A stretch of 63,075 bases of DNA, counting the filler, from Olpidium bornovanus S191 (Eukaryota > Fungi > Olpidiomycota), in assembly GCA_017911155.1 (NCBI GenBank). It is 27 parts of 27 records of this genome, joined end to end, with 100 filler letters (N's around TTAATTAATTAA, not from the genome) between each part and the next. Parts side by side here need not be neighbours in the genome. Positions count along the whole stretch, not along the records: positions 49,102 to 55,531 come from JAEFCI010011233.1; 26 more parts are not named here. One strand, 5' to 3'. Positions 1 to 63,075 of this stretch are shown here, piece after piece (within the stretch, counting starts at the first letter, position 1; the number at the start of each line of letters is the position of its first letter). The notes under the pieces were generated by a model. That model was not told where the DNA came from, ran no database searches, and was given only the letters and a program-made list of their open reading frames with translations. Both the position numbers and the translations under genes were made by a program.

Positions 1-477
1 CATGAACAATAGACCGGGTGGCGGTGGAAAGCGCATCCCTCCAGTTTGGAGAAAGAAGGTTCCTTCCTCTCCCACTCCCGATTTTTGACCCTCGATCAAT
101 CCCACTGGCAATTTAACAGCAACAACAGAAAAAGTCTTCTTCTTCTCTGCCGAGGTCAGACTGGGGAAGAAGAAGGCGCTGTTCCAATAATTCTTATTGC
201 ACGTGCTGGCCGACTAAGCGCAGGCCGTTTGTCTGCGTGTGTCATCACGGACAAGGTAAAATGGTTTTTTCTTCCTGTGTACTGGCCGGTGATGAATGTC
301 AAAAATCAAAACTTGACGAGTTTTGATGTTCGCTGTCAGATCGTCCTCCGTCTGGAAACACCTCAGACTATTTGCAGCGGCACGGAGCCCCCTTCCCCCC
401 TCCCGCAAGCGGCAGCTCCCTGCACAACCGTAACCGCAGTCCACACCTAAACTTTTTGAACAGCGGAAGAGAGGGGC

Positions 478-3400
478 TTACCGTCCCACTTTCCCTACCA
501 GGCATTCCAGCATCTGCAGAACATCCACTTTCGACGTCGGCGGCCGGTCGTGGTTCGTGCGCCGCGGTCCCGGCGTCTGCTTGCTGGCGAGCAACGTCCG
601 CCTCGTCAGGAGCGAAAGCACGTTTCGAAGCCTCTGCGGACCGCAAGGGACCGCGCGAAGTTTCTGGTGGCCGCTCCGAGGGTGGAGTCAAGGTATATAC
701 GCCGAATTCGATCGCGTGACGATCACGAGAACGGGGTGGGGGAGGAAGCTGATCAGCGTTTATGCGTCCCGGATTAGGGTCGCGTTAACGGAGAGCTTAC
801 GTGCAGGCTCTTCTCGTCTTTTGCGAGCAGGCACGCCATCTTCATGGCGTAGACGATGACTTGCTCGTTGTCCTTGTACCTCTGGATCACCTCGACGAGT
901 CTCTCGGCGGAGTCCGGCGGGTCCAGGACATGGATGCGGGTCGAGGCATGAACCGCCAGGTTTCCGAGCACTCGCATAGCGATAACCAGGATTTCCATGT
1001 AAGGTTTACTGCCGTTGCAATCCCGCACGACATCCCACAGGTACTTGGCTACGTTGCGTTCCACGGCGCTGCGGCAGCACATGCTGGAGCGGGCCGTGAC
1101 GATATCTAAACCGGGAGAGAGGAGGGAGGGGGGAAGGGGGGGAATAGTTGGGTTCTTTAGGACGTTTTTAAATAAAATGGGAAGGGTCCGCTGGCAGGCG
1201 ACCGGAGCAGCGACCTACCCAGGTGACAACATGCCTTCCTTAACGACCCTAGCATGCAGGGCTTCTCGAGGATGCCCATCGCCAAAGCTGTACGACTGCT
1301 GAGTTCCTGGGCAACCGCGTTTGCTTCGTGGACCCTCATCCGGACCATCGCGATATCCTTGGGGCTACGCATTCGGACTTGATGGCCGCGCCACAGTGCC
1401 TGAACCATGACAGCAGCCGTTTGCCTCCTCTCCTTAAGTTTCTCGACCAGCTCCTCCCAACCCCAGAGGCGCCGTCGCCGCCCTCGACGTCTGTACGCCA
1501 CCTGTATGGTGCAGGCCGCGCCTCGAAGAGCAATAAATAGCCTCCTTTCGTTCCTCGCCGCCCAATAGCGTTGGATGGTCGCTACTGCTGAGAACCTTGC
1601 AGCGGCTAGACGGCGCGCCCGGTGCCGGCGGTACGCGCGTTGGGTTACAATTGCTGAGAGGGCGATGCGAACTACTGCGGACCACCGACCGACGTATCGC
1701 GCCCTCGCTTTGGCTTTTTCGATCAACAGGTGTCGTCTGTACTTCCGTTGGATTAGGACACACGCGAGTACCAGCCGAGCGGTGGATACCCACCGATCGA
1801 GGCGCCTCAACCTCAACTCAGCCACTTTCCGCAGCTGGTAACGGCGGTATGCATGCTGAATGATGGTCACGGAGAGGAAACACCGCGCAGCGCGGGCCCA
1901 ACTCTCGACGTACCGCGCCCTCTCCTCAGCCTTCCGTAACACTAAATGCTTGCGGTATGATCTCTGGACGGCGACGGCCGAAAGGATCTTCCTGGCAGAT
2001 TTGGCCCATTCCTCAACGTATACAAGCCTCTGCTCGGCCTTCCGCCACGCCAGGTACCGTCGATATGCCCGCTGGATCGCGGAAGTCGCCAGGACCAGCC
2101 GGGCGCGCGCGGAGAAACGGCACAAATAGCGCGCCCTGGCCTTCGCTTTTTCGACCTTGACATGCCGACGGTACGCGCGCTGGATTTTGATTGCCGATAA
2201 ATAACGTGCAGCATAATTTGCCCGACGCTCGACGCGGGCCCTGGCTATTTTTCGCGCACGGTGCCGCCGGTAGCTCCTTTGGATAATGACAGCGCCGAGC
2301 ACGATCCGCGCTTTAGCAGCCCACCGGAGCACGTGCTGCAGCCGCCTCTCGCGCTCCTCGTCAATCCGTCGCCGCTCTTCCTGTCGCAGTTTATCCAGCC
2401 GTGTTTGCGCAATAAGTCTTCTCGCGTACTTTTGGATCGTCAGGGCCGCCGCCCGTGTCCGCCTGTACGCCCTGTGCTGGAACCAGCAGCGGAAAACGGT
2501 CTGAATCCGAACGATCGCCGCACGGGTGGCGGCGTATGTCTTGCGTGCCATTCTCCCTCTGTGCAGACATTGTAACGTAACGGCGGCATTTCTAAGGGCA
2601 ACGAAATCGTGCCGGACTGCCCTTCCAACCATCGCAGCTCGCCAGCCGGCCTGTATTGTGAGCGCAGCGCGCCGTCGCTCCTCCGCGATGCGCTGCTGAC
2701 TCCTTGCATCTAACAACTTCCTCCGCAATCGTTTAACTGTGATAATAGCATCCCTCAGGGCGATGTAGTCGTGTCTCGTCTGCCGGCCGAGAACATTCCT
2801 CCTCCTCGCGCGTTGTACAAAAAGAACGGCCCGTTTGACATCGCAGAAATGGCGGCGAGAAACGAACATCATCCATGCCGCCTGGATGACCTTCGCCGCC
2901 TCCTCCCGGCGAAGCCGTACTTCTCGAGCTCGCCGCAACTCCAGCACCCCCCTTCGCTTCCTCTGTAACTGCAACGTCGCGTTGCGGACCCTGTTGTACC
3001 AGGTTTCGATTTGCCGAGTTTCCAAAAGCATTCTTCGCCTCACTTCAACCGTCCGAACGGCGCGTCGCATTTGCGCCCACTCTAGCCGACAACGATAACC
3101 TCTGTAGGCCGCCTGAATGCGTAGAGCCGCCGCTTCGCGCCGGCCTAGCTCTCGTCGGCGTGCGGCATCTCTGAGTAATGCAGCGTGACGTCGCGCGCGG
3201 TTTATTCTCCAGAATTTTTGAATGGTGACAGCCGTCTTGCGCAGTTCGACAAACTGCACACGTTGTCGACGGCACCGCCAAGTGGCCTGAACCAACGTGG
3301 CGGCACTGACGAGCTGTTTTTCCTTCCGTGCCTTTTCCGCATCTATCATTCTCCGAATTTTACGCATACAGGAACGCCGTATCCATAAGCGTTGAATAAC

Positions 3401-3959
3401 TTTCGCGGCCTGCCAGAAAGAACGCGAAGCAGAATCGAATGTGTTAACGTAGATGACGAAAGCGCTTTCGGGTGAAATCGCCCGCACGTACCCTGATCTC
3501 ATCCCTAAGATGCAATAACCTGGACGCCAAAAAGGCCACGTATGCTACGACAGCTCTCTCATCCGGTATCACGGTGTCATCGATTTTCACTGCGAGCGAC
3601 GGAGGACGCTTAGTGGAAGCATGGACTTCAAATTCAATTGAGGCTGTAACACGCATGGGCTCACTAATCATTGGAACGCCGCCGAGTCTCGCGGTGCTTT
3701 GTCTGAGGGCGCGAAAGTTGGCGATGCGCGCAGACGTTGGCTCATAAACTTCCGTATGGGGCTCCTATGAATCCAGAATGAACGTTTTTGTCTTTCAAAA
3801 CAAATGGTTGAACAAGGTACATGGCAGAATGCGCATACCATGCCTCTCGTCCCAGGAGCGCTAATGGCGGTCTCATTAAGTAGAGCCGGGTGGTAATATG
3901 CAAGTAGGTAACAAAAAGCTCTGCCGTCGGTGAAACTTTCTGCAAAACTGTAAAGGCGC
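478..3959 (-). CDS. ASPM: ASPM/Asp (abnormal spindle) orthologue, 5'-truncated, multi-exon: CH domain, long IQ array, C-terminal HEAT/ARM-like region
   Basis: Manual splicing gives the CH motifs SFTDGRAFCYLLAYYHP, NFRALRQSTARLGGVP and IPDERAVVAYVAFLASRLL. Many IQ motifs follow (IQxxWR, IQAAYRG). The C-terminus DIVTARSSMCC...VRDCNGSKPYMEILVIAMRVLGNLA matches the ASPM tail. Phase-consistent GT-AG introns at 3590-3664, 3410-3491, 1106-1218 and 664-800; stop at 478-480. Confidence 0.88.
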
Positions 3960-4059
3960 NNNNNNNNNNNNNNNNNNNNNNNNNNNNNNNNNNNNNNNNN
4001 NNNTTAATTAATTAANNNNNNNNNNNNNNNNNNNNNNNNNNNNNNNNNNNNNNNNNNNN
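3960..4059. other. Artificial contig spacer (first of 26): N-run + TTAATTAATTAA + N-run
   Basis: The same six-frame-stop linker separates all 27 contigs in the window. Confidence 0.98.
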
Positions 4060-5283
4060 CATGGAGGACGCGGCGCACTTGGCTCCGCCGCAAGTTTTTT
4101 CGTCTCCCACGTGACTTTCCCCTTGACGCCGCAAACCACCCGTCCCGCTCCCCCCCTGAAATGTCCCTCCCTCTTCCACGCGCCCTCCCCACCCACCTCT
4201 CTCAATTTGGAGGGAGACGGGGAACGCGAGACGGACATGGTTCGCGACGAAGGATTTGCACGGCTGGGGGGGATGGGGGTGGGTGGACAAGGGGCAGGCC
4301 GCGGGCGGGGCGGGGTTGGAGGAGGAAGTGAGATGCGCGCAGATCCATTAAGGCGTGCTACATGTTGTCCTCCCTGAACTTCGCGGTCTCCAAGCTCGGC
4401 GGTCGCGCCACCCGCACACTGGCGTCTGTCAAGCACGCTCTCTTTGCGCCTCCCAGGGCTCCCTTTTACCGGCAGCCGGACAGCTCCCCACGTGACTCTG
4501 GCGCCGAGTAGAGGCGAAAGGACGCGGAGGAAAAAAAAAAAAAGCCTGTGCCGTTTCTGGCCTCCCACTCAGCATACGATCCCGCACCATCCGAGCTCGT
4601 GGAAAGCGAAGTTGTCGACGCGCCTGAGCCTCCGCCCACCTTTAAACCTCGCCGTTGGTCACCTCGACTCAAGCAGTTGTGTCGTTCCGCCATTGCAGCG
4701 TCGGAGGTCCGCCTCGAACTCTCCGTCCAGCAGATTACGTTCTGCGTCCTGACAAACTTTGCCTTCTGAAACTTCGCAGACAGCCAGGGCCTCTGATACC
4801 CCGCAGGCCGACGCCGCCTCTGGGTGGTTTCGATGGGGGTCAGCTCCCAAGGACACCCAAAACGACACGGAGTCCACCATTTGTGTGCGCCCCGGTGGAC
4901 TTCACCCAAATCCCAAGCACCGCTTTGCTTGGAAGATCGTTGGCATCTGACACGCTTCTTCCAAACCACTCCTCAGTCCACAAAAAAATGGTCCCCACAC
5001 CTGCGACCAGGAACTTTCGGTCGTAAGGCAGTTTTGGTGCTTTATGATCAATTGGGAAAAGATGGCCGCTTCTTACACAATCGTCAGTACAGCATTCTTC
5101 GGATGCGCTCCCCGCCTCGAGACAGAGGAAGACGCGTCATGGACGCAAACCGAAGATTGTATTTGATGCAAACCGGAATCACGACTTGTGGAATTTTTCC
5201 AGCGGATTCGCGACGAACGGGTAGCACTTGGTGCACTGATGCTGGCGCAACATCTCTATTGCCGACCTCTGAAGGGGGGGGGG
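4060..5283 (+). CDS. Probable multi-exon gene fragment, product unknown
   Basis: Several plausible GT-AG introns on the + strand (one containing a poly-A tract) separate protein-like segments such as ELSVVRQFWCFMINWEKMAASYTI and RLVEFFQRIRDERVALGALMLAQHLY. No family recognised; strand not certain. Confidence 0.25.
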
Positions 5284-5383
5284 NNNNNNNNNNNNNNNNN
5301 NNNNNNNNNNNNNNNNNNNNNNNNNNNTTAATTAATTAANNNNNNNNNNNNNNNNNNNNNNNNNNNNNNNNNNNNNNNNNNNN

Positions 5384-6132
5384 CTTGCAACCTGATTCAG
5401 TCGAAGCTCCTGCATCATTATTTCCATAGCCACCAAATCTTTATCTATTCCCGTAGTCGGTTTCCGAACTGGCGCAGACATGTTCTCCGTCGAAGATGAT
5501 GCTGCGACTGGCGCGTGGTCAGCCTCCGGTCCACTAATCAAAGAATACAAATCCTGATATGCAATCAAATCGTTGACTTGGTTTCGAACCATCTCCCAAT
5601 TTGTTGTGAACTCGCCATCGGCTGTCTTTAATTGCCGCACAGGTTCTTTCCTTTCTTCGACGTGCGTGGCCTGAATAAAAAGGGGCACCTTATCACGCAC
5701 CCGAGCCTGATCAGCGGCCGAAAGCTCATCATACTTCCGTTCGAACGTCGTCAAAACTTCTTCCAGCAGCTCCGTCTTCGAAGGACAATGCACCCATGCT
5801 AAAAACGTATCGGCCGAGATGCGCGTCGAATCCCTAGCCCGAAAAACTGCTTTAATTTTTGCTTGGAAGCTTTTCCACGTCACATGATTTTTTGCCAGGA
5901 CGGAATTGATGCGGGGCTGCGTTTCGAGCTCTGTACAGTTTCGAAATTCGTTCATAAGGCCGGCGTCGGACAGCTGTAGTAGTTGAAGTGCGGCCTGGAA
6001 CTTGCGCAAATATGCTGTCGCATCTTTGCCGTCAAAGAACCCTACTTTCTCGGTGAACCGCATGAAACACGAGATCCTCGGTCCTTCAAGCATCCATGTC
6101 GGTGGCGGGGTTATTTCTGCCCTTGCGCCCAT
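5384..6132 (-). mobile_element. Ty3/gypsy-type Gag fragment (3'-truncated by contig end)
   Basis: Intronless ORF with Gag-like motifs FDGKDATAYLRKF, TWKSFQAKIKAVF and DKVPLFIQA, typical of LTR-retrotransposon capsid N-termini. Confidence 0.6.
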
Positions 6133-6499
6133 CCTTTCCGCTTCGACCGTTACGTGTCAAGGTTATGAACCGTCGTTAAGCTAGTGTCCCGATGCCAGCA
6201 CCCTCGATAGTGCTCTCCGGCGTTGAACACTCCGATTTCTCTATTCTCGCAGAGGCCACCAGATGAGGTGCGGAAAACGAGCACTCGATGGCCCGAGTTT
6301 CCTTTGGGAAGATCGCGAGTTCGTTGCTTTTATTGCGTTCGATTCTACGTTTGGTTTCATTCGTTTGGTGCGTTCGAGCTCGGGGGGAGAAAGAAAATCT
6401 ATGTGTGTACAGCCGTCGAACGCGTATACTATCGCCACGCGTAAATCGAAATCGAGAAGCAATAGAAAGGCGACTCGAAGGGGACAAACTCAAATCAAA

Positions 6500-6755
6500 G
6501 GCTACAGAATTGAACTGGAATAGAATGAAATCGAATCGAATAAAGTACAATCGAAATCGAAACAAAATAAAGTCGAAATCAAAACAGAATAAATCAAAAT
6601 AGAAGCGAAAAAAGTTCACAAATCGAAATCGACCAAAGTACAATCGAAATTAGAACAAAATAAAATCGAAGTAAATCGACCAAAGTACAATCAAAATCAA
6701 AACAGATTAAAATCGAAGTAATAAGGGAAAATCAAAATCGAAGTGAACAAAGTTC
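6500..6755. repeat. A-rich degenerate tandem region of AAATCG-like units, probably a retroelement leader
   Basis: Repeated aaatcg/aaatcaa units and duplicated blocks (aaatcgaccaaagtacaatc twice) directly upstream of the Gag ORF at 6789. Confidence 0.7.
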
Positions 6756-6788
6756 ACACCACACCGCAAGTATGCCGGGAGCACTGGC

Positions 6789-8370
6789 GTGCCCCGAGAG
6801 CCACGACGGCGCCGCGTCGACGCCCTCCCGCCTCTCCCACCTATCGGTAGCGGATTCCCTCCGGGTGCTCAAAAGCGCCACCAACTGGAGAACGAATGGA
6901 GACAGCGAGAAAGAGAAATGGAGGACCTCCATTTGCATCTTTCCCGAGCAGAGGAACGCTCCAGAATGCTGGAAGCGGTGCTCGAGGCGCAAGAGGACGA
7001 AGGAGAAGGCGTCAAGCCAGAAGAAAAGGACGCGGACGCCGACCGCGACCGCGACGAGCAAGCCCGCCAAAACTGCGTCGAGAGATTCCTCCGGGAGGAC
7101 TTGAGCACACGAAGGCTTCACGGCTATGCTGAAGACGAAGGTGACCCAAAAGAGACCAGAAACGGTCTACTGGCAAGAGCCATGCTGGGGGCGGTCCCCA
7201 ACTACTCGGGCTCAGGAGGGACTGCTGCACTCACGAATTTTGCCAGCAAACTTGATGCTGCTGCGGAACAAGCAAACCTATCAAGGCAAGAGACGCTCGC
7301 TCTGGCAACTCACCACCTGACAGAGCAGGTGGCGATACTGTGGCAAAGTCACGCAAACAAACACCGCCGGGGCGACCCTCACCGCTGGACGCGCTGGAAA
7401 CAACTACGAGAAGAACTGGAACAGCTTTTCTTTCCCCGTGAGCACCTCCAAGTCGTAATGAACAAACTCATGGAGCTCACACAATGGCGGTGCGACGACG
7501 ACCTAGAGAAGTACATAGAGACCTTCAACTCCCTGTTCATGCAACTCCCAAGCCCACGGGACACAAGGCTGTAGAAGGCAAAGTTCCACAACGGCCTCTC
7601 AGGCGACAGAAGAACCGCGTGTTGACCATGGCGCCCAATCTCGAGGACCTCGGCTCAGTCCAAGCGGCAGCCAGACGGGATTTCCGCTTGACGGACAAGC
7701 CCAAGGTTCACAACCCTGGACCTACCAACGGAGCAGGGGCCGCCGGGGAAGCCAAGAAGGGGAAGGACAGACAGAGCATCAAATGCTTCAACTGTAACAA
7801 GACTGGGCACATGGCGCGAGAGTGCAGATTGCCCCAAAAAGAGCGGAAGCCAAAGGAAAGCGCGACAAACAGCAAAGCCAAAACCGGCAAGCCTGACCTC
7901 CAAATCGCATGTACAGCAGGAGTTGCCACAGATGAGACCGAAGATGCACCTTCCGCCAACAGCGCCGCAAACGCCAACCATCGGCACCACCCCATGACGA
8001 CCAGAGTGACAATGGACAGCGGAGCTACGCGGCACATGATCCCTCATAAACAACGGTTTACCTCCTCCCGGCCATGGACCAAGAAAGTATGGACCGCGTC
8101 CAAGGCCAGTGAACCCGTACTGGCGGAGGGCACAGTGAACATCCTGACCATCTCTGGGGTAACGCTGTCACTTAAAGGAGCATTACACACGCCGACCTTT
8201 AAGATGCCCTTGTTCTCAATCCCAGCAGCCACATACAACGGGTTAGACGTCCTTTTCATGGCGAACGGACGCGCATTCATCACGAAAGGAGGCAAAACAG
8301 TGGCAACTGCAACCAGGGACGACCGCGACCAACTGTTTTACCTGGATACAGCGCAGGACGATCCCACGTC
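6789..8370 (+). mobile_element. Degenerate Ty1/copia-type gag-pol: Gag, CCHC zinc knuckle and aspartic protease, truncated before integrase
   Basis: Zinc knuckle CFNCNKTGHMAREC; copia protease DSGATRHM; downstream ALHTP...LFSI and KTVATATR...LFYLD. In-frame TAG at 7572-7574 followed by a frameshift near 7610. Confidence 0.85.
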
Positions 8371-8391
8371 AACGACCCAGCAGAGCTCGCG

Positions 8392-8944
8392 TGTCACGTG
8401 TAGTGATACGTTCGAAGGAGGAAGGACGGTCGGAGTCTATTCAAGTGTGCCTGGGGGGCCGACTGGCTATATAGGTACAGGTCATGTGCCAGTCGACGTC
8501 GAGAGGGGCACACTACGATTCCTTCCCTCTACGGAGACGCGCGTCCCCGCGCGGTATCAATCGACAGGGCGGTCGACGAGGGGATGTTCGAGGAGAGAGA
8601 TAAAAGGGAAGAAGAAAAAATCGAGGCAGAATAGGAAGCTAGCCGCACCAAAAACCCAGCCCGTCATTTCCTTTTTGCCCGGGAGGGAAAAGCGTACTAG
8701 CAGGATGGGAGTTAATCGACGGGGACAACAACTTGCGCTGGTCGATGAAAACTGACGCTGATCGACGACGACTCGGCAGCTGCTTAATGCAAGGTAAGCA
8801 GATCAAAAGCACCAAGCGACCAACATGAATCGACCAGCCATCGAGGGACAACGATGGGAAGGACGATAAGCCATCGAGACGGGAATCCGTGATCACTCCG
8901 ACGTGGGAACTCGAAGGATCAGGTAGCCAAACCGTCACCTGCGA
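8392..8944. mobile_element. Possible LTR or unrelated insertion truncating the copia pol
   Basis: Pol homology stops abruptly at about 8370-8390. TG-initial motifs follow (tgtcacg at 8392, tgtagtga at 8399), then a tatata box and non-coding sequence. No second LTR copy is visible. Confidence 0.3.
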
Positions 8945-9044
8945 NNNNNNNNNNNNNNNNNNNNNNNNNNNNNNNNNNNNNNNNNNNNTTAATTAATTAA
9001 NNNNNNNNNNNNNNNNNNNNNNNNNNNNNNNNNNNNNNNNNNNN

Positions 9045-10257
9045 CATGATCGTCACGTCGATGAGGCCGAGCACACGCAAATTTGCCATAGCGCTGAAAT
9101 CCGTGAGGTTCCGTTCCAGCGTATGTTGTGGCTTCAGCGTCACGACCGACCCTGCTCTGGAATGCTTACTCGCGTGCGGAGCGGGCGAGCCTCGGGACAG
9201 CGCGGCTCCCGGCACGCCGTTCACAGCCGGCGGCGATCCAGACCGGGAAAAAAGCGCCGCGAGGTTTTCGTTTTGAGGCTGCTTGATCTCCAAGCGCTTG
9301 TTTCCGCTGAAGTTGAGGTACCGCAGCTCCGGGTTCCAGTTCCAGTTCCAGTCGTAGGGCCAGTTTGCAACGTTGTACTTGAGCGAGTTGTTCCCCACGT
9401 CCAAAACCGTCAATTTGTGGAGCTTCCCGAGCTCTGCGGGCAGCGTCTGCAGCCTGTTCCCGGCAACGTACAGACTTTTTAGCGACCTCAACCGCTCAAT
9501 CTCCTCGCCGGGCAGCGACGACAAGTGGTTCCCGGACAGGTGGAGTTCTACCAACGCTGTCTGGTTGAACAGCGCGCCGGAAGGAATCTCGAAAATATCA
9601 TTGTGGCAGAGGTTAAGCACCCTCAGCTCGGGCAGCTGGGTGAGCGGGACGAAAATGTCGTCGGCGAGGCTGTTGTCGCCCAGATAGAGATTCTGCAGCG
9701 ACAGCGACAGCGGGCGTCGGATTGCCGCGATGGGCGAGGAGGTGCTGAGCGAGCTTGAGAAGCTGCTGGAGGGCTTGTGCGACGCGTCGATGGCCCGCGC
9801 CACGATCGGGATCGACCGCCGGTCGACAATCTCGGGCTGCGGCGTCGTTGAGGCGGCCGACAGTACGTCAGGCTGCGCTGCTGCGGCGTCGTCTTCATCT
9901 GGCTCTCCGACGGGCGGGAGCGGGAAACACTCCAGCAGGTTGGAGCTGACGTTCACGGAGACGAGTGACTTGCACCACCACAACTCGGCGGGCAACGCCT
10001 TGATATTGTTATTGTGCAAATCCAAAAACTCGAGCGACTGCGCTTTGTGGATGTTCTTCGGCAGCGAACCAAGGTGGTTGTTGACGACGCTCAGCGTCCT
10101 CAGGTTTGACAGCAAACTGATGGAGTCTGGCAGCGACGCCAGGTGATTGTCGTCTAGAACGAGTTCTTCCAATGCGGGCAATTGGCACGGCACGCTCCCG
10201 CAGAAGTCGGCAAGCTTCGACGCAGACAGGTTCAGGTACGTCATCAATGGGGCCATG
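9045..10257 (-). CDS. CYR1: Fungal adenylate cyclase, internal fragment (LRR region leading toward the PP2C domain)
   Basis: Consecutive LRRs plus the signature LKYNVANWPYDWNWNWNPELRYLNFSGNKRLEIK and LRVLGLIDVT. Confidence 0.93.
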
Positions 10258-10357
10258 NNNNNNNNNNNNNNNNNNNNNNNNNNNNNNNNNNNNNNNNNNN
10301 NTTAATTAATTAANNNNNNNNNNNNNNNNNNNNNNNNNNNNNNNNNNNNNNNNNNNN

Positions 10358-12066
10358 CAGGGTTCGCCTCACAAAGTTCTTGGGGTGTGTTTTTCCTGGG
10401 TATTTCCTGCTTTCTTTTGCACCAGTGAACCACGTGTGGCGGCCACCACTACTCTAACTTGTCTGCGGATGCGTCATGCCGGAGTTTGATGCGGCGAAGG
10501 AAGGCATATCTGAGTGCAGAGGCCGTACCAGCGCTGGCGGAAAGACATTACAAACATTCTCTCATTGGGGTAGATTTAGACAAAGAGCACACGGAATCTG
10601 CGCGCAACGCTGCTCATTGAAAGGATAGCCGAATCCGCATCACAGGCAAGTCGGGACATGCTGATGTGGTTCTACCTATTATTATTGTTCCTCGGTCGCT
10701 GGCTAGACCTTTGAATGAGCGAAAGACTTTCCTACGGCCCCACAATTTCTGGATCGCGACAAAACACACAACCTTAGTCCTCTCCCGCACCAGGAAGCGG
10801 GTGAACTGGTCCTCCGAACTCTGTTCGCCAACATTTCCCACTGGACGTTTGCGAACCAGGGGTGTTTCTTGAAACCGTTGTATCTGTCCGGGTGTTTTTT
10901 ATTTTCTTTTTCTTTTCGTTGAATTCGCGGTTCATTGCCGTAATGGCGCAGTTTCCCCCTTTTGGTCTGTTCCCGACCGAGCTTGCCCTCGTTCCTGCAT
11001 CATGTCTTTTAGATGTACGACGGCCTCGGTCGCCGACGAAGAAGACAACGCCGAAGGCTGCGCGATTATGGAGGTCGCGGAGACGGACGTGGGCGCCCCC
11101 GAAGCAAGGGAATCTGAGGACGACGGGCGAACGGCGGACACGGAAGCCTCGTCGATTTCGAACCGCGTCATCTGCAACTGCGCCAGCGAGTTGCGGAGCT
11201 GCGCGACGGTATCCCTCAGCTCGTCGCACTCGTTCTCCAGCTCGAGGATGACGATGCGCTGCTCCTCGAGCGTCCCGGCCATCTGGTCCCGCTCCCTTCG
11301 CGCGGCGGAATGGTCGGCGTCCGCGCCGCGGCGCGACTTCTCAGCTTCCAGCTGCGCGCGCAGGGATCGGATTTTCGCCTCCTGCTCCTGCTGCTGCTGC
11401 CGGAGCTCGTTGTTCGTCCGTCGGAGCTGCTGGAGCTCCCCTCGGACGTATCGGGCCTGCACATCTTCCACTTCCGTCGGCGACGCGCCTTCGGCAGACC
11501 CCGGGCTGCTTGCTTCACCAGTGTGTGTTGTGGGCGATTCCGGTGCTTTCTCATCTTCCAACAACGATCGGAGCGTCTCCGAGTACTTTTCCTTGCCGTC
11601 GAGTTGGCGCTGCAACCTGGCGATGATCTCGTCCTTTTCTGCCAGCTCAGTTCTCAATAATTGCTCTTGTTGTCGCGCGACGGGCCCACCGTCTGCCGGA
11701 AGAGCTCGACGTGACCCGGTCTGGTGAGCAATTAAAATCGTTACTATTGATTCCAGCAAACATGGACATGACATAGATTGACGGGTCGCCGAATAATGAA
11801 AGTCATATCCACATAGCGCTTACTTCCGACCAATCAAGAATGGGTTTGGACGCGATCGTGGAGGATGTGAGAATCAGTTTCGTCAAGTGGTCAATGCGCT
11901 CCTTTAGTGCGGTTCTGACGAGCTCCATTTCCATCCTGTCCTCCTCGTACTGAAATTTGGAGACAGCTGGGTCAACCTTCTTTCGACGGCAGCAGTGGCA
12001 ACGTGCGCAACGTTTACCTTCGCCTTCTCTCGCTTTAATGCTTCCACTTCTTGCCTGTCCACATGC
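10358..12066 (-). CDS. Coiled-coil stalk/tail, probably kinesin-7 (Kip2/KipA-like), partial
   Basis: An exon at about 11840-11965 translates to MELVRTALKERIDHLTKLILTSS, resembling the post-motor motif of fungal kinesin-7. A long coiled-coil exon follows (ORF 10932-11774). No motor domain in the contig. Confidence 0.5.
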
Positions 12067-12550
12067 NNNNNNNNNNNNNNNNNNNNNNNNNNNNNNNNNN
12101 NNNNNNNNNNTTAATTAATTAANNNNNNNNNNNNNNNNNNNNNNNNNNNNNNNNNNNNNNNNNNNNGTCTTTCGTGCGGCTGGTGGCTCGATAAGGGCGC
12201 GAGCTCTGGTCAACGCCGAGACTGGTACTAGCTATATGCCAACATCATCGGAGATGGATGAGGCGTTCCGCCAAGTTCAGATCATGATCAACGTCATGAT
12301 CAAATACTGCCTCGTCAGCAACACATCCTGCACAATCAACTGTTCTTTTTATTGCAAGGAGCAGCCTTTGGCTCCAATTCAAGATCCAGCATTAGGACCT
12401 CCGAGAGGATCACAAGTGGGGAGGGGGGGACAATTCTACGAGGCGTAATCCAAGGGCTTTTGAAAGGGTCAACGTAAATTCCAGAAATCATGGTCGAGTA
12501 CGCAGCTTCTTTTTGTTTCGTATGAGCGATCACAGTGGGCGGCATGGTTT

Positions 12551-12591
<41 letters not shown>

Positions 12592-13337
12592 ATGAGGAGA
12601 TGGAGCCTGCCCAAGAATAGAGTTGTGGGCAGGCACGGCGGTGGCTCGCTTTTCACTACGGGCGGCGCGGGGGCGTTGGAGGAGGGGGTGGGGGGGTCGG
12701 GCGGGTATGTCCGCAGCAAGGTGGGTGTGTTCCCAGTCATGCCAAAAGCAACATTCTCGGAGAAATCCGCAGCATCATCCACTTAGAACTCGAGTGCCGC
12801 ACCCCCATTTCCACTCGCGGCTTCAGAACCGGTTTGTTCTCCTTCTCGGGGCACCTGCTCCAGGTAAATGACCAGGTTGTACCATTACCAGCCGCGTCTC
12901 CGTTGTTTGGGTTCCGCGACCACCTGCTGCGACGCCGTTGCGAAACACTTCCTTTTTGAGGCGAGCTCAGGGCCACTGGACAACCCCGCTTCCTCTCTGG
13001 GTTTTTTGGGTCATGTCAGTGACCGCAGCTCACGTGGCAAGCCCCCGCTGTCCCACTCAAACTTTCCGCCTCGACGCTCGCGTCCGCTGCGGCCTTCTGC
13101 CAGTCAGGTCCGCGTGTTTCTCACGAAGGCCCCGCCCATTCCTCCCGCCCTGGTCCACCGTCCAATTAGGACGGAGGCACTGGCCACTGGGGCTCCCTGA
13201 TGTGGCGGTTTTTTGCGCTTTTCCGTTTATTTTGGGCGTTGGGGGAAAAGGGGCCGTTGTTCTCGCGCGGAGAATTTTTCTTTTTCTGTGCCCTCGTAAC
13301 CAAGGTAATTTCTACGACACCTGACAAACCCCCACCT

Positions 13338-13413
<76 letters not shown>

Positions 13414-13530
13414 ACACACCCGGCGACACANNNNNNNNNNNNNNNNNNNNNNNNNNNNNNNNNNNNNNNNNNNNTTAATTAATTAANNNNNNNNNNNNNN
13501 NNNNNNNNNNNNNNNNNNNNNNNNNNNNNN

Positions 13531-15500
13531 CCCGCCGAGAGTTTCGAGACCGAGGGCGCGGACTAGTCGATGGATGTGACATTGGACGAGAGTGTGAAAC
13601 GCGAGCTTATAGCACTCGTCAATATTGTCGGTCACAACAAGGCTTCCTGGCAAGACATCCCGGAGAGTTACGCCTTGCTTCCTGGTGAGAGTCGGACCAT
13701 GAATCTTGATCCCTCCGCAGTCGCGCGCGACGAAACCTGTCGGCTCGCCGGTGGCAAGCGAAACGCGGACTAGCATGTTCTGGCCGTGGGCTTCGAGCAC
13801 AATTCCGCAGTCCCGGAGGAGGCCGAGGGCACCTGAGAACAGGATGGACGTATATCTGGGATGGCGATTACGGCGTGTTGAACACATTGGAATCCATGTT
13901 CGTTAGTCATGTTGAAGGTCGCAATGCGGCAGCCGGGGACAAAGAACTCACCTTTTTAACCAAGTCATCTTCTTGTCAACGGAGTCAAGCTCAAAAACGC
14001 GCTCAACGTGGGTGAGTCCGATCCCGCCGACTCTTTCGACGAGCGAAGCGCACACGATGACGGCTTCACCACGTTCGCGGGCACGAGCCTCGGGGTCCTC
14101 ACGAATGATGCACCCCAGGTGTTTTGCCTCGTCGAAGTCTTCTTGGGCGCCGGTGACGGACGCGACTTCCTTGGCAAGCCAGATAGCGTCGGGAAAAAGC
14201 GGCCCGAGTATGCTGGACACCTCGGGGCCAATGGTTGACGTCCACGGTGTGACAGTCCGCAGGGCAGATGTGATGCGGCAGGCCAGCGGGAACTTGAGAC
14301 AGTGTGGGAAATATACATCTCCGCTGTTCTCCGCCGGGAGCAGCGGCTTGACGGTTCGCATAGCGACCTGCGCCTCAGCCTTCAGCGCGCCATCTGAAAC
14401 GAGCCGGGCGGAGGGAAATCGCTGTAAGATCGATGGGACCTGTCTCGACAGTGCCGGGACGAGCATACGATCCACGCCGTCGTTGCTTGTGTTTTGAAAC
14501 TCGAACAGGCTAAGTGGCAGCAGCGGACGGATAGTTTCCTCGAAGGGTCCCGTAATTCTGAGATCTTGGCGTGGCAACGACAGGACTGAGATCGTCGGCC
14601 AGACAAGCGAAAAAAGATCCGATGGTGTCACCGGAGTGAGTGGCTCCTCTGCCACGCACGATTTGTGCATCTAACGATGTGCGGTTACTGGACATCGGCA
14701 TTCGTGAATCCATGGATTGCGCAACGCAGTCAACATGGGGCCCTACCGTACCGGATGAGTTGGATGACCAGTGATGACGGCCCTTTCCCAGTCCATCGCG
14801 GTAGACGTCAGGGACGGCGGTGGTATGGACCCAGAATATCTGAAGAGAAACTCTGCCGATTGTCGCGGACGCATGGATCGTCCGTCAGGCGCGAAAATTT
14901 TCGAAGCGCGGAAGAAAGGAAATGTCTTTGGAACAACGTAAAATCACCTTGATTCGCAGCGGAGCTCTCAAGTTCTTGAATTATACGCTCGACGACCGCC
15001 GGGTCCTGCACCCCCAGCCATGGTCTAATACATCTGAACAACGCCGCCGGGTGCAACTCACGCTCAATCTTCCCTGCAAAGGAGCGATGAACATAGACGG
15101 GCGCGACGAGATCATCCGGATCGACGTATGTGCCCAGGGTAGCCCAGGAGGAAGCCAGTCCGCCCGCACTGAGACTGTTCGGCCGGACCCGTACCAACAG
15201 TGCGGAACAAGCCACCAAGCGCCGCCGGCAACGGGCACTGCCTTTGGCGCGATTGGGACCAACGGTTTTGGCGACGTCATGCCGGCGCAGTGCAAGGAAG
15301 TGTTCTTGTTTGAGGTACGTGAACGCGACGAGTTCCTCGTTGACAAGACTTGCCAGCAGTCGCCTTGTGGTTTCCCAGCAAGCACGATCTTTCAATGACA
15401 GCGGTTGGTCAGGAGTCCGAAACGCCGCATGGTAGTCACTGATGCCAGGCGCCTCGTGGAGGCTGTTGACAATTACTGCCGTTGCCGAGTGCACGACCAT
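13531..15500 (-). CDS. IucA/IucC-family NRPS-independent siderophore (NIS) synthetase, 3'-truncated, at least 3 introns
   Basis: Spliced product has ELESSAANQE, WERAVITGHPTHPMHKSC, LKFPLACRITSALRTVTPW, EAHGQNMLVR and FVARDCGGIKIH. Phase-consistent introns at 14853-14947, 14671-14751 and 13856-13952. Start codon uncertain. Confidence 0.9.
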
Positions 15501-17111
15501 CGCTAGAGGCCAACATCGTCGTTGGCGCGCAGTGGCGTGAACCAAGCATGGGCGAACCAGCGCTGCCGTGAGCAGATAAGCCGATATGTTTACATGTCGC
15601 GCTTCTCCCGCCGGCTGTCCCAATCATCCTCTGCCTCGTGTCCCTCCCGCCCGCGCCCTCCCCCCCCCGCCCTACCCACTCTCCCACGCTCCCTCGCGGT
15701 TTCCTGCCAACAAGTGTTCTCATAATCCATTTCGGTCGCGCCGCGCTCGCAACCCGTCGGTGGCGGTAGCTCGTGCGCGGCAGACGCCGGCGAAACGGAC
15801 AGGCCAGCCGCCGCCGCGCGCCGCCGCCCGACAACGCGTGGCGCCCCAGAAAAAGGTGGCCGCCGGTCGGTCGGCAACGCCGGGGAGAGACGAAGGTCTC
15901 CCCGGCCGCCGCCACTTTGCACGTCGACCTGCCTTTTCGGTGAACGCAATGGTTTCGAACCCGTGTTCTCACCTGGTATTGAAGGCGCGAACGTTCAGTT
16001 AAGACAACCCCTCAGGGCTTCAGCCACGAAACAAGCTGCATGCGCGTTATGTGGGCGGGATGGAAGCTCCGGTGGGAAAGCGGTGGATGAACCGGCGAGA
16101 ATTTCCTTTTTTTAAAGTGAAGAGGAACGTGAATAGGAAGGTGTTTTGCCAATTTTATCAGATTTTCCAGAAAATTTCCCGTTGAGCCGTTCCTCCGAGC
16201 GATCTTTTTATCAGATCCTCCCAACCAATTGTGCTACAAAACGGCCCTTGGTGAACCTAGAGCCACGAGCGTATGAGCGCTTGAAACGGCGTTCGATTGT
16301 CACTTCGTTTTGGTTTACGCACGGTTGTGAGCTATCTGTGGCCTACGGGGAAGGACCGGGGTGACCTATACACTTGTATTCCATAGGCCCTGGTGAGACC
16401 ACTTCACCATCATCGCCGGTCCATTCCATCCCTTTCTTGTAAAAACGCTCAACATGAATGCGTCATGTTACATAGACCGTCATTGTCCATGCTGTATTTC
16501 GGTGGCATATGGCTGGCAGCCAACCGCAGAACTCTGTCTTCCGAGGAGGAGACGATTCAGGGTTTGCAATATGCACCGGCGAACCTTTGCCCTGTTGTGA
16601 ATTTTCTTTGGCTTGCCCCAGAAAGTATCCGTCTATTTTTTGTGTATCCAGCTGTGCCGTGTACTCCCTCGGAGCAGAAAGCTGAGGAATCAGCTTTATT
16701 GATGTCATCATGTCGCAGCATTCCAGGGAAATCAATTCTTTCAGTCTTCCCAGGAGGAGAACGAGATAGTTTAATTGTTTGTGCCATGCGTTATTGATAG
16801 CTTTGCCCCCAGTTGGAATTAACATTGGAACTTGTTCAGAGGGCTTCTTTCTTTCCTTGAGACCGATTGTCCTACAGTATCCCACTGTTGACATGACTCC
16901 AGTGCAGTCAGAATTAAGAGCGAACGCAGCAATGTGTTGCGCTCCAATTAAAGAGCCTGCTGTAAATATGCTTGTTGCAGAACTAGTAAGCTGGCCTAGC
17001 CTAAAACAACGNNNNNNNNNNNNNNNNNNNNNNNNNNNNNNNNNNNNNNNNNNNNTTAATTAATTAANNNNNNNNNNNNNNNNNNNNNNNNNNNNNNNNN
17101 NNNNNNNNNNN

Positions 17112-18484
17112 CATGTTGGCACTGGGCTTGATGGAAATGCCACCGCTGTCGAACGTGACGCCCTTTCCCACAAGGGCGAGAGGCGATCCATCGCCGCCGC
17201 CGCCGCCGCCGCCTCTGTACCGAATCTCGACAAAGCGTGGCGGCCGCGTGGACCCCGCGGCCACAGAGAGGAGCAGGCGCATGTTTCGCTCGCGGATCCA
17301 GGTCTCGTCGCGCACGAAGACTTCCACGCCCTGCAGGCCGCCGACGGCCTTCGCGACCGTCTCGGCGAAAAGCTCCGGCGTCGCGAGGTTCGAAGGCATT
17401 TCCGTAATCCGACGCGCGAAGTTCTGGGCTTCGGCATACAACATACCCGTGCGCCAGCTGGGACCGTCGGCGGCGCGGAGCGGGCCCGCCGAGACCTGGC
17501 TGCTCGGTTGTTTTGATTTGAGCTCGTCGAAAGTATACAACCCCAAACCAACGCCCTCCCCAGCGGCTAAACGACGGCGGTGATGGATAATTCGCAAAAC
17601 GTTTCACTTAGTAGTTTGCCGGGGCTTCTGCTGGGCATATAACGCTGCAAAAGCAAGTTTAAAAAAAAACCATACAGTGCGGGCAGCCCAAGGGATCCAC
17701 AAGCACGTTTCTTGCTTTGTGCTCACGAAGCGCTCGAACGCCAGCGGACGCCTGGTGAACGCAAATGGGGCGCGTCCGTTCCAGCAAACGTGTCCCAGGT
17801 GTACCGTGTCCTACGTGATCTGCAACCCGCCATAGCTTATCCCGACAAACTCACGGCTTTCCGGATCGCTTCTCGGACGCCAGGGGAAACGTCACCGGGA
17901 GCAGGTCGCCTTCCGAGTCCGACAACCGCGACTTTGCCCGCGGCGCCTTGTCCGAGCTCGTACACCACGCTGACTTTGCCGGCGCCGCCCCTGATCCCCA
18001 AGCGGCATTCCGCCGCCGCGCCGCTGAGCTTGGCCGCCAGTTCCGGGTACTCCTCGTAGAGGCTGTCGTTCGCCAGCTCGCAGGGGCGGTCGGCGTCGTC
18101 CTCGCCAGGCGAGCCGGAGGAGGACTCGTACACGCCGACGACGATGGCGTCGGGGACGTCGTCTCCGTTCGCCGCGCCCGACGCGAGGAAGCGCCGGGCC
18201 CACGTTGCCCCGCACCTCGGCCGAGCGAGAACGCCGAACGGCGCCGAGTCCTGCGGGCTCGTCCGGCGGCCAGGCGCGCCGGCGACGCGACCGGAGGCGT
18301 GGGTCGAAAGCCCGGCGTCGAGACCGTGGCGGTGCACCGCTCCGAGCGTCTGCCTCCCCCTCGGGAAAGGGCCCGCATGCCGTGCGGGCCGGCCGTGAGC
18401 AGCACAAGCAGCAGCAGCAGCCGCCGCCGTGCCGGCGCGCGAAGGCGGCAGCGGCGGACGGGCGAGGGTCACCGCGGACCACAT
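17112..18484 (-). CDS. Cytosol/leucyl aminopeptidase, M17 family, N-terminal half (3'-truncated)
   Basis: Motifs AEAQNFARRITEMPSN, LLSVAAGS and LVGKGVTFDSGGISIKPS; spliced middle exon AGVRALREHKARNVLVDP. The Arg/Ala-rich N-terminus may be a mitochondrial presequence. Confidence 0.92.
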
Positions 18485-20264
18485 CTTGGCCGGGGTCAGG
18501 GCGCTTTGGGCCGCTGGTTTCGCTCGGCGGCCTCGAAACGCCGGTTTGCAGGCGCCGGTTTATTTTTTTTTTCCCGCCCCGTTCGAAGATCAAAAAGAGC
18601 ACCAAATAGCGCATGGTCAAAAACACTTGCTCTGAAGGGAATTTCCCGGGCGTCCGTCCCGCACGGGCGAATTACGGACATCCTCTTCTGCTCCGGTTAG
18701 TCACGGACAACCCCCCCGCAAGGGCCTCGACGGGAGAAAGGTTTCGGCTGGCCTCTGTGACAGCAGCAGTGCACTCTCGCTTTCGGCGGGATTCTACTAC
18801 TTCCAGGTCACCGTTGAACATATCTCTCTCTAGGTGAATCGTCGGTCAAAAGCTTCGGAAAGCGCCTGAGATTAAGTCTTCGGTCACACTCTTCCAGAGG
18901 GTCGACGAGGGCGGAATACTGCTTTGCTCGTCCCCCATCGCACAACACCCACTTCGCCTTGCCTCTCCCACATAGGCCCACAAAGCGGCGGATCGTAGAG
19001 GATCCATTTTGGGCCTAGCGCTAGATTCAATAAAAAAAAGGTCACGGAGGGACGTTAAGCAGACGAGCTTTCAGACTGAAGGGAAACTTGAATTGTCCTT
19101 GACAATTGGAGTAAACCGGAGAGTTGGATTGTGCGTTAGTCAGACACGTCGTGTGAATAGTGGAATTATCCTTGTGCAGTTTGCCGAACGCTGCCTCGGG
19201 TGTGAATTCGGAATTTAGAATTCCACCCGAAAGTTCCGATCTCTAATGCAAGTACCACCATTTCCAAAACTGTGACGCCGGCAACGAAATTAATATCCGA
19301 CGTGTCAGTACTCTGAAAAAAATTCCGATGCGTTTCAATAAGCCGCTTTTCCCGGCCGGCATTCGAGTGGCTCCGCGCCCTCGTGGGGATGGACACAGCT
19401 CCGGTTGACCGCGAAGTGACGGTGATGTGTTGGAAGACACGGATATTTTTTTAAGGGGGGCGCTTTTCTGCAGTTTCTCTACCTTTCTTACTACGTACTA
19501 CTCAGCGAGGTAAGGCGTTGGGGCGTAGCGCTCTGTACATGTAGCACCTCTAAATGGTCACTAAATGGTCACGAAGAGCTAGACCAGGAAGGATTACCCC
19601 CCNNNNNNNNNNNNNNNNNNNNNNNNNNNNNNNNNNNNNNNNNNNNTTAATTAATTAANNNNNNNNNNNNNNNNNNNNNNNNNNNNNNNNNNNNNNNNNN
19701 NNCATGACCAGGTCTTGAAGACCAAACAGAAGTCCCTGTAACGCCCAAATCTGACCGTTCCGGAACAACGCGTAATGCAAAACAACACCTCGATACTGTC
19801 AGCACGCCCACTGCAACTCTTTCCTGCGTGTCGCTATGGGTAGAGAGGGAGAAACCGCACAATTCCCCCCTTCCCCCCTTCCTTTCCACTCCCAGTTCTG
19901 GGAGCAAGAAAGGCGTTGTTTCCGCTTGACTGGAGCAGGCCCCGCACCGGGCGCCTGCAGCCTTCGGGTGAAGAGCGTGCGCGGGCGATGCCGAGACAGG
20001 CGGCGCCTCTCCGGGTCCCCTGCCCGCCAGTGCTTTTTGGCTTTTTTTTTTTTTTATCCATCTTGTTTTATTTTAAGGTTTTTGATTTTTTTTTTTTTTT
20101 TTTTTTTTTTTAAAGTCCCCGCCGGCTCGCCAGTGTTTCCGCCGGGCCTCTCTCGTCCGTCCTTTCCCCCCGCCCGGCCCGCCCCGCCCCGCGCTCCCCC
20201 CCCCGCCGCCCCCCGTCTCCCCGCTGCAAACCCGCCGTCCCCTCCCCCGCCAGATCCGACAGGG

Positions 20265-21294
20265 ATGACAGCCGCCGCAGCCGTCTCGGCCGACGACCTG
20301 GACCTGTCTTTCGAGACTGTTCTGTTTGGTGCGGGCGAGAAGGGGGGCGGCGAGGACGCTCCGCCGCGCGCTTCCAGTTCTTCCGCTTCCGCCGCTGCGT
20401 TCTCGCCCGCGGGAGGGGACGGGGGGGTTGAACACGCGGGCGACGCAGCCAATGCGAACCGGAGGCGCTTCTCCGCCGGGGCGGTCAGGAGTCAGCCCCA
20501 CCACCCCCAGCAGCAGCAAGACGGAGGCGGTGGAGGAGTAGTCGGGCCTGGCCGGCCGCGGAACAACCGGAACCCGAGGCACAGCTTCAGCGGGTGCGTC
20601 GGCCCCACCGCCAACCAGAGGGTGGGTACGGCATGAAAAAAAAAAAGTGTGACCGGTTAGCAGTGGCCTGCCTGCCTGCCTCCCTAGCCTCCCAAATCTC
20701 CGACCCAGCAGGCGGCAGAAACACGTCCTCCGTCCTCCTCCTCCTTCCCCCCCCCCCCCCCCCCCCCCGCCTGCCCCCCCCCCACCCACCCAGAGGCACT
20801 GGCCACTACGGCTTCAGCACGTTTCTCTGACGTTCCCTCATCACCTCCCACCGCGGTTGGCTTTTACAGAAACGTCATGACAAGGAGCCGAGCCCGAACG
20901 ACTCGGCGGCCGACGGGTTCATTGCGCCGGGAGAAGTTGTGCCCACCGCGCTTGTGATCAAAAACATTGCATTTGCCGTCAAGAGGGATCAGTTTCTCAG
21001 CATGATGGTGCGCCCGCGTTTGCCAAGGGCGGGGATCTTCACTTCATTTAGGCCCTAAAGGCTCGCGTGTTCCCGGGAGCGGTTTTTTGGGGGTACGAAA
21101 GCCTTTTAGCTCACCCGTGCGACGCGTTTTTCCTTTTCCGGCGGCTCCCGCCGCATCCTCAGGAAGAGGAAGGTATCTCGAAACCGTACGCCTTCAACTA
21201 CCACTACGACAACGGCGTGTTCCGTGGGCTGGCTTTCGCCAACTACACGACGCCGGAGGAAACGGACGCGGTGCTGAACCGGCTCAACGGCATG
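20265..21294 (+). CDS. PIN4: Pin4/Cip2-like RRM RNA-binding protein, N-terminal part
   Basis: Spliced exons give PTALVIKNIAFAVKRDQF...PYAFNYHYDNGVFRGLAFANY, the characteristic Pin4/Cip1/Cip2 RRM. ATG at 20265. Confidence 0.85.
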
Positions 21295-21848
21295 NNNNNN
21301 NNNNNNNNNNNNNNNNNNNNNNNNNNNNNNNNNNNNNNTTAATTAATTAANNNNNNNNNNNNNNNNNNNNNNNNNNNNNNNNNNNNNNNNNNNNCATGGG
21401 GTCACATTTCCAAATATTCCGACCCAACGTTTGATTTCGGTTGGCTCTGCGAGCTTAGTTTTGACGATTTGGGCCGCCCACGCCGATGCTTAATCTCGCT
21501 TTTTGAAGAAAATATTTTGGATCCTCTGACATTCTACACTGTGGCGTCCTATGCACAGGGGCACATACTGAACGTCCCGTCCGTTTCCTGGCGCAATTTG
21601 CCGCAACCGACCAATAACCGAGCAGTGCTGATCACAGTTAATGGCGCGAACGACAGTATGTGCAGCGAGTAGCTAGAGCTCGACAATTCCTGTTTCCGGA
21701 CAGTCGTAGCTGGCGAATCAGCCGGATGGGAGGAGGGGAAAGTGGGGGCCTTTCCGGCAATGTAGGCGTTTTGTGCAGGCACGTCATGGAAGTAAGGCAC
21801 CGGTCAGCTCAATTGAATTTTTTTAATTGCGGCGGCAGACGAAAAAAC

Positions 21849-21879
<31 letters not shown>

Positions 21880-22414
21880 AAAGAAAGAAATAACGAGATA
21901 AAACAAAACACACCTTAGTCGCGCCGCGACAATGTTTAGGCCCTGCCGGCTACAACCGGTCTTAGGGGCCTGTCGCAGGGCGAGAGCGGTTTTAACACTC
22001 CCGGGCGACCTCCAGGGGATTGCGGGCGGCCGGCGCACCCGCCGGACAAAGGACCGCACCGGGTCAGCTCGTCGACTCGTCGACGAAGAGAGTGAAAATA
22101 TGCCGTACGAGTGGCGTGCCGGGGGGTTTTCTTTTCTGTTTTCTTTTTTTTTTTGTTTTTTTGCTCTGCCCTTGGGTGGACGGGCGTGGCCCCCGTAGCG
22201 CGGGGGAAAAAGAGAGGCGAGGTGGAGGGGAGGGGAAGGGGGGGGGTGGTTGTCGGCGAGTGAGAGAGAGTGCGGGTTTTGGCGAAGTCTTGAGGGGAAC
22301 GCGTAATAGGCGCGCGTTTTGAAAAAACGCGTTATAAAGCGCCGCGTTGTGTGGGGGATGTGGGTCTGGGGAAGGAGGAGATTTTCGGCGGGGTGCGGAC
22401 GCTATTTATACCCG

Positions 22415-22467
<53 letters not shown>

Positions 22468-25400
22468 NNNNNNNNNNNNNNNNNNNNNNNNNNNNNNNNN
22501 NNNNNNNNNNNTTAATTAATTAANNNNNNNNNNNNNNNNNNNNNNNNNNNNNNNNNNNNNNNNNNNNCATGATCGCCGTACATAATTGCGAATCCCGCCT
22601 ACCTGTGACATCTGGCCGCACAGAGCGCTAAACGGCAAGTCATTGGCGGTGGTGTTGTTGTCGCGGCCGCCCCCGTCTATGCCGGCGGCGGGACCGCCAT
22701 CTCGACGTCGTCGCCGGAACTGACTCTTCAACATTGCTCCTCCCCGATCGCCGCGACGACGCGGCCGTCGTCAACATCTCACCGAGCGCCACTCTTCAGC
22801 TTCAACTTCGCCAGTCCCGCAGCCGCATTTTCCCCAGTACCCCGACTGGCATGTCAGGCCACTTCATGTCAGTTCTCCTCTCGATGGCACACCCGCTAAC
22901 CCAAGCGGAACTGAACAAGTCCAAGAAGCACCGGCATAGTCGCTCGCCTGTTCGTTCCGGGCATGCAAGGGCGAAGGCGTTGAACTCTCGTTTCTGAAGG
23001 CTCGGCGGAAACAAGCTGCGTGACTCTGGCAGAGCCGCAGATGCTAATGGAACCGTTTTTGGGACGACTACTGACTTCGTTCGCCAACATCCAAAAATCC
23101 CCGAAACCAGGAGGCCTCGACGTCGCCGGCCTCCCCGACGGCCGCAGCCCCGTTCTGCCTTCCCCGTCACTCCCGCCGGTCCCGCTGCCGTTGCTTGTAT
23201 CGGTGGGCGTATCGGTGGGCGTATTTGTGGGCGCCGGCGCCGCGCCCGTAATTGTTCCCGCCGTCGCCGCCGACAGACTGCCGAAGAACGAAGTTGAAAC
23301 GTAATGTTTGGTAAACGCCCTAGATCAAACAACAGAAGCCCCCGAAGTGCCCATTCCGGGGTGAGGTCGCCATTATGGGTGGCTAAAAGGTAGAAGTCGC
23401 AAATATAACGCAAACACCGCGGTCAGTCCCTCCCTGTGGCTATTAGGGCCGCCCGCCTGTCTTGTGCTGCTTGCCTTAGCCGTTCGCAAAATCCCTTTTT
23501 TGCGAGGTAGGCGACCACCACCGGTGGCAGTCCCTCCGCCGGCGCCGACGTGGTCGCCGAGTTGTTTCTGGGCAGCGAGATGCCCCTGCCACACGCCACG
23601 ATTTAACCTGGCACGTAATTCCTCATCTTCGCAGAGCCTTTTGAGGAACGCTGCGCACTTGTCGGTTGTCATCCTAGCCCAGCAACGATAGCTGGCCGCC
23701 CGGCCGCCGGCCGTTTTGGATTATAAGCACACTGGGTCCCACGAGCGAGGCGGGATCGCAATTGAAGCGGATTTTGACCATGAGCAGACTTGGCTCCTTT
23801 TCCTCCTGCCTCCGTTGACAATTAGTTGTTCAATGAGCAACCGGCTCACGTTCTGCATACCCGCGCGTGCGTCCTCGATTATAACCACTGATGTAGGCGN
23901 NNNNNNNNNNNNNNNNNNNNNNNNNNNNNNNNNNNNNNNNNNNTTAATTAATTAANNNNNNNNNNNNNNNNNNNNNNNNNNNNNNNNNNNNNNNNNNNNA
24001 GCTACTGCGGATCAAACCGAACGTGCGGATCAAACCGACCGAGTCTAAGGAAACTACGTCAACAATGGGACACAGTTACGGAAAGCTCGTCCGAAAAATC
24101 ACGACATTCGGGTAGGAGCCACCGTCGGCACAACGCCCGCGCCTGTTCGCGCTCGGTTAAGCGGCGCTGCGCCTCGCGGCTGAAGTGGCAGAGGTGTCGA
24201 CGGAGCGAAGGGGGTGAGTCAACGGCGACGAGCCGGCAGCTGATCGGGCAGATGCAGCAAGCTCGGCCGGCACGGCTATTCACGCGGACCTCGCGGAACA
24301 CGCAAACGGAACCAGAGCTGGAGGGCAAAGGACAGCCGGGCAGGCAGGGCTGCGACCGACGGCAGATCGAAACCGCATTGGGTGGCCGGGCAAACCCGAG
24401 CGGCCCACGGGCGAGACAGAAGGAGCGGGGGCGGACAGAATGCGCCCGGGCGACTTAAACCGGGGCAACCGCGTGCCCTTTGGAAGATCGAAATTGAAGA
24501 TTCAGCGAAGCGAGCGCGGCCTAATTTATTGGCGTCAAGACCAGGATTATGCGCAGCGCCGCCACAAAGCAACCTGACATCGGAAACCCTCGCCATCCTG
24601 GGCGAGAGGCGCCAGCAAGTGGAACCTGCTGCGTTTAACGTGACCGTGCTGCCGGTGGCGGAAGGTACGACTGAAGAGACCAACGTGGGGGGAATACCCG
24701 ATGAAGCGGCTGCGGAAGAAAAGAAAGCGATCGAGGCAGGGGATGGAGCGCTCGCGCCCAAACTACCGGCAGACATCGCGAGAACGCCATGGCGTCTGTG
24801 GGCAGAGCATTTCCGCGCACAGCGAGCCCACCACTCTCAATCAGAGGTTGAACGGGCGGCAGAGCCGCTGACAGGCATCGAAAGGGTCGTCGTGGAGTTT
24901 AATGAAGCAGTGGCGAGCTGCGCAACGATGACGAGCGATGGTAACAGGGCACATTGTTTGACAGCCGACCACGAACGAAATTAGCAAGCGCGGTGTCAAC
25001 GGAAGTAGGGGGACACACACTGCTGCCGCAACGATGGATGCGAGCGCGGACCGGTCAAGCCATGACGTAACCCCCGGCAGAGACGAGCACGGCTTTCAGA
25101 ACCGCAAAAGTCGACGGGACAACTGACGACTCAACGCCGGTCAGCGCAGACATTGACTCCAGCAAACGGCGAGGGAACAGCGTGCCAGAGCTGTCAAAGT
25201 CTACAAAGATTAGTTCACGCGCCTGCAGGATTGAGGACGAGCGAGATTGAACACGCTGATTGGAACGGTGCACGAGGCCGTACATGAGATGATCATGGCA
25301 GCGNNNNNNNNNNNNNNNNNNNNNNNNNNNNNNNNNNNNNNNNNNNNTTAATTAATTAANNNNNNNNNNNNNNNNNNNNNNNNNNNNNNNNNNNNNNNNN

Positions 25401-26773
25401 NNNATTTCTGCGTCTGTATCCGGGTCTGGGTCTTCTGTGTAGTTTTGGGCGCGAAGGCGACACGTCTTATATACGCCCGTGGTAGTGCCAAGGCGCGGAT
25501 GCGCCCAGGCGCGGTCGCGTCATGGTGCGAGTCTGTAAAAAGCGGGCCTTGCGTGGCGTGAGTCAGGCTGTGGGCCTGGTACCTGCTGCGGGTTGAGAGA
25601 TTATTCCAAGAGGCGAAATTCTTTGAGGCACCACGACAGGTTCCACAGCGCTGGCTCCATTACGCACGCTCTTTCTTGGTCTGGGTCTGGACCTGGAGTC
25701 ACGTGGTTGGGCAGGTAGGCTCACCAGCGCACCAGGCGCGTCGGTGGTGTGTCTAGTGGTCTGGTCCCCAATCACATCACTGGGGCGGGGGGCGCACTGG
25801 TGTGGCCGCTTGCTCCTTGGAGTGGCTTATGGCGCAGGCATGAAGCCACGTGACGGAGAGCAGCGGATGCGTGCTGGTTGCGACCGCTTATCTTGGCGAG
25901 TCAGGACATCGCGCGATTGTAGGCCTTGGCTGCGGAGCGGTTTGACGTTTCACAGGGGAGAAGTTTGACGGCGTAGCCGCGACACTTATGCTATTACTTT
26001 GCGCAGGTTATGATCAGCATGCCGGTTATGAGAGCAGCACGCCAGCAGCTTCCGTTAAGCATAGCACACCCATATCACGTGACTATACCCTATAAGCCAG
26101 CGCGCGACGCCGTAAACACAACGTAGCTCTTCCTCTTTCCGAATAAACAAATAAACAGCAGCTTTTGCAAACTCTATCTTCACCATCAATCACACGGTGA
26201 CGACGGTGACACAGCTGATTTCTATCTATACCTTGCACAAGCTGAGTTGCAAAATGTCCGCAAGATAGGTCTTGAGAGGTATCTGGACGATCCATTTTTC
26301 CCCATGTTTGGAGGTGAGGTTGATGTTCTCACACTGGTGGAAGGTAAATGCAACTGACCAACTGTACCGGCGCCCTCGTTTCCGTCGGCCGGCTTTTCTG
26401 CTTACGGGTTTCTGACATCGAGCATGCCGCGCGAGCGGTTCACTGCCCGGTGATCAAGGAGGGCCGGTTTCTCTCTCGCATACCAGCTTTCCGCAAAATT
26501 TAGTGTGGGCATGCAAGCCAGTGCACAGAATTTCCTTCCGATTGCTCACGCTTTTGTGACTGGTTAGCAATAGTTGGTCAGACGAGAAATATCCGGTCCG
26601 TTAACCGTGCCAACTACCCTGGATGAGTTGGTCAGACGGTTTTTTTCTAGGATAATTTTCAGATGTTTATTTACAAGCAGGAACACAAAAAATCGACGTC
26701 CCTCCCCTTTGCAAAACCACGTTCGCGGGTGTCGATGCAAAAAAAACCAATCAAAAACCAGTGCGGCAGGAAT

Positions 26774-27938
26774 CTAAACTGCGGCCCGGTCTCCTCCACT
26801 GCTCGCAAAGTCGGTCAGACGTTTTCTGAACTCCTGCGCGAACACGACCGCGGCCGCCAAGGCGGCGCCGAACCCGCACCATTGTAGAGCTGATCGAATT
26901 CCCGCTAATCAGATAAAGGTTGAAAAGGGAGACGAGGGGACGGTCAATGAAAACAGGGACAGCGACAACTGCTCCTGCGGTGGGATGGTGTGAGGGAGAG
27001 GGGGGAAGAGAGAGGGAAAAAAGTTTGCCCTACCGGCCGACTTGAAGATGGTACCTGCTGCGCCCGCGGCTAGGACATTGTTTAGGGAGTCGTCGACCCC
27101 TCTTGTGGCTCGGATAATGCTCCGAGTACCGGAGAACATCATTGCTGCAGCGACAGGGCGCAAGAGAAATGGATGCTGGTGAGATATTTCGCGTAAAACC
27201 GTAGTATCCGTTGCTTCACACTACCACCGACTCCGATCCAGAGCGCACCGAAATTCCATTTAGAGAGAAACAGAGCGAGAGCGAGGGAGAAAGATGGAGG
27301 GGAGGATTGGGGTGTGAAGGGGAATGTTTTCACCTAGGACACCGACGGAGTTCCCCAAGAACGGCCCTCGTCGCGTGCAATGGTTGAGGACGCTGTTTAC
27401 CCGCAGCTTCAAGCTCGACTTGGATTCCACGCTCGTGACGCCCTCGTAGAGACCCCAAGAACCTCCAACACATAGCCCTGGAAGCAAGGAAGGGACAAAG
27501 ACGCGGAACGGCGTTGAGCAGTTCGCCCGCGAAAGACCAATTGGGGAGAAGGGCGGGGAGGGGGGCGGAGGAAGGGGGGGGGGGGCGCGTTCGCGCGAAA
27601 ACCGCATTTCCGTGACCCGTCTGATTTTGGGAAGACGCGTCTCTTGGGTTCTCACCTACGAAGTACGATGCTCCCGCGCCGTAGGCCAGCTCGTCGGTCC
27701 AGCCCCTCCTGCTCTTTCCGCCGGCGATGGTTGCGCCTCCCACGACGTCGTCAAGGTTCAGATAGTCAACGCCCCTCCCAAGCCCTGCCATCGGATGCAG
27801 CGCGGCCGGGGTGAGGTCGGCGGCCCCGAGAATGGACTCGACGGTAACGGGCTGGTACACGGCCATGCTGCTCACCGAGGACAGAGGGAACGAGCCTGGC
27901 TGCGGTGGCGGTTGTGCTGTCCCGGCGTCGCGCGACAT
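26774..27938 (-). CDS. TIM23: Mitochondrial inner-membrane translocase Tim23, complete, multi-exon
   Basis: Spliced product LHPMAGL...YLNLDD...RGWTDELAYGAGASY...KLRVNSVLNHCTRRGPFLGNSVGVLAMM...RGVDDSLNNVLAAG; stop TAG at 26774-26776. Confidence 0.92.
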
Positions 27939-29515
27939 TGCGACTGCGATCTTCTGTTCCGGCAGACTGGCACGAAAGGTCAGCGAGACGGGGCGTGTCT
28001 CATCGCAAAGGGGGGGAACCGGACAGGTGGAAAAAAAAAGAAAAAAAATTAATAATAATACTAATTCCGCGTTTGCGGCTCGGCCACCCACTTTCGCACT
28101 CACCGTCAAGTCCTCGCCATGCAGAGTCCGTTCGGACGACTTTCCCGGCATGACCCCCAAACCGCCTTTCTTCGTGACGAACACCGGCGTCTGTATGCCG
28201 AAATCCGGTGTTTCCAACTCGGAGTTCTTCTACCGTGAACAAGGGTTGTTGTTGGCTAATGTTCTTTGCGTACGAGATTTCATGGACAGAGTAACTTGGC
28301 GGTTTCATTATTTTGGTGGATGTGACGAGAGCTCCGTGTACATTTTGAAAATGTGAAAGCGCACGTGCAGGTGCGGCCATGTGGGGGACAGCATAACTCT
28401 GAACCTTGTTGAAAGTCAGCCAGAAGGCAAAAAGCTTATTGGCAGTTTCTCACGAGCGGAACGGCATTTCCACTCCCCGGCGGCCCCGCCGGTGACAATC
28501 CCTGCACTGCCATGAGAAACATGACAAGTGAGGCGCATGATTGAAACTGTCGAGGATATCTGATGGGAAGGGGCGTCAAACTCCAGTGAAATAAGTAAGG
28601 ATCTACTTTCCGTTCCTGGCTTTCACGATACTTGTTGTGCGCCGCCCAATTGCTGTAAAGAGCTGACAGGGTGCCACAGGCGTGAGTCATTCTCTTTCTG
28701 GGAAGTGGTTGGACCCACGTACGCTGCAATGTACCGTTAGTCGTTCCGTAATAAAAAACGCGAATTACCTTTAGGTTATGGTTCAAAGGTATCGAGAGAG
28801 AAAGCATGNNNNNNNNNNNNNNNNNNNNNNNNNNNNNNNNNNNNNNNNNNNNTTAATTAATTAANNNNNNNNNNNNNNNNNNNNNNNNNNNNNNNNNNNN
28901 NNNNNNNNCATGTATGTATACAATCGTCTCTCGGATAACTCGTTCCCGAACGGGGCAAAAAAACCTTTAAATGTGACGTTTTCCCAGCTAAAAAGTATTA
29001 TCGTGTTGATTGTTGTTCAAAATCTTCCTTCCACTTCCCTGGTCCCCTCGCCCGCCCCCGCCCCCTCCTCTTCCTCATCTCCGCGGGTCGGGCCCGCCGC
29101 GAAGTCGGCTTATTCTTCTTCGTGATTGGTTTGACGGGGGTTCGCGGAGTTTTGTTTTCGGATGAAAACACAAAATAATCTGCTCACATGGACTCGTCAC
29201 ACATTTTGGACAAAACTTTCCGGCAAAAACCGAAAGACAAGGGGCGAACGCGCTTGAGCCGCCGCGAGTTCCTCCGCCCGCCCTCCCAAGCGTGACCGCT
29301 TAGTGCAGAGTGTGGTCCACGAAATCACCGGGTTCTCGTTATCCCCGCAGCCCCCCGCATTTCTCCGCCCCTTCGTCCCTTCTCAGACCTTGTCTTCGTG
29401 CACCGTCGGAAAAGGTCAAACTACCGCGGGTTGCCGCTTGCCCCCACGCTGCCGATTCTGTGTCTCTGGCTGTCGTGCGTCCCCTATCATTGGGAAACAG
29501 AGCGGCCAGCGTAGT

Positions 29516-30420
29516 GATGGACGACAAAGATCGACGGCGCGCGGGGGCCCGCCGGCGCGATTCCCGTTCCGTGCGGTCGGCTATGGCCCGTAAGGCAGGC
29601 GGAGATCCATACCCGCCCGCAGCGGACAAGCAGCAGCAGCAGCAGCAGGCGCCACAGCCACAGCGCCCGCTGCCGCCTTCCGCAGCATCGGAGCGGCCGC
29701 CGGGGCAGGCGGCGGCAAGTAAGGCAGCCCGCTGGCCTTCCACGCGCCCGCCACCAATCTGGCCGCAACAGGCTCCACCCGTTCAATCGTTTCCGCTGCC
29801 TTTCGCCGGACACCAATCCGCGCACGGTGCGCCGGCCGCCCCGCAAGCAGTTGCCCATACCCAGAGCGGTTTGCCGACGACGGGTGCTCCCTTGGGGCCA
29901 GCCCCGCTGTCGTTTGCCGTCGAACCCTCCTGGTACAGTCAGTCAAATGTTCTGCGTTGACGTCCATCCCCGCCGCTCCGGCGTGCCCTGCCGACTGGGT
30001 TACCTTCTCGCCCGCCGAACCCACTTTTCCCCTCGTGGCCCCACCCCTGTGTTACTGCCCCCACGCCTTCTCATCCTTTCTGGTCGACGCTCAAACCGCT
30101 TGCTGTCCTCATCAGCTCACCAGACGCGGGGCGTATCCGCGAACCACTGGAGGCCGTCCTGCCAAACACGTTTCTGCGCCCGCCCTTTTTGCGCGGGCCG
30201 ACAAAGGTACGCGTGTGCAAGATTATCGAGCAGCCATTTGCGAGTGACTCGGGGTGCCTTAGGAAGCGGCGGGTCCTTTGGCTTTTTCGTCAACTGAGTA
30301 AGCTGACGGAAGGCCAAATTGCTCGCCCATCGGCAAAATCCCATTTTGCTCCGTCGGCAGGGCGAATTAGACGCGTTGGCTCGCCAGGCGTTGACGACGG
30401 CCACGAATGAGCATCCTGGT
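29516..30420 (+). CDS. Probable multi-exon gene with Q/P-rich N-terminus, product unknown
   Basis: ATG at about 29516 opens a Q/P/A-rich frame. Downstream GT-AG flanked segments (DAGRIREPLEAVLPNTFLRPPFL; GELDALARQAL) splice in phase. No family recognised. Confidence 0.3.
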
Positions 30421-31331
30421 ACCTGGCTTTCCACAAGCTCTCTCCAAGGAAACCTTGTGATCCCGATACTTCCCCGCCCGCACGCAGAGGGCGAGGTGGG
30501 GAGACAATAATACTGCAAACATAATTTGATACCACTAACACGGTGTGTTATGTTCCATCGCGAGCGTAACGTTGCATTGTAAAGGTGTCCTGCTACCGAA
30601 TTTTATATTTGCCTTGGTTCCACTTAACGTTATTCGCCACGTTGGTATCCTCCTTCACCCTTCACCTTCGTCCCCCCCCCGCCCCCTCTGCTAGTGGTCC
30701 CCCAGTCATCGTTTGGCGCCGGTTATTCCGCTCTCTTGGGGACTATAGCCTTTCCGGTTTTCGGCCTGTGACACGTGAAAGAATCTTCAAGGTGCTGTGG
30801 AACACGTGATTGATTGAAGGAGTCTAGTGCAGATGCGGCTGGTTCATAGTCAAACATTGGGTCTCTCGGGCTCGCGTCTGCTCTGGGCAATGCTAATATG
30901 ACGATTTACTGTCTAACCAGCCAGGCAGAAGGCGTGTTTCTGCCGAAGTACCGTTATACTGCGAGGATTTACAGTCAGTCGGCCAGCCGGACGGCAAAAG
31001 CCGCCTGAAGCGCAGCAGTGGGGTAGGCTTCCACGGGGTTCGCAACTCCATTCCTAGCTTACAACCGCACCTCTTGTACATGGAGAAGTTGGAATTTACT
31101 AACAAGGGCACATGACAAGGAGAATTATTACAAAGGGGCGCAATGGGAAAGTTACTTACATCGATGCAATTTTTTTCGGTGGGGGGCGAATTTACACATA
31201 ATGGCACAGATGAGGAAATTAATGGAAATTANNNNNNNNNNNNNNNNNNNNNNNNNNNNNNNNNNNNNNNNNNNNTTAATTAATTAANNNNNNNNNNNNN
31301 NNNNNNNNNNNNNNNNNNNNNNNNNNNNNNN

Positions 31332-32186
31332 CATGGTTTGGAATAAACACATCGGTATTAAAGTCAGGGCAGCCAACGGCGCAAAGATGCGATAAAAGCC
31401 CACCAACGCGGAGATTTATTGTCGTCTTGTGGATCCAGACTGTAACTGGCTGGTGCACAGCCAAAATCCTCACTTGATTGAGCAGCTGATTTTCTATGAA
31501 ATCCGCGTGGAGCTCCTGTTACGATTAGCGTTCGTTCCGCAACCGATCTCAGCATTGAGTCGAAAAGTCATTACGCGATCATGCGAAAATGGGCTTACCA
31601 GAATCTCCCAGTCGTCGGGAGATAACGGCTCCACTTCTACCACCGTTGCATCCTTTGACGCGTTCAGCAGCTCAACCGTCACCTAAATTGTAGTCCCAAC
31701 AACAACGTGAGCCTCCATTCATTGGGCGAAGCACTCGCAGGTAAGCAGAGAGTCCGCGCACGTTTTGTCCTGGCCGAAGGCCCAGCGTGTTGCCGAACAA
31801 AGGGTCGAACTCGATGGTTCCCGCGACTGCGTCCTTGCCCCGGTCGAACGGATTCACGGCTGAGAAGTTCCCGCCGGGTGGCGCACTCGCCCCTCCCGCC
31901 CAACTGACGTACGCCTTCCGCTGACGGGCAACTTCGCCCTCGGTCCACTCGATGCACACTGCATACTCGCTGGGTGCCTTTTTTGCAGGGCGTGGCAGAA
32001 TCAGCGTACAGGCAACGGGTATCTCCAAAGTCGCCGCGTCGCCTTCTCTGGCTATTTTCGACGTCTCTGCGCGCTCACCCGTCTCGAGGCGAGCAGCGGC
32101 GCACACCACGACGGTGGTAGGTTCACAAAGCACGAACGCAACGATGGTGCCCAGCCCACAGCCACCACCCTCGTGCTCGCCGGCAT
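31332..32186 (-). CDS. PEX1: Peroxisomal AAA ATPase Pex1, N-terminal domains (3'-truncated)
   Basis: Spliced product MPASTRVVAVGWAPSLRSCFVNLP...YVSWAGGAS...[30 protein letters not shown]. Confidence 0.9.
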
Positions 32187-33081
32187 ACTGGCCAGGGCGG
32201 CTTCAGAGAGGGCGGCTGGTACGAAGAGTGTACGCCGGAACTGGCAGAGAGCAGCGGGTGCTCGCGTGGTGGTAGCGTCCTCGGCTCTCTTGTTCCCTTC
32301 TCGCGGTCGGAGAAGCGCGCTTCAAATCCGGCGCCTCCGAAAGGCGTCTTGGTTACGCTTTCTGGGGCGGCTTGCCCAAACGTAAAAACGAGGCCCTACG
32401 TGGGATCCCAACCTCGAACCTTCCCCGCCCCCAACACCACCAGGACGAGGGAACGCCCCGCCGGCTCGCGCAGGGCTCGACATTGGTAATCGTATTCGTG
32501 GCTTCCAGATCAGTTCTAACTTTGGATCGCCCAACGGCAGGATGGAGGACGCTTGGAGGTTATGGATCAAATCTTCGGGAAGCTTACAAACCTCGGTAAG
32601 TCAGCAAGAATTCACGCGCGGCAAAACTTCGGCGCGGCCACACGTTCTGGCGGACGAGGACAACCTTCAGTAAGGGAATGGCTGAAGAACGCTGGCTATA
32701 TTTCGACTCCCCGGCTCTCCAAGCGTCTTCTTATTTGGGCACGATCAAAAAAAAGGCAGCCACGCTTCGTCTTCGGAGGTGGCGGGAGAGCTCAAATTAT
32801 AACGATAATACAGGAATCCGAAACGCCTGCCTGACCGGACAAAATGCCCGTTGGATGGCCCGCTTACCGCGTTGAGATATTTGGAGCAGGGGGGAAGGGA
32901 AGGGGAGGAGGGGGGGGGGGGGGGGGGGGGGCTGAATGAGGTCCACCGAAAACCGTGCCCATCAACCCGCTATACAAAGCGNNNNNNNNNNNNNNNNNNN
33001 NNNNNNNNNNNNNNNNNNNNNNNNNTTAATTAATTAANNNNNNNNNNNNNNNNNNNNNNNNNNNNNNNNNNNNNNNNNNNN

Positions 33082-34107
33082 CATGCCGGATTGCGGAGGG
33101 TGGAAAATCGCGTGAGGGCAACCGCTCTGTTTGCTTCCCGCGGTGCCTGGTGACTATCCCTGCAAAATTCAGGCCAGTTCTCAATGTACCCTCGTCCTGT
33201 TCGCCGGGAATTCCGTGCGGCAGCTCCAGTCGCCGCGCACCAGCTTGTGCACACAAAGGTCGAGGGTCTGGACCTTTCGGGGGCTGTCTACGTGGATAGT
33301 GAGGACGAAGGCAGGCCACGGTCGTCGACAGGAAACGCCCATTACATCAAGCAGATTACAGACGTTCTCTGCCTAGACGAGACCGGGGTCTTTCTCAAGG
33401 CGGACGAGAAGGGCGGCGGAACATTCCAGGTTCATCTCAAGCGAGCAGCAGCCCACCTTCGCCAGCGCGCATTCGAGGACACCGTCCAGGAGGCGTTTGG
33501 CCACCTTCATTGCCGCCTCGTGCGCATACTGCAGGAACAAGGGCGTTTAGAGGATCGGCAGGTTGGTCTCTCTTTTGGGTGGCGGTGGAGGATCTCATTA
33601 GGGTCGTCAAAATCTGGGTTGTGCTTTTCTTAACAGATCGACGCCGGCCCTCCTTTTTTTGTCCAGCTTGCAAGGCTCAGCAAATTACCACTCAAAGACG
33701 CGAGAGAGAAACTAATGCAACTGGCATCGAAAGGCGTGGTCGAATTGCAGGTGCGAGAGCTGAACACACGTTCGGGTTGTTGAGCACATTATCAAAAGCG
33801 GGGGAGACAACGAGGACGCCTTGGTGTTTGCCACTTGATGAGCCGGTTGCGACAAGGATCAACCAATCGCTCACGAAAAATCCGATAAACGCAGGAGGTG
33901 CCGAAGTCTGCCGATCGAACGCCTTCGAGATCATACTACCTCTGGTTTTTTGACGCCGGCACGTTCGCCCGGCGGGCAAAGCTGGACATGTATCGCACGC
34001 TGGCGAACCTGCGGGCGCGGCGGCGAGCTGAGCGGAAGTCCCGGGCGCGGCTGCTGGAGAAGCTGGAACGTTCGGACGTGAAAGCCAACCCCGAATTCCT
34101 TACCGAC
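33082..34107 (+). CDS. RPC82: RNA polymerase III subunit C82/RPC3, internal-to-C-terminal fragment
   Basis: FGHLHCRLVRILQEQGRLEDRQ...KDAREKLMQLASKGVVELQEVPKSADRTPSRSYYLWF after removing two introns. Confidence 0.88.
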
Positions 34108-34207
34108 NNNNNNNNNNNNNNNNNNNNNNNNNNNNNNNNNNNNNNNNNNNNTTAATTAATTAANNNNNNNNNNNNNNNNNNNNNNNNNNNNNNNNNNNNN
34201 NNNNNNN

Positions 34208-35300
34208 CATGTACGTCGCGTGCACCTGCTGGGCGCGGTGCCCGCGAGCGGTCCTGACTTTTGTCCTTGCTCATCGTCGCTTACCTGCCGCCATCTAAAA
34301 AACAAAACAAAAGAGTCTCCGAGCATTTTCTTCCCATATTTCTTCAGCTCCTGAAGGACGAGTTTCCAGAAGTACGACTCAACGTCATATCAAAATTGCA
34401 GCTAGTCAACGAAGGTGGGTTAACGAAAACCCTTTGCTTGAAAAACCTTTGCCTGCACGGCTGCCCGGCCCCGCTGCCGAAACGCTTTTTTTTTTTTTTT
34501 GCTACGTTGACGGGATTCGGATCGCCAACCGGAACCGGTAAAAAACGCTTTCGCAGCTATCGGGAGCGAAATACTGTCGAAGACGCTCTATCCCGCAATC
34601 ATCGAACTCGTGGAGGACAAGCAGTGGCGCGTGCGGCAGGCTGTAATCGAATACATACCGCTTCTCGCGACTCAGCTGGGGACTTCTTTCTTTGATGACA
34701 AGGTCATCAGCTTGTGCATCGCGTGGCTGTCTGACAGCGTATATGCCGTGCGCGAGGCAGCCACCGTAAACCTGCGGAAGCTGGCGGATGTGTTCGGCCC
34801 GGAGTGGGCGAAGATTAATGTGATCCCAAAAGTATTACCTATGGCCACACACCCAAATTACTTGTACCGAATGACGATGATTTTCGCCCTCACGGTATGT
34901 GGGGGAGTTTTTTTTTTTTTTTGGCTCCATCGTTTTCTCAACATTCGAGGTCTGCTCTTTTGCTGAAACTGCGCTCCTTTCCATGACCTTTCGCGCCATC
35001 CTCACCCCCGCCCTTCCCTTCCGGTTCCCAAAAGTCGCTCTCTTCCGTCGTCGGAATGGACGACATGCGCGACCAGATAATAACGACGCTCGCGAAAATG
35101 AGCGCCGATTCTATCCCGAACATCCGCTTTAACGTGGCCAAGGCGATAGAAACGCTGCTGCCCGTGCTCCAGGCGACTCCCCAGCCCGCGGCGACGACGC
35201 AGTTGGTCGAGCACACCCTGCGCCCGGCCCTGACGAAGTTGTGCGAGGACCCCGACAACGACGTGCGGTATTTCGGCCGGCGCGCGTCCGTGAAAGGCAG
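34208..35300 (+). CDS. TPD3: PP2A scaffold A subunit, C-terminal HEAT repeats
   Basis: [69 protein letters not shown]. Confidence 0.95.
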
Positions 35301-35318
35301 GTGCTTGGCCCCCCACAC

Positions 35319-35355
<37 letters not shown>

Positions 35356-35715
35356 CCCCCCCCCCGGGTTTTTGGNNNNNNNNNNNNNNNNNNNNNNNNN
35401 NNNNNNNNNNNNNNNNNNNTTAATTAATTAANNNNNNNNNNNNNNNNNNNNNNNNNNNNNNNNNNNNNNNNNNNNATCGATCACAGCGAATTCATTATAG
35501 AACAAGGGGAAATCCGGGAAGAGGCTGCGGAAGATATGAAGCCGTTGCCGGCACGGGAATGCGGCACCTCGCACTTTCAAATGCACGCCAATCATGCGAC
35601 GGGCGATGAGGTCAGCTGCAACGGTGATTTGCTGCCGATCTTCGTTCATTTAGATCTCTCCCACCAAGCGCTAATTTCGATCTAGGATGATCACGATAAG
35701 CGAGACGACCTAGGC

Positions 35716-37490
35716 ATGCGTTTGGCGGATTGTGCAGTTCCCAAGGTAAACCCAAGCAGCGAGGATGTCGCGGATGTGGCAGTGGCAGCCGGCGCCCACC
35801 TCACCGGTCAGTGCACCCGTTCGGTGTCGGGTGTTGAGAGAACTGACGCTACCAAACCCAGACTTGAGGTGAGCACTCAGTCGTTTCACGATGGAACCAT
35901 AACAAGAAGGAGTGTTACGCAGCTTTCTTCATGACTGGTTGGCCTTCCAGGATTACGACAGCTCAAGGAACCAGCCAGACCTCGAAGCTGACAAGAGTCA
36001 GCAAGAGCCCCGAGAATCTGCCGGCTTCTCACAAGACGACTGGGAGGGAATATCCGACAGTGTGCTCATCCAACACTGCGACAATCGTTCCCTACCTCGC
36101 GAGCCGAAGCCATTGTTGTCCCAGGAAGACGGAAGCGGCCGACCAAGAGCAACCAGGTCGTTAGATGTGCCGGAAACTAATTCCTTGTACGTCGGGGATG
36201 AACCGGTTTATCGCAAGGCGATCGGTGAATCCCCCTGTTATGCAGCGGTATCCGAAAAGGCAGGCTGCAAAGGTGAGCACATTTGGGCGCCGCGCTCCTT
36301 GTCGTGCGGGGTCTGCAAGCATTCTCACTTCACAATTCCCGACAGATAACAACCTGCGTCGAGATCTCGACGATGCCCTGGGAGACAGCATTGTAGACGA
36401 GTTCGGGGACGTGCTTCCTTTAGGGTCGCAAGAGATGGCGCAGTTTGAGCAATACGACCGCCCGACGAGCCCGGTGGACTCTCCCGTTAAGGACGAGGAT
36501 CCAGCGCAACAGGCTTCCGCAGGACCCACGGCAGCTTTCGGTGTTGCGGACACTGACGCTCTCATCAGGACCCTCTCGGCTGCAGGAGGCGGCTTCATGA
36601 CCGGCCGCAACGCACCGATCAAAATGGCACCCACTGACCGGCTCGCTAAGCAAGCGAACGCTTTGCTCGTCCCCCCGCAACCGATCTTCAACGCGCTGGA
36701 GACAGAGAAATCCACGTGCAGCGCGGGGGTTAAAGGCCAACCAATACAGGGGACTTCGCGAAAGCCTGCCGAATCGCCTAAGGTGTTGTCCTTTACGCCG
36801 GCGCCGGCGGCCCTTTTCACGCCTGCCAGGCCGGCAACATCTACGACAAACGCCAGCTCGCCTGGAGCAACCCCAGGACTCTCGCCCTTCAGGTCCGCCA
36901 AGGGCAGCAGATTGCCGATGCCATCGGCGGAAGCGATGCAGCTCGCCAGGAAGCGGCTATTTGCGGACCTCGATGACGATTTGCCTTCCGAACCTGGGGC
37001 CTACGGTTTCGGAACAAACGGCGACGGCGCTGCGGCAACCGGTCGTCGTCGCACGGCGACGAACGAAAGCCCGACGATGGCCTTCCTCCCCGGGGCGAAG
37101 CCTCCGCCCGGAACTCCCACGATCGGTGGAACGGCGCCCGCTGGCATGGCCGGCCCGTTTCCAAACGCGCCCAAAGTTTCGCTATTCGCGACGGGCGAGC
37201 CCAAGACCACCACCACACCTCGTCAGCGGGGTACCAGGGCGAGTCCGGGTTTATCTAGGTATGTTCAAAGAAGAAACTGCAAATTTCGTGGCCATCCCCA
37301 CCTCCCACACCCCTCCCTGCAGCGGTAGCTTCGCGGGCACGTGCGGTTACCTGCGCCCCGCTGATCGGACTGCGCAAAAAAAAAAAAAAAAAAAAAATCA
37401 GACCGTCGTCGCTGTCATCGTTGGCCATCCATCGCCCAGGTGGTCTGTACAAGCGAAGGGAACCGAGTCGAGACGGTTGACCGCTTGGTA
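35716..37490 (+). CDS. BRCA2: BRC-repeat protein (BRCA2/Brh2-like N-terminal region)
   Basis: Two BRC-like motifs in a disordered S/P/A-rich ORF: FMTGRNAPIKMAPTDRLAKQANALL (about 36594-36667) and FRSAKGSRLPMPSAEAMQLARKRLFADL (about 36888-36971). Upstream exons splice in phase (e.g. GTGAGC donor near 36272). 3' end uncertain. Confidence 0.55.
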
Positions 37491-38648
37491 GTAAATCCGA
37501 CGCGTCCTTTTTCCTAATGTCCTTCTTAGAGCGCTAAGTTCGCCACAGCGGTCCGGAAACGCTTTTCGTTTTGCGGCAACCCGGCGGATTCCGGCTGCCT
37601 TTGCGCGCCAAAGAAGGCCCCCCCCCTCCTCCCCCCCCCAACCAATTCACCTCACCCACGCATTTCCCGCGCACGCTATCAAATGTCGACCAAAAAAAAA
37701 AGAGCTGAACCGGAAAATCACGGGCGTTACTGTTATCCCGTGACTCCCGACTCATATAGCTGCTATTTGAATTTGTACTTAACCCACATGCTCTACCCCC
37801 AAGATTCGGCAGAACAACCACGATGTTGGTTCGTTGTGAAATGTGCCAATTCCCTGGCAATCTTCTCCTTGCGACTTTATATGTAGTACACGCTTGGAAT
37901 TAGATTTTTCCCGTTGGACGCGGGGGCGCGGGGAAAGGGGTGGGGGGATGGGCGAAACCGCCGTAAAAGAGATGGTGACTCGGTCGCCGCGCATAAACAG
38001 GAACGGTTTGTCCGATAGGAAACCGGCTGCTGAGGGAGGCGCGGCCTGTTGTCCTCGGGAACGGGTTGGCCGCCTAACCGGCAAGCATGCGCGCACCGAC
38101 GCGGGGAGGAGCGTAGAGGACGCGTGTAGATTGAAGTCCTCTGTTCCCTTTTTTTTTATTTTTTTTTTTTTGCATCGGCGTGTACTCTTTTACTGAACCT
38201 TCCCCTCCTCCCCCTCCTTTCCCCCTCCCCCCCTTTTCCCCTCGGCTTTGCCGACGGAGGCAAAAGGCCCCCCGCCGTTCGGAGGCAGAACCGCGCGCGG
38301 CGTGTTTCCTCCTGTGCGAGAAGAGGGGCGGGCCGCCTGTTGGCGTGGGGTGGGGTGGCGCGCGGGGGGAAGGAGGGTAGCCAGACGCGACCGGGTGTTA
38401 CTGCCTCACCTCTTCCCCCCCCACCCCGCCCTTTTCCCCGCCAGCCGGAGCCGTGACGCGACGCGAAAGTCGGCGGGGGCGAAGCGCGTCCTACCTTACC
38501 CCTTCCCGGACGCGTTCCGCGTGCGCAAAACACGCCCTAATAACCCTTCCCCGCGACGGCGCGAAGAGAGGAAACGCCGCTCAGAACGGACCTCCCACCA
38601 CCCGCGCACTCACCGCCAACATCCTCTCCTCCGCGCTTTTAGGATTCT

Positions 38649-38753
<105 letters not shown>

Positions 38754-38854
38754 ANNNNNNNNNNNNNNNNNNNNNNNNNNNNNNNNNNNNNNNNNNNNTT
38801 AATTAATTAANNNNNNNNNNNNNNNNNNNNNNNNNNNNNNNNNNNNNNNNNNNN

Positions 38855-40130
38855 CCATGCAAGCTGTTTTTTGTGATTTTCAATATCTTCGCCAAATTTC
38901 TGCACCTCTTCAAGCGTTTTCACTTTTCGAAAAAGGTCGATGAATTTCTTTTTCAACGACGGCAGCACCTTCCAAAACGAGACGCGAAGACGAGTCAGCA
39001 AGCAAAACCCAAATACAGTGGAAAACTGTCCATCGATCTGCTTTCTACCTCCTTGCGCCTTTCGACAATGCGCTTAGTCACAGCAATGTTTTCTTCTACA
39101 GCACGATAGTCTCCTTCCAGCTTCGCTAGCTGGGTGGCCCTATAGAAAAGCTGAAAGAGAGGGTCGTGATAGATCTTGGAATATGATCCTTTGTTTTTTT
39201 GGTGGAGGGAAGTGGGCAGGGGCCGGCCTCTGACGTACACTGTACTTGTCATCAGGGCTGGATGATTTCAAGAACTCGCGCGAGGTATCTTGCGACAGGA
39301 TGATGAGAGGATTATCGACTTGGATGCCAAAGGCATCGCAGATATAGGAAAGCTCCTCCCGCGGCTTTGCGGCGACGTATGAGCCGTCCGCCGATCTCAC
39401 AATCCATTGGGCTCCACCCTCCTTTGCAAACCGCCGAGTTACAACGATCGTCTTTCCATATTTCTCTGGCAGGAAAGCTTCCGATCCTTGGTTTTTAATC
39501 CGCACAGTTATCTCTGAGCGTCTGCATACGGTGACTTTAGACACAGTTCTGTAGTTTCGCTCAGATACAGATTCAGAAGTGACTTACGTGGCCCCGTCGC
39601 GCACAAAATCAGCGACTTTTGAACCTCGCTGCGTTACATTCGCCTTCCCCCCGAAGCATAGCGTCAGAGCGGTGAGAATTGCGCTCTTCCCGCCTTTGGA
39701 CCAAGCGCCGAAACCTCTTTGAGAGTCTGAACGCGGTAAGTTGCAGGGGCAACGAGGCGGAAGCTACGCACTTCCGTTATGTCCGATAATGAAATTGATT
39801 TGCGGACCAAAGGTGAACTCCATCTTGCGGTGGCACATGAAATCGGCGAGCGTTATCGACTCGATAATTCCCGCCTCAGCCGGATCTTCGGGGCCGGAAG
39901 ACCCTCGCCTTTTCTCCCGTTTGACTTTGTCGCGTTCAATGGTGCGCTTTAGCAGCTTTTCCTTTTCGAGAAGCTCCTGTGACACCGGGACGTCATGTTG
40001 TTCTACCTGCCCGTCGTTTTCGGGCGAAGAACAACGGGAAACCTGGAAGGAAACGCGCGAACCCGGCGCGGAAGTCACGCCTCTGTTCGCCGCCGCGCAC
40101 ACGCTGGGTCCGAAAGTCATATCATGCTGG
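38855..40130 (-). CDS. SMC6: SMC6 N-terminal ATPase head and start of coiled coil
   Basis: GIIESITLADFMCH, Walker A GHNGSGKSAILTAL (split by an intron), IQVDNPLIILSQDTSREFL, ATQLAKLEGDY. Confidence 0.93.
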
Positions 40131-40798
40131 GTCAGACACGATGCCCAGGGTGGGGGAAGGGGGGGAGGGGGGAAGAAGCGCGGGCGAGCAGAGAACGGCC
40201 TAACGTATTTTGCAGAGGCCGAGCAAACGACGCGCCGACGCCGGTTTCGCCGATCTCAAGGAGAGCCACGGACGCACGTTCGTGGGCCGGGGGGGGGGGG
40301 ATAGGGGGGGGGGGGGGGGGGCCGGGGCCCCCCCNNNNNNNNNNNNNNNNNNNNNNNNNNNNNNNNNNNNNNNNNNNNTTAATTAATTAANNNNNNNNNN
40401 NNNNNNNNNNNNNNNNNNNNNNNNNNNNNNNNNNCCCCGACGCGGTAGGAGTCCTCGCAACTCTTCGCGAAACTCCCACGCCGATCCAACTCACCGCCAT
40501 AAACCCAACCAACTCGACAGAGGGGACTCCCCAAAATCCACTCGAATATTTCAACACATACTCCGACCTCCCACTCGCCGCACGCATCGGGAGCAAGCTC
40601 GAGGACATCACCGATCCAAGGCTCTGGCAGCGATACACCAAACTGCTCATCCGGTTCGCGGCCGTGATCCCCTCGAAGCTGTGTCGTAGAATACGGTAGT
40701 TACAAAGCATTTAAAAGGAAGAAAACCCCCGAACGAAAACAACGCTTTTCCACACCCCGAATAATAATAAAAGAAAACTAGGCGCATAAAACTGCACA

Positions 40799-40812
40799 GG
40801 TTATGAGCCCAG
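40799..40812 (+). promoter_or_regulatory. Primer-binding site complementary to the initiator-tRNA anticodon arm (half-tRNA priming type)
   Basis: GGTTATGAGCCCAG immediately after a CA dinucleotide; same type as the Ty5 and Drosophila copia PBS. Confidence 0.65.
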
Positions 40813-40979
40813 GGCTCCGCTGACCGCCCGCCACCGCAGCGCCGCCCTCCGCCGCAGCGCCGCCATTGCCGAAGCTGCGCTCTGCCGCAGCCGCCTCTCG
40901 ACATCCGCAGCCGCTTCGCGCAGCCCTTCGCGCAGCCCTCCGCCGCTGCCGCTTCGCGCCCCGCGCTTCTGCTTCGCTA

Positions 40980-41140
40980 CGCCTTCCGCCGTCGCCGCGC
41001 ACTCGCGCTTCGGCTCCGCCTTCGCCGTCGCCGCGCACCCGCGCTTCGGCTCCGCCCTCGCCGTTGCCGCCATCGCGCTTCGGCTTTGCCTTCCGCCGTC
41101 GCCGCGCACCCGCACTTTGGCTCCGCCTCCGTCGCCGTCA
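40980..41140 (+). repeat. GC-rich imperfect tandem repeat, about 33-36-nt unit, 4-5 copies
   Basis: Recurrent ccgtcgccgcgcacccgcgcttcggctccgcc variants. Confidence 0.75.
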
Positions 41141-41724
41141 CCACCGCTGCGCCGCCGCTGCGCGCACGCCCCTGCGCGCCCGTCGCCGCCGCCCCCGCAG
41201 CTGCGCGCTCGTCACGCCATCCCTCTGCGCCACCTCGCACCAACAAACCATCCCTGCGCAGCCGCGCAGCAGCCCAAACGCGCGTAGCCTGCCCCGCGAC
41301 ATGAAAGACAACGAAAAACGCACCCAAGACGCGCCAGAAAGCCGTACAGAAGTGCATGCGGCCCCGCAGCACATGGCTGGCGGAAAAGTAGGTGGCTCCA
41401 CCGCTTCTTCTCACCCTCTGACGTCAGCGCTCTTCGAAGGTGCAGGTCTAGACGCAGGCGCGAGGATGAATGTGTCTGCACGACGCAGCACCTCCACCCT
41501 GGGAACAGGCCGCGGCCGCGCACGTGCGGAACCTGCAGAACCCGCGGAAGCGCGCCCGTTCGCCGAGGAGGGCATCGAAGCGGGCATCGAAGCGCGCGCC
41601 ACAGAAGACATAGCAAGCCTACGCACAGCCATGAAAGCGCAACAAACGCGCCTTGACGAACGTCTCGACAAGCTGACCTCTCTTTTCGAGCGTTTTGTTG
41701 CCACGCAAACAGAAGAAAGACGAG

Positions 41725-42540
41725 CACAACTTCCACGGCTTGTGATCCGTGGGGAAAAAAACCAACGGAGGCACCACCTGCTGGTCCACGCACCCAATCT
41801 CGGAGTCATCGAACGTCAAGGCCTTCCCGTGGCGACCCAACATTTGACGGAACGCGGCCTGCTCCTCATTCGACAGGAACCCATCGCCGTCCCCCACTCT
41901 CATGCTTTGCAACGTCGCCGTGGTGAAACTGTGCCCAATCCCGGACGGGTCCCGCAGCCTGGGTTCCTTGCTCGCTTGCATTATCCGCTTCCCCGCGTCA
42001 GGAAGCAACTCCTGCGCCACCAGGTGCACCTTCCTTCCCACCGGCTTGTATAAAGTATTGACCCTTGCCTCTTGCTCTTCTTCTTCGTAGGTGCCTTCGA
42101 CGGCGACCGCAACCTCGTGTTCCCGCTCTGTACCCCCGGTATCATCATCCAGCCGCCCCCAACCGGGGCTCAGAGGGCGGCCTGCCGAAAATCCTGCTCG
42201 ACATCTTGGCTGATTTCCTCCTGCAACGCGTCCGGTACTCTCGTCGGACGATGCTGAAGGTAAACCCTGTGCTTGGGATCCGCGGGATCAACCACACGAA
42301 ACCTCACTCTTCACTCCGTCCAGAGAAGTTACCTGTCCAGTCTCTGTCCCGTCATCTTCCCACTGACTCGTGTAGCGCAGCCGGGCTCGCCATGGTTGCC
42401 CCAAAATGATATCGTATCTTAGCGTCTGCTGGATGAAGAGGTGATGCCTCGTTTGAAAATCCGCGACAGCCAGCGCGACGTTTGGGCACGCTCCATAAAT
42501 GGTCTCTTTGGAGAGCGCCGTATGCAGTGTCCACCCAGGC
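41725..42540 (-). mobile_element. Degenerate Ty3/gypsy pol fragment (protease C-terminus to pre-RT linker)
   Basis: YDIILGQPW (protease end), NTLYKPVGRKVHLV and FRQMLGRHGKALTFDDSEIGCVDQQVVPPLVFFPTDHKPW; frameshifts and stops present. Confidence 0.75.
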
Positions 42541-43384
42541 NNNNNNNNNNNNNNNNNNNNNNNNNNNNNNNNNNNNNNNNNNNNTTAATTAATTAANNNN
42601 NNNNNNNNNNNNNNNNNNNNNNNNNNNNNNNNNNNNNNNNACATGGCATCACCAAGCTGACCCACGATGTGTCCAGCAGCGTGGACACGTGACTTAGGCA
42701 AACACCAAGACCAAGACCAAGATCAAGACGGCGTTATAGTGTGCGCCAGCGTGGTGGCGCCAAAGCCATAATATCGGCAAAACTTTCCTTCAAGCTCCGC
42801 CTCTCGAAATATTTCTGAGCCAGCCGCCGGTACCGTTGCCGCAATACTGGATATCGCGTGCCTTCACGGTTTGTGAGCGTGGTTCGCTTGTTTATGCCTT
42901 CGCCAAGAGTGTACGGCACAACGGTGCAGGGTAGTGGAACATATTCGCTGACGCGTGCGCGGCACGCGACCAGTGTAGAACGCAATATGTAGATTCACAC
43001 CGCGCGCGCTGTTGTGGGGGAAAAAGCGAAAGGTCAAGTGGTGTCGCCGGGGTTTCAGAAGTCCACGATGGAAATCTAAATGCAGATGACATAATTCCAA
43101 CACACGGAAACCTCTTTGCTAGGGAGAACAGTTAGACCCCCCTCCCCCCTCTTCCTTCCCCCACTTCCCGGCACGTCGCTCAACTTGGCCCAACTGCCCA
43201 CCGATTCTTTCCCCTGGAGCGCGCGCGTGGAAGGCGCCAGCCGCAGCCGATATAAAGTGCGCCAAGACTTTAACTTACAGCTCCGTAGAACATTTCCCGA
43301 CAAACTTCACCAGATCCAGATCCAGAGCCCTCAGCTAGAACTTGCGAATATAATAGATCTCCAGATCGCGGGGCGCGCAGATTT

Positions 43385-43930
43385 ACGTCATTGGCTCGTT
43401 ACACCTTGCCACAGTATCGCGGCTTGGGCCATCAGGTGATGAATTGCGGGTGTGGCGTCTCCTAGCTGTCCATGTTTGCTTTCTCTGCGGTCGTCTCGAG
43501 CTTGCTGAAGGAGTCCGTGAGGGCTTCGGCGCGTCCTGTGCCTGCATAAGACGGGACGGCTCCCAGCATGGCTCGGGGCCAGCAGGGTGCCTCGTGTCCC
43601 CTCTTGTCTTAGGTTTACGTCAACTCTGCAGCAGTCGGCAATGTCGGCTGGCTCGTACCCAAGGTGCTTTCTAGTGCTCAGGTCCTCCCGGAGAAAACCA
43701 CTCAACGTGCTCCTTGCGGAGTTGTCCCGCGTCATTGTCACGGTGACCCTTGTCCTCCTCCCGGTGGGCGAGAAGGGCGGCTTCGCGCATCTTGGGGCGC
43801 TCATCGGCTCTGGCCAGGTGGCGTCGAAGGTCGTCTACCTTTCACTGATGGTGCCTCTTCTCGTCTTCCCTTCTGTGGCGCTCCTGGAGCGCCCGCGAGG
43901 AGCCCACCGCGGACAGGCAAGAGAGTTCAT
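43385..43930 (-). mobile_element. Decayed second copy of the Gag family seen at 6789-7574
   Basis: FLREDLSTRKHLGY, RAMLGAVPSY, KLETTAEKANM and HHLMAQAAILWQ align by eye with FLREDLSTRRLHGY, RAMLGAVPNY, KLDAAAEQANL and HHLTEQVAILWQ. Frameshifts and stops present. Confidence 0.8.
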
Positions 43931-44215
43931 TGATTCCCCGGTCCGGCGGGGAGATTGGGGGCGGGGCTTCTTACGGGGAGAGAAGCGCAGGTTTCCTGCC
44001 GGCGCGGCGAGAAGTCCCCGGTCGGGACTTTCGACCCGAAAACGCCCGTCTCCATCACTCACCCGCCTCCTCTTCCTTCCGCCGGAAGCGCTCTCCCGTT
44101 CGCGCGCGTGCGCGCGGCACCGACCGGCCCCGGCAGAAACGCGCCAGCCAAGCAAAGCGAGGCCGCCCCAGCAACGGGCGGGTTGCGGCCGCGCGCAACC
44201 GTGGACCCTCACAGC

Positions 44216-45357
44216 ATGAACAGGTCGTTTTTTGCCAGTGCCGCCGGAGGAGCCGGCGGATGCGGCGACTTTCCGTTTGGCGCTGTTAGCGACGACCCTG
44301 TGGGGGCGGAAGCGGTGCTGGTCGACCCGGACACGGGCATGCTCCTCGGCCAGGAAGACGATTTCTCCGGCACGTCGTTCCTTCAGCAGCTCCAGCTCTC
44401 GATGCCCGGTCACGGCCAGCAAGTGCGGCTTCTGGCGCAGCAGCAACCGCAATCGGTCGGCGTTCCGTTGACGGCGCCGGTCGCATTCGATGTCGGCCCA
44501 GCGCACATCGCGCAGGACATCGCCGCGGAGGCGCCGGACATCGCCGCGGAGGCGCCATCGCCCTTTGCGGGAGCAGCGGCTCTGCAGTCAATGGAAGTTG
44601 TCGGGCCTGCTGAGCAGGAAGTTCACGGTGCCACTGCGTGCTCACTTCTGGGTGACATCAGGCGGCTCGTGACCGGGTGCGTCACGAAGTGGGAGGAAGC
44701 CACCTGCAGTGGCGCCGGGGTGCACGGCGGCTTGCGGAGCGGGACACCGGATTTAATGTTGGCAGGTTCGTGCTGAGCGCCTGCGGGGTGAGCAAGCGCG
44801 GAACGTGCGTCGCTGCCGCTTTCACGGTTAGCCTGGCAAGCTCGCATTCATAGCCTTGTTTGCCCCGTGGACGGTTCTGCAGCTGTTCACCAGCTGGGCC
44901 CGGTAAACATTGCCGTAGAGCAAGCCAAGTTCTCGGGACTGGTGAAACGCCTCCGCGGCACTATTGAAACCTATCTGAACACTACGATCGCGATGCCGAT
45001 CGCGAACGTCCCGGAAGCGACTGCACTGCTACGGCGATACTCAATGCTCGCGAAGGTACGCGACTAGCGCCGGAATCACCCAGAAGTCGAGTGCCCCATG
45101 ATCTAACCGTGGTCGCCGTTGACGCGCTTGTGCCACTGGGGCGCGTCTGGACCGATTATCGGACGTTCAATGCATATCTTATTCTCCAGGAGGAGTCCAA
45201 ACTCGCCGCAAACATCGCTGGCGTTGGAAACGCCCTCCACGACTGCAAGGAACTTCTGCGGGCGGTTTGTTTCCAAGACCGTAGTTCACGATCTACTCGG
45301 CTTGATGCGGAGAAATTAATAAGCGAAATTCGGCAGATCGGTCGGGAACTTGGGTAA
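44216..45357 (+). CDS. Hypothetical multi-exon protein
   Basis: ATG at 44216 (MNRSFF...), then exons AVEQAKFSGLVKRLRGTIETYLN...LAK and EESKLAANIAG...RELG* with GT-AG boundaries. Internal 21-nt duplication encoding DIAAEAP twice. Confidence 0.35.
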
Positions 45358-47244
45358 TACTACCCTCTTCGTCTGGTGATGACGACCGGCTTGTAGATTG
45401 TCTAAAGTAACGGGCGACAACCAGTTATTAACGAGACTTCTTATTAAATTGTGTGGTACCTTTACTCTGACAGTTTGCAAGACTTCACGGATGTGTCTGT
45501 CAATCGAGACGAGACTGTTACCACAGTCACCCTTGGTGGCGCTATCATAGTAGTAGACGTAAGCGATCACGGAGGTGTCTGGAGTGAGTCAACCCACTCT
45601 TGACACTGTCTAGAGTTCGGGCTGTTGTTCACGGTGCGTCCACTTTTTTTATGCTTATTGTTGTCCGTATCCTTTTTCGGCAAGGTCGAGCTTACTAGCT
45701 GTGCTGCTATTCGAAAACTCGAAGTCACGTACGCGTCAGGAAGTGGTTTTGGAGGGCAGGTACGCTAAACGCTTCCGATGTCGAATTAGATCGCGCCAGA
45801 TCGCTGACAGGTGCCGCTGGGTAGGTAGACAGGCTCTTGATGGAGAATCTCAAGTAAATTTTTTTGGTTTGATATAATTCTTTCCGACTTTGGCGAATCA
45901 AATTGTTTCTAAACGCTTGCGACGACCGACCAGGAAAGGAGATCTGGCGCTTTTTAGCCGCAACCTCGGCGTTTTGGTCTTCTTTGACGGTGCTACGAAA
46001 AACAACGCTCCCGTGGACGCTTTCCACGCAGTCAGCTGCATCGAACAAGACGTTGTTAAAATGGCCGAAAGGGAGCTGTGCGTGTACTCTGCTTTCTTTT
46101 TGCTTATCGGATTGACTCTCGGTTGTCGATTCCACCATTGAAATTTGGGGTGAATGCCATGGCNNNNNNNNNNNNNNNNNNNNNNNNNNNNNNNNNNNNN
46201 NNNNNNNTTAATTAATTAANNNNNNNNNNNNNNNNNNNNNNNNNNNNNNNNNNNNNNNNNNNNCCCCCGTCATTTCGCCCCGAGTCGTCACAACTGCCAA
46301 GCGTCGGCGGCCGCGGAGCGGGAGGGTTGACGCAAACTCTCCCGCGCGTTTCCCCCATTCTCCACCCATATCGACACACGCATGCACGCGCGCCCTGCAG
46401 TTCGAGCTGGACGACCCGTGCGCGTTCACCGACGACTACGTCAGGACGGAATTGGCGCCGCTTGGGAGCGGGCCGCCTTCCGGAGACGCTTCCGCGACGG
46501 GCAGCCCGGCGTCCCAGCGTTTTCGGAAGCCCGCACCGCCCGGCCGCGGCCCGTCGCGATTGCACCGCACCTAGAACGGGCTCCGCAGAAAAACCGTGCG
46601 CCTCTCAAGCACAAAAAAGAGAGAAAAAGAAGTTTCACTTTTTTTTATTCCGGAGGCAGAAAATTCTCGCCGCTTTCCTTCCCCCACCCCTCTCACCTCC
46701 CCGCTCGTCCGACCGTCTAAATCGATTTACATATACATATTTCCCACTCCACACCCCCGCCCTTTAAAAAAAGAATGTCTCGACTGGATTTCTTTCGCTT
46801 TTTGCTGTAGCGTCACGCCACGTGACCGTGACACGTACGCCACGTGACCGCAACCCCCACCCGCACGTAGCGGGTTCGGGTCCGCCGCGAAGGTCGGCTT
46901 ACTCCTTTTTTCACGGCCGAATTTGCAAAAAATTCCCGACGCGCGGGCTCCTCGCAAAAACCAAAAAAAAAAAAAAAAAAAAAAAAGCCCGGGAAAAAAA
47001 AAAACCGCAAAAGAGAAGCGTTTTCAACTGGAGCGTCCATGGTGATATTCGTCGCACCTCCAAATGAAACTACGGCGGCAGCAGGGGGGCGGTGGGGGGC
47101 AAACCCCTTCTTGCTGCCGCTTGCTTACTCTTACGGCCCGACGGCGCCTTTCGTCGACGAGGCCGGGTCCGGCGTCGTTGTCGTCGTCCCGCGCCCCGCC
47201 GCGCCGTCCGGACGTCCCGGCGAAGGAGCGGCGGGAAGGGTCGA

Positions 47245-48909
47245 CTACTGCGGCTGCCGGTCCGACCCCGCGGCCGCTTCTTCCTCCGTTTCGCTTCCGT
47301 CGATCTCCGCGTCTTCTTCCTCCCGCCTCGGCTGCTCCGGTTGCTGCTCGCTGGCCGCCGCAACGTCCTGCTCGCCGGCAGGCTCTCCTTGAGGTCCCGG
47401 CGCACCGGACGGTCGGGCGGCGTTTTCGCCGCCGCCGCCGTCATGGCTCTCGGCCTCCTCGGGAGGAGGAGAAGGAGGAGGAGGACCCCCGGCGGCGGAC
47501 TCCGCCTTGTGCGCTTCGGTCGAAGGCGAAGGCGAAGATCCGGTCGGAGACGGAGGTTCCGCCGCCGAGGACGGCTCCTCCGGCGACCGCGGCTCCGCCG
47601 CCTCGTCGGCGACCCGTTCGTCCTCGGCGGCTTCCTCGGACCCCGCGCCGGCGGCCGCCCCGTTGCCGCCTTCCGCGCCGCCGGGAACGGCCTCGCCGTC
47701 GCGCGGGGGAGGGGGGCCGTCGCCTTCTCCGACGGGAGGCGGAGAAGGAACACCCCGCTCCTCGTGGACGGCGGCCGGCGGCGAACCCGACCTAGGCGTT
47801 GCCGCCGCCGCCGCGCGCCGGCGTCCGTCCTCGCCCTCTGCCTGCGGCGGGGTGCGCAACGGCTCCGGGACTTCCGGCGCCTCCTCCTTTAAGGTGTCGG
47901 CGAAGAACTGCAGGACCTCGGCCCTCAGCTTCTTGCGGTCCGCGTGCGGCAGCCCGGGGGTTTCGCCGCACAGCCGCAGCGCCCTCGTCGCCTCCTTCCG
48001 GGCCGCGTCGACGCTGCCCTCGGACGCGTGCAGCCGGGAAAGCAGGAGTGGCAGCCGGGCGGTGGCGAGGGGGCTCGCGCCCGCGCTCTCCTTCAGCCGG
48101 AACGCGTCGATCGTGGTGAGGATCTGGTGCGCCTCGGCCTGCTGCGCCTCATCTGGCGGCCGGGCACCCGGGCGATGAGTAACGACCCCGTGCGGCGGCG
48201 GCCAGATGTACGGCCGGACCTGTTACGCCTTTACCTAGATGTTCTTTTGCCGGCCCTTTCCGCCAATAGGCATCCCAGATGTCGATGATTTTGTCATAGA
48301 TGGCGTTTGCTACACCGAACATGCCCCGGCCTTGGAACACGTTTCCCAGGTGAAAGTAGCCTCCCGAGACTGGCATTCAAGGGTTGCAGGTCAACCACCC
48401 CGTTCTGGGGCGCCGTTGTGTGCGAACACCAAGTCCGGCTCTAGAGACGAACCTTGGAAATGATCCGGACCGAACACCAAGGAGAGATAATACACCTGTC
48501 CCCATTGGCGCGGGCGGGAACCGGCGACCGCCGTCGGGTGGACTTGCGTCAACATTATTCCAATAGGGCGGCGGCAGCAGCAGAGGGCGATGGGAAGGTG
48601 CGGCACTTACGTCTTCCGCCAGCTGGGCGGCGGCCTCTGCCCACATTTTCTTGCTGGCGTACAGCAGCCCAAAGTTCCGGTGGAGCTGCGACCGGATCTC
48701 GTGGATCTGGATTCCCCTTGACGGCCCCGCCGGCGGGCGGCTCTTTGTGCTCGGCCCCGGGGATCCCGGTCCGCCGGTCGCGGCTTTTTTCGCGCGTCCC
48801 TGTGGAGCCGGTGACCCCGAACGTGCCGCAGCGTCGCCTTCCTCGGCCTTGATGATGGCCCACTTGGCCAGGGACAGGTAATCTTCGGCCTGGGCGTACT
48901 GTTTGAGAC
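47245..48909 (-). CDS. ZMYND12: ZMYND12-like flagellar/ciliary protein, 5'-truncated, with long acidic low-complexity tail
   Basis: Four exons splice in phase to QAEDYLSLAKWAII...IRSQLHRNFGLLY...QLAEDVYYLSLVFGPDHFQVSGGYFHLGNVF...YDKIIDIW...LDEAQQAEAHQILTTI, closely paralleling ZMYND12 motifs as recalled. Confidence 0.82.
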
Positions 48910-48962
48910 CTGGAGGGGGAAAGGCGCACTGTTCCTTTCAAACCGATCTACCCCCACTCCGC

Positions 48963-49001
<39 letters not shown>

Positions 49002-49101
49002 NNNNNNNNNNNNNNNNNNNNNNNNNNNNNNNNNNNNNNNNNNNNTTAATTAATTAANNNNNNNNNNNNNNNNNNNNNNNNNNNNNNNNNNNNNNNNNNN
49101 N

Positions 49102-50100
49102 CATGCCGCCGACCGGAGCCCACTGGCCCTTCTTGACCGACTCCTGGATACGGGCCCAGACCTTGGGGTAGTTGTCGCGGACCCACTCGTACTGCTGGGC
49201 CTGGGAGCAGGCGAAGATGAAGTCGTCGTACTCGTCGGCGAGCGAGGTGACGTTGGAGAAGGTGCGGGACGTCTTGCGCTTGGTCTCGCGGATCGGCCAG
49301 AGCCAGGCGGAGTCGATGTGGGCGTGGCCGACGCCGGAAATCGTGTGCGCGCTGGCGTGCGCGGGGCTGGACAGCACCGGCTCGAGCGCCTCGCGGACGG
49401 CGGTGGTCGAGCCGGAGACGTCGTCCAGGTCGAGCAGGTCCATCGCCCGGTCCAGGGCGTGGGCGATCTCGTGCCGGCGCGGGTCGTGCTCGCCGAGCTC
49501 CAGCATCAGCTCGCGCAGCACCTGCACATCGAGGTCGAGGTGCCAGACCTCCTTGTCGAAAACGGCGATGTCGGCGGCGCGGAAGGTGTAGAGGGGCTTG
49601 TCGCCCGCGGTGAGCTTGTCGCCGAGGGGCGTGGGCCTGGAGAAGTCGTTCGCGAGGATGTCCGGGTTGGAGGCGGCCTCGACCAGGTAGTCGACCGTTT
49701 CGCCGCGGGCGGGGTTGGCGATCGCCACGTACTGGTTGAGCGGGTTGACGGCCTTCAGCGGGGTGCCGTCGGTGCGGTGGACGAGGACCTCGGCCTGGTT
49801 GCCGGGCCAGTCGCCGGTGAAGCCGAGGTCGACGACGGCCTCGACGCGCTTTCCGGCCCACTCGGCGGGCACCTGTCCGCGCATGCGGAACCAGGTGGTG
49901 CCCCAGGGCGGCCCCCACGGGGTGCCCATCGAGAACGGCTCGTAGGACGCGGCGGCGGCCTCCTCGAACGGGACCGGCTCCCCGGGGGCCTGCCAAGCGT
50001 CGACCTCGAAGGGGACGGTGGCCGCGTAGACGGCGGTTTTGATGCGCTGGTCGTGAAGGCGCTGCACGCGCCCCTCGATGCGGCGGCTTTCGTCGTGCAT
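49102..50100 (-). CDS. Actinobacterial (Streptomyces-type) GH38 alpha-mannosidase, N-terminal part
   Basis: MHDESRRIEGR start, PWGPPWGTTWF, GHAHIDSAWLWP and FACSQAQQY...WAPVGGM; intronless; nearly all third codon positions G/C; GGAG ribosome-binding site upstream. Confidence 0.93.
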
Positions 50101-50160
50101 GGGATGTCTCCAGGAAGCGGGGAAGAGCGAGCAGGCGGGAAACGGCCCGGGGAAAGCGGG

Positions 50161-50174
50161 GGAAAGCGCTTACC
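50161..50174. promoter_or_regulatory. Possible LacI-family operator between the GH4 and GH38 genes
   Basis: Imperfect palindrome GGAAAGCGCTTACC with the central AAGCGCTT core typical of LacI-family sites. Confidence 0.35.
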
Positions 50175-50183
50175 GATCGGCGT

Positions 50184-51505
50184 TCACCTAAGGTACGCCA
50201 GCCCGGGATGGACGTCGGAGTAGCCCTCCACCAGCCTGCGGTCCACGTTGACGGAATCGACCAGCGGATGCAGGGTGAAGGCCTTGACGGCACTCGCGCG
50301 CGAACCGGAGTCGGCGGCGGCCAGCACCTCGCGCTCGACCGCCTTGACCGCGCAGACCAGGCCGGTGGCGTGGCCGGGCAGCGGGTCGACGGTGACGGGG
50401 TGGGCGCCGTTGGCGTCGACGAGGCAGGGGACCTCGATGACGGCCTCGGCGTCCAGGACCGACAGCGTGCGCCGGTTGCGGACGTTGAGGATCAGGGTGG
50501 TGCGCTCGTCCCGGGCGATGGCCCGCATCAGGGCGAGGGCCACCTTCTCGTAGCCGCCGGACAGGTCGTCCTCGTCGCGTTCACCGGCGCCCGCGGTCTC
50601 CCGGTTCTCGGCCATGTACGTGGCCTCGCGCTCGGCACGGGTGCGGTCCCAGACCATGAGGGCGGGGGCGTGCGTGTTCCTCATCTCGGCATAGAAGCGG
50701 GCCTGCTGGTCGTGCAGGAAGGCGCCGCGGGTCTTCTCGGCCCCGCGGTTGAAGTAGTAGTAGTGCAGGTATTCGTTGGGGATCGCGCCCAGGGAGCGCA
50801 GCCAGTCGGCGCCGAAGAACTTGCCCTCCTCGTACGAGCCGAGCAGGTCGGGGTCGGCGAGCAGCCGCGGCAGTTCGTCACGCCCGGCGACGCGCAGACC
50901 GCGCACCCAGCCGAGGTGGTTGAGGCGCCGACGTAGTCGATCCACGCCTCGCCCGGGTTCTTGACACCGAGCACCCGGGCGATACGGGGGCCGAGGCCGA
51001 CCGGGGAGTCGCAGATGCCGATGACGCGGTCGCCGAGGTGGCGGGACATGGCCTCGGTGACCAGTCCGGCGGGGTTGGTGAAGTTGATGACCCAGGCGTC
51101 GGGGGCGAGCCGGGCCACCCGCCGCGCGATGCCGACGGCGACTGGGACCGTGCGCAGGCCGTAGGCGATGCCGCCCGCGCCGACCGTCTCCTGGCCCAGC
51201 ACGCCCTCGGCCAGGGCCACGCGTTCGTCGTTCGCGCGTCCTTCCAGGCCGCCGACGCGGATCGCGGAGAACACGAAGTCGGCGCCGCGCAGGGCCTCGT
51301 CGAGGTCGGTGGTTGCGCTCACCTCGGGTGCGTCGGGGACGCCGGCCGCCTGCTCGGCGAGGACGCGTGTCACCGCCGACAGCCTTCCGGCGTCCAGGTC
51401 GTGCAGGACGACCCGGGTCACCCGGCCCTCGGCGTGGTCCTGGAGGAGTGCTCCGTACACCAGTGGCACGCGGAATCCCCCGCCGCCCAGAATCGTCAGC
51501 TTCAC
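50184..51505 (-). pseudogene. Streptomyces-type GH4 6-phospho-beta-glucosidase with a frameshift
   Basis: GTG start with GGAGG RBS; LTILGGGGFR, GQETVGAGG, INFTNPAG and GICDSP. The frame breaks at about 50925 (GTC GGC GC CTC AAC CAC, 2 extra nt) and resumes as LNHLGW...PNEYLHYYY...VIEVPCLV. Confidence 0.9.
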
Positions 51506-51589
51506 CTGGTTCCTCCGATTCGGCAGGCGGTGCGCACCGCGTCGGGAGAACGGGCCACGCGCCACCTCCTTGGACTCGCTTCAAGGCCG

Positions 51590-52591
51590 CCGGGCCGCCA
51601 CCGGGTCTTCCTGCCGGAGAAGCGGACCGATGCCCGGGGCGTCACCTGGGGCAACGGCACCCCGCGCGGCACCTCGCTGCCCCTGTCGCGCTTCTACGTC
51701 GCCAAGCCCGGCGTCTCGGCCGCCACACTCAACCAGGCCCTCGCCCAGGGACTCCACCTGCTGCTGACGCCGGGGATCTACCCCCTCGACCAGCCGGTGC
51801 GCGTCGACCGGACGGGCACGGTGGTGCTGGGCTTGGGATACGCCACGCTCATCCCTGACAACGGCGTCACCGCGCTGCAGGTCGCCGACGTCGATGGCGT
51901 ACGCCTGGCCGGGTTCCTCGTCGACGCCGGGCCGGTCAACTCCGCCACCCTGCTGGAGATCGGCCCGCGCGGCGCCTGGCGCGACCACTCCGCCAACCCC
52001 ACGACCGTCCAGGACGTGTTCGTCCGCATCGGCGGGGCGGGCCCGGGCAAGGCCACCACCAGCATGGTCGTCAACAGCCGGCACACCATCGTCGACCACA
52101 CCTAGGTCTGGCGCGCCGACCACGGCGACGGCGTCGGCTGGGAGACCAACCGCGCGGACTACGGCGTCGTCGTCAACGGCCACGACGTACTGGCGACCGG
52201 GCTGTTCGTGGAGCACTTCAACAAGTACGACGTGCAGTGGTTCGGCGAGCGCGGCCGCACGATCTTCTACCAGAACGAGAAGGCGTACGACGCCCCGAAC
52301 CAGGCCGCGATCCAGAACGGCTCCCTCAAGGGCTATGCCGCCTACCGGGTCGGGGACGGTGTCACCACCCACGAGGGCTGGGGCCTGGGCAGCTACTGCT
52401 ACTACAACGTCGATCCGACCGTCGTGCAGCACCACGGCTTCGCCGCGCCGAACCGGCCGGGAGTGCGCTTCCACGACCTGCTCGTGGTCTCGCTGGGCGG
52501 CAACGGGCAGTACGAGCGGGTCATCAACGACACGGGGTCGCCCACGTCGGGGACGTCCACGGTGCCCTCGACGGTGGTGTCGTACCCGTAG
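51590..52591 (+). pseudogene. C-terminal half of a Streptomyces-type GH55 exo-beta-1,3-glucanase, 5'-truncated, with a nonsense codon
   Basis: LHLLLTPGIY, VVLGLGYATL, VQDVFVRIGG, DHT*VWRADHG (TAG at 52103-52105 where W is expected), VEHFNKY, IFYQNEKAYD and GWGLGSYCYYNV. Confidence 0.85.
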
Positions 52592-52612
52592 CCCTCGAGT
52601 CGGAGCCGCATC

Positions 52613-52648
52613 GCGTGCCCCCTCCCTTCGGGTGAGGGAGGGGCACGC
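52613..52648. terminator. GC-rich stem-loop downstream of the GH55 fragment (actinobacterial terminator-like)
   Basis: Arms gcgtgccccctccct and agggaggggcacgc (one bulged C) around a 7-nt loop. Confidence 0.6.
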
Positions 52649-52654
52649 CCCGTG

Positions 52655-52876
52655 CGCCACCGCGGACGCCCGGCGAAGAGTCCCGGCGTGGTCGGTGCGA
52701 ACGCCTCGGCCGGGACGGCGAGCATACGCTCCGCCCCCTCGGCGCGGGAGCGCACCTCCGCGGCGGGCAGCGAGCCCTTCCAGCCCACGTAGGTGTCGAC
52801 GAGGAGCAGGGTCCGCACGAGGTCGGCGTGGTGCCGGTACAGCTCCAGCACGACCGTCCCGCCCCAGGAGGCGCCA
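52655..52876 (-). pseudogene. Internal fragment of a Streptomyces-type alpha/beta hydrolase
   Basis: Nucleophile elbow GASWGGTVVLELYRHH...LLLVDTYVGWKGSLP; truncated at both ends. Confidence 0.75.
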
Positions 52877-52924
52877 AATGGACATGACGCCACACACGAC
52901 GCAAACCGTCTTCCGGCGCCGGCG

Positions 52925-52989
52925 CCAGGAAGGAAGGAACGAAGGAAGGAGAGATGGAAGGAAGGAAGGAAGGACGAAGGACGGAGGGT

Positions 52990-53024
<35 letters not shown>

Positions 53025-53240
53025 TCTGCTGGCCGCAAACGCCCCGCGCTAGCGCCAGGAAGGAAGGATGGATGGATGGAAGGATGGATGGAAGGATGGA
53101 TGGAAGGAAGGAAGGAAGGAGGGAAGAAAGGAGGGATTGGGCAACGCAGCAAACCGCAACACCTGCCCCCGTCGCCCGAGGCAGGCTGAAGAAAAGGATG
53201 GAATGAGGGAGAAAAGGAAGGAAGGAGGGAGGAAAGGAAA
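52925..53240. repeat. (GGAA)/(GGAT) microsatellite blocks with a poly-G tract
   Basis: Three purine-rich blocks, each preceded by a gcaaac-containing unit about 110-135 nt apart. Confidence 0.85.
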
Positions 53241-53249
53241 GTCGGACAA

Positions 53250-53446
53250 TATTGACGATTGACAATGGACGATTGACAATTGACAATTGACCATTGACAA
53301 TTGACAATTGACCATTGACAATTGACAATTGACCATTGACCATTGACAATTGACAATTGACAACTGACCATTGACAATTGACAATTGACAACTGACCATT
53401 GACAATTGACAATTGACAACTGACCATTGACAATTGACAATTGACT
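53250..53446. repeat. Heptamer tandem array (ATTGACA/ATTGACC variants), about 28 units
   Basis: Continuous 7-nt period over about 195 nt. Confidence 0.95.
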
Positions 53447-53458
53447 ACGCCAAATTCA

Positions 53459-53580
53459 TCCCCGGCGGTCGCGTCCGTCCCCGGCGTTCGCGTCCGTCCC
53501 CCGGCCTTGGCGGTTGCGTCCGTCCCCCGGCCTTGGCGGTGTGCCCATGGCGGCCATGGCGGCCATGGCCCCATGGCGGC
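53459..53580. repeat. Short GC-rich tandem repeats (about 21-24-nt ccccggc...gcgtccgtc units; 9-nt catggcggc units)
   Basis: Three to four copies of each are visible. Confidence 0.75.
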
Positions 53581-53889
53581 TATGCCGGCTTGACCTGATG
53601 TGTGAACTTCCCTTCTGGCTCTACCTTTTGCTGTGGCTGCGTTTGTAGTCACACTTTCCGGCACAAGGCATTGGCGCTGTTACAGAAAGGGAGCAGTAAA
53701 GGGAAAGAGCAAGATCCTTCAACCAGAGACCCGGGGTCTGCCCTATTCGTGTCGCTTAATTGCGTTTCAACTCATCTTCCTTTTGGCCATGAACATACCA
53801 TCTTTATTTGCGATCAGCGCATCTTCTTTTTTTGCGATGAGCGTTTTTTTGGCAATGGGCCACATGTACACATCTTCTTTTTTTGAGGA

Positions 53890-55405
53890 ACATTCTGACG
53901 CAGAATTTGACGGAGATTCTCACTTAAAATTTGACGGAGATTTAGACGCAGAATGTGATGGAGATTCTGACGGAGAACGTGACGGGGACGCTGATGCAAA
54001 ATCTGATGGGGATTCTGACGCAGAATCTGATGGGAGCTTTGACGCAAAATCTGATGGGGATTCTGACGCATAAGCTGACGGGGATTCTGACTCAGAACCT
54101 GATGCACCTCTTATTTTTTACGGAAGATGCAGACTCAGAATCCGACGAGATCTTGACCAGAGTCAGAAGGAAATTCTGAAGCCGAATCTGATGGGGATTG
54201 TGACGCAGAATCTGGAGGGGATTTTGAGGCAGAATCTAACGGGAATTCTGTCGCATTCTGAGAGAATGATTCTGACTGGGATTCTGATGCCAAATCTGAC
54301 GAGGATTCTGACACCAAATCTGATGGGGATTCTGACATCAAATCTGACGGGGATTCTGTCGCAAGGATTCTGATGCAGAATCTGAGGGGATTCTAAGGCA
54401 GAATCAGACGGGGATTCTGAGGCAGAATCTGACGGAAATTCTGGCGCATAAGAGAGGAGGATTAGAGGCCTGCCTGACCTACAAATTCTCAAGCAGAATC
54501 TGACGGATGGGACCATTTTCTTTTTTTTTCAGGAAGATTCAGACGCAGCATTCAACAGAGATCCTGATCAGAGCTTACAGAAATTTTGAAGCAGAATTTG
54601 ATGGGGATTTTGATACGGAACCTGGCAGAGATTCTGAAAGAATGATTCTGATGGGAGGTCTGATTCTGATTCTGACGGGGATCCTGAAGCAGAATATGAT
54701 GAGGATTCTGACGCAAAATCAGGGGAAGATTCTGCCACAGAATCTTAAGGGGATTTTGACGCAGTATCTGGAGGGGATTCGGACCAGAATTGGAGGGGAT
54801 TTTGACGCAGAATCAGAAGGAGATTTTGATGGAAAATTTGACGGGGATTCTGATGCATAATCAGACGGAGATTCTGAGGGAATGATTCTGACAGGATTTT
54901 TGAGTCTGATTTTGACGGACAGTCTACAATGGGAATCCTAAAGCAAAATATGATAGTGATTCTGACACGAAATCTGACCGGGATTTTAGCGCAAATTCTG
55001 AAGGGGATTCAGACGCAAAATCTGGAGGGGATTTAGACCAGAATTTGGAGGGGATTCTGACGCAGAATCAGATGGGGATTCTGAAGCAAAATCCGATGGG
55101 GATTCTGATGCAGAATCTGACAGAGATTCTGAGGGAATGATTCTGACAATATTACTGAGTCTGGTTCTGACAAGGATCGAAGCAAAATCTGGTGTGGATT
55201 CTGCTGCCGAATCTGACGTGGACTCTGACGCAAAATCTTGCAGAGATTTTGACGCAGATGCTGGAACAAAATCAGATGGAGATTCCGAGGAAAAAGATTC
55301 TGAAAAAGATTCCGATGCAGAATCTGACGGGGAGTCTAACACAGAATCTGACCGAGGTTCAGAGGGAATGTTTCTGATGGGGATTCTGACTCTGAATCTG
55401 AAGGG
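53890..55405 (+). repeat. Degenerate 12/24-nt tandem array (approx. gattctgacgcagaatctgacggg) reading as DSDAESDG
   Basis: About 1.5 kb of in-phase variants interrupted by indels; short ORFs translate as Ser/Asp-rich repeats. Confidence 0.9.
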
Positions 55406-55408
55406 TAT

Positions 55409-55476
55409 TCTATCATAGTCCAGGTAGTCAAATTTGCTCCTGCAAGAGCAAATTTGACTACCTGGACTATGATAGA
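55409..55476. repeat. Perfect 31-bp inverted repeat with 6-nt loop
   Basis: 55409-55439 tctatcatagtccaggtagtcaaatttgctc is the exact reverse complement of 55446-55476. Confidence 0.95.
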
Positions 55477-55631
55477 GTAAGCCTAGTCAGGTATGTATCC
55501 ATCCTACCTGCCAGGTAGCGCGGCTGATACANNNNNNNNNNNNNNNNNNNNNNNNNNNNNNNNNNNNNNNNNNNNTTAATTAATTAANNNNNNNNNNNNN
55601 NNNNNNNNNNNNNNNNNNNNNNNNNNNNNNN

Positions 55632-56656
55632 CATTATCCGGGGGTCGTCGGACGTCCTTCCAGCAGAAGCTTGCGTCCGCTGCCCAGCGACGGCACGGAG
55701 GGCCGACGGCGGCTCTCCCGGGGTGCGTGCGGGCGCGGGTCTCTGACGGTCGCCCACCGGAGCAGAGGTCCCAAGCTCGCAGCATTATCCGGGGGTTGTC
55801 GGAGGTCCTTCCAGCATAAGCTTCCGCCCAGGGCCTTTTGGGTCTTTTTATCTGCGCGGTCTCGGACGACCATGCCTGACGTATTTCCCGATTTCCGTCT
55901 TTTCACGCCCCGGGGCAGATCTTGGTCACCCTCCTCGACAAGGTGACGGTGCCGGGGGCATTGGAGGTATTGCTTGCCGACCGGGAGGGCCTGCAGAAAT
56001 GGTGTCGACACGCGTTATCCTGGCCTGAGGAACCACGCGTGTGGGACCGGCTCGGGGCCCACCTTGGAGGTCGGGAGATCGGCTACCCTCGTGTGCGAGA
56101 AGCTTGGGGATGTCGGGCCAAGCCTGGGCGCCCGCGAGCCATGGCGCGTCGTCAGGAACCCCTGTCTGCCTCATTCTCCCGCACCGACCGGAGCTGCGCG
56201 CGCAGTTCCTGGGGAAGTTCATGTCAAGCCTTCCGTGCGAGAAGGTGCCCGCGACCGCGGAATGCGTCTCCCTGTCGTGCCTGCGGGAGATCGATCCGGA
56301 GCGCAAGATTTAGGAATGCTGGATCTTTGATGCGGACACCATGGCCGTCGTCGGGGGCTTCCGGCGGAACTTCGCGACGACGACGACTTCGAACCAGTGG
56401 CACCATAAGTGCCAAGTTCTGCTTTAAACTCGGCTTGGAGTGAGTCGTTCAGCCTGCCAGCAGCACCGCGCCGGTGGGAAGATTGCTGGCTTTGGCCTGG
56501 CCAGTCCGCGGGGTGTGCGGGAGCTTCACGAGTACCTCGTGAAGCCAGCTCTTCGAGCTGAGCCGGAAGGACTAACTGCGCGCGCCAATTGCACTGCGCA
56601 ACATGGCCTTGTTCGCGAGTTTTTGTCCTACGTCGAAGCTCACGATTCGTGCCTGA
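55632..56656 (+). mobile_element. Possible decayed non-LTR retrotransposon RT C-terminal fragment
   Basis: Intronless, multiply frameshifted segments (RLGAHLG...; ...DLGMLDL) loosely resemble L1/Tx1 thumb motifs. A 41-nt direct repeat (55632-55672 and 55783-55823, 3 mismatches) lies at the start. Confidence 0.25.
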
Positions 56657-56885
56657 NNNNNNNNNNNNNNNNNNNNNNNNNNNNNNNNNNNNNNNNNNNN
56701 TTAATTAATTAANNNNNNNNNNNNNNNNNNNNNNNNNNNNNNNNNNNNNNNNNNNNAAAAAAAAAAAAAAAAAAAAGGACGGGCGCCCGCCACAGTCCCT
56801 CCCCCACCCCACCTTCACCCCCTTCTCCTCTCCTCACTTTTTTTCTTTTCGGGTTTTTTTTTTCCCCCACCCCGACCGCTCACAC

Positions 56886-57573
56886 ATGGCAGACGAGACA
56901 GAGCTGCCGCCGGCCAGGATCAAGCCGCTGCTGGACGAGGAGGACGAGGACGGCGACCTGACGGCGGAGTTCGAGCGCGTGCTGAGGGAGGTCTTCGAAC
57001 GCTTTGATGTGGACCGCGACGGGGAATGGAGTACCGACGAGCTGCAGGCGTTCGCGGCGGAGACGAACGGCGAACAGGTAAAAGATAAAACGGACGAGCC
57101 CACTCCGACCACCGTTTCGTTTTTTTATTTTTTTATTTTTTTTTATTTTTTTTTTTTTTTTGCGCGAGCTCGCGTTTTTGCGTTTGCGATTCCCCCCCTC
57201 CCCACCCCCCTCCCCCCGCGGGGCCGCGCCCTTACCTTGCGCCTTTTCAACGAAAAGTTCGACGACGATTCGCTGAAAGAGATCGCCGAGAACTTTGAGT
57301 GCAGCCGCGGTACCGGCAACCTCCTGCCGGCGGGCTTCGTCCAGCTGTACTCGGTGCAGACGCGGGTGGACGAGCCGGAGACGAGGAAGGACCTCGCCGC
57401 GTGGGGGTACTCGCTGGCGCTCGAGCGAGTGGGCCGGAAGGAGGCCGCGAGGGAGCGGGAGCGGCACCCCGAGGCGTTTGCGCCGGCGGACCGCAAAGAG
57501 GAGCTGCTGTTGGAGCAGGCCAGGGAGGAAGAGGACCCGGACGACACGGAAGAGGACCCACTGGGGGAAGCGC

Positions 57574-57578
<5 letters not shown>
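56886..57578 (+). CDS. Small EF-hand protein, complete, one intron (57078-57257)
   Basis: Canonical EF loop FDVDRDGEWSTDEL, a second degenerate hand, then ETRKDLAAWGY and an acidic tail. Confidence 0.75.
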
Positions 57579-57618
<40 letters not shown>

Positions 57619-57962
57619 CCCCAACAAAAAAAAAACAAACCTTTCCCTGCCTTTCTTTTTTCTTGGTGGGAGAAGGCGGGGGAAAGCGGGGAAGAGGGGG
57701 GGAAAAGGGGGTAATTGGGCGCCGGTCGCTGGATCGTGGACATGGAAAAAGCTACGGGAAAAGTTCAAATTTCGGCATGAGGGAAGCGGTGCCCGTCTGC
57801 TTGCCCTGCGCCCGTCTGCTGTTCCCTGCGGCGAACAAGGGGGGGGGGGGGGGGAAAAAAAANNNNNNNNNNNNNNNNNNNNNNNNNNNNNNNNNNNNNN
57901 NNNNNNTTAATTAATTAANNNNNNNNNNNNNNNNNNNNNNNNNNNNNNNNNNNNNNNNNNNN

Positions 57963-58830
57963 CAAGATGTCAGAAGGCGGGGACCTAAACTTCATCCTGG
58001 GCGTGAGGATCACAGAGCGCCAAGGCGGACAACTGCTTGACCAAAGACGCTTCGCCGTGGAGCTCTTGGAGAAATTCGGCATGCTGGATGCCAAACCCGT
58101 GGCAACCCCAGTTGAAACCAGGAGTATGGAAACGTTGACCATCCCAAGCGAGACCGAGGAGAAGGGCAACGAGAGGTATTCGGAAGCAATCGGTTCCCTA
58201 ATGTGGCTAGCCACCATGACCAGGCCCGAGATGGCCTTTGCTACGGCATTCTTGGCGCGATTCACGGCCTCACCTTCCCCTAATCACTGGGGCGCCGTCA
58301 AGAGGGCGCGGCGGTCACCTCGCAGGAACTGCGGGCCAAGGAATATTGGTTCAGCGGGCGAAAGGAGGCCAACGGTGAGAACGAGCTGATCGCGTTCTGC
58401 GACTCAGGCTGGGCGGGATGCCGAACCACGAGAGAGCATCTACGACGGGCCATCGTGCAATTCGCCGGCGGGGCGGTGTCATGGAGATCCACCAGGCAGA
58501 AATCGCGTGACAACCTCATCCTCCGAAGCGGAATTCGTTGCCCGCTCGGCAGCAGCTCAAGAAAGCCAAACGGCTACGAGCCCTTGTCCGGTCGATCGAC
58601 CCACGGGCCGTTCATCAAACCGACACCTCTGATGATCGACAATACGGGCGCAGCGGAGCTAGCCTCCGACAACAAGGCGTCCAAAAGATCAAAAACACGT
58701 CGACATTTTGCTGCGATCACCTTTGTTCGGTGCGCGGCGGAAGGGATGCATCAGCATATGTCGCGTGGAGACTGCTGAGAACCCCGCCGATGTTTTCTCC
58801 AAGCCATTGGACAAAAGTCAAATTCACCAA
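57963..58830 (+). mobile_element. Degenerate Ty1/copia reverse transcriptase C-terminus and RNase H
   Basis: DLNFILGVRI, YSEAIGSLMWLATMTRPEMAFA, HWGAVKR, FCDSGWAG, GGAVSWRS, IDNTGA and ENPADVFSKPL; several frameshifts. Confidence 0.92.
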
Positions 58831-59965
58831 GTTCAGAGGGATGGTTGGGTGCACGCACCGTGTGAGCGCCAGAAAGGCGGAAGGGATTCAACCGCCCGGG
58901 TTCGAGATTTTGAAAGGAAAGGATAGCAGTATATAGGCATACAGACGTGCTCGTGGGAGGCATGGGATATAGGAGATAGCTTCCCTAGGAGAGGTGGGGT
59001 GTTGGAAAAAAGGGGGAGAGCGGAAGCGCAGCTCCTGCGGGAATCATCCCCCCTTTCCCTTCCCCTGTAAATCCGGCACCCAGGCGCCACACAAAACAAA
59101 CAGAAAACCTGTAGAGAGTCTACAGCGTCCCGAACTGCGCAGTGCCGTCTCCCCGTGGTCCTCCTTTGTGCACTCGTCTTCCTTTGTCTCCCCTTGGTTC
59201 TTCTGTCCTTCAGCAACCCCCCCCCCCCTTCCCTCATCCCTCGGTAGCGTCGCTCGTTCCCTGTCATGTAAAATGGGGCCGAGAGCAGAGAGAGAGAGAA
59301 AGAGATCGCGCCGTTGCGCTCCCCGAATACGCGTCCTTTTCTCCTCGCCCTCCAGAACGCCTTTCGTCCTTCTCTTCTTCCCTCTCGCGAGCTCGCGACG
59401 TCTCCTCCTTCCCGGTGTCCAAAAGTTCAACAAGCCCCCACAGCCCCGCCATACACGCGCGCGCGCGTTTGCTGTGTGGTCCCTCCCTTTCCCCCTCTCC
59501 GCGTTCCCGCCGAGCCCAAAAAAAAAAAAAAAAAAAAAGAAAACCATAGCCGGGCGCAGACGCGACAACGCCGCGTGTGCAGGGAACCTCCAATTCGGTT
59601 TTTGTAGTTCGATTTTCTGCTCTCTCTCTTTCTTTCTCTCTCTCTATTTCTCTCTCCCTCTCCTCTCTCGGGGAAGCGCGCGCTCTGACTTCCGCGTGGA
59701 ACGACCGGGACGGAGAAAGATGGGGAGGGGGTGGGGTAATGAGTGCGAGGGGAAGAGAGAGAGAGAGAGAGAAAAAGAGAGGGGGGGGAAAAAAAAATCT
59801 GAGCCGAAAAACACCAAACGGGGGAGGGTTTGGCCTTGGGGATGGGGGAACGCGCGGTCGCACGAAAAAGCTGGGAGAAGGAAGGGGTGGGAGGGAAAAG
59901 GAGACAAAATAAATTAAGTTTTTTTCGGTACTCTTCGACAAAAAGAGCGAGGGGAAAAAAAGGGT

Positions 59966-60690
59966 TCACGAGCAGTTGTACAGCGCGGTCGCCCCGACGA
60001 CGTCCGGAAAACGCGTCGCCTCGCGCTCCGGGGGAGGAAGAAGGGGAGGAGGAGGGAGAGAGGGCCCGTGGGCCATCCGCGGCGGGTCGAGCGCCGCCGC
60101 CGCCCGCGCCCAGTCGAAAGCCTCCTCGTTTCCGCCGCCGCCGCCGCCGCAGGGGTCGACCGCCATCATGGTGGGCGTGATCGGCGTGGGTGGTCCGCAC
60201 GCGGCGGCGGCGGCGCGCGCAAAGGACGCGGACGACGCGAACAGGTCGCAGCACCGCCTCCCGGCCCCTTGGAACTGTTGCTGGAGGGAGAGGTAGTGGT
60301 GGTGGTGGCTCTGCGGTTGAACGGCGGCGGGGTAGTGCTGTTGATGCTGCTGCTGCTGCGGCTGCGGCTGCTGCTGCTGCGGCTGCTGCTGATGTTGCCT
60401 CTTCGGCTGCGCCCCGCGGAACGTCTCTCTTCGGAGCATCTGCAGCGCCAGGTTGCCGCAGGCGTGAGCAGCCGCCGTCTCCGCCGCCGCCGCCCAAGGG
60501 CCGCACGTCGTCCGGCTCCTCTCCAGCCGGATCTCCGCGGGCCCGCGCTGGTAATGTCTCGGCATCGCCCATGACGGCGCCGGCGCCGCCGCCTGCTTTA
60601 TCGTCGACCCCGACGCCAGGTACGAGTTGACGGCTTCGGTCGCTTTCGACAGGCAGCTGTGCGAGTACTTGTGCAGGACGACGGTCGAAG
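59966..60690 (-). CDS. Probable C-terminus of a fungal G1-type cyclin with poly-Q tail
   Basis: Open frame from the contig edge: STVVLHKYSHSCLSKATEAVNSYL resembles the cyclin C-box end. Poly-Q/His tracts and a PPTPITP CDK/PEST-like motif follow. Confidence 0.45.
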
Positions 60691-61694
60691 NNNNNNNNNN
60701 NNNNNNNNNNNNNNNNNNNNNNNNNNNNNNNNNNTTAATTAATTAANNNNNNNNNNNNNNNNNNNNNNNNNNNNNNNNNNNNNNNNNNNNACGAGCGCCG
60801 TTTGTTCTGTCGGTTTCGTTTATTCACGGTCGGTCGTGTTCGGGTGCAGGTTCTGGGCAAATCATCACCGGTCTGAAGTTCCACGCCAGGGGGGAAATCC
60901 GCAATTTGCTCCGAATTCAAGTCGGGCGTGCGAAACGAACTCGTCGCGCTCACGCCTTTCCACGAAATTATTCTGCGCCGCTTGAACTAGAAAACAAATG
61001 CGAACAAACAAACCTTTTTTTTAAAAAAAAAAACCGCCCGAAACGGAAGTATATCAAAACCCGAAGCGTCTTTTTCTCCTATACTAATATGGCAGACTTT
61101 ATATAGTAATGTATGGAAAAAAATCGCGCGTGCCGCATTTCGTCTTTTATTTATTTTTTATACGCTTGCGATCCGCGACGCGTCCGGCGGGACCGGGTTT
61201 TTATCTTTAGCCGGGCACCCGCGTCCGCGCGTGCGGGGGGAGGGGACGCCGCGACTACGCTAAAAAAAACGCGACAGAAGAGCGAGAGCGGTATCCTCGC
61301 CAAATAAAAAAAAAAAACGGGCAGAAGAGACCTCGAGAAGCGAAGTTTACCGTCGCGTCCTCCCTGTAGATTACGGGAAGGTTTCGGGGTTTGAAAGAGC
61401 TCTACGGGAGCTGTATTTCGTCTCTTTTGTTTATCTTTATTAGGGAGAGCCCTACGGGCGTTTAGGGGCGACGTGTGCGCAGTGCTTCTATTCAGCCTCT
61501 CCCACCCCCCCCGCCTCACTGGCCACACTATCGCCCACGGTCACCGACTAAGTCTATAAAGGGAGATAAAGTACCTTTGGCGCCGTAACTACAAGGCGGT
61601 TTCTCGCTTGCGCGCCCAGGCAGTGTTCACGCAATTTTTGCTCGCCTGCCGACTTGGTCGCGGAATTTCGCGAATTTCAGTCGGTATAGCAGTT

Positions 61695-61855
61695 TGGTCT
61701 GCCGGGTTCTGTGCCGTCCCCACGCGACGGATGCTGATGTTCGCTTCTGCGGCGCACCAACGTAGATGGTGATGACAAATGTCAATGTGGTTCAACCTTT
61801 TAGACGCCCTATTGTCGGAGGCCAATTCCGCTGCGCCTGTGTTGTCTATCATCAG
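61695..61855 (-). mobile_element. Isolated copia RNase H fragment, same family as 57963-58830
   Basis: LMIDNTGAAELASDNRASKRLNHIDICHHHLR...QNPAD versus LMIDNTGAAELASDNKASKR near 58630. Confidence 0.8.
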
Positions 61856-63075
61856 CCTGGTAAGTGGAGGGAGCGGGTGGGCGGAAAGCGGGAAGGGGGC
61901 CGGTAGCGGTAAGAGAGGGGAAAGGTGCGGAATTTTCCGGGCGCGCCCGAGGGTTTGAGAGCGGGGAGGGAGGAAGGCGAGAGAAATTCGCGTAACGCAA
62001 CGCCCAAAGACGAGACGGGAAGCAGGGCGGAACACACGGACTGTGGAACGAGAGACTCCGTCGGGGGCCCGTAGTCTCTCTACTACGTTCTGGCCCTTTC
62101 GGCAGTTGTGGGGTTTCCTGGCGAATTCTCAGGCGTTTTGCCCCGCGTTGTGCACTTCCCCCTCCTTTTTCCTCTACACTCCTCGTCGCGCACACTCCCT
62201 TATCATACAAACTCCACCTAACGCTCCGTCTATGAGACATTTTAATCTACCTTCCCTTCAGTGACATGTCCGCCGCCGCCGCCTCCATCCCCCTTCCCGT
62301 CAATACGCCCGACGCGCTCGACCTTCCCCATTCAACCGTTTCCGTTTTCGGTTGGGTCGAAGGCTCCACCGACCCCGTCTTCTGGATGATCGCTTTATAT
62401 TTCTGTATAACCATGCGAGAAGATATCGTCAGGAACAATCATCCCACGACCAGTGCAATTCGCATGTCATCGCGCTACCCGTTGTCGATGATGCCTATTG
62501 CCACCCGTCGCTGCCCTGTATAGTGTACGACCTGTTGCGTTTCCATTGCTCCTCAGATGGAAATGACAGAATTTCCGGTTAAATGGTTTGCTCAGCGTTG
62601 GGCCGACAGTCAGCCACACAGTTGGCCCTGCGCAAAATCGAAAGAATTAAAATTTTTGAAATCCAACCCACACGGCGTGCTGTTTACCAGGAGGAACACG
62701 AAGCACCGTCTAATTTTTATGGTTATTCGTGTGCGCGCAAGGGAATTCAAGAAGGTGCCTGTGACGTGGGGAACTCGAGCATCAGGTAACCAGCCGTCAC
62801 TCAGAGGCCCATTCAAACAGTTGTGAGCCGTCAAATTGTCGTTCCGCGGGAAGCCCGTCCGTGGACGAATCTCGAGGGACAAGGAGATCAACAAATCTCG
62901 AAAGATGACGAGATCGACGGAGATTTAGTGGTGAGTCGGCCGAAGTCGGGACCACATGGAACCACTGGATCGACAATTCGGGATGTACCAAGCGATGTGA
63001 GGTGGCACGAAGGCGATGCTCATTGGCGCGGCACCTCTGGTGTTAAATGAAAGAGGCACGGCCGCGGTTGGAGCA

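Follow-up and report, generated by a model that had tools for sequence, protein, structure and literature searches.

A mosaic of damaged Streptomyces gene fragments adjoining eukaryote-style satellite DNA in an Olpidium bornovanus contig, with chimeric joins as the favoured reading

Non-functional bacterial insertions are known in eukaryotic nuclear genomes, for example the Wolbachia fragments found in insects and nematodes. With insertions of this type the locus described here shares a rearranged mosaic, promoterless gene pieces, adjoining repeats and inactivating mutations, but it differs from them in having no measurable signature of neutral decay, and in being known here from sequence alone. 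Time and again, bacterial genes found in eukaryote assemblies have turned out to be contaminants, the tardigrade case being one example (10.1101/033464). In chimeras made by MDA, nearby segments of a single molecule are mostly joined in inverted orientation, with 2–21 nt of complementarity, and polymerase template switching produces both deletions between direct repeats and short-overlap joins (PMC1855051). The locus resembles the false HGT cases (10.1101/033464; PMC1855051) in presenting bacterial DNA of normal bacterial composition on a short contig assembled for a eukaryote, and it resembles amplification chimeras in a short overlap at one junction and a small deletion between direct repeats. 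Unlike MDA chimeras, however, it joins three unlinked loci and the DNA of a second organism, and its genes carry lesions.

The window analysed is a stretch of 63,075 nt from O. bornovanus S191, in which positions 49102–55531 are a single 6.4-kb contig (JAEFCI010011233.1). The left 3.8 kb of this contig (49102–52875) is Streptomyces DNA in three segments: segment A (2.5 kb, 49102–51599) holds an N-terminal fragment of GH38 and GH4, segment B (1.06 kb, 51600–52663) the last 55% of GH55 and a 3' flank with a hairpin, and segment C (0.21 kb) 215 nt from the interior of an alpha/beta hydrolase gene. Pfam, PDB and Streptomyces homologues all bear out the four bacterial coding fragments first recognized in a preliminary description. 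The continuity that it reported also holds, as 49102–55531 contains no N letters and the Streptomyces part runs uninterrupted into satellite arrays. At one end the contig breaks off within unique GH38 sequence, and at the other it finishes in satellite DNA and a palindrome. All segments are closest to the S. massasporeus/luteogriseus group (93–98% amino acid identity), and the left 3.8 kb is best explained as ordinary chromosomal DNA from a strain of that group. A near-identical intact Streptomyces match, which the preliminary description had listed as evidence against its own integration reading, was looked for; no such genome was found among the relatives searched with GH38, GH4, GH55 and the hydrolase, and an exact-match look-up of the GH38 fragment returned no record. 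The genes are ordinary Streptomyces sugar-utilisation genes, which cannot work in this contig because each is truncated or broken.

Segment A corresponds to the Streptomyces locus with the order DeoR regulator, GH4, GH38. Gene order and intergenic DNA match those of six Streptomyces loci (L001–L006) and of the annotated plasmid NZ_CP108024, and GH38–GH4 is syntenic with Streptomyces loci at 88–92% nucleotide identity as far as about 51596. Compared with this locus, the contig lacks the regulator, because the locus stops some 90 nt upstream of GH4; its GH38 runs off the end of the contig, and its GH4 has a frameshift and a seven-codon deletion. The GH38 alpha-mannosidase is represented by its first 333 codons (49102–50100, minus strand; PF01074, E 7e-29), which have no internal stop, are 91–93% identical in amino acids to L001–L006, and comprise the N-terminal catalytic domain over profile positions 1–81 of 270 up to the contig edge. 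Three nucleotides are deleted at about 49709, inside a variable stretch. The GH4 6-phospho-beta-glucosidase (50184–51508, minus strand) retains both of its domains, the N-terminal NAD-binding domain (PF02056) and the C-terminal domain (PF11975), with E values of about 3e-43 for each, which are not in a single open frame. The 2-nt frameshift previously noticed is a GC duplication within 50926–50929, and GH4 also has a 21-nt in-frame loss at 50744/50745, which removes seven conserved codons. This block is present in all six aligned close relatives, where the site is flanked by AGGCCG direct repeats. GH4 is therefore a pseudogene, its frame broken by the additional 2 nt and seven conserved codons lost. 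Identity to its relatives P0241–P0246 is 97% for the N-terminal part and 92% for the C-terminal part. The GTG start is preceded by GGAGG, and the leader and upstream intergenic DNA (51509–51599, minus strand, by alignment) close the segment, with homology to the intergenic DNA of L002 and L004 extending to about 51596.

Segment B carries codons ~272–600 of 600 of a GH55 exo-beta-1,3-glucanase (51600–52591, plus strand; PDB 4TZ1/4PEW, E 1.5e-77), that is, residues ~272–600 of a two-lobed beta-helix of about 600 aa. Against SacteLam55A, the GH55 exo-beta-1,3-glucanase of Streptomyces sp. SirexAA-E (4PEW, 4TZ1), positions 51599–52102 align to chain residues 220–387; in comparison with that enzyme, the contig has neither the N-terminal half, nor a signal peptide, nor a promoter, and a conserved Trp codon reads TAG. 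This nonsense change from TGG, seen in the first reading of the sequence, was confirmed at 52103–52105 against three GH55 loci. There are no indels in the GH55 part, which is 96–98% identical in amino acids to full-length homologues from S. massasporeus, S. luteogriseus and Streptomyces sp. NPDC059696, and 95.5% in nucleotides over the coding part. The terminator proposed after GH55 survives in part: alignment to relatives shows that the 3' flank (52592–52663, plus strand) holds a GC-rich hairpin (about 52611–52648) kept in those relatives, but the hairpin has no T tract and no consensus terminator was found. A scan for consensus promoters and terminators found nothing, as is expected in Streptomyces. 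The segment ends 1–4 nt into the site at which, in the relatives, a convergent EF-G-like gene has its stop.

Segment C (52664–52875, minus strand) encodes residues 91–161 of a 263-aa alpha/beta-fold hydrolase, assigned by homology and by a weak match to Pfam PF00561. The nucleophile elbow GASWG is retained, start and end are both missing, and the piece thus falls short of the complete fold (G-x-S-x-G within about 260 aa). It is 94% identical in amino acids to P0121 from Streptomyces sp. NPDC059696 and 93% to P0124 from S. massasporeus.

The truncation junctions that had been placed near 51570–51590, 52650 and 52877 are real features of the sequence, at somewhat different positions. J1 lies at 51599/51600, J2 at about 52660–52663, and J3 at 52875/52876; all are sharp, those of segment C being placed at the protein level, and GH55 homology is confined to 51600–52663. 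Neither GH55 nor the hydrolase occurs near GH38–GH4 in any of 80 loci (flanks up to ±10 kb each), and neither GH4 nor the hydrolase occurs near GH55 in the three GH55 loci. The three segments are unlinked in all relatives checked (>8–10 kb apart), and there are therefore three breakpoints inside 1.3 kb. Neither J1 nor J2 was seen in any relative examined, no IS element or repeat was found at J1, J2 or J3, and an overlap of 2–4 nt is possible at J2. We rejected a low-complexity (simple de Bruijn) mis-join, as J1–J3 all lie in unique sequence. An origin by restriction and ligation was also discarded: it is the join that produces the CCGCGG at J2, a site that the DNA of the GH55 relatives lacks, its absence on the hydrolase side being deduced from protein-level codons only.

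Decay in a methylating eukaryotic genome, as the preliminary description proposed, is not supported by the substitution pattern, which is bacterial. On the terminal branch leading to the contig, scored over 773 codons with 41 Streptomyces as controls, nonsynonymous and synonymous changes number 34 and 55 (ratio 0.62), against a control median of 0.49 (range 0.16–1.03), with eight of the 41 controls at or above this value. Codon position 3 takes 65% of the changes, and GC3 is at the normal Streptomyces level (0.946 in segment A, 0.964 in GH55). Mutagenesis by RIP or CpG deamination was rejected, as C>T is not enriched at CpG (8/23 versus a 42% background) or at CpA (2/23 versus 13%). The individual replacements first noticed, QAEVLV (A at this site in 43/44 orthologs), FTLHP (A218T) and DTYVGW (A30V), are all genuine. 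The statement that the changes are mostly C>T or G>A is correct for window-only replacements at conserved sites, of which there are about 12–14 across the pieces (8/14), but not for all changes on the branch (31/89, 35%; controls 9–48%). The contexts of these eight are CpC (three), CpT (two), CpG (two) and CpA (one), six having been computed and two, for the stop in GH55 and the change in the hydrolase, read by hand from the sequence. The conserved-site excess is clear only in GH4, where five window-only residues fall in columns conserved at ≥98%, compared with 0–1 in isolation-matched controls; in GH55 and the hydrolase the level is close to that of the controls. The proposed check by dN/dS and mutation spectrum therefore places the branch within the Streptomyces controls, but three inactivating lesions and a small conserved-site excess remain.

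Sequence has no power to tell joins made in a cell from joins made in a test tube. We favour an amplification or library chimera of contaminant DNA (probability about 0.5), and infer that the joins are most likely artefacts. Three fragments from separate loci would most likely have been linked together, and attached to host-type repeats, outside any living genome, the likely route being template switching or fragment ligation during amplification or library making of contaminating or associated bacterial DNA, and the joined product would then have been assembled as one short contig. This is supported by a lineage that behaves like that of a living Streptomyces in its ratio of changes, their codon positions, GC3 and lack of context bias, by the crowding of three breakpoints between loci that are unlinked in relatives, and by a short contig that ends in unique GH38 and in satellite and palindrome. 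The 21-nt deletion between AGGCCG repeats and the overlap at J2 point the same way, as template switching yields both. However, an intact contaminant would not be expected to combine a frameshift, the loss of conserved codons and a nonsense change within the only two long pieces of genes, nor to have the five GH4 residues, and an error rate of roughly 0.3–0.4% is not that of high-fidelity amplification. The union of three unlinked loci with a second organism's DNA departs from the intramolecular inverted joins of MDA, a simple de Bruijn mis-join is unlikely where no junction is of low complexity, and a three-fragment mosaic would not be expected of an intact, well-covered contaminant, a point in favour of the integration reading. 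If the joins are artefactual, the assembly should be cleared of this contig, which also warns that "damaged" bacterial genes beside host repeats do not prove transfer.

That integration reading is a possible but less likely alternative. Streptomyces fragments would have been end-joined at a break in repeat-rich eukaryotic (reportedly fungal) DNA, non-functional on arrival and with decay begun; the contig may then represent a eukaryotic chromosome with a recent dead-on-arrival insertion, put together from three or more pieces of a single shattered Streptomyces genome, sited in a region rich in satellites and now in early decay. Foreign DNA captured by end joining usually looks as it does here, where three unlinked fragments meet at sharp junctions with no more than 2–4 nt of overlap, and the N-free run into satellite arrays and the failure to find a near-identical Streptomyces genome in our searches are consistent with this. 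The three lesions and the window-only replacements, eight of them C>T or G>A, would fit an estimated 0.3–0.4% or so of random mutation over normal bacterial divergence. Yet the branch has no detectable relaxation, GC3 is unchanged, CpG-methylation and RIP contexts are absent, the conserved-site excess is clear in GH4 only, the flanking DNA matches no organism in the collections searched, and past experience of such contigs points to artefact. If the joins are real, they would show directly, as is rarely possible, raw bacterial DNA that is not under selection arriving in a eukaryotic genome as a mosaic of several fragments, the step preceding any functional gene transfer. Streptomyces chromosomes are prone to rearrangement, and J1, J2 and the lesions could be native to a Streptomyces, in a pseudogene patch rearranged by illegitimate recombination or end joining, with J3 alone chimeric. 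The fully bacterial substitution pattern and the single clade to which all segments point agree with such an origin, and decay centred on GH4 (five conserved-site changes, a deletion and a frameshift), with GH55 and the hydrolase near normal, is consistent with an older pseudogene carried by a living genome. We nevertheless regard it as improbable: three breakpoints fall inside 1.3 kb and none of them has an IS element or a repeat, neither J1 nor J2 is seen in relatives, two pseudogenes among few sampled genes are unlikely for a free-living strain, and J3 still demands an artefact.

The right half of the contig is satellite and microsatellite DNA of eukaryotic style, with no match in any collection searched. 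No Pfam family was above threshold, Rfam matches were all far below the gathering score and caused by the tandem repeats, plasmids gave no match, a satellite 20-mer scanned against metagenomes produced a single chance match, and a viral scan gave Ser/Asp-repeat look-alikes only. An identification as human DNA was not accepted. Tandem Repeats Finder and the sequence itself delimit, with no strand assigned, (GGAA)n/(GGAT)n microsatellites (52876–53240), whose GC-rich spacers have a common "gcaaac" core and which include a G36 run at 52986–53021, and an (ATTGACA) x 28 minisatellite with a degenerate left edge (53251–53445). Tandem Repeats Finder further reports short tandem repeats that are rich in GC and whose periods are 19, 26 and 9 nt (53446–53600, unstranded). 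Most of the remainder is a diverged 24-nt satellite (53892–55400, also unstranded) with a consensus near GATTCTGACGCAGAATCTGACGGG, a higher-order periodicity, about 44% GC and numerous stops in every frame. Near the contig end lies a palindrome (55406–55479, unstranded) with 37-nt arms that are 95% complementary and have no spacer.

The contig at 49102-55531 contains zero N letters and has two compositional halves, with 67–75% GC at 49102-52875 followed by a fall via 65% to ~44%; the GC-rich bacterial half runs continuously into repeat DNA, as proposed in the preliminary description. The four coding fragments named there are all present in the GC-rich half. These are the first 333 codons of a GH38 alpha-mannosidase (PF01074, minus strand), cut by the contig edge at 49102; a GH4 6-phospho-beta-glucosidase with both Pfam domains (50184-51508, minus strand); a GH55 fragment (51600-52591, plus strand), which corresponds to codons ~272–600 of full-length Streptomyces homologues and matches the structurally solved exo-beta-1,3-glucanase SacteLam55A from residues 220–387 onward (E 1.5e-77); and an internal piece of an alpha/beta-fold hydrolase (52664-52875, minus strand), identified from protein homologues and covering residues 91–161 of 263 aa, GASWG included.

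Segment A (GH38-GH4) is syntenic with Streptomyces loci at 88–92% nucleotide identity, and its homology, which takes in a portion of the intergenic DNA upstream in two such loci (L002, from Streptomyces sp. NPDC126510, and L004), ends at ~51596. Homology of segment B to the GH55 loci of S. massasporeus and S. luteogriseus begins exactly at 51600 and reaches ~52663 through the gene and a conserved hairpin, stopping 1–4 nt into a convergent EF-G-like gene of these species, while hydrolase homology (segment C) spans ~52661-52664 to 52875. In 80 GH38-GH4 loci, each taken with as much as ±10 kb of flanking DNA, neither GH55 nor this hydrolase occurs, and GH4 and the hydrolase are absent from all three GH55 loci. 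The homology limits, together with the separate location of these genes in relatives, therefore place three sharp breakpoints within 1.3 kb, at 51599|51600, ~52660-52663 (where 2–4 nt of overlap are permitted) and 52875|52876.

The segments end near likely transcript ends: A ends at 51597, ~89 nt upstream of the start codon of GH4, and B (52660-52663) 12–15 nt past the hairpin that follows GH55. The placement may be accidental, or may point to RNA or cDNA templates in the formation of the mosaic. The B–C join creates a CCGCGG (SacII) site at 52660-52665, absent from the DNA of GH55 relatives and, as deduced from protein-level codons only, from the hydrolase side; in DNA this rich in GC, we take it to be coincidental.

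The reported lesions are real. The 2-nt frameshift in GH4 is a GC duplication within 50926-50929 relative to six close relatives, all of which also keep a 21-nt block deleted at 50744|50745 between AGGCCG direct repeats. GH55 has no indels and carries TAG where three of three relatives have TGG. QAEVLV, FTLHP and DTYVGW are likewise genuine single replacements in otherwise almost invariant columns. At columns at least 98% conserved, GH4 has five window-only residues (0–1 in equally isolated controls); at conserved columns, GH55 has two (controls ~1), the hydrolase one and GH38 three to four. The excess of such replacements is small, and with the three lesions would fit ~0.3–0.4% random mutation over normal divergence, a figure that is our estimate rather than a measurement.

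It had been argued from the mutation pattern that this DNA is decaying in a methylating eukaryotic genome, an argument that fails against terminal-branch changes reconstructed for 773 GH38 and GH4 codons on a 42-taxon tree with 41 Streptomyces controls. The nonsynonymous to synonymous ratio of the window (34:55, 0.62) lies within the control range (median 0.49, range 0.16–1.03; 8/41 at or above the window), as does its share of C>T plus G>A (35%; median 22%, range 9–48%). Codon position 3 takes 65% of changes. Segment A has a GC3 of 0.946 (controls 0.926–0.981) and GH55 one of 0.964. C>T changes are not enriched at CpG (8/23 versus 42% background) or at CpA (2/23 versus 13%), so neither a methylation nor a RIP argument holds. 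Eight conserved-site C>T/G>A changes fall at CpC (3), CpT (2), CpG (2) and CpA (1); six of these contexts were computed, and those of the GH55 stop codon and of the change in the hydrolase were read by hand. The divergence of the Streptomyces-derived DNA is therefore of the ordinary bacterial kind.

The best protein matches of all three segments fall in one group (S. massasporeus, S. luteogriseus and Streptomyces sp. NPDC059696): 97% to S. luteogriseus and metagenome proteins and 96% to S. massasporeus for the N part of GH4, 96–98% to S. massasporeus and NPDC059696 for GH55, and 94% to NPDC059696 and 93% to S. massasporeus for the hydrolase. Affinities are not fully uniform, however, since NPDC126510, the top match of the GH4 N part at 97.9% aa, reaches only 88% in GH55 (P0108). 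This may reflect separate histories or sources of segments A and B, or a signal blurred by Streptomyces recombination. A near-identical donor genome was not found; segment A reaches at most ~92% nucleotide identity and the coding part of GH55 95.5%. Many ENA and Logan assembly contigs carry near-identical GH55 and GH4 proteins of the S. luteogriseus type (P0011-P0045, P0241, P0259), in clusters of up to 505 members and up to 35 contigs, which indicates that a strain of this group is frequent in public sequencing runs.

An amplification or ligation chimera, to which we assign a probability of about 0.5, accounts for the mosaic structure, the short length of the contig, a pattern of substitution that is bacterial and the deletion between direct repeats. 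The point lesions fit it poorly, and MDA chimeras are typically intramolecular and inverted (PMC1855051), unlike the mosaic here. A true end-joined insertion would explain the mosaic and the lesions together and is contradicted by no result; however, its positive support goes no further than these two features, and claims of bacterial insertions have a poor record (10.1101/033464). We consider it a tentative second choice. A native Streptomyces remnant patch with one chimeric join appears improbable. Two simpler accounts fall short: a living, well-covered contaminant leaves the three joins and three lesions unexplained, and a de Bruijn mis-join fails to account for junctions that lie in unique sequence.

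The repeat half (52876-55531) is, by the look of its sequence, eukaryotic in style; a human origin was not accepted. It comprises (GGAA)n/(GGAT)n arrays whose GC-rich spacers are related to each other, a G36 tract, an (ATTGACA)28 array, GC-rich tandem repeats of 9–26 nt, ~300 nt of unique sequence and a diverged 24-nt satellite that shows higher-order structure. Long open frames are absent, and Pfam, Rfam and the metagenome, viral and plasmid collections gave no family match or relative. Long GATTCTGA-type repeats on a viral contig from IMG/VR (L085:800-6700) are 65–84% like the satellite over short stretches, but most likely represent a Ser/Asp-repeat coding region with convergent low complexity rather than a homologue. 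A near-perfect palindrome with 37-nt arms and no spacer lies at 55406-55479, with the contig end 50 nt away. It is unlike any sequencing adaptor known to us, and could be an element that forms hairpins or the cause of the contig stopping there.
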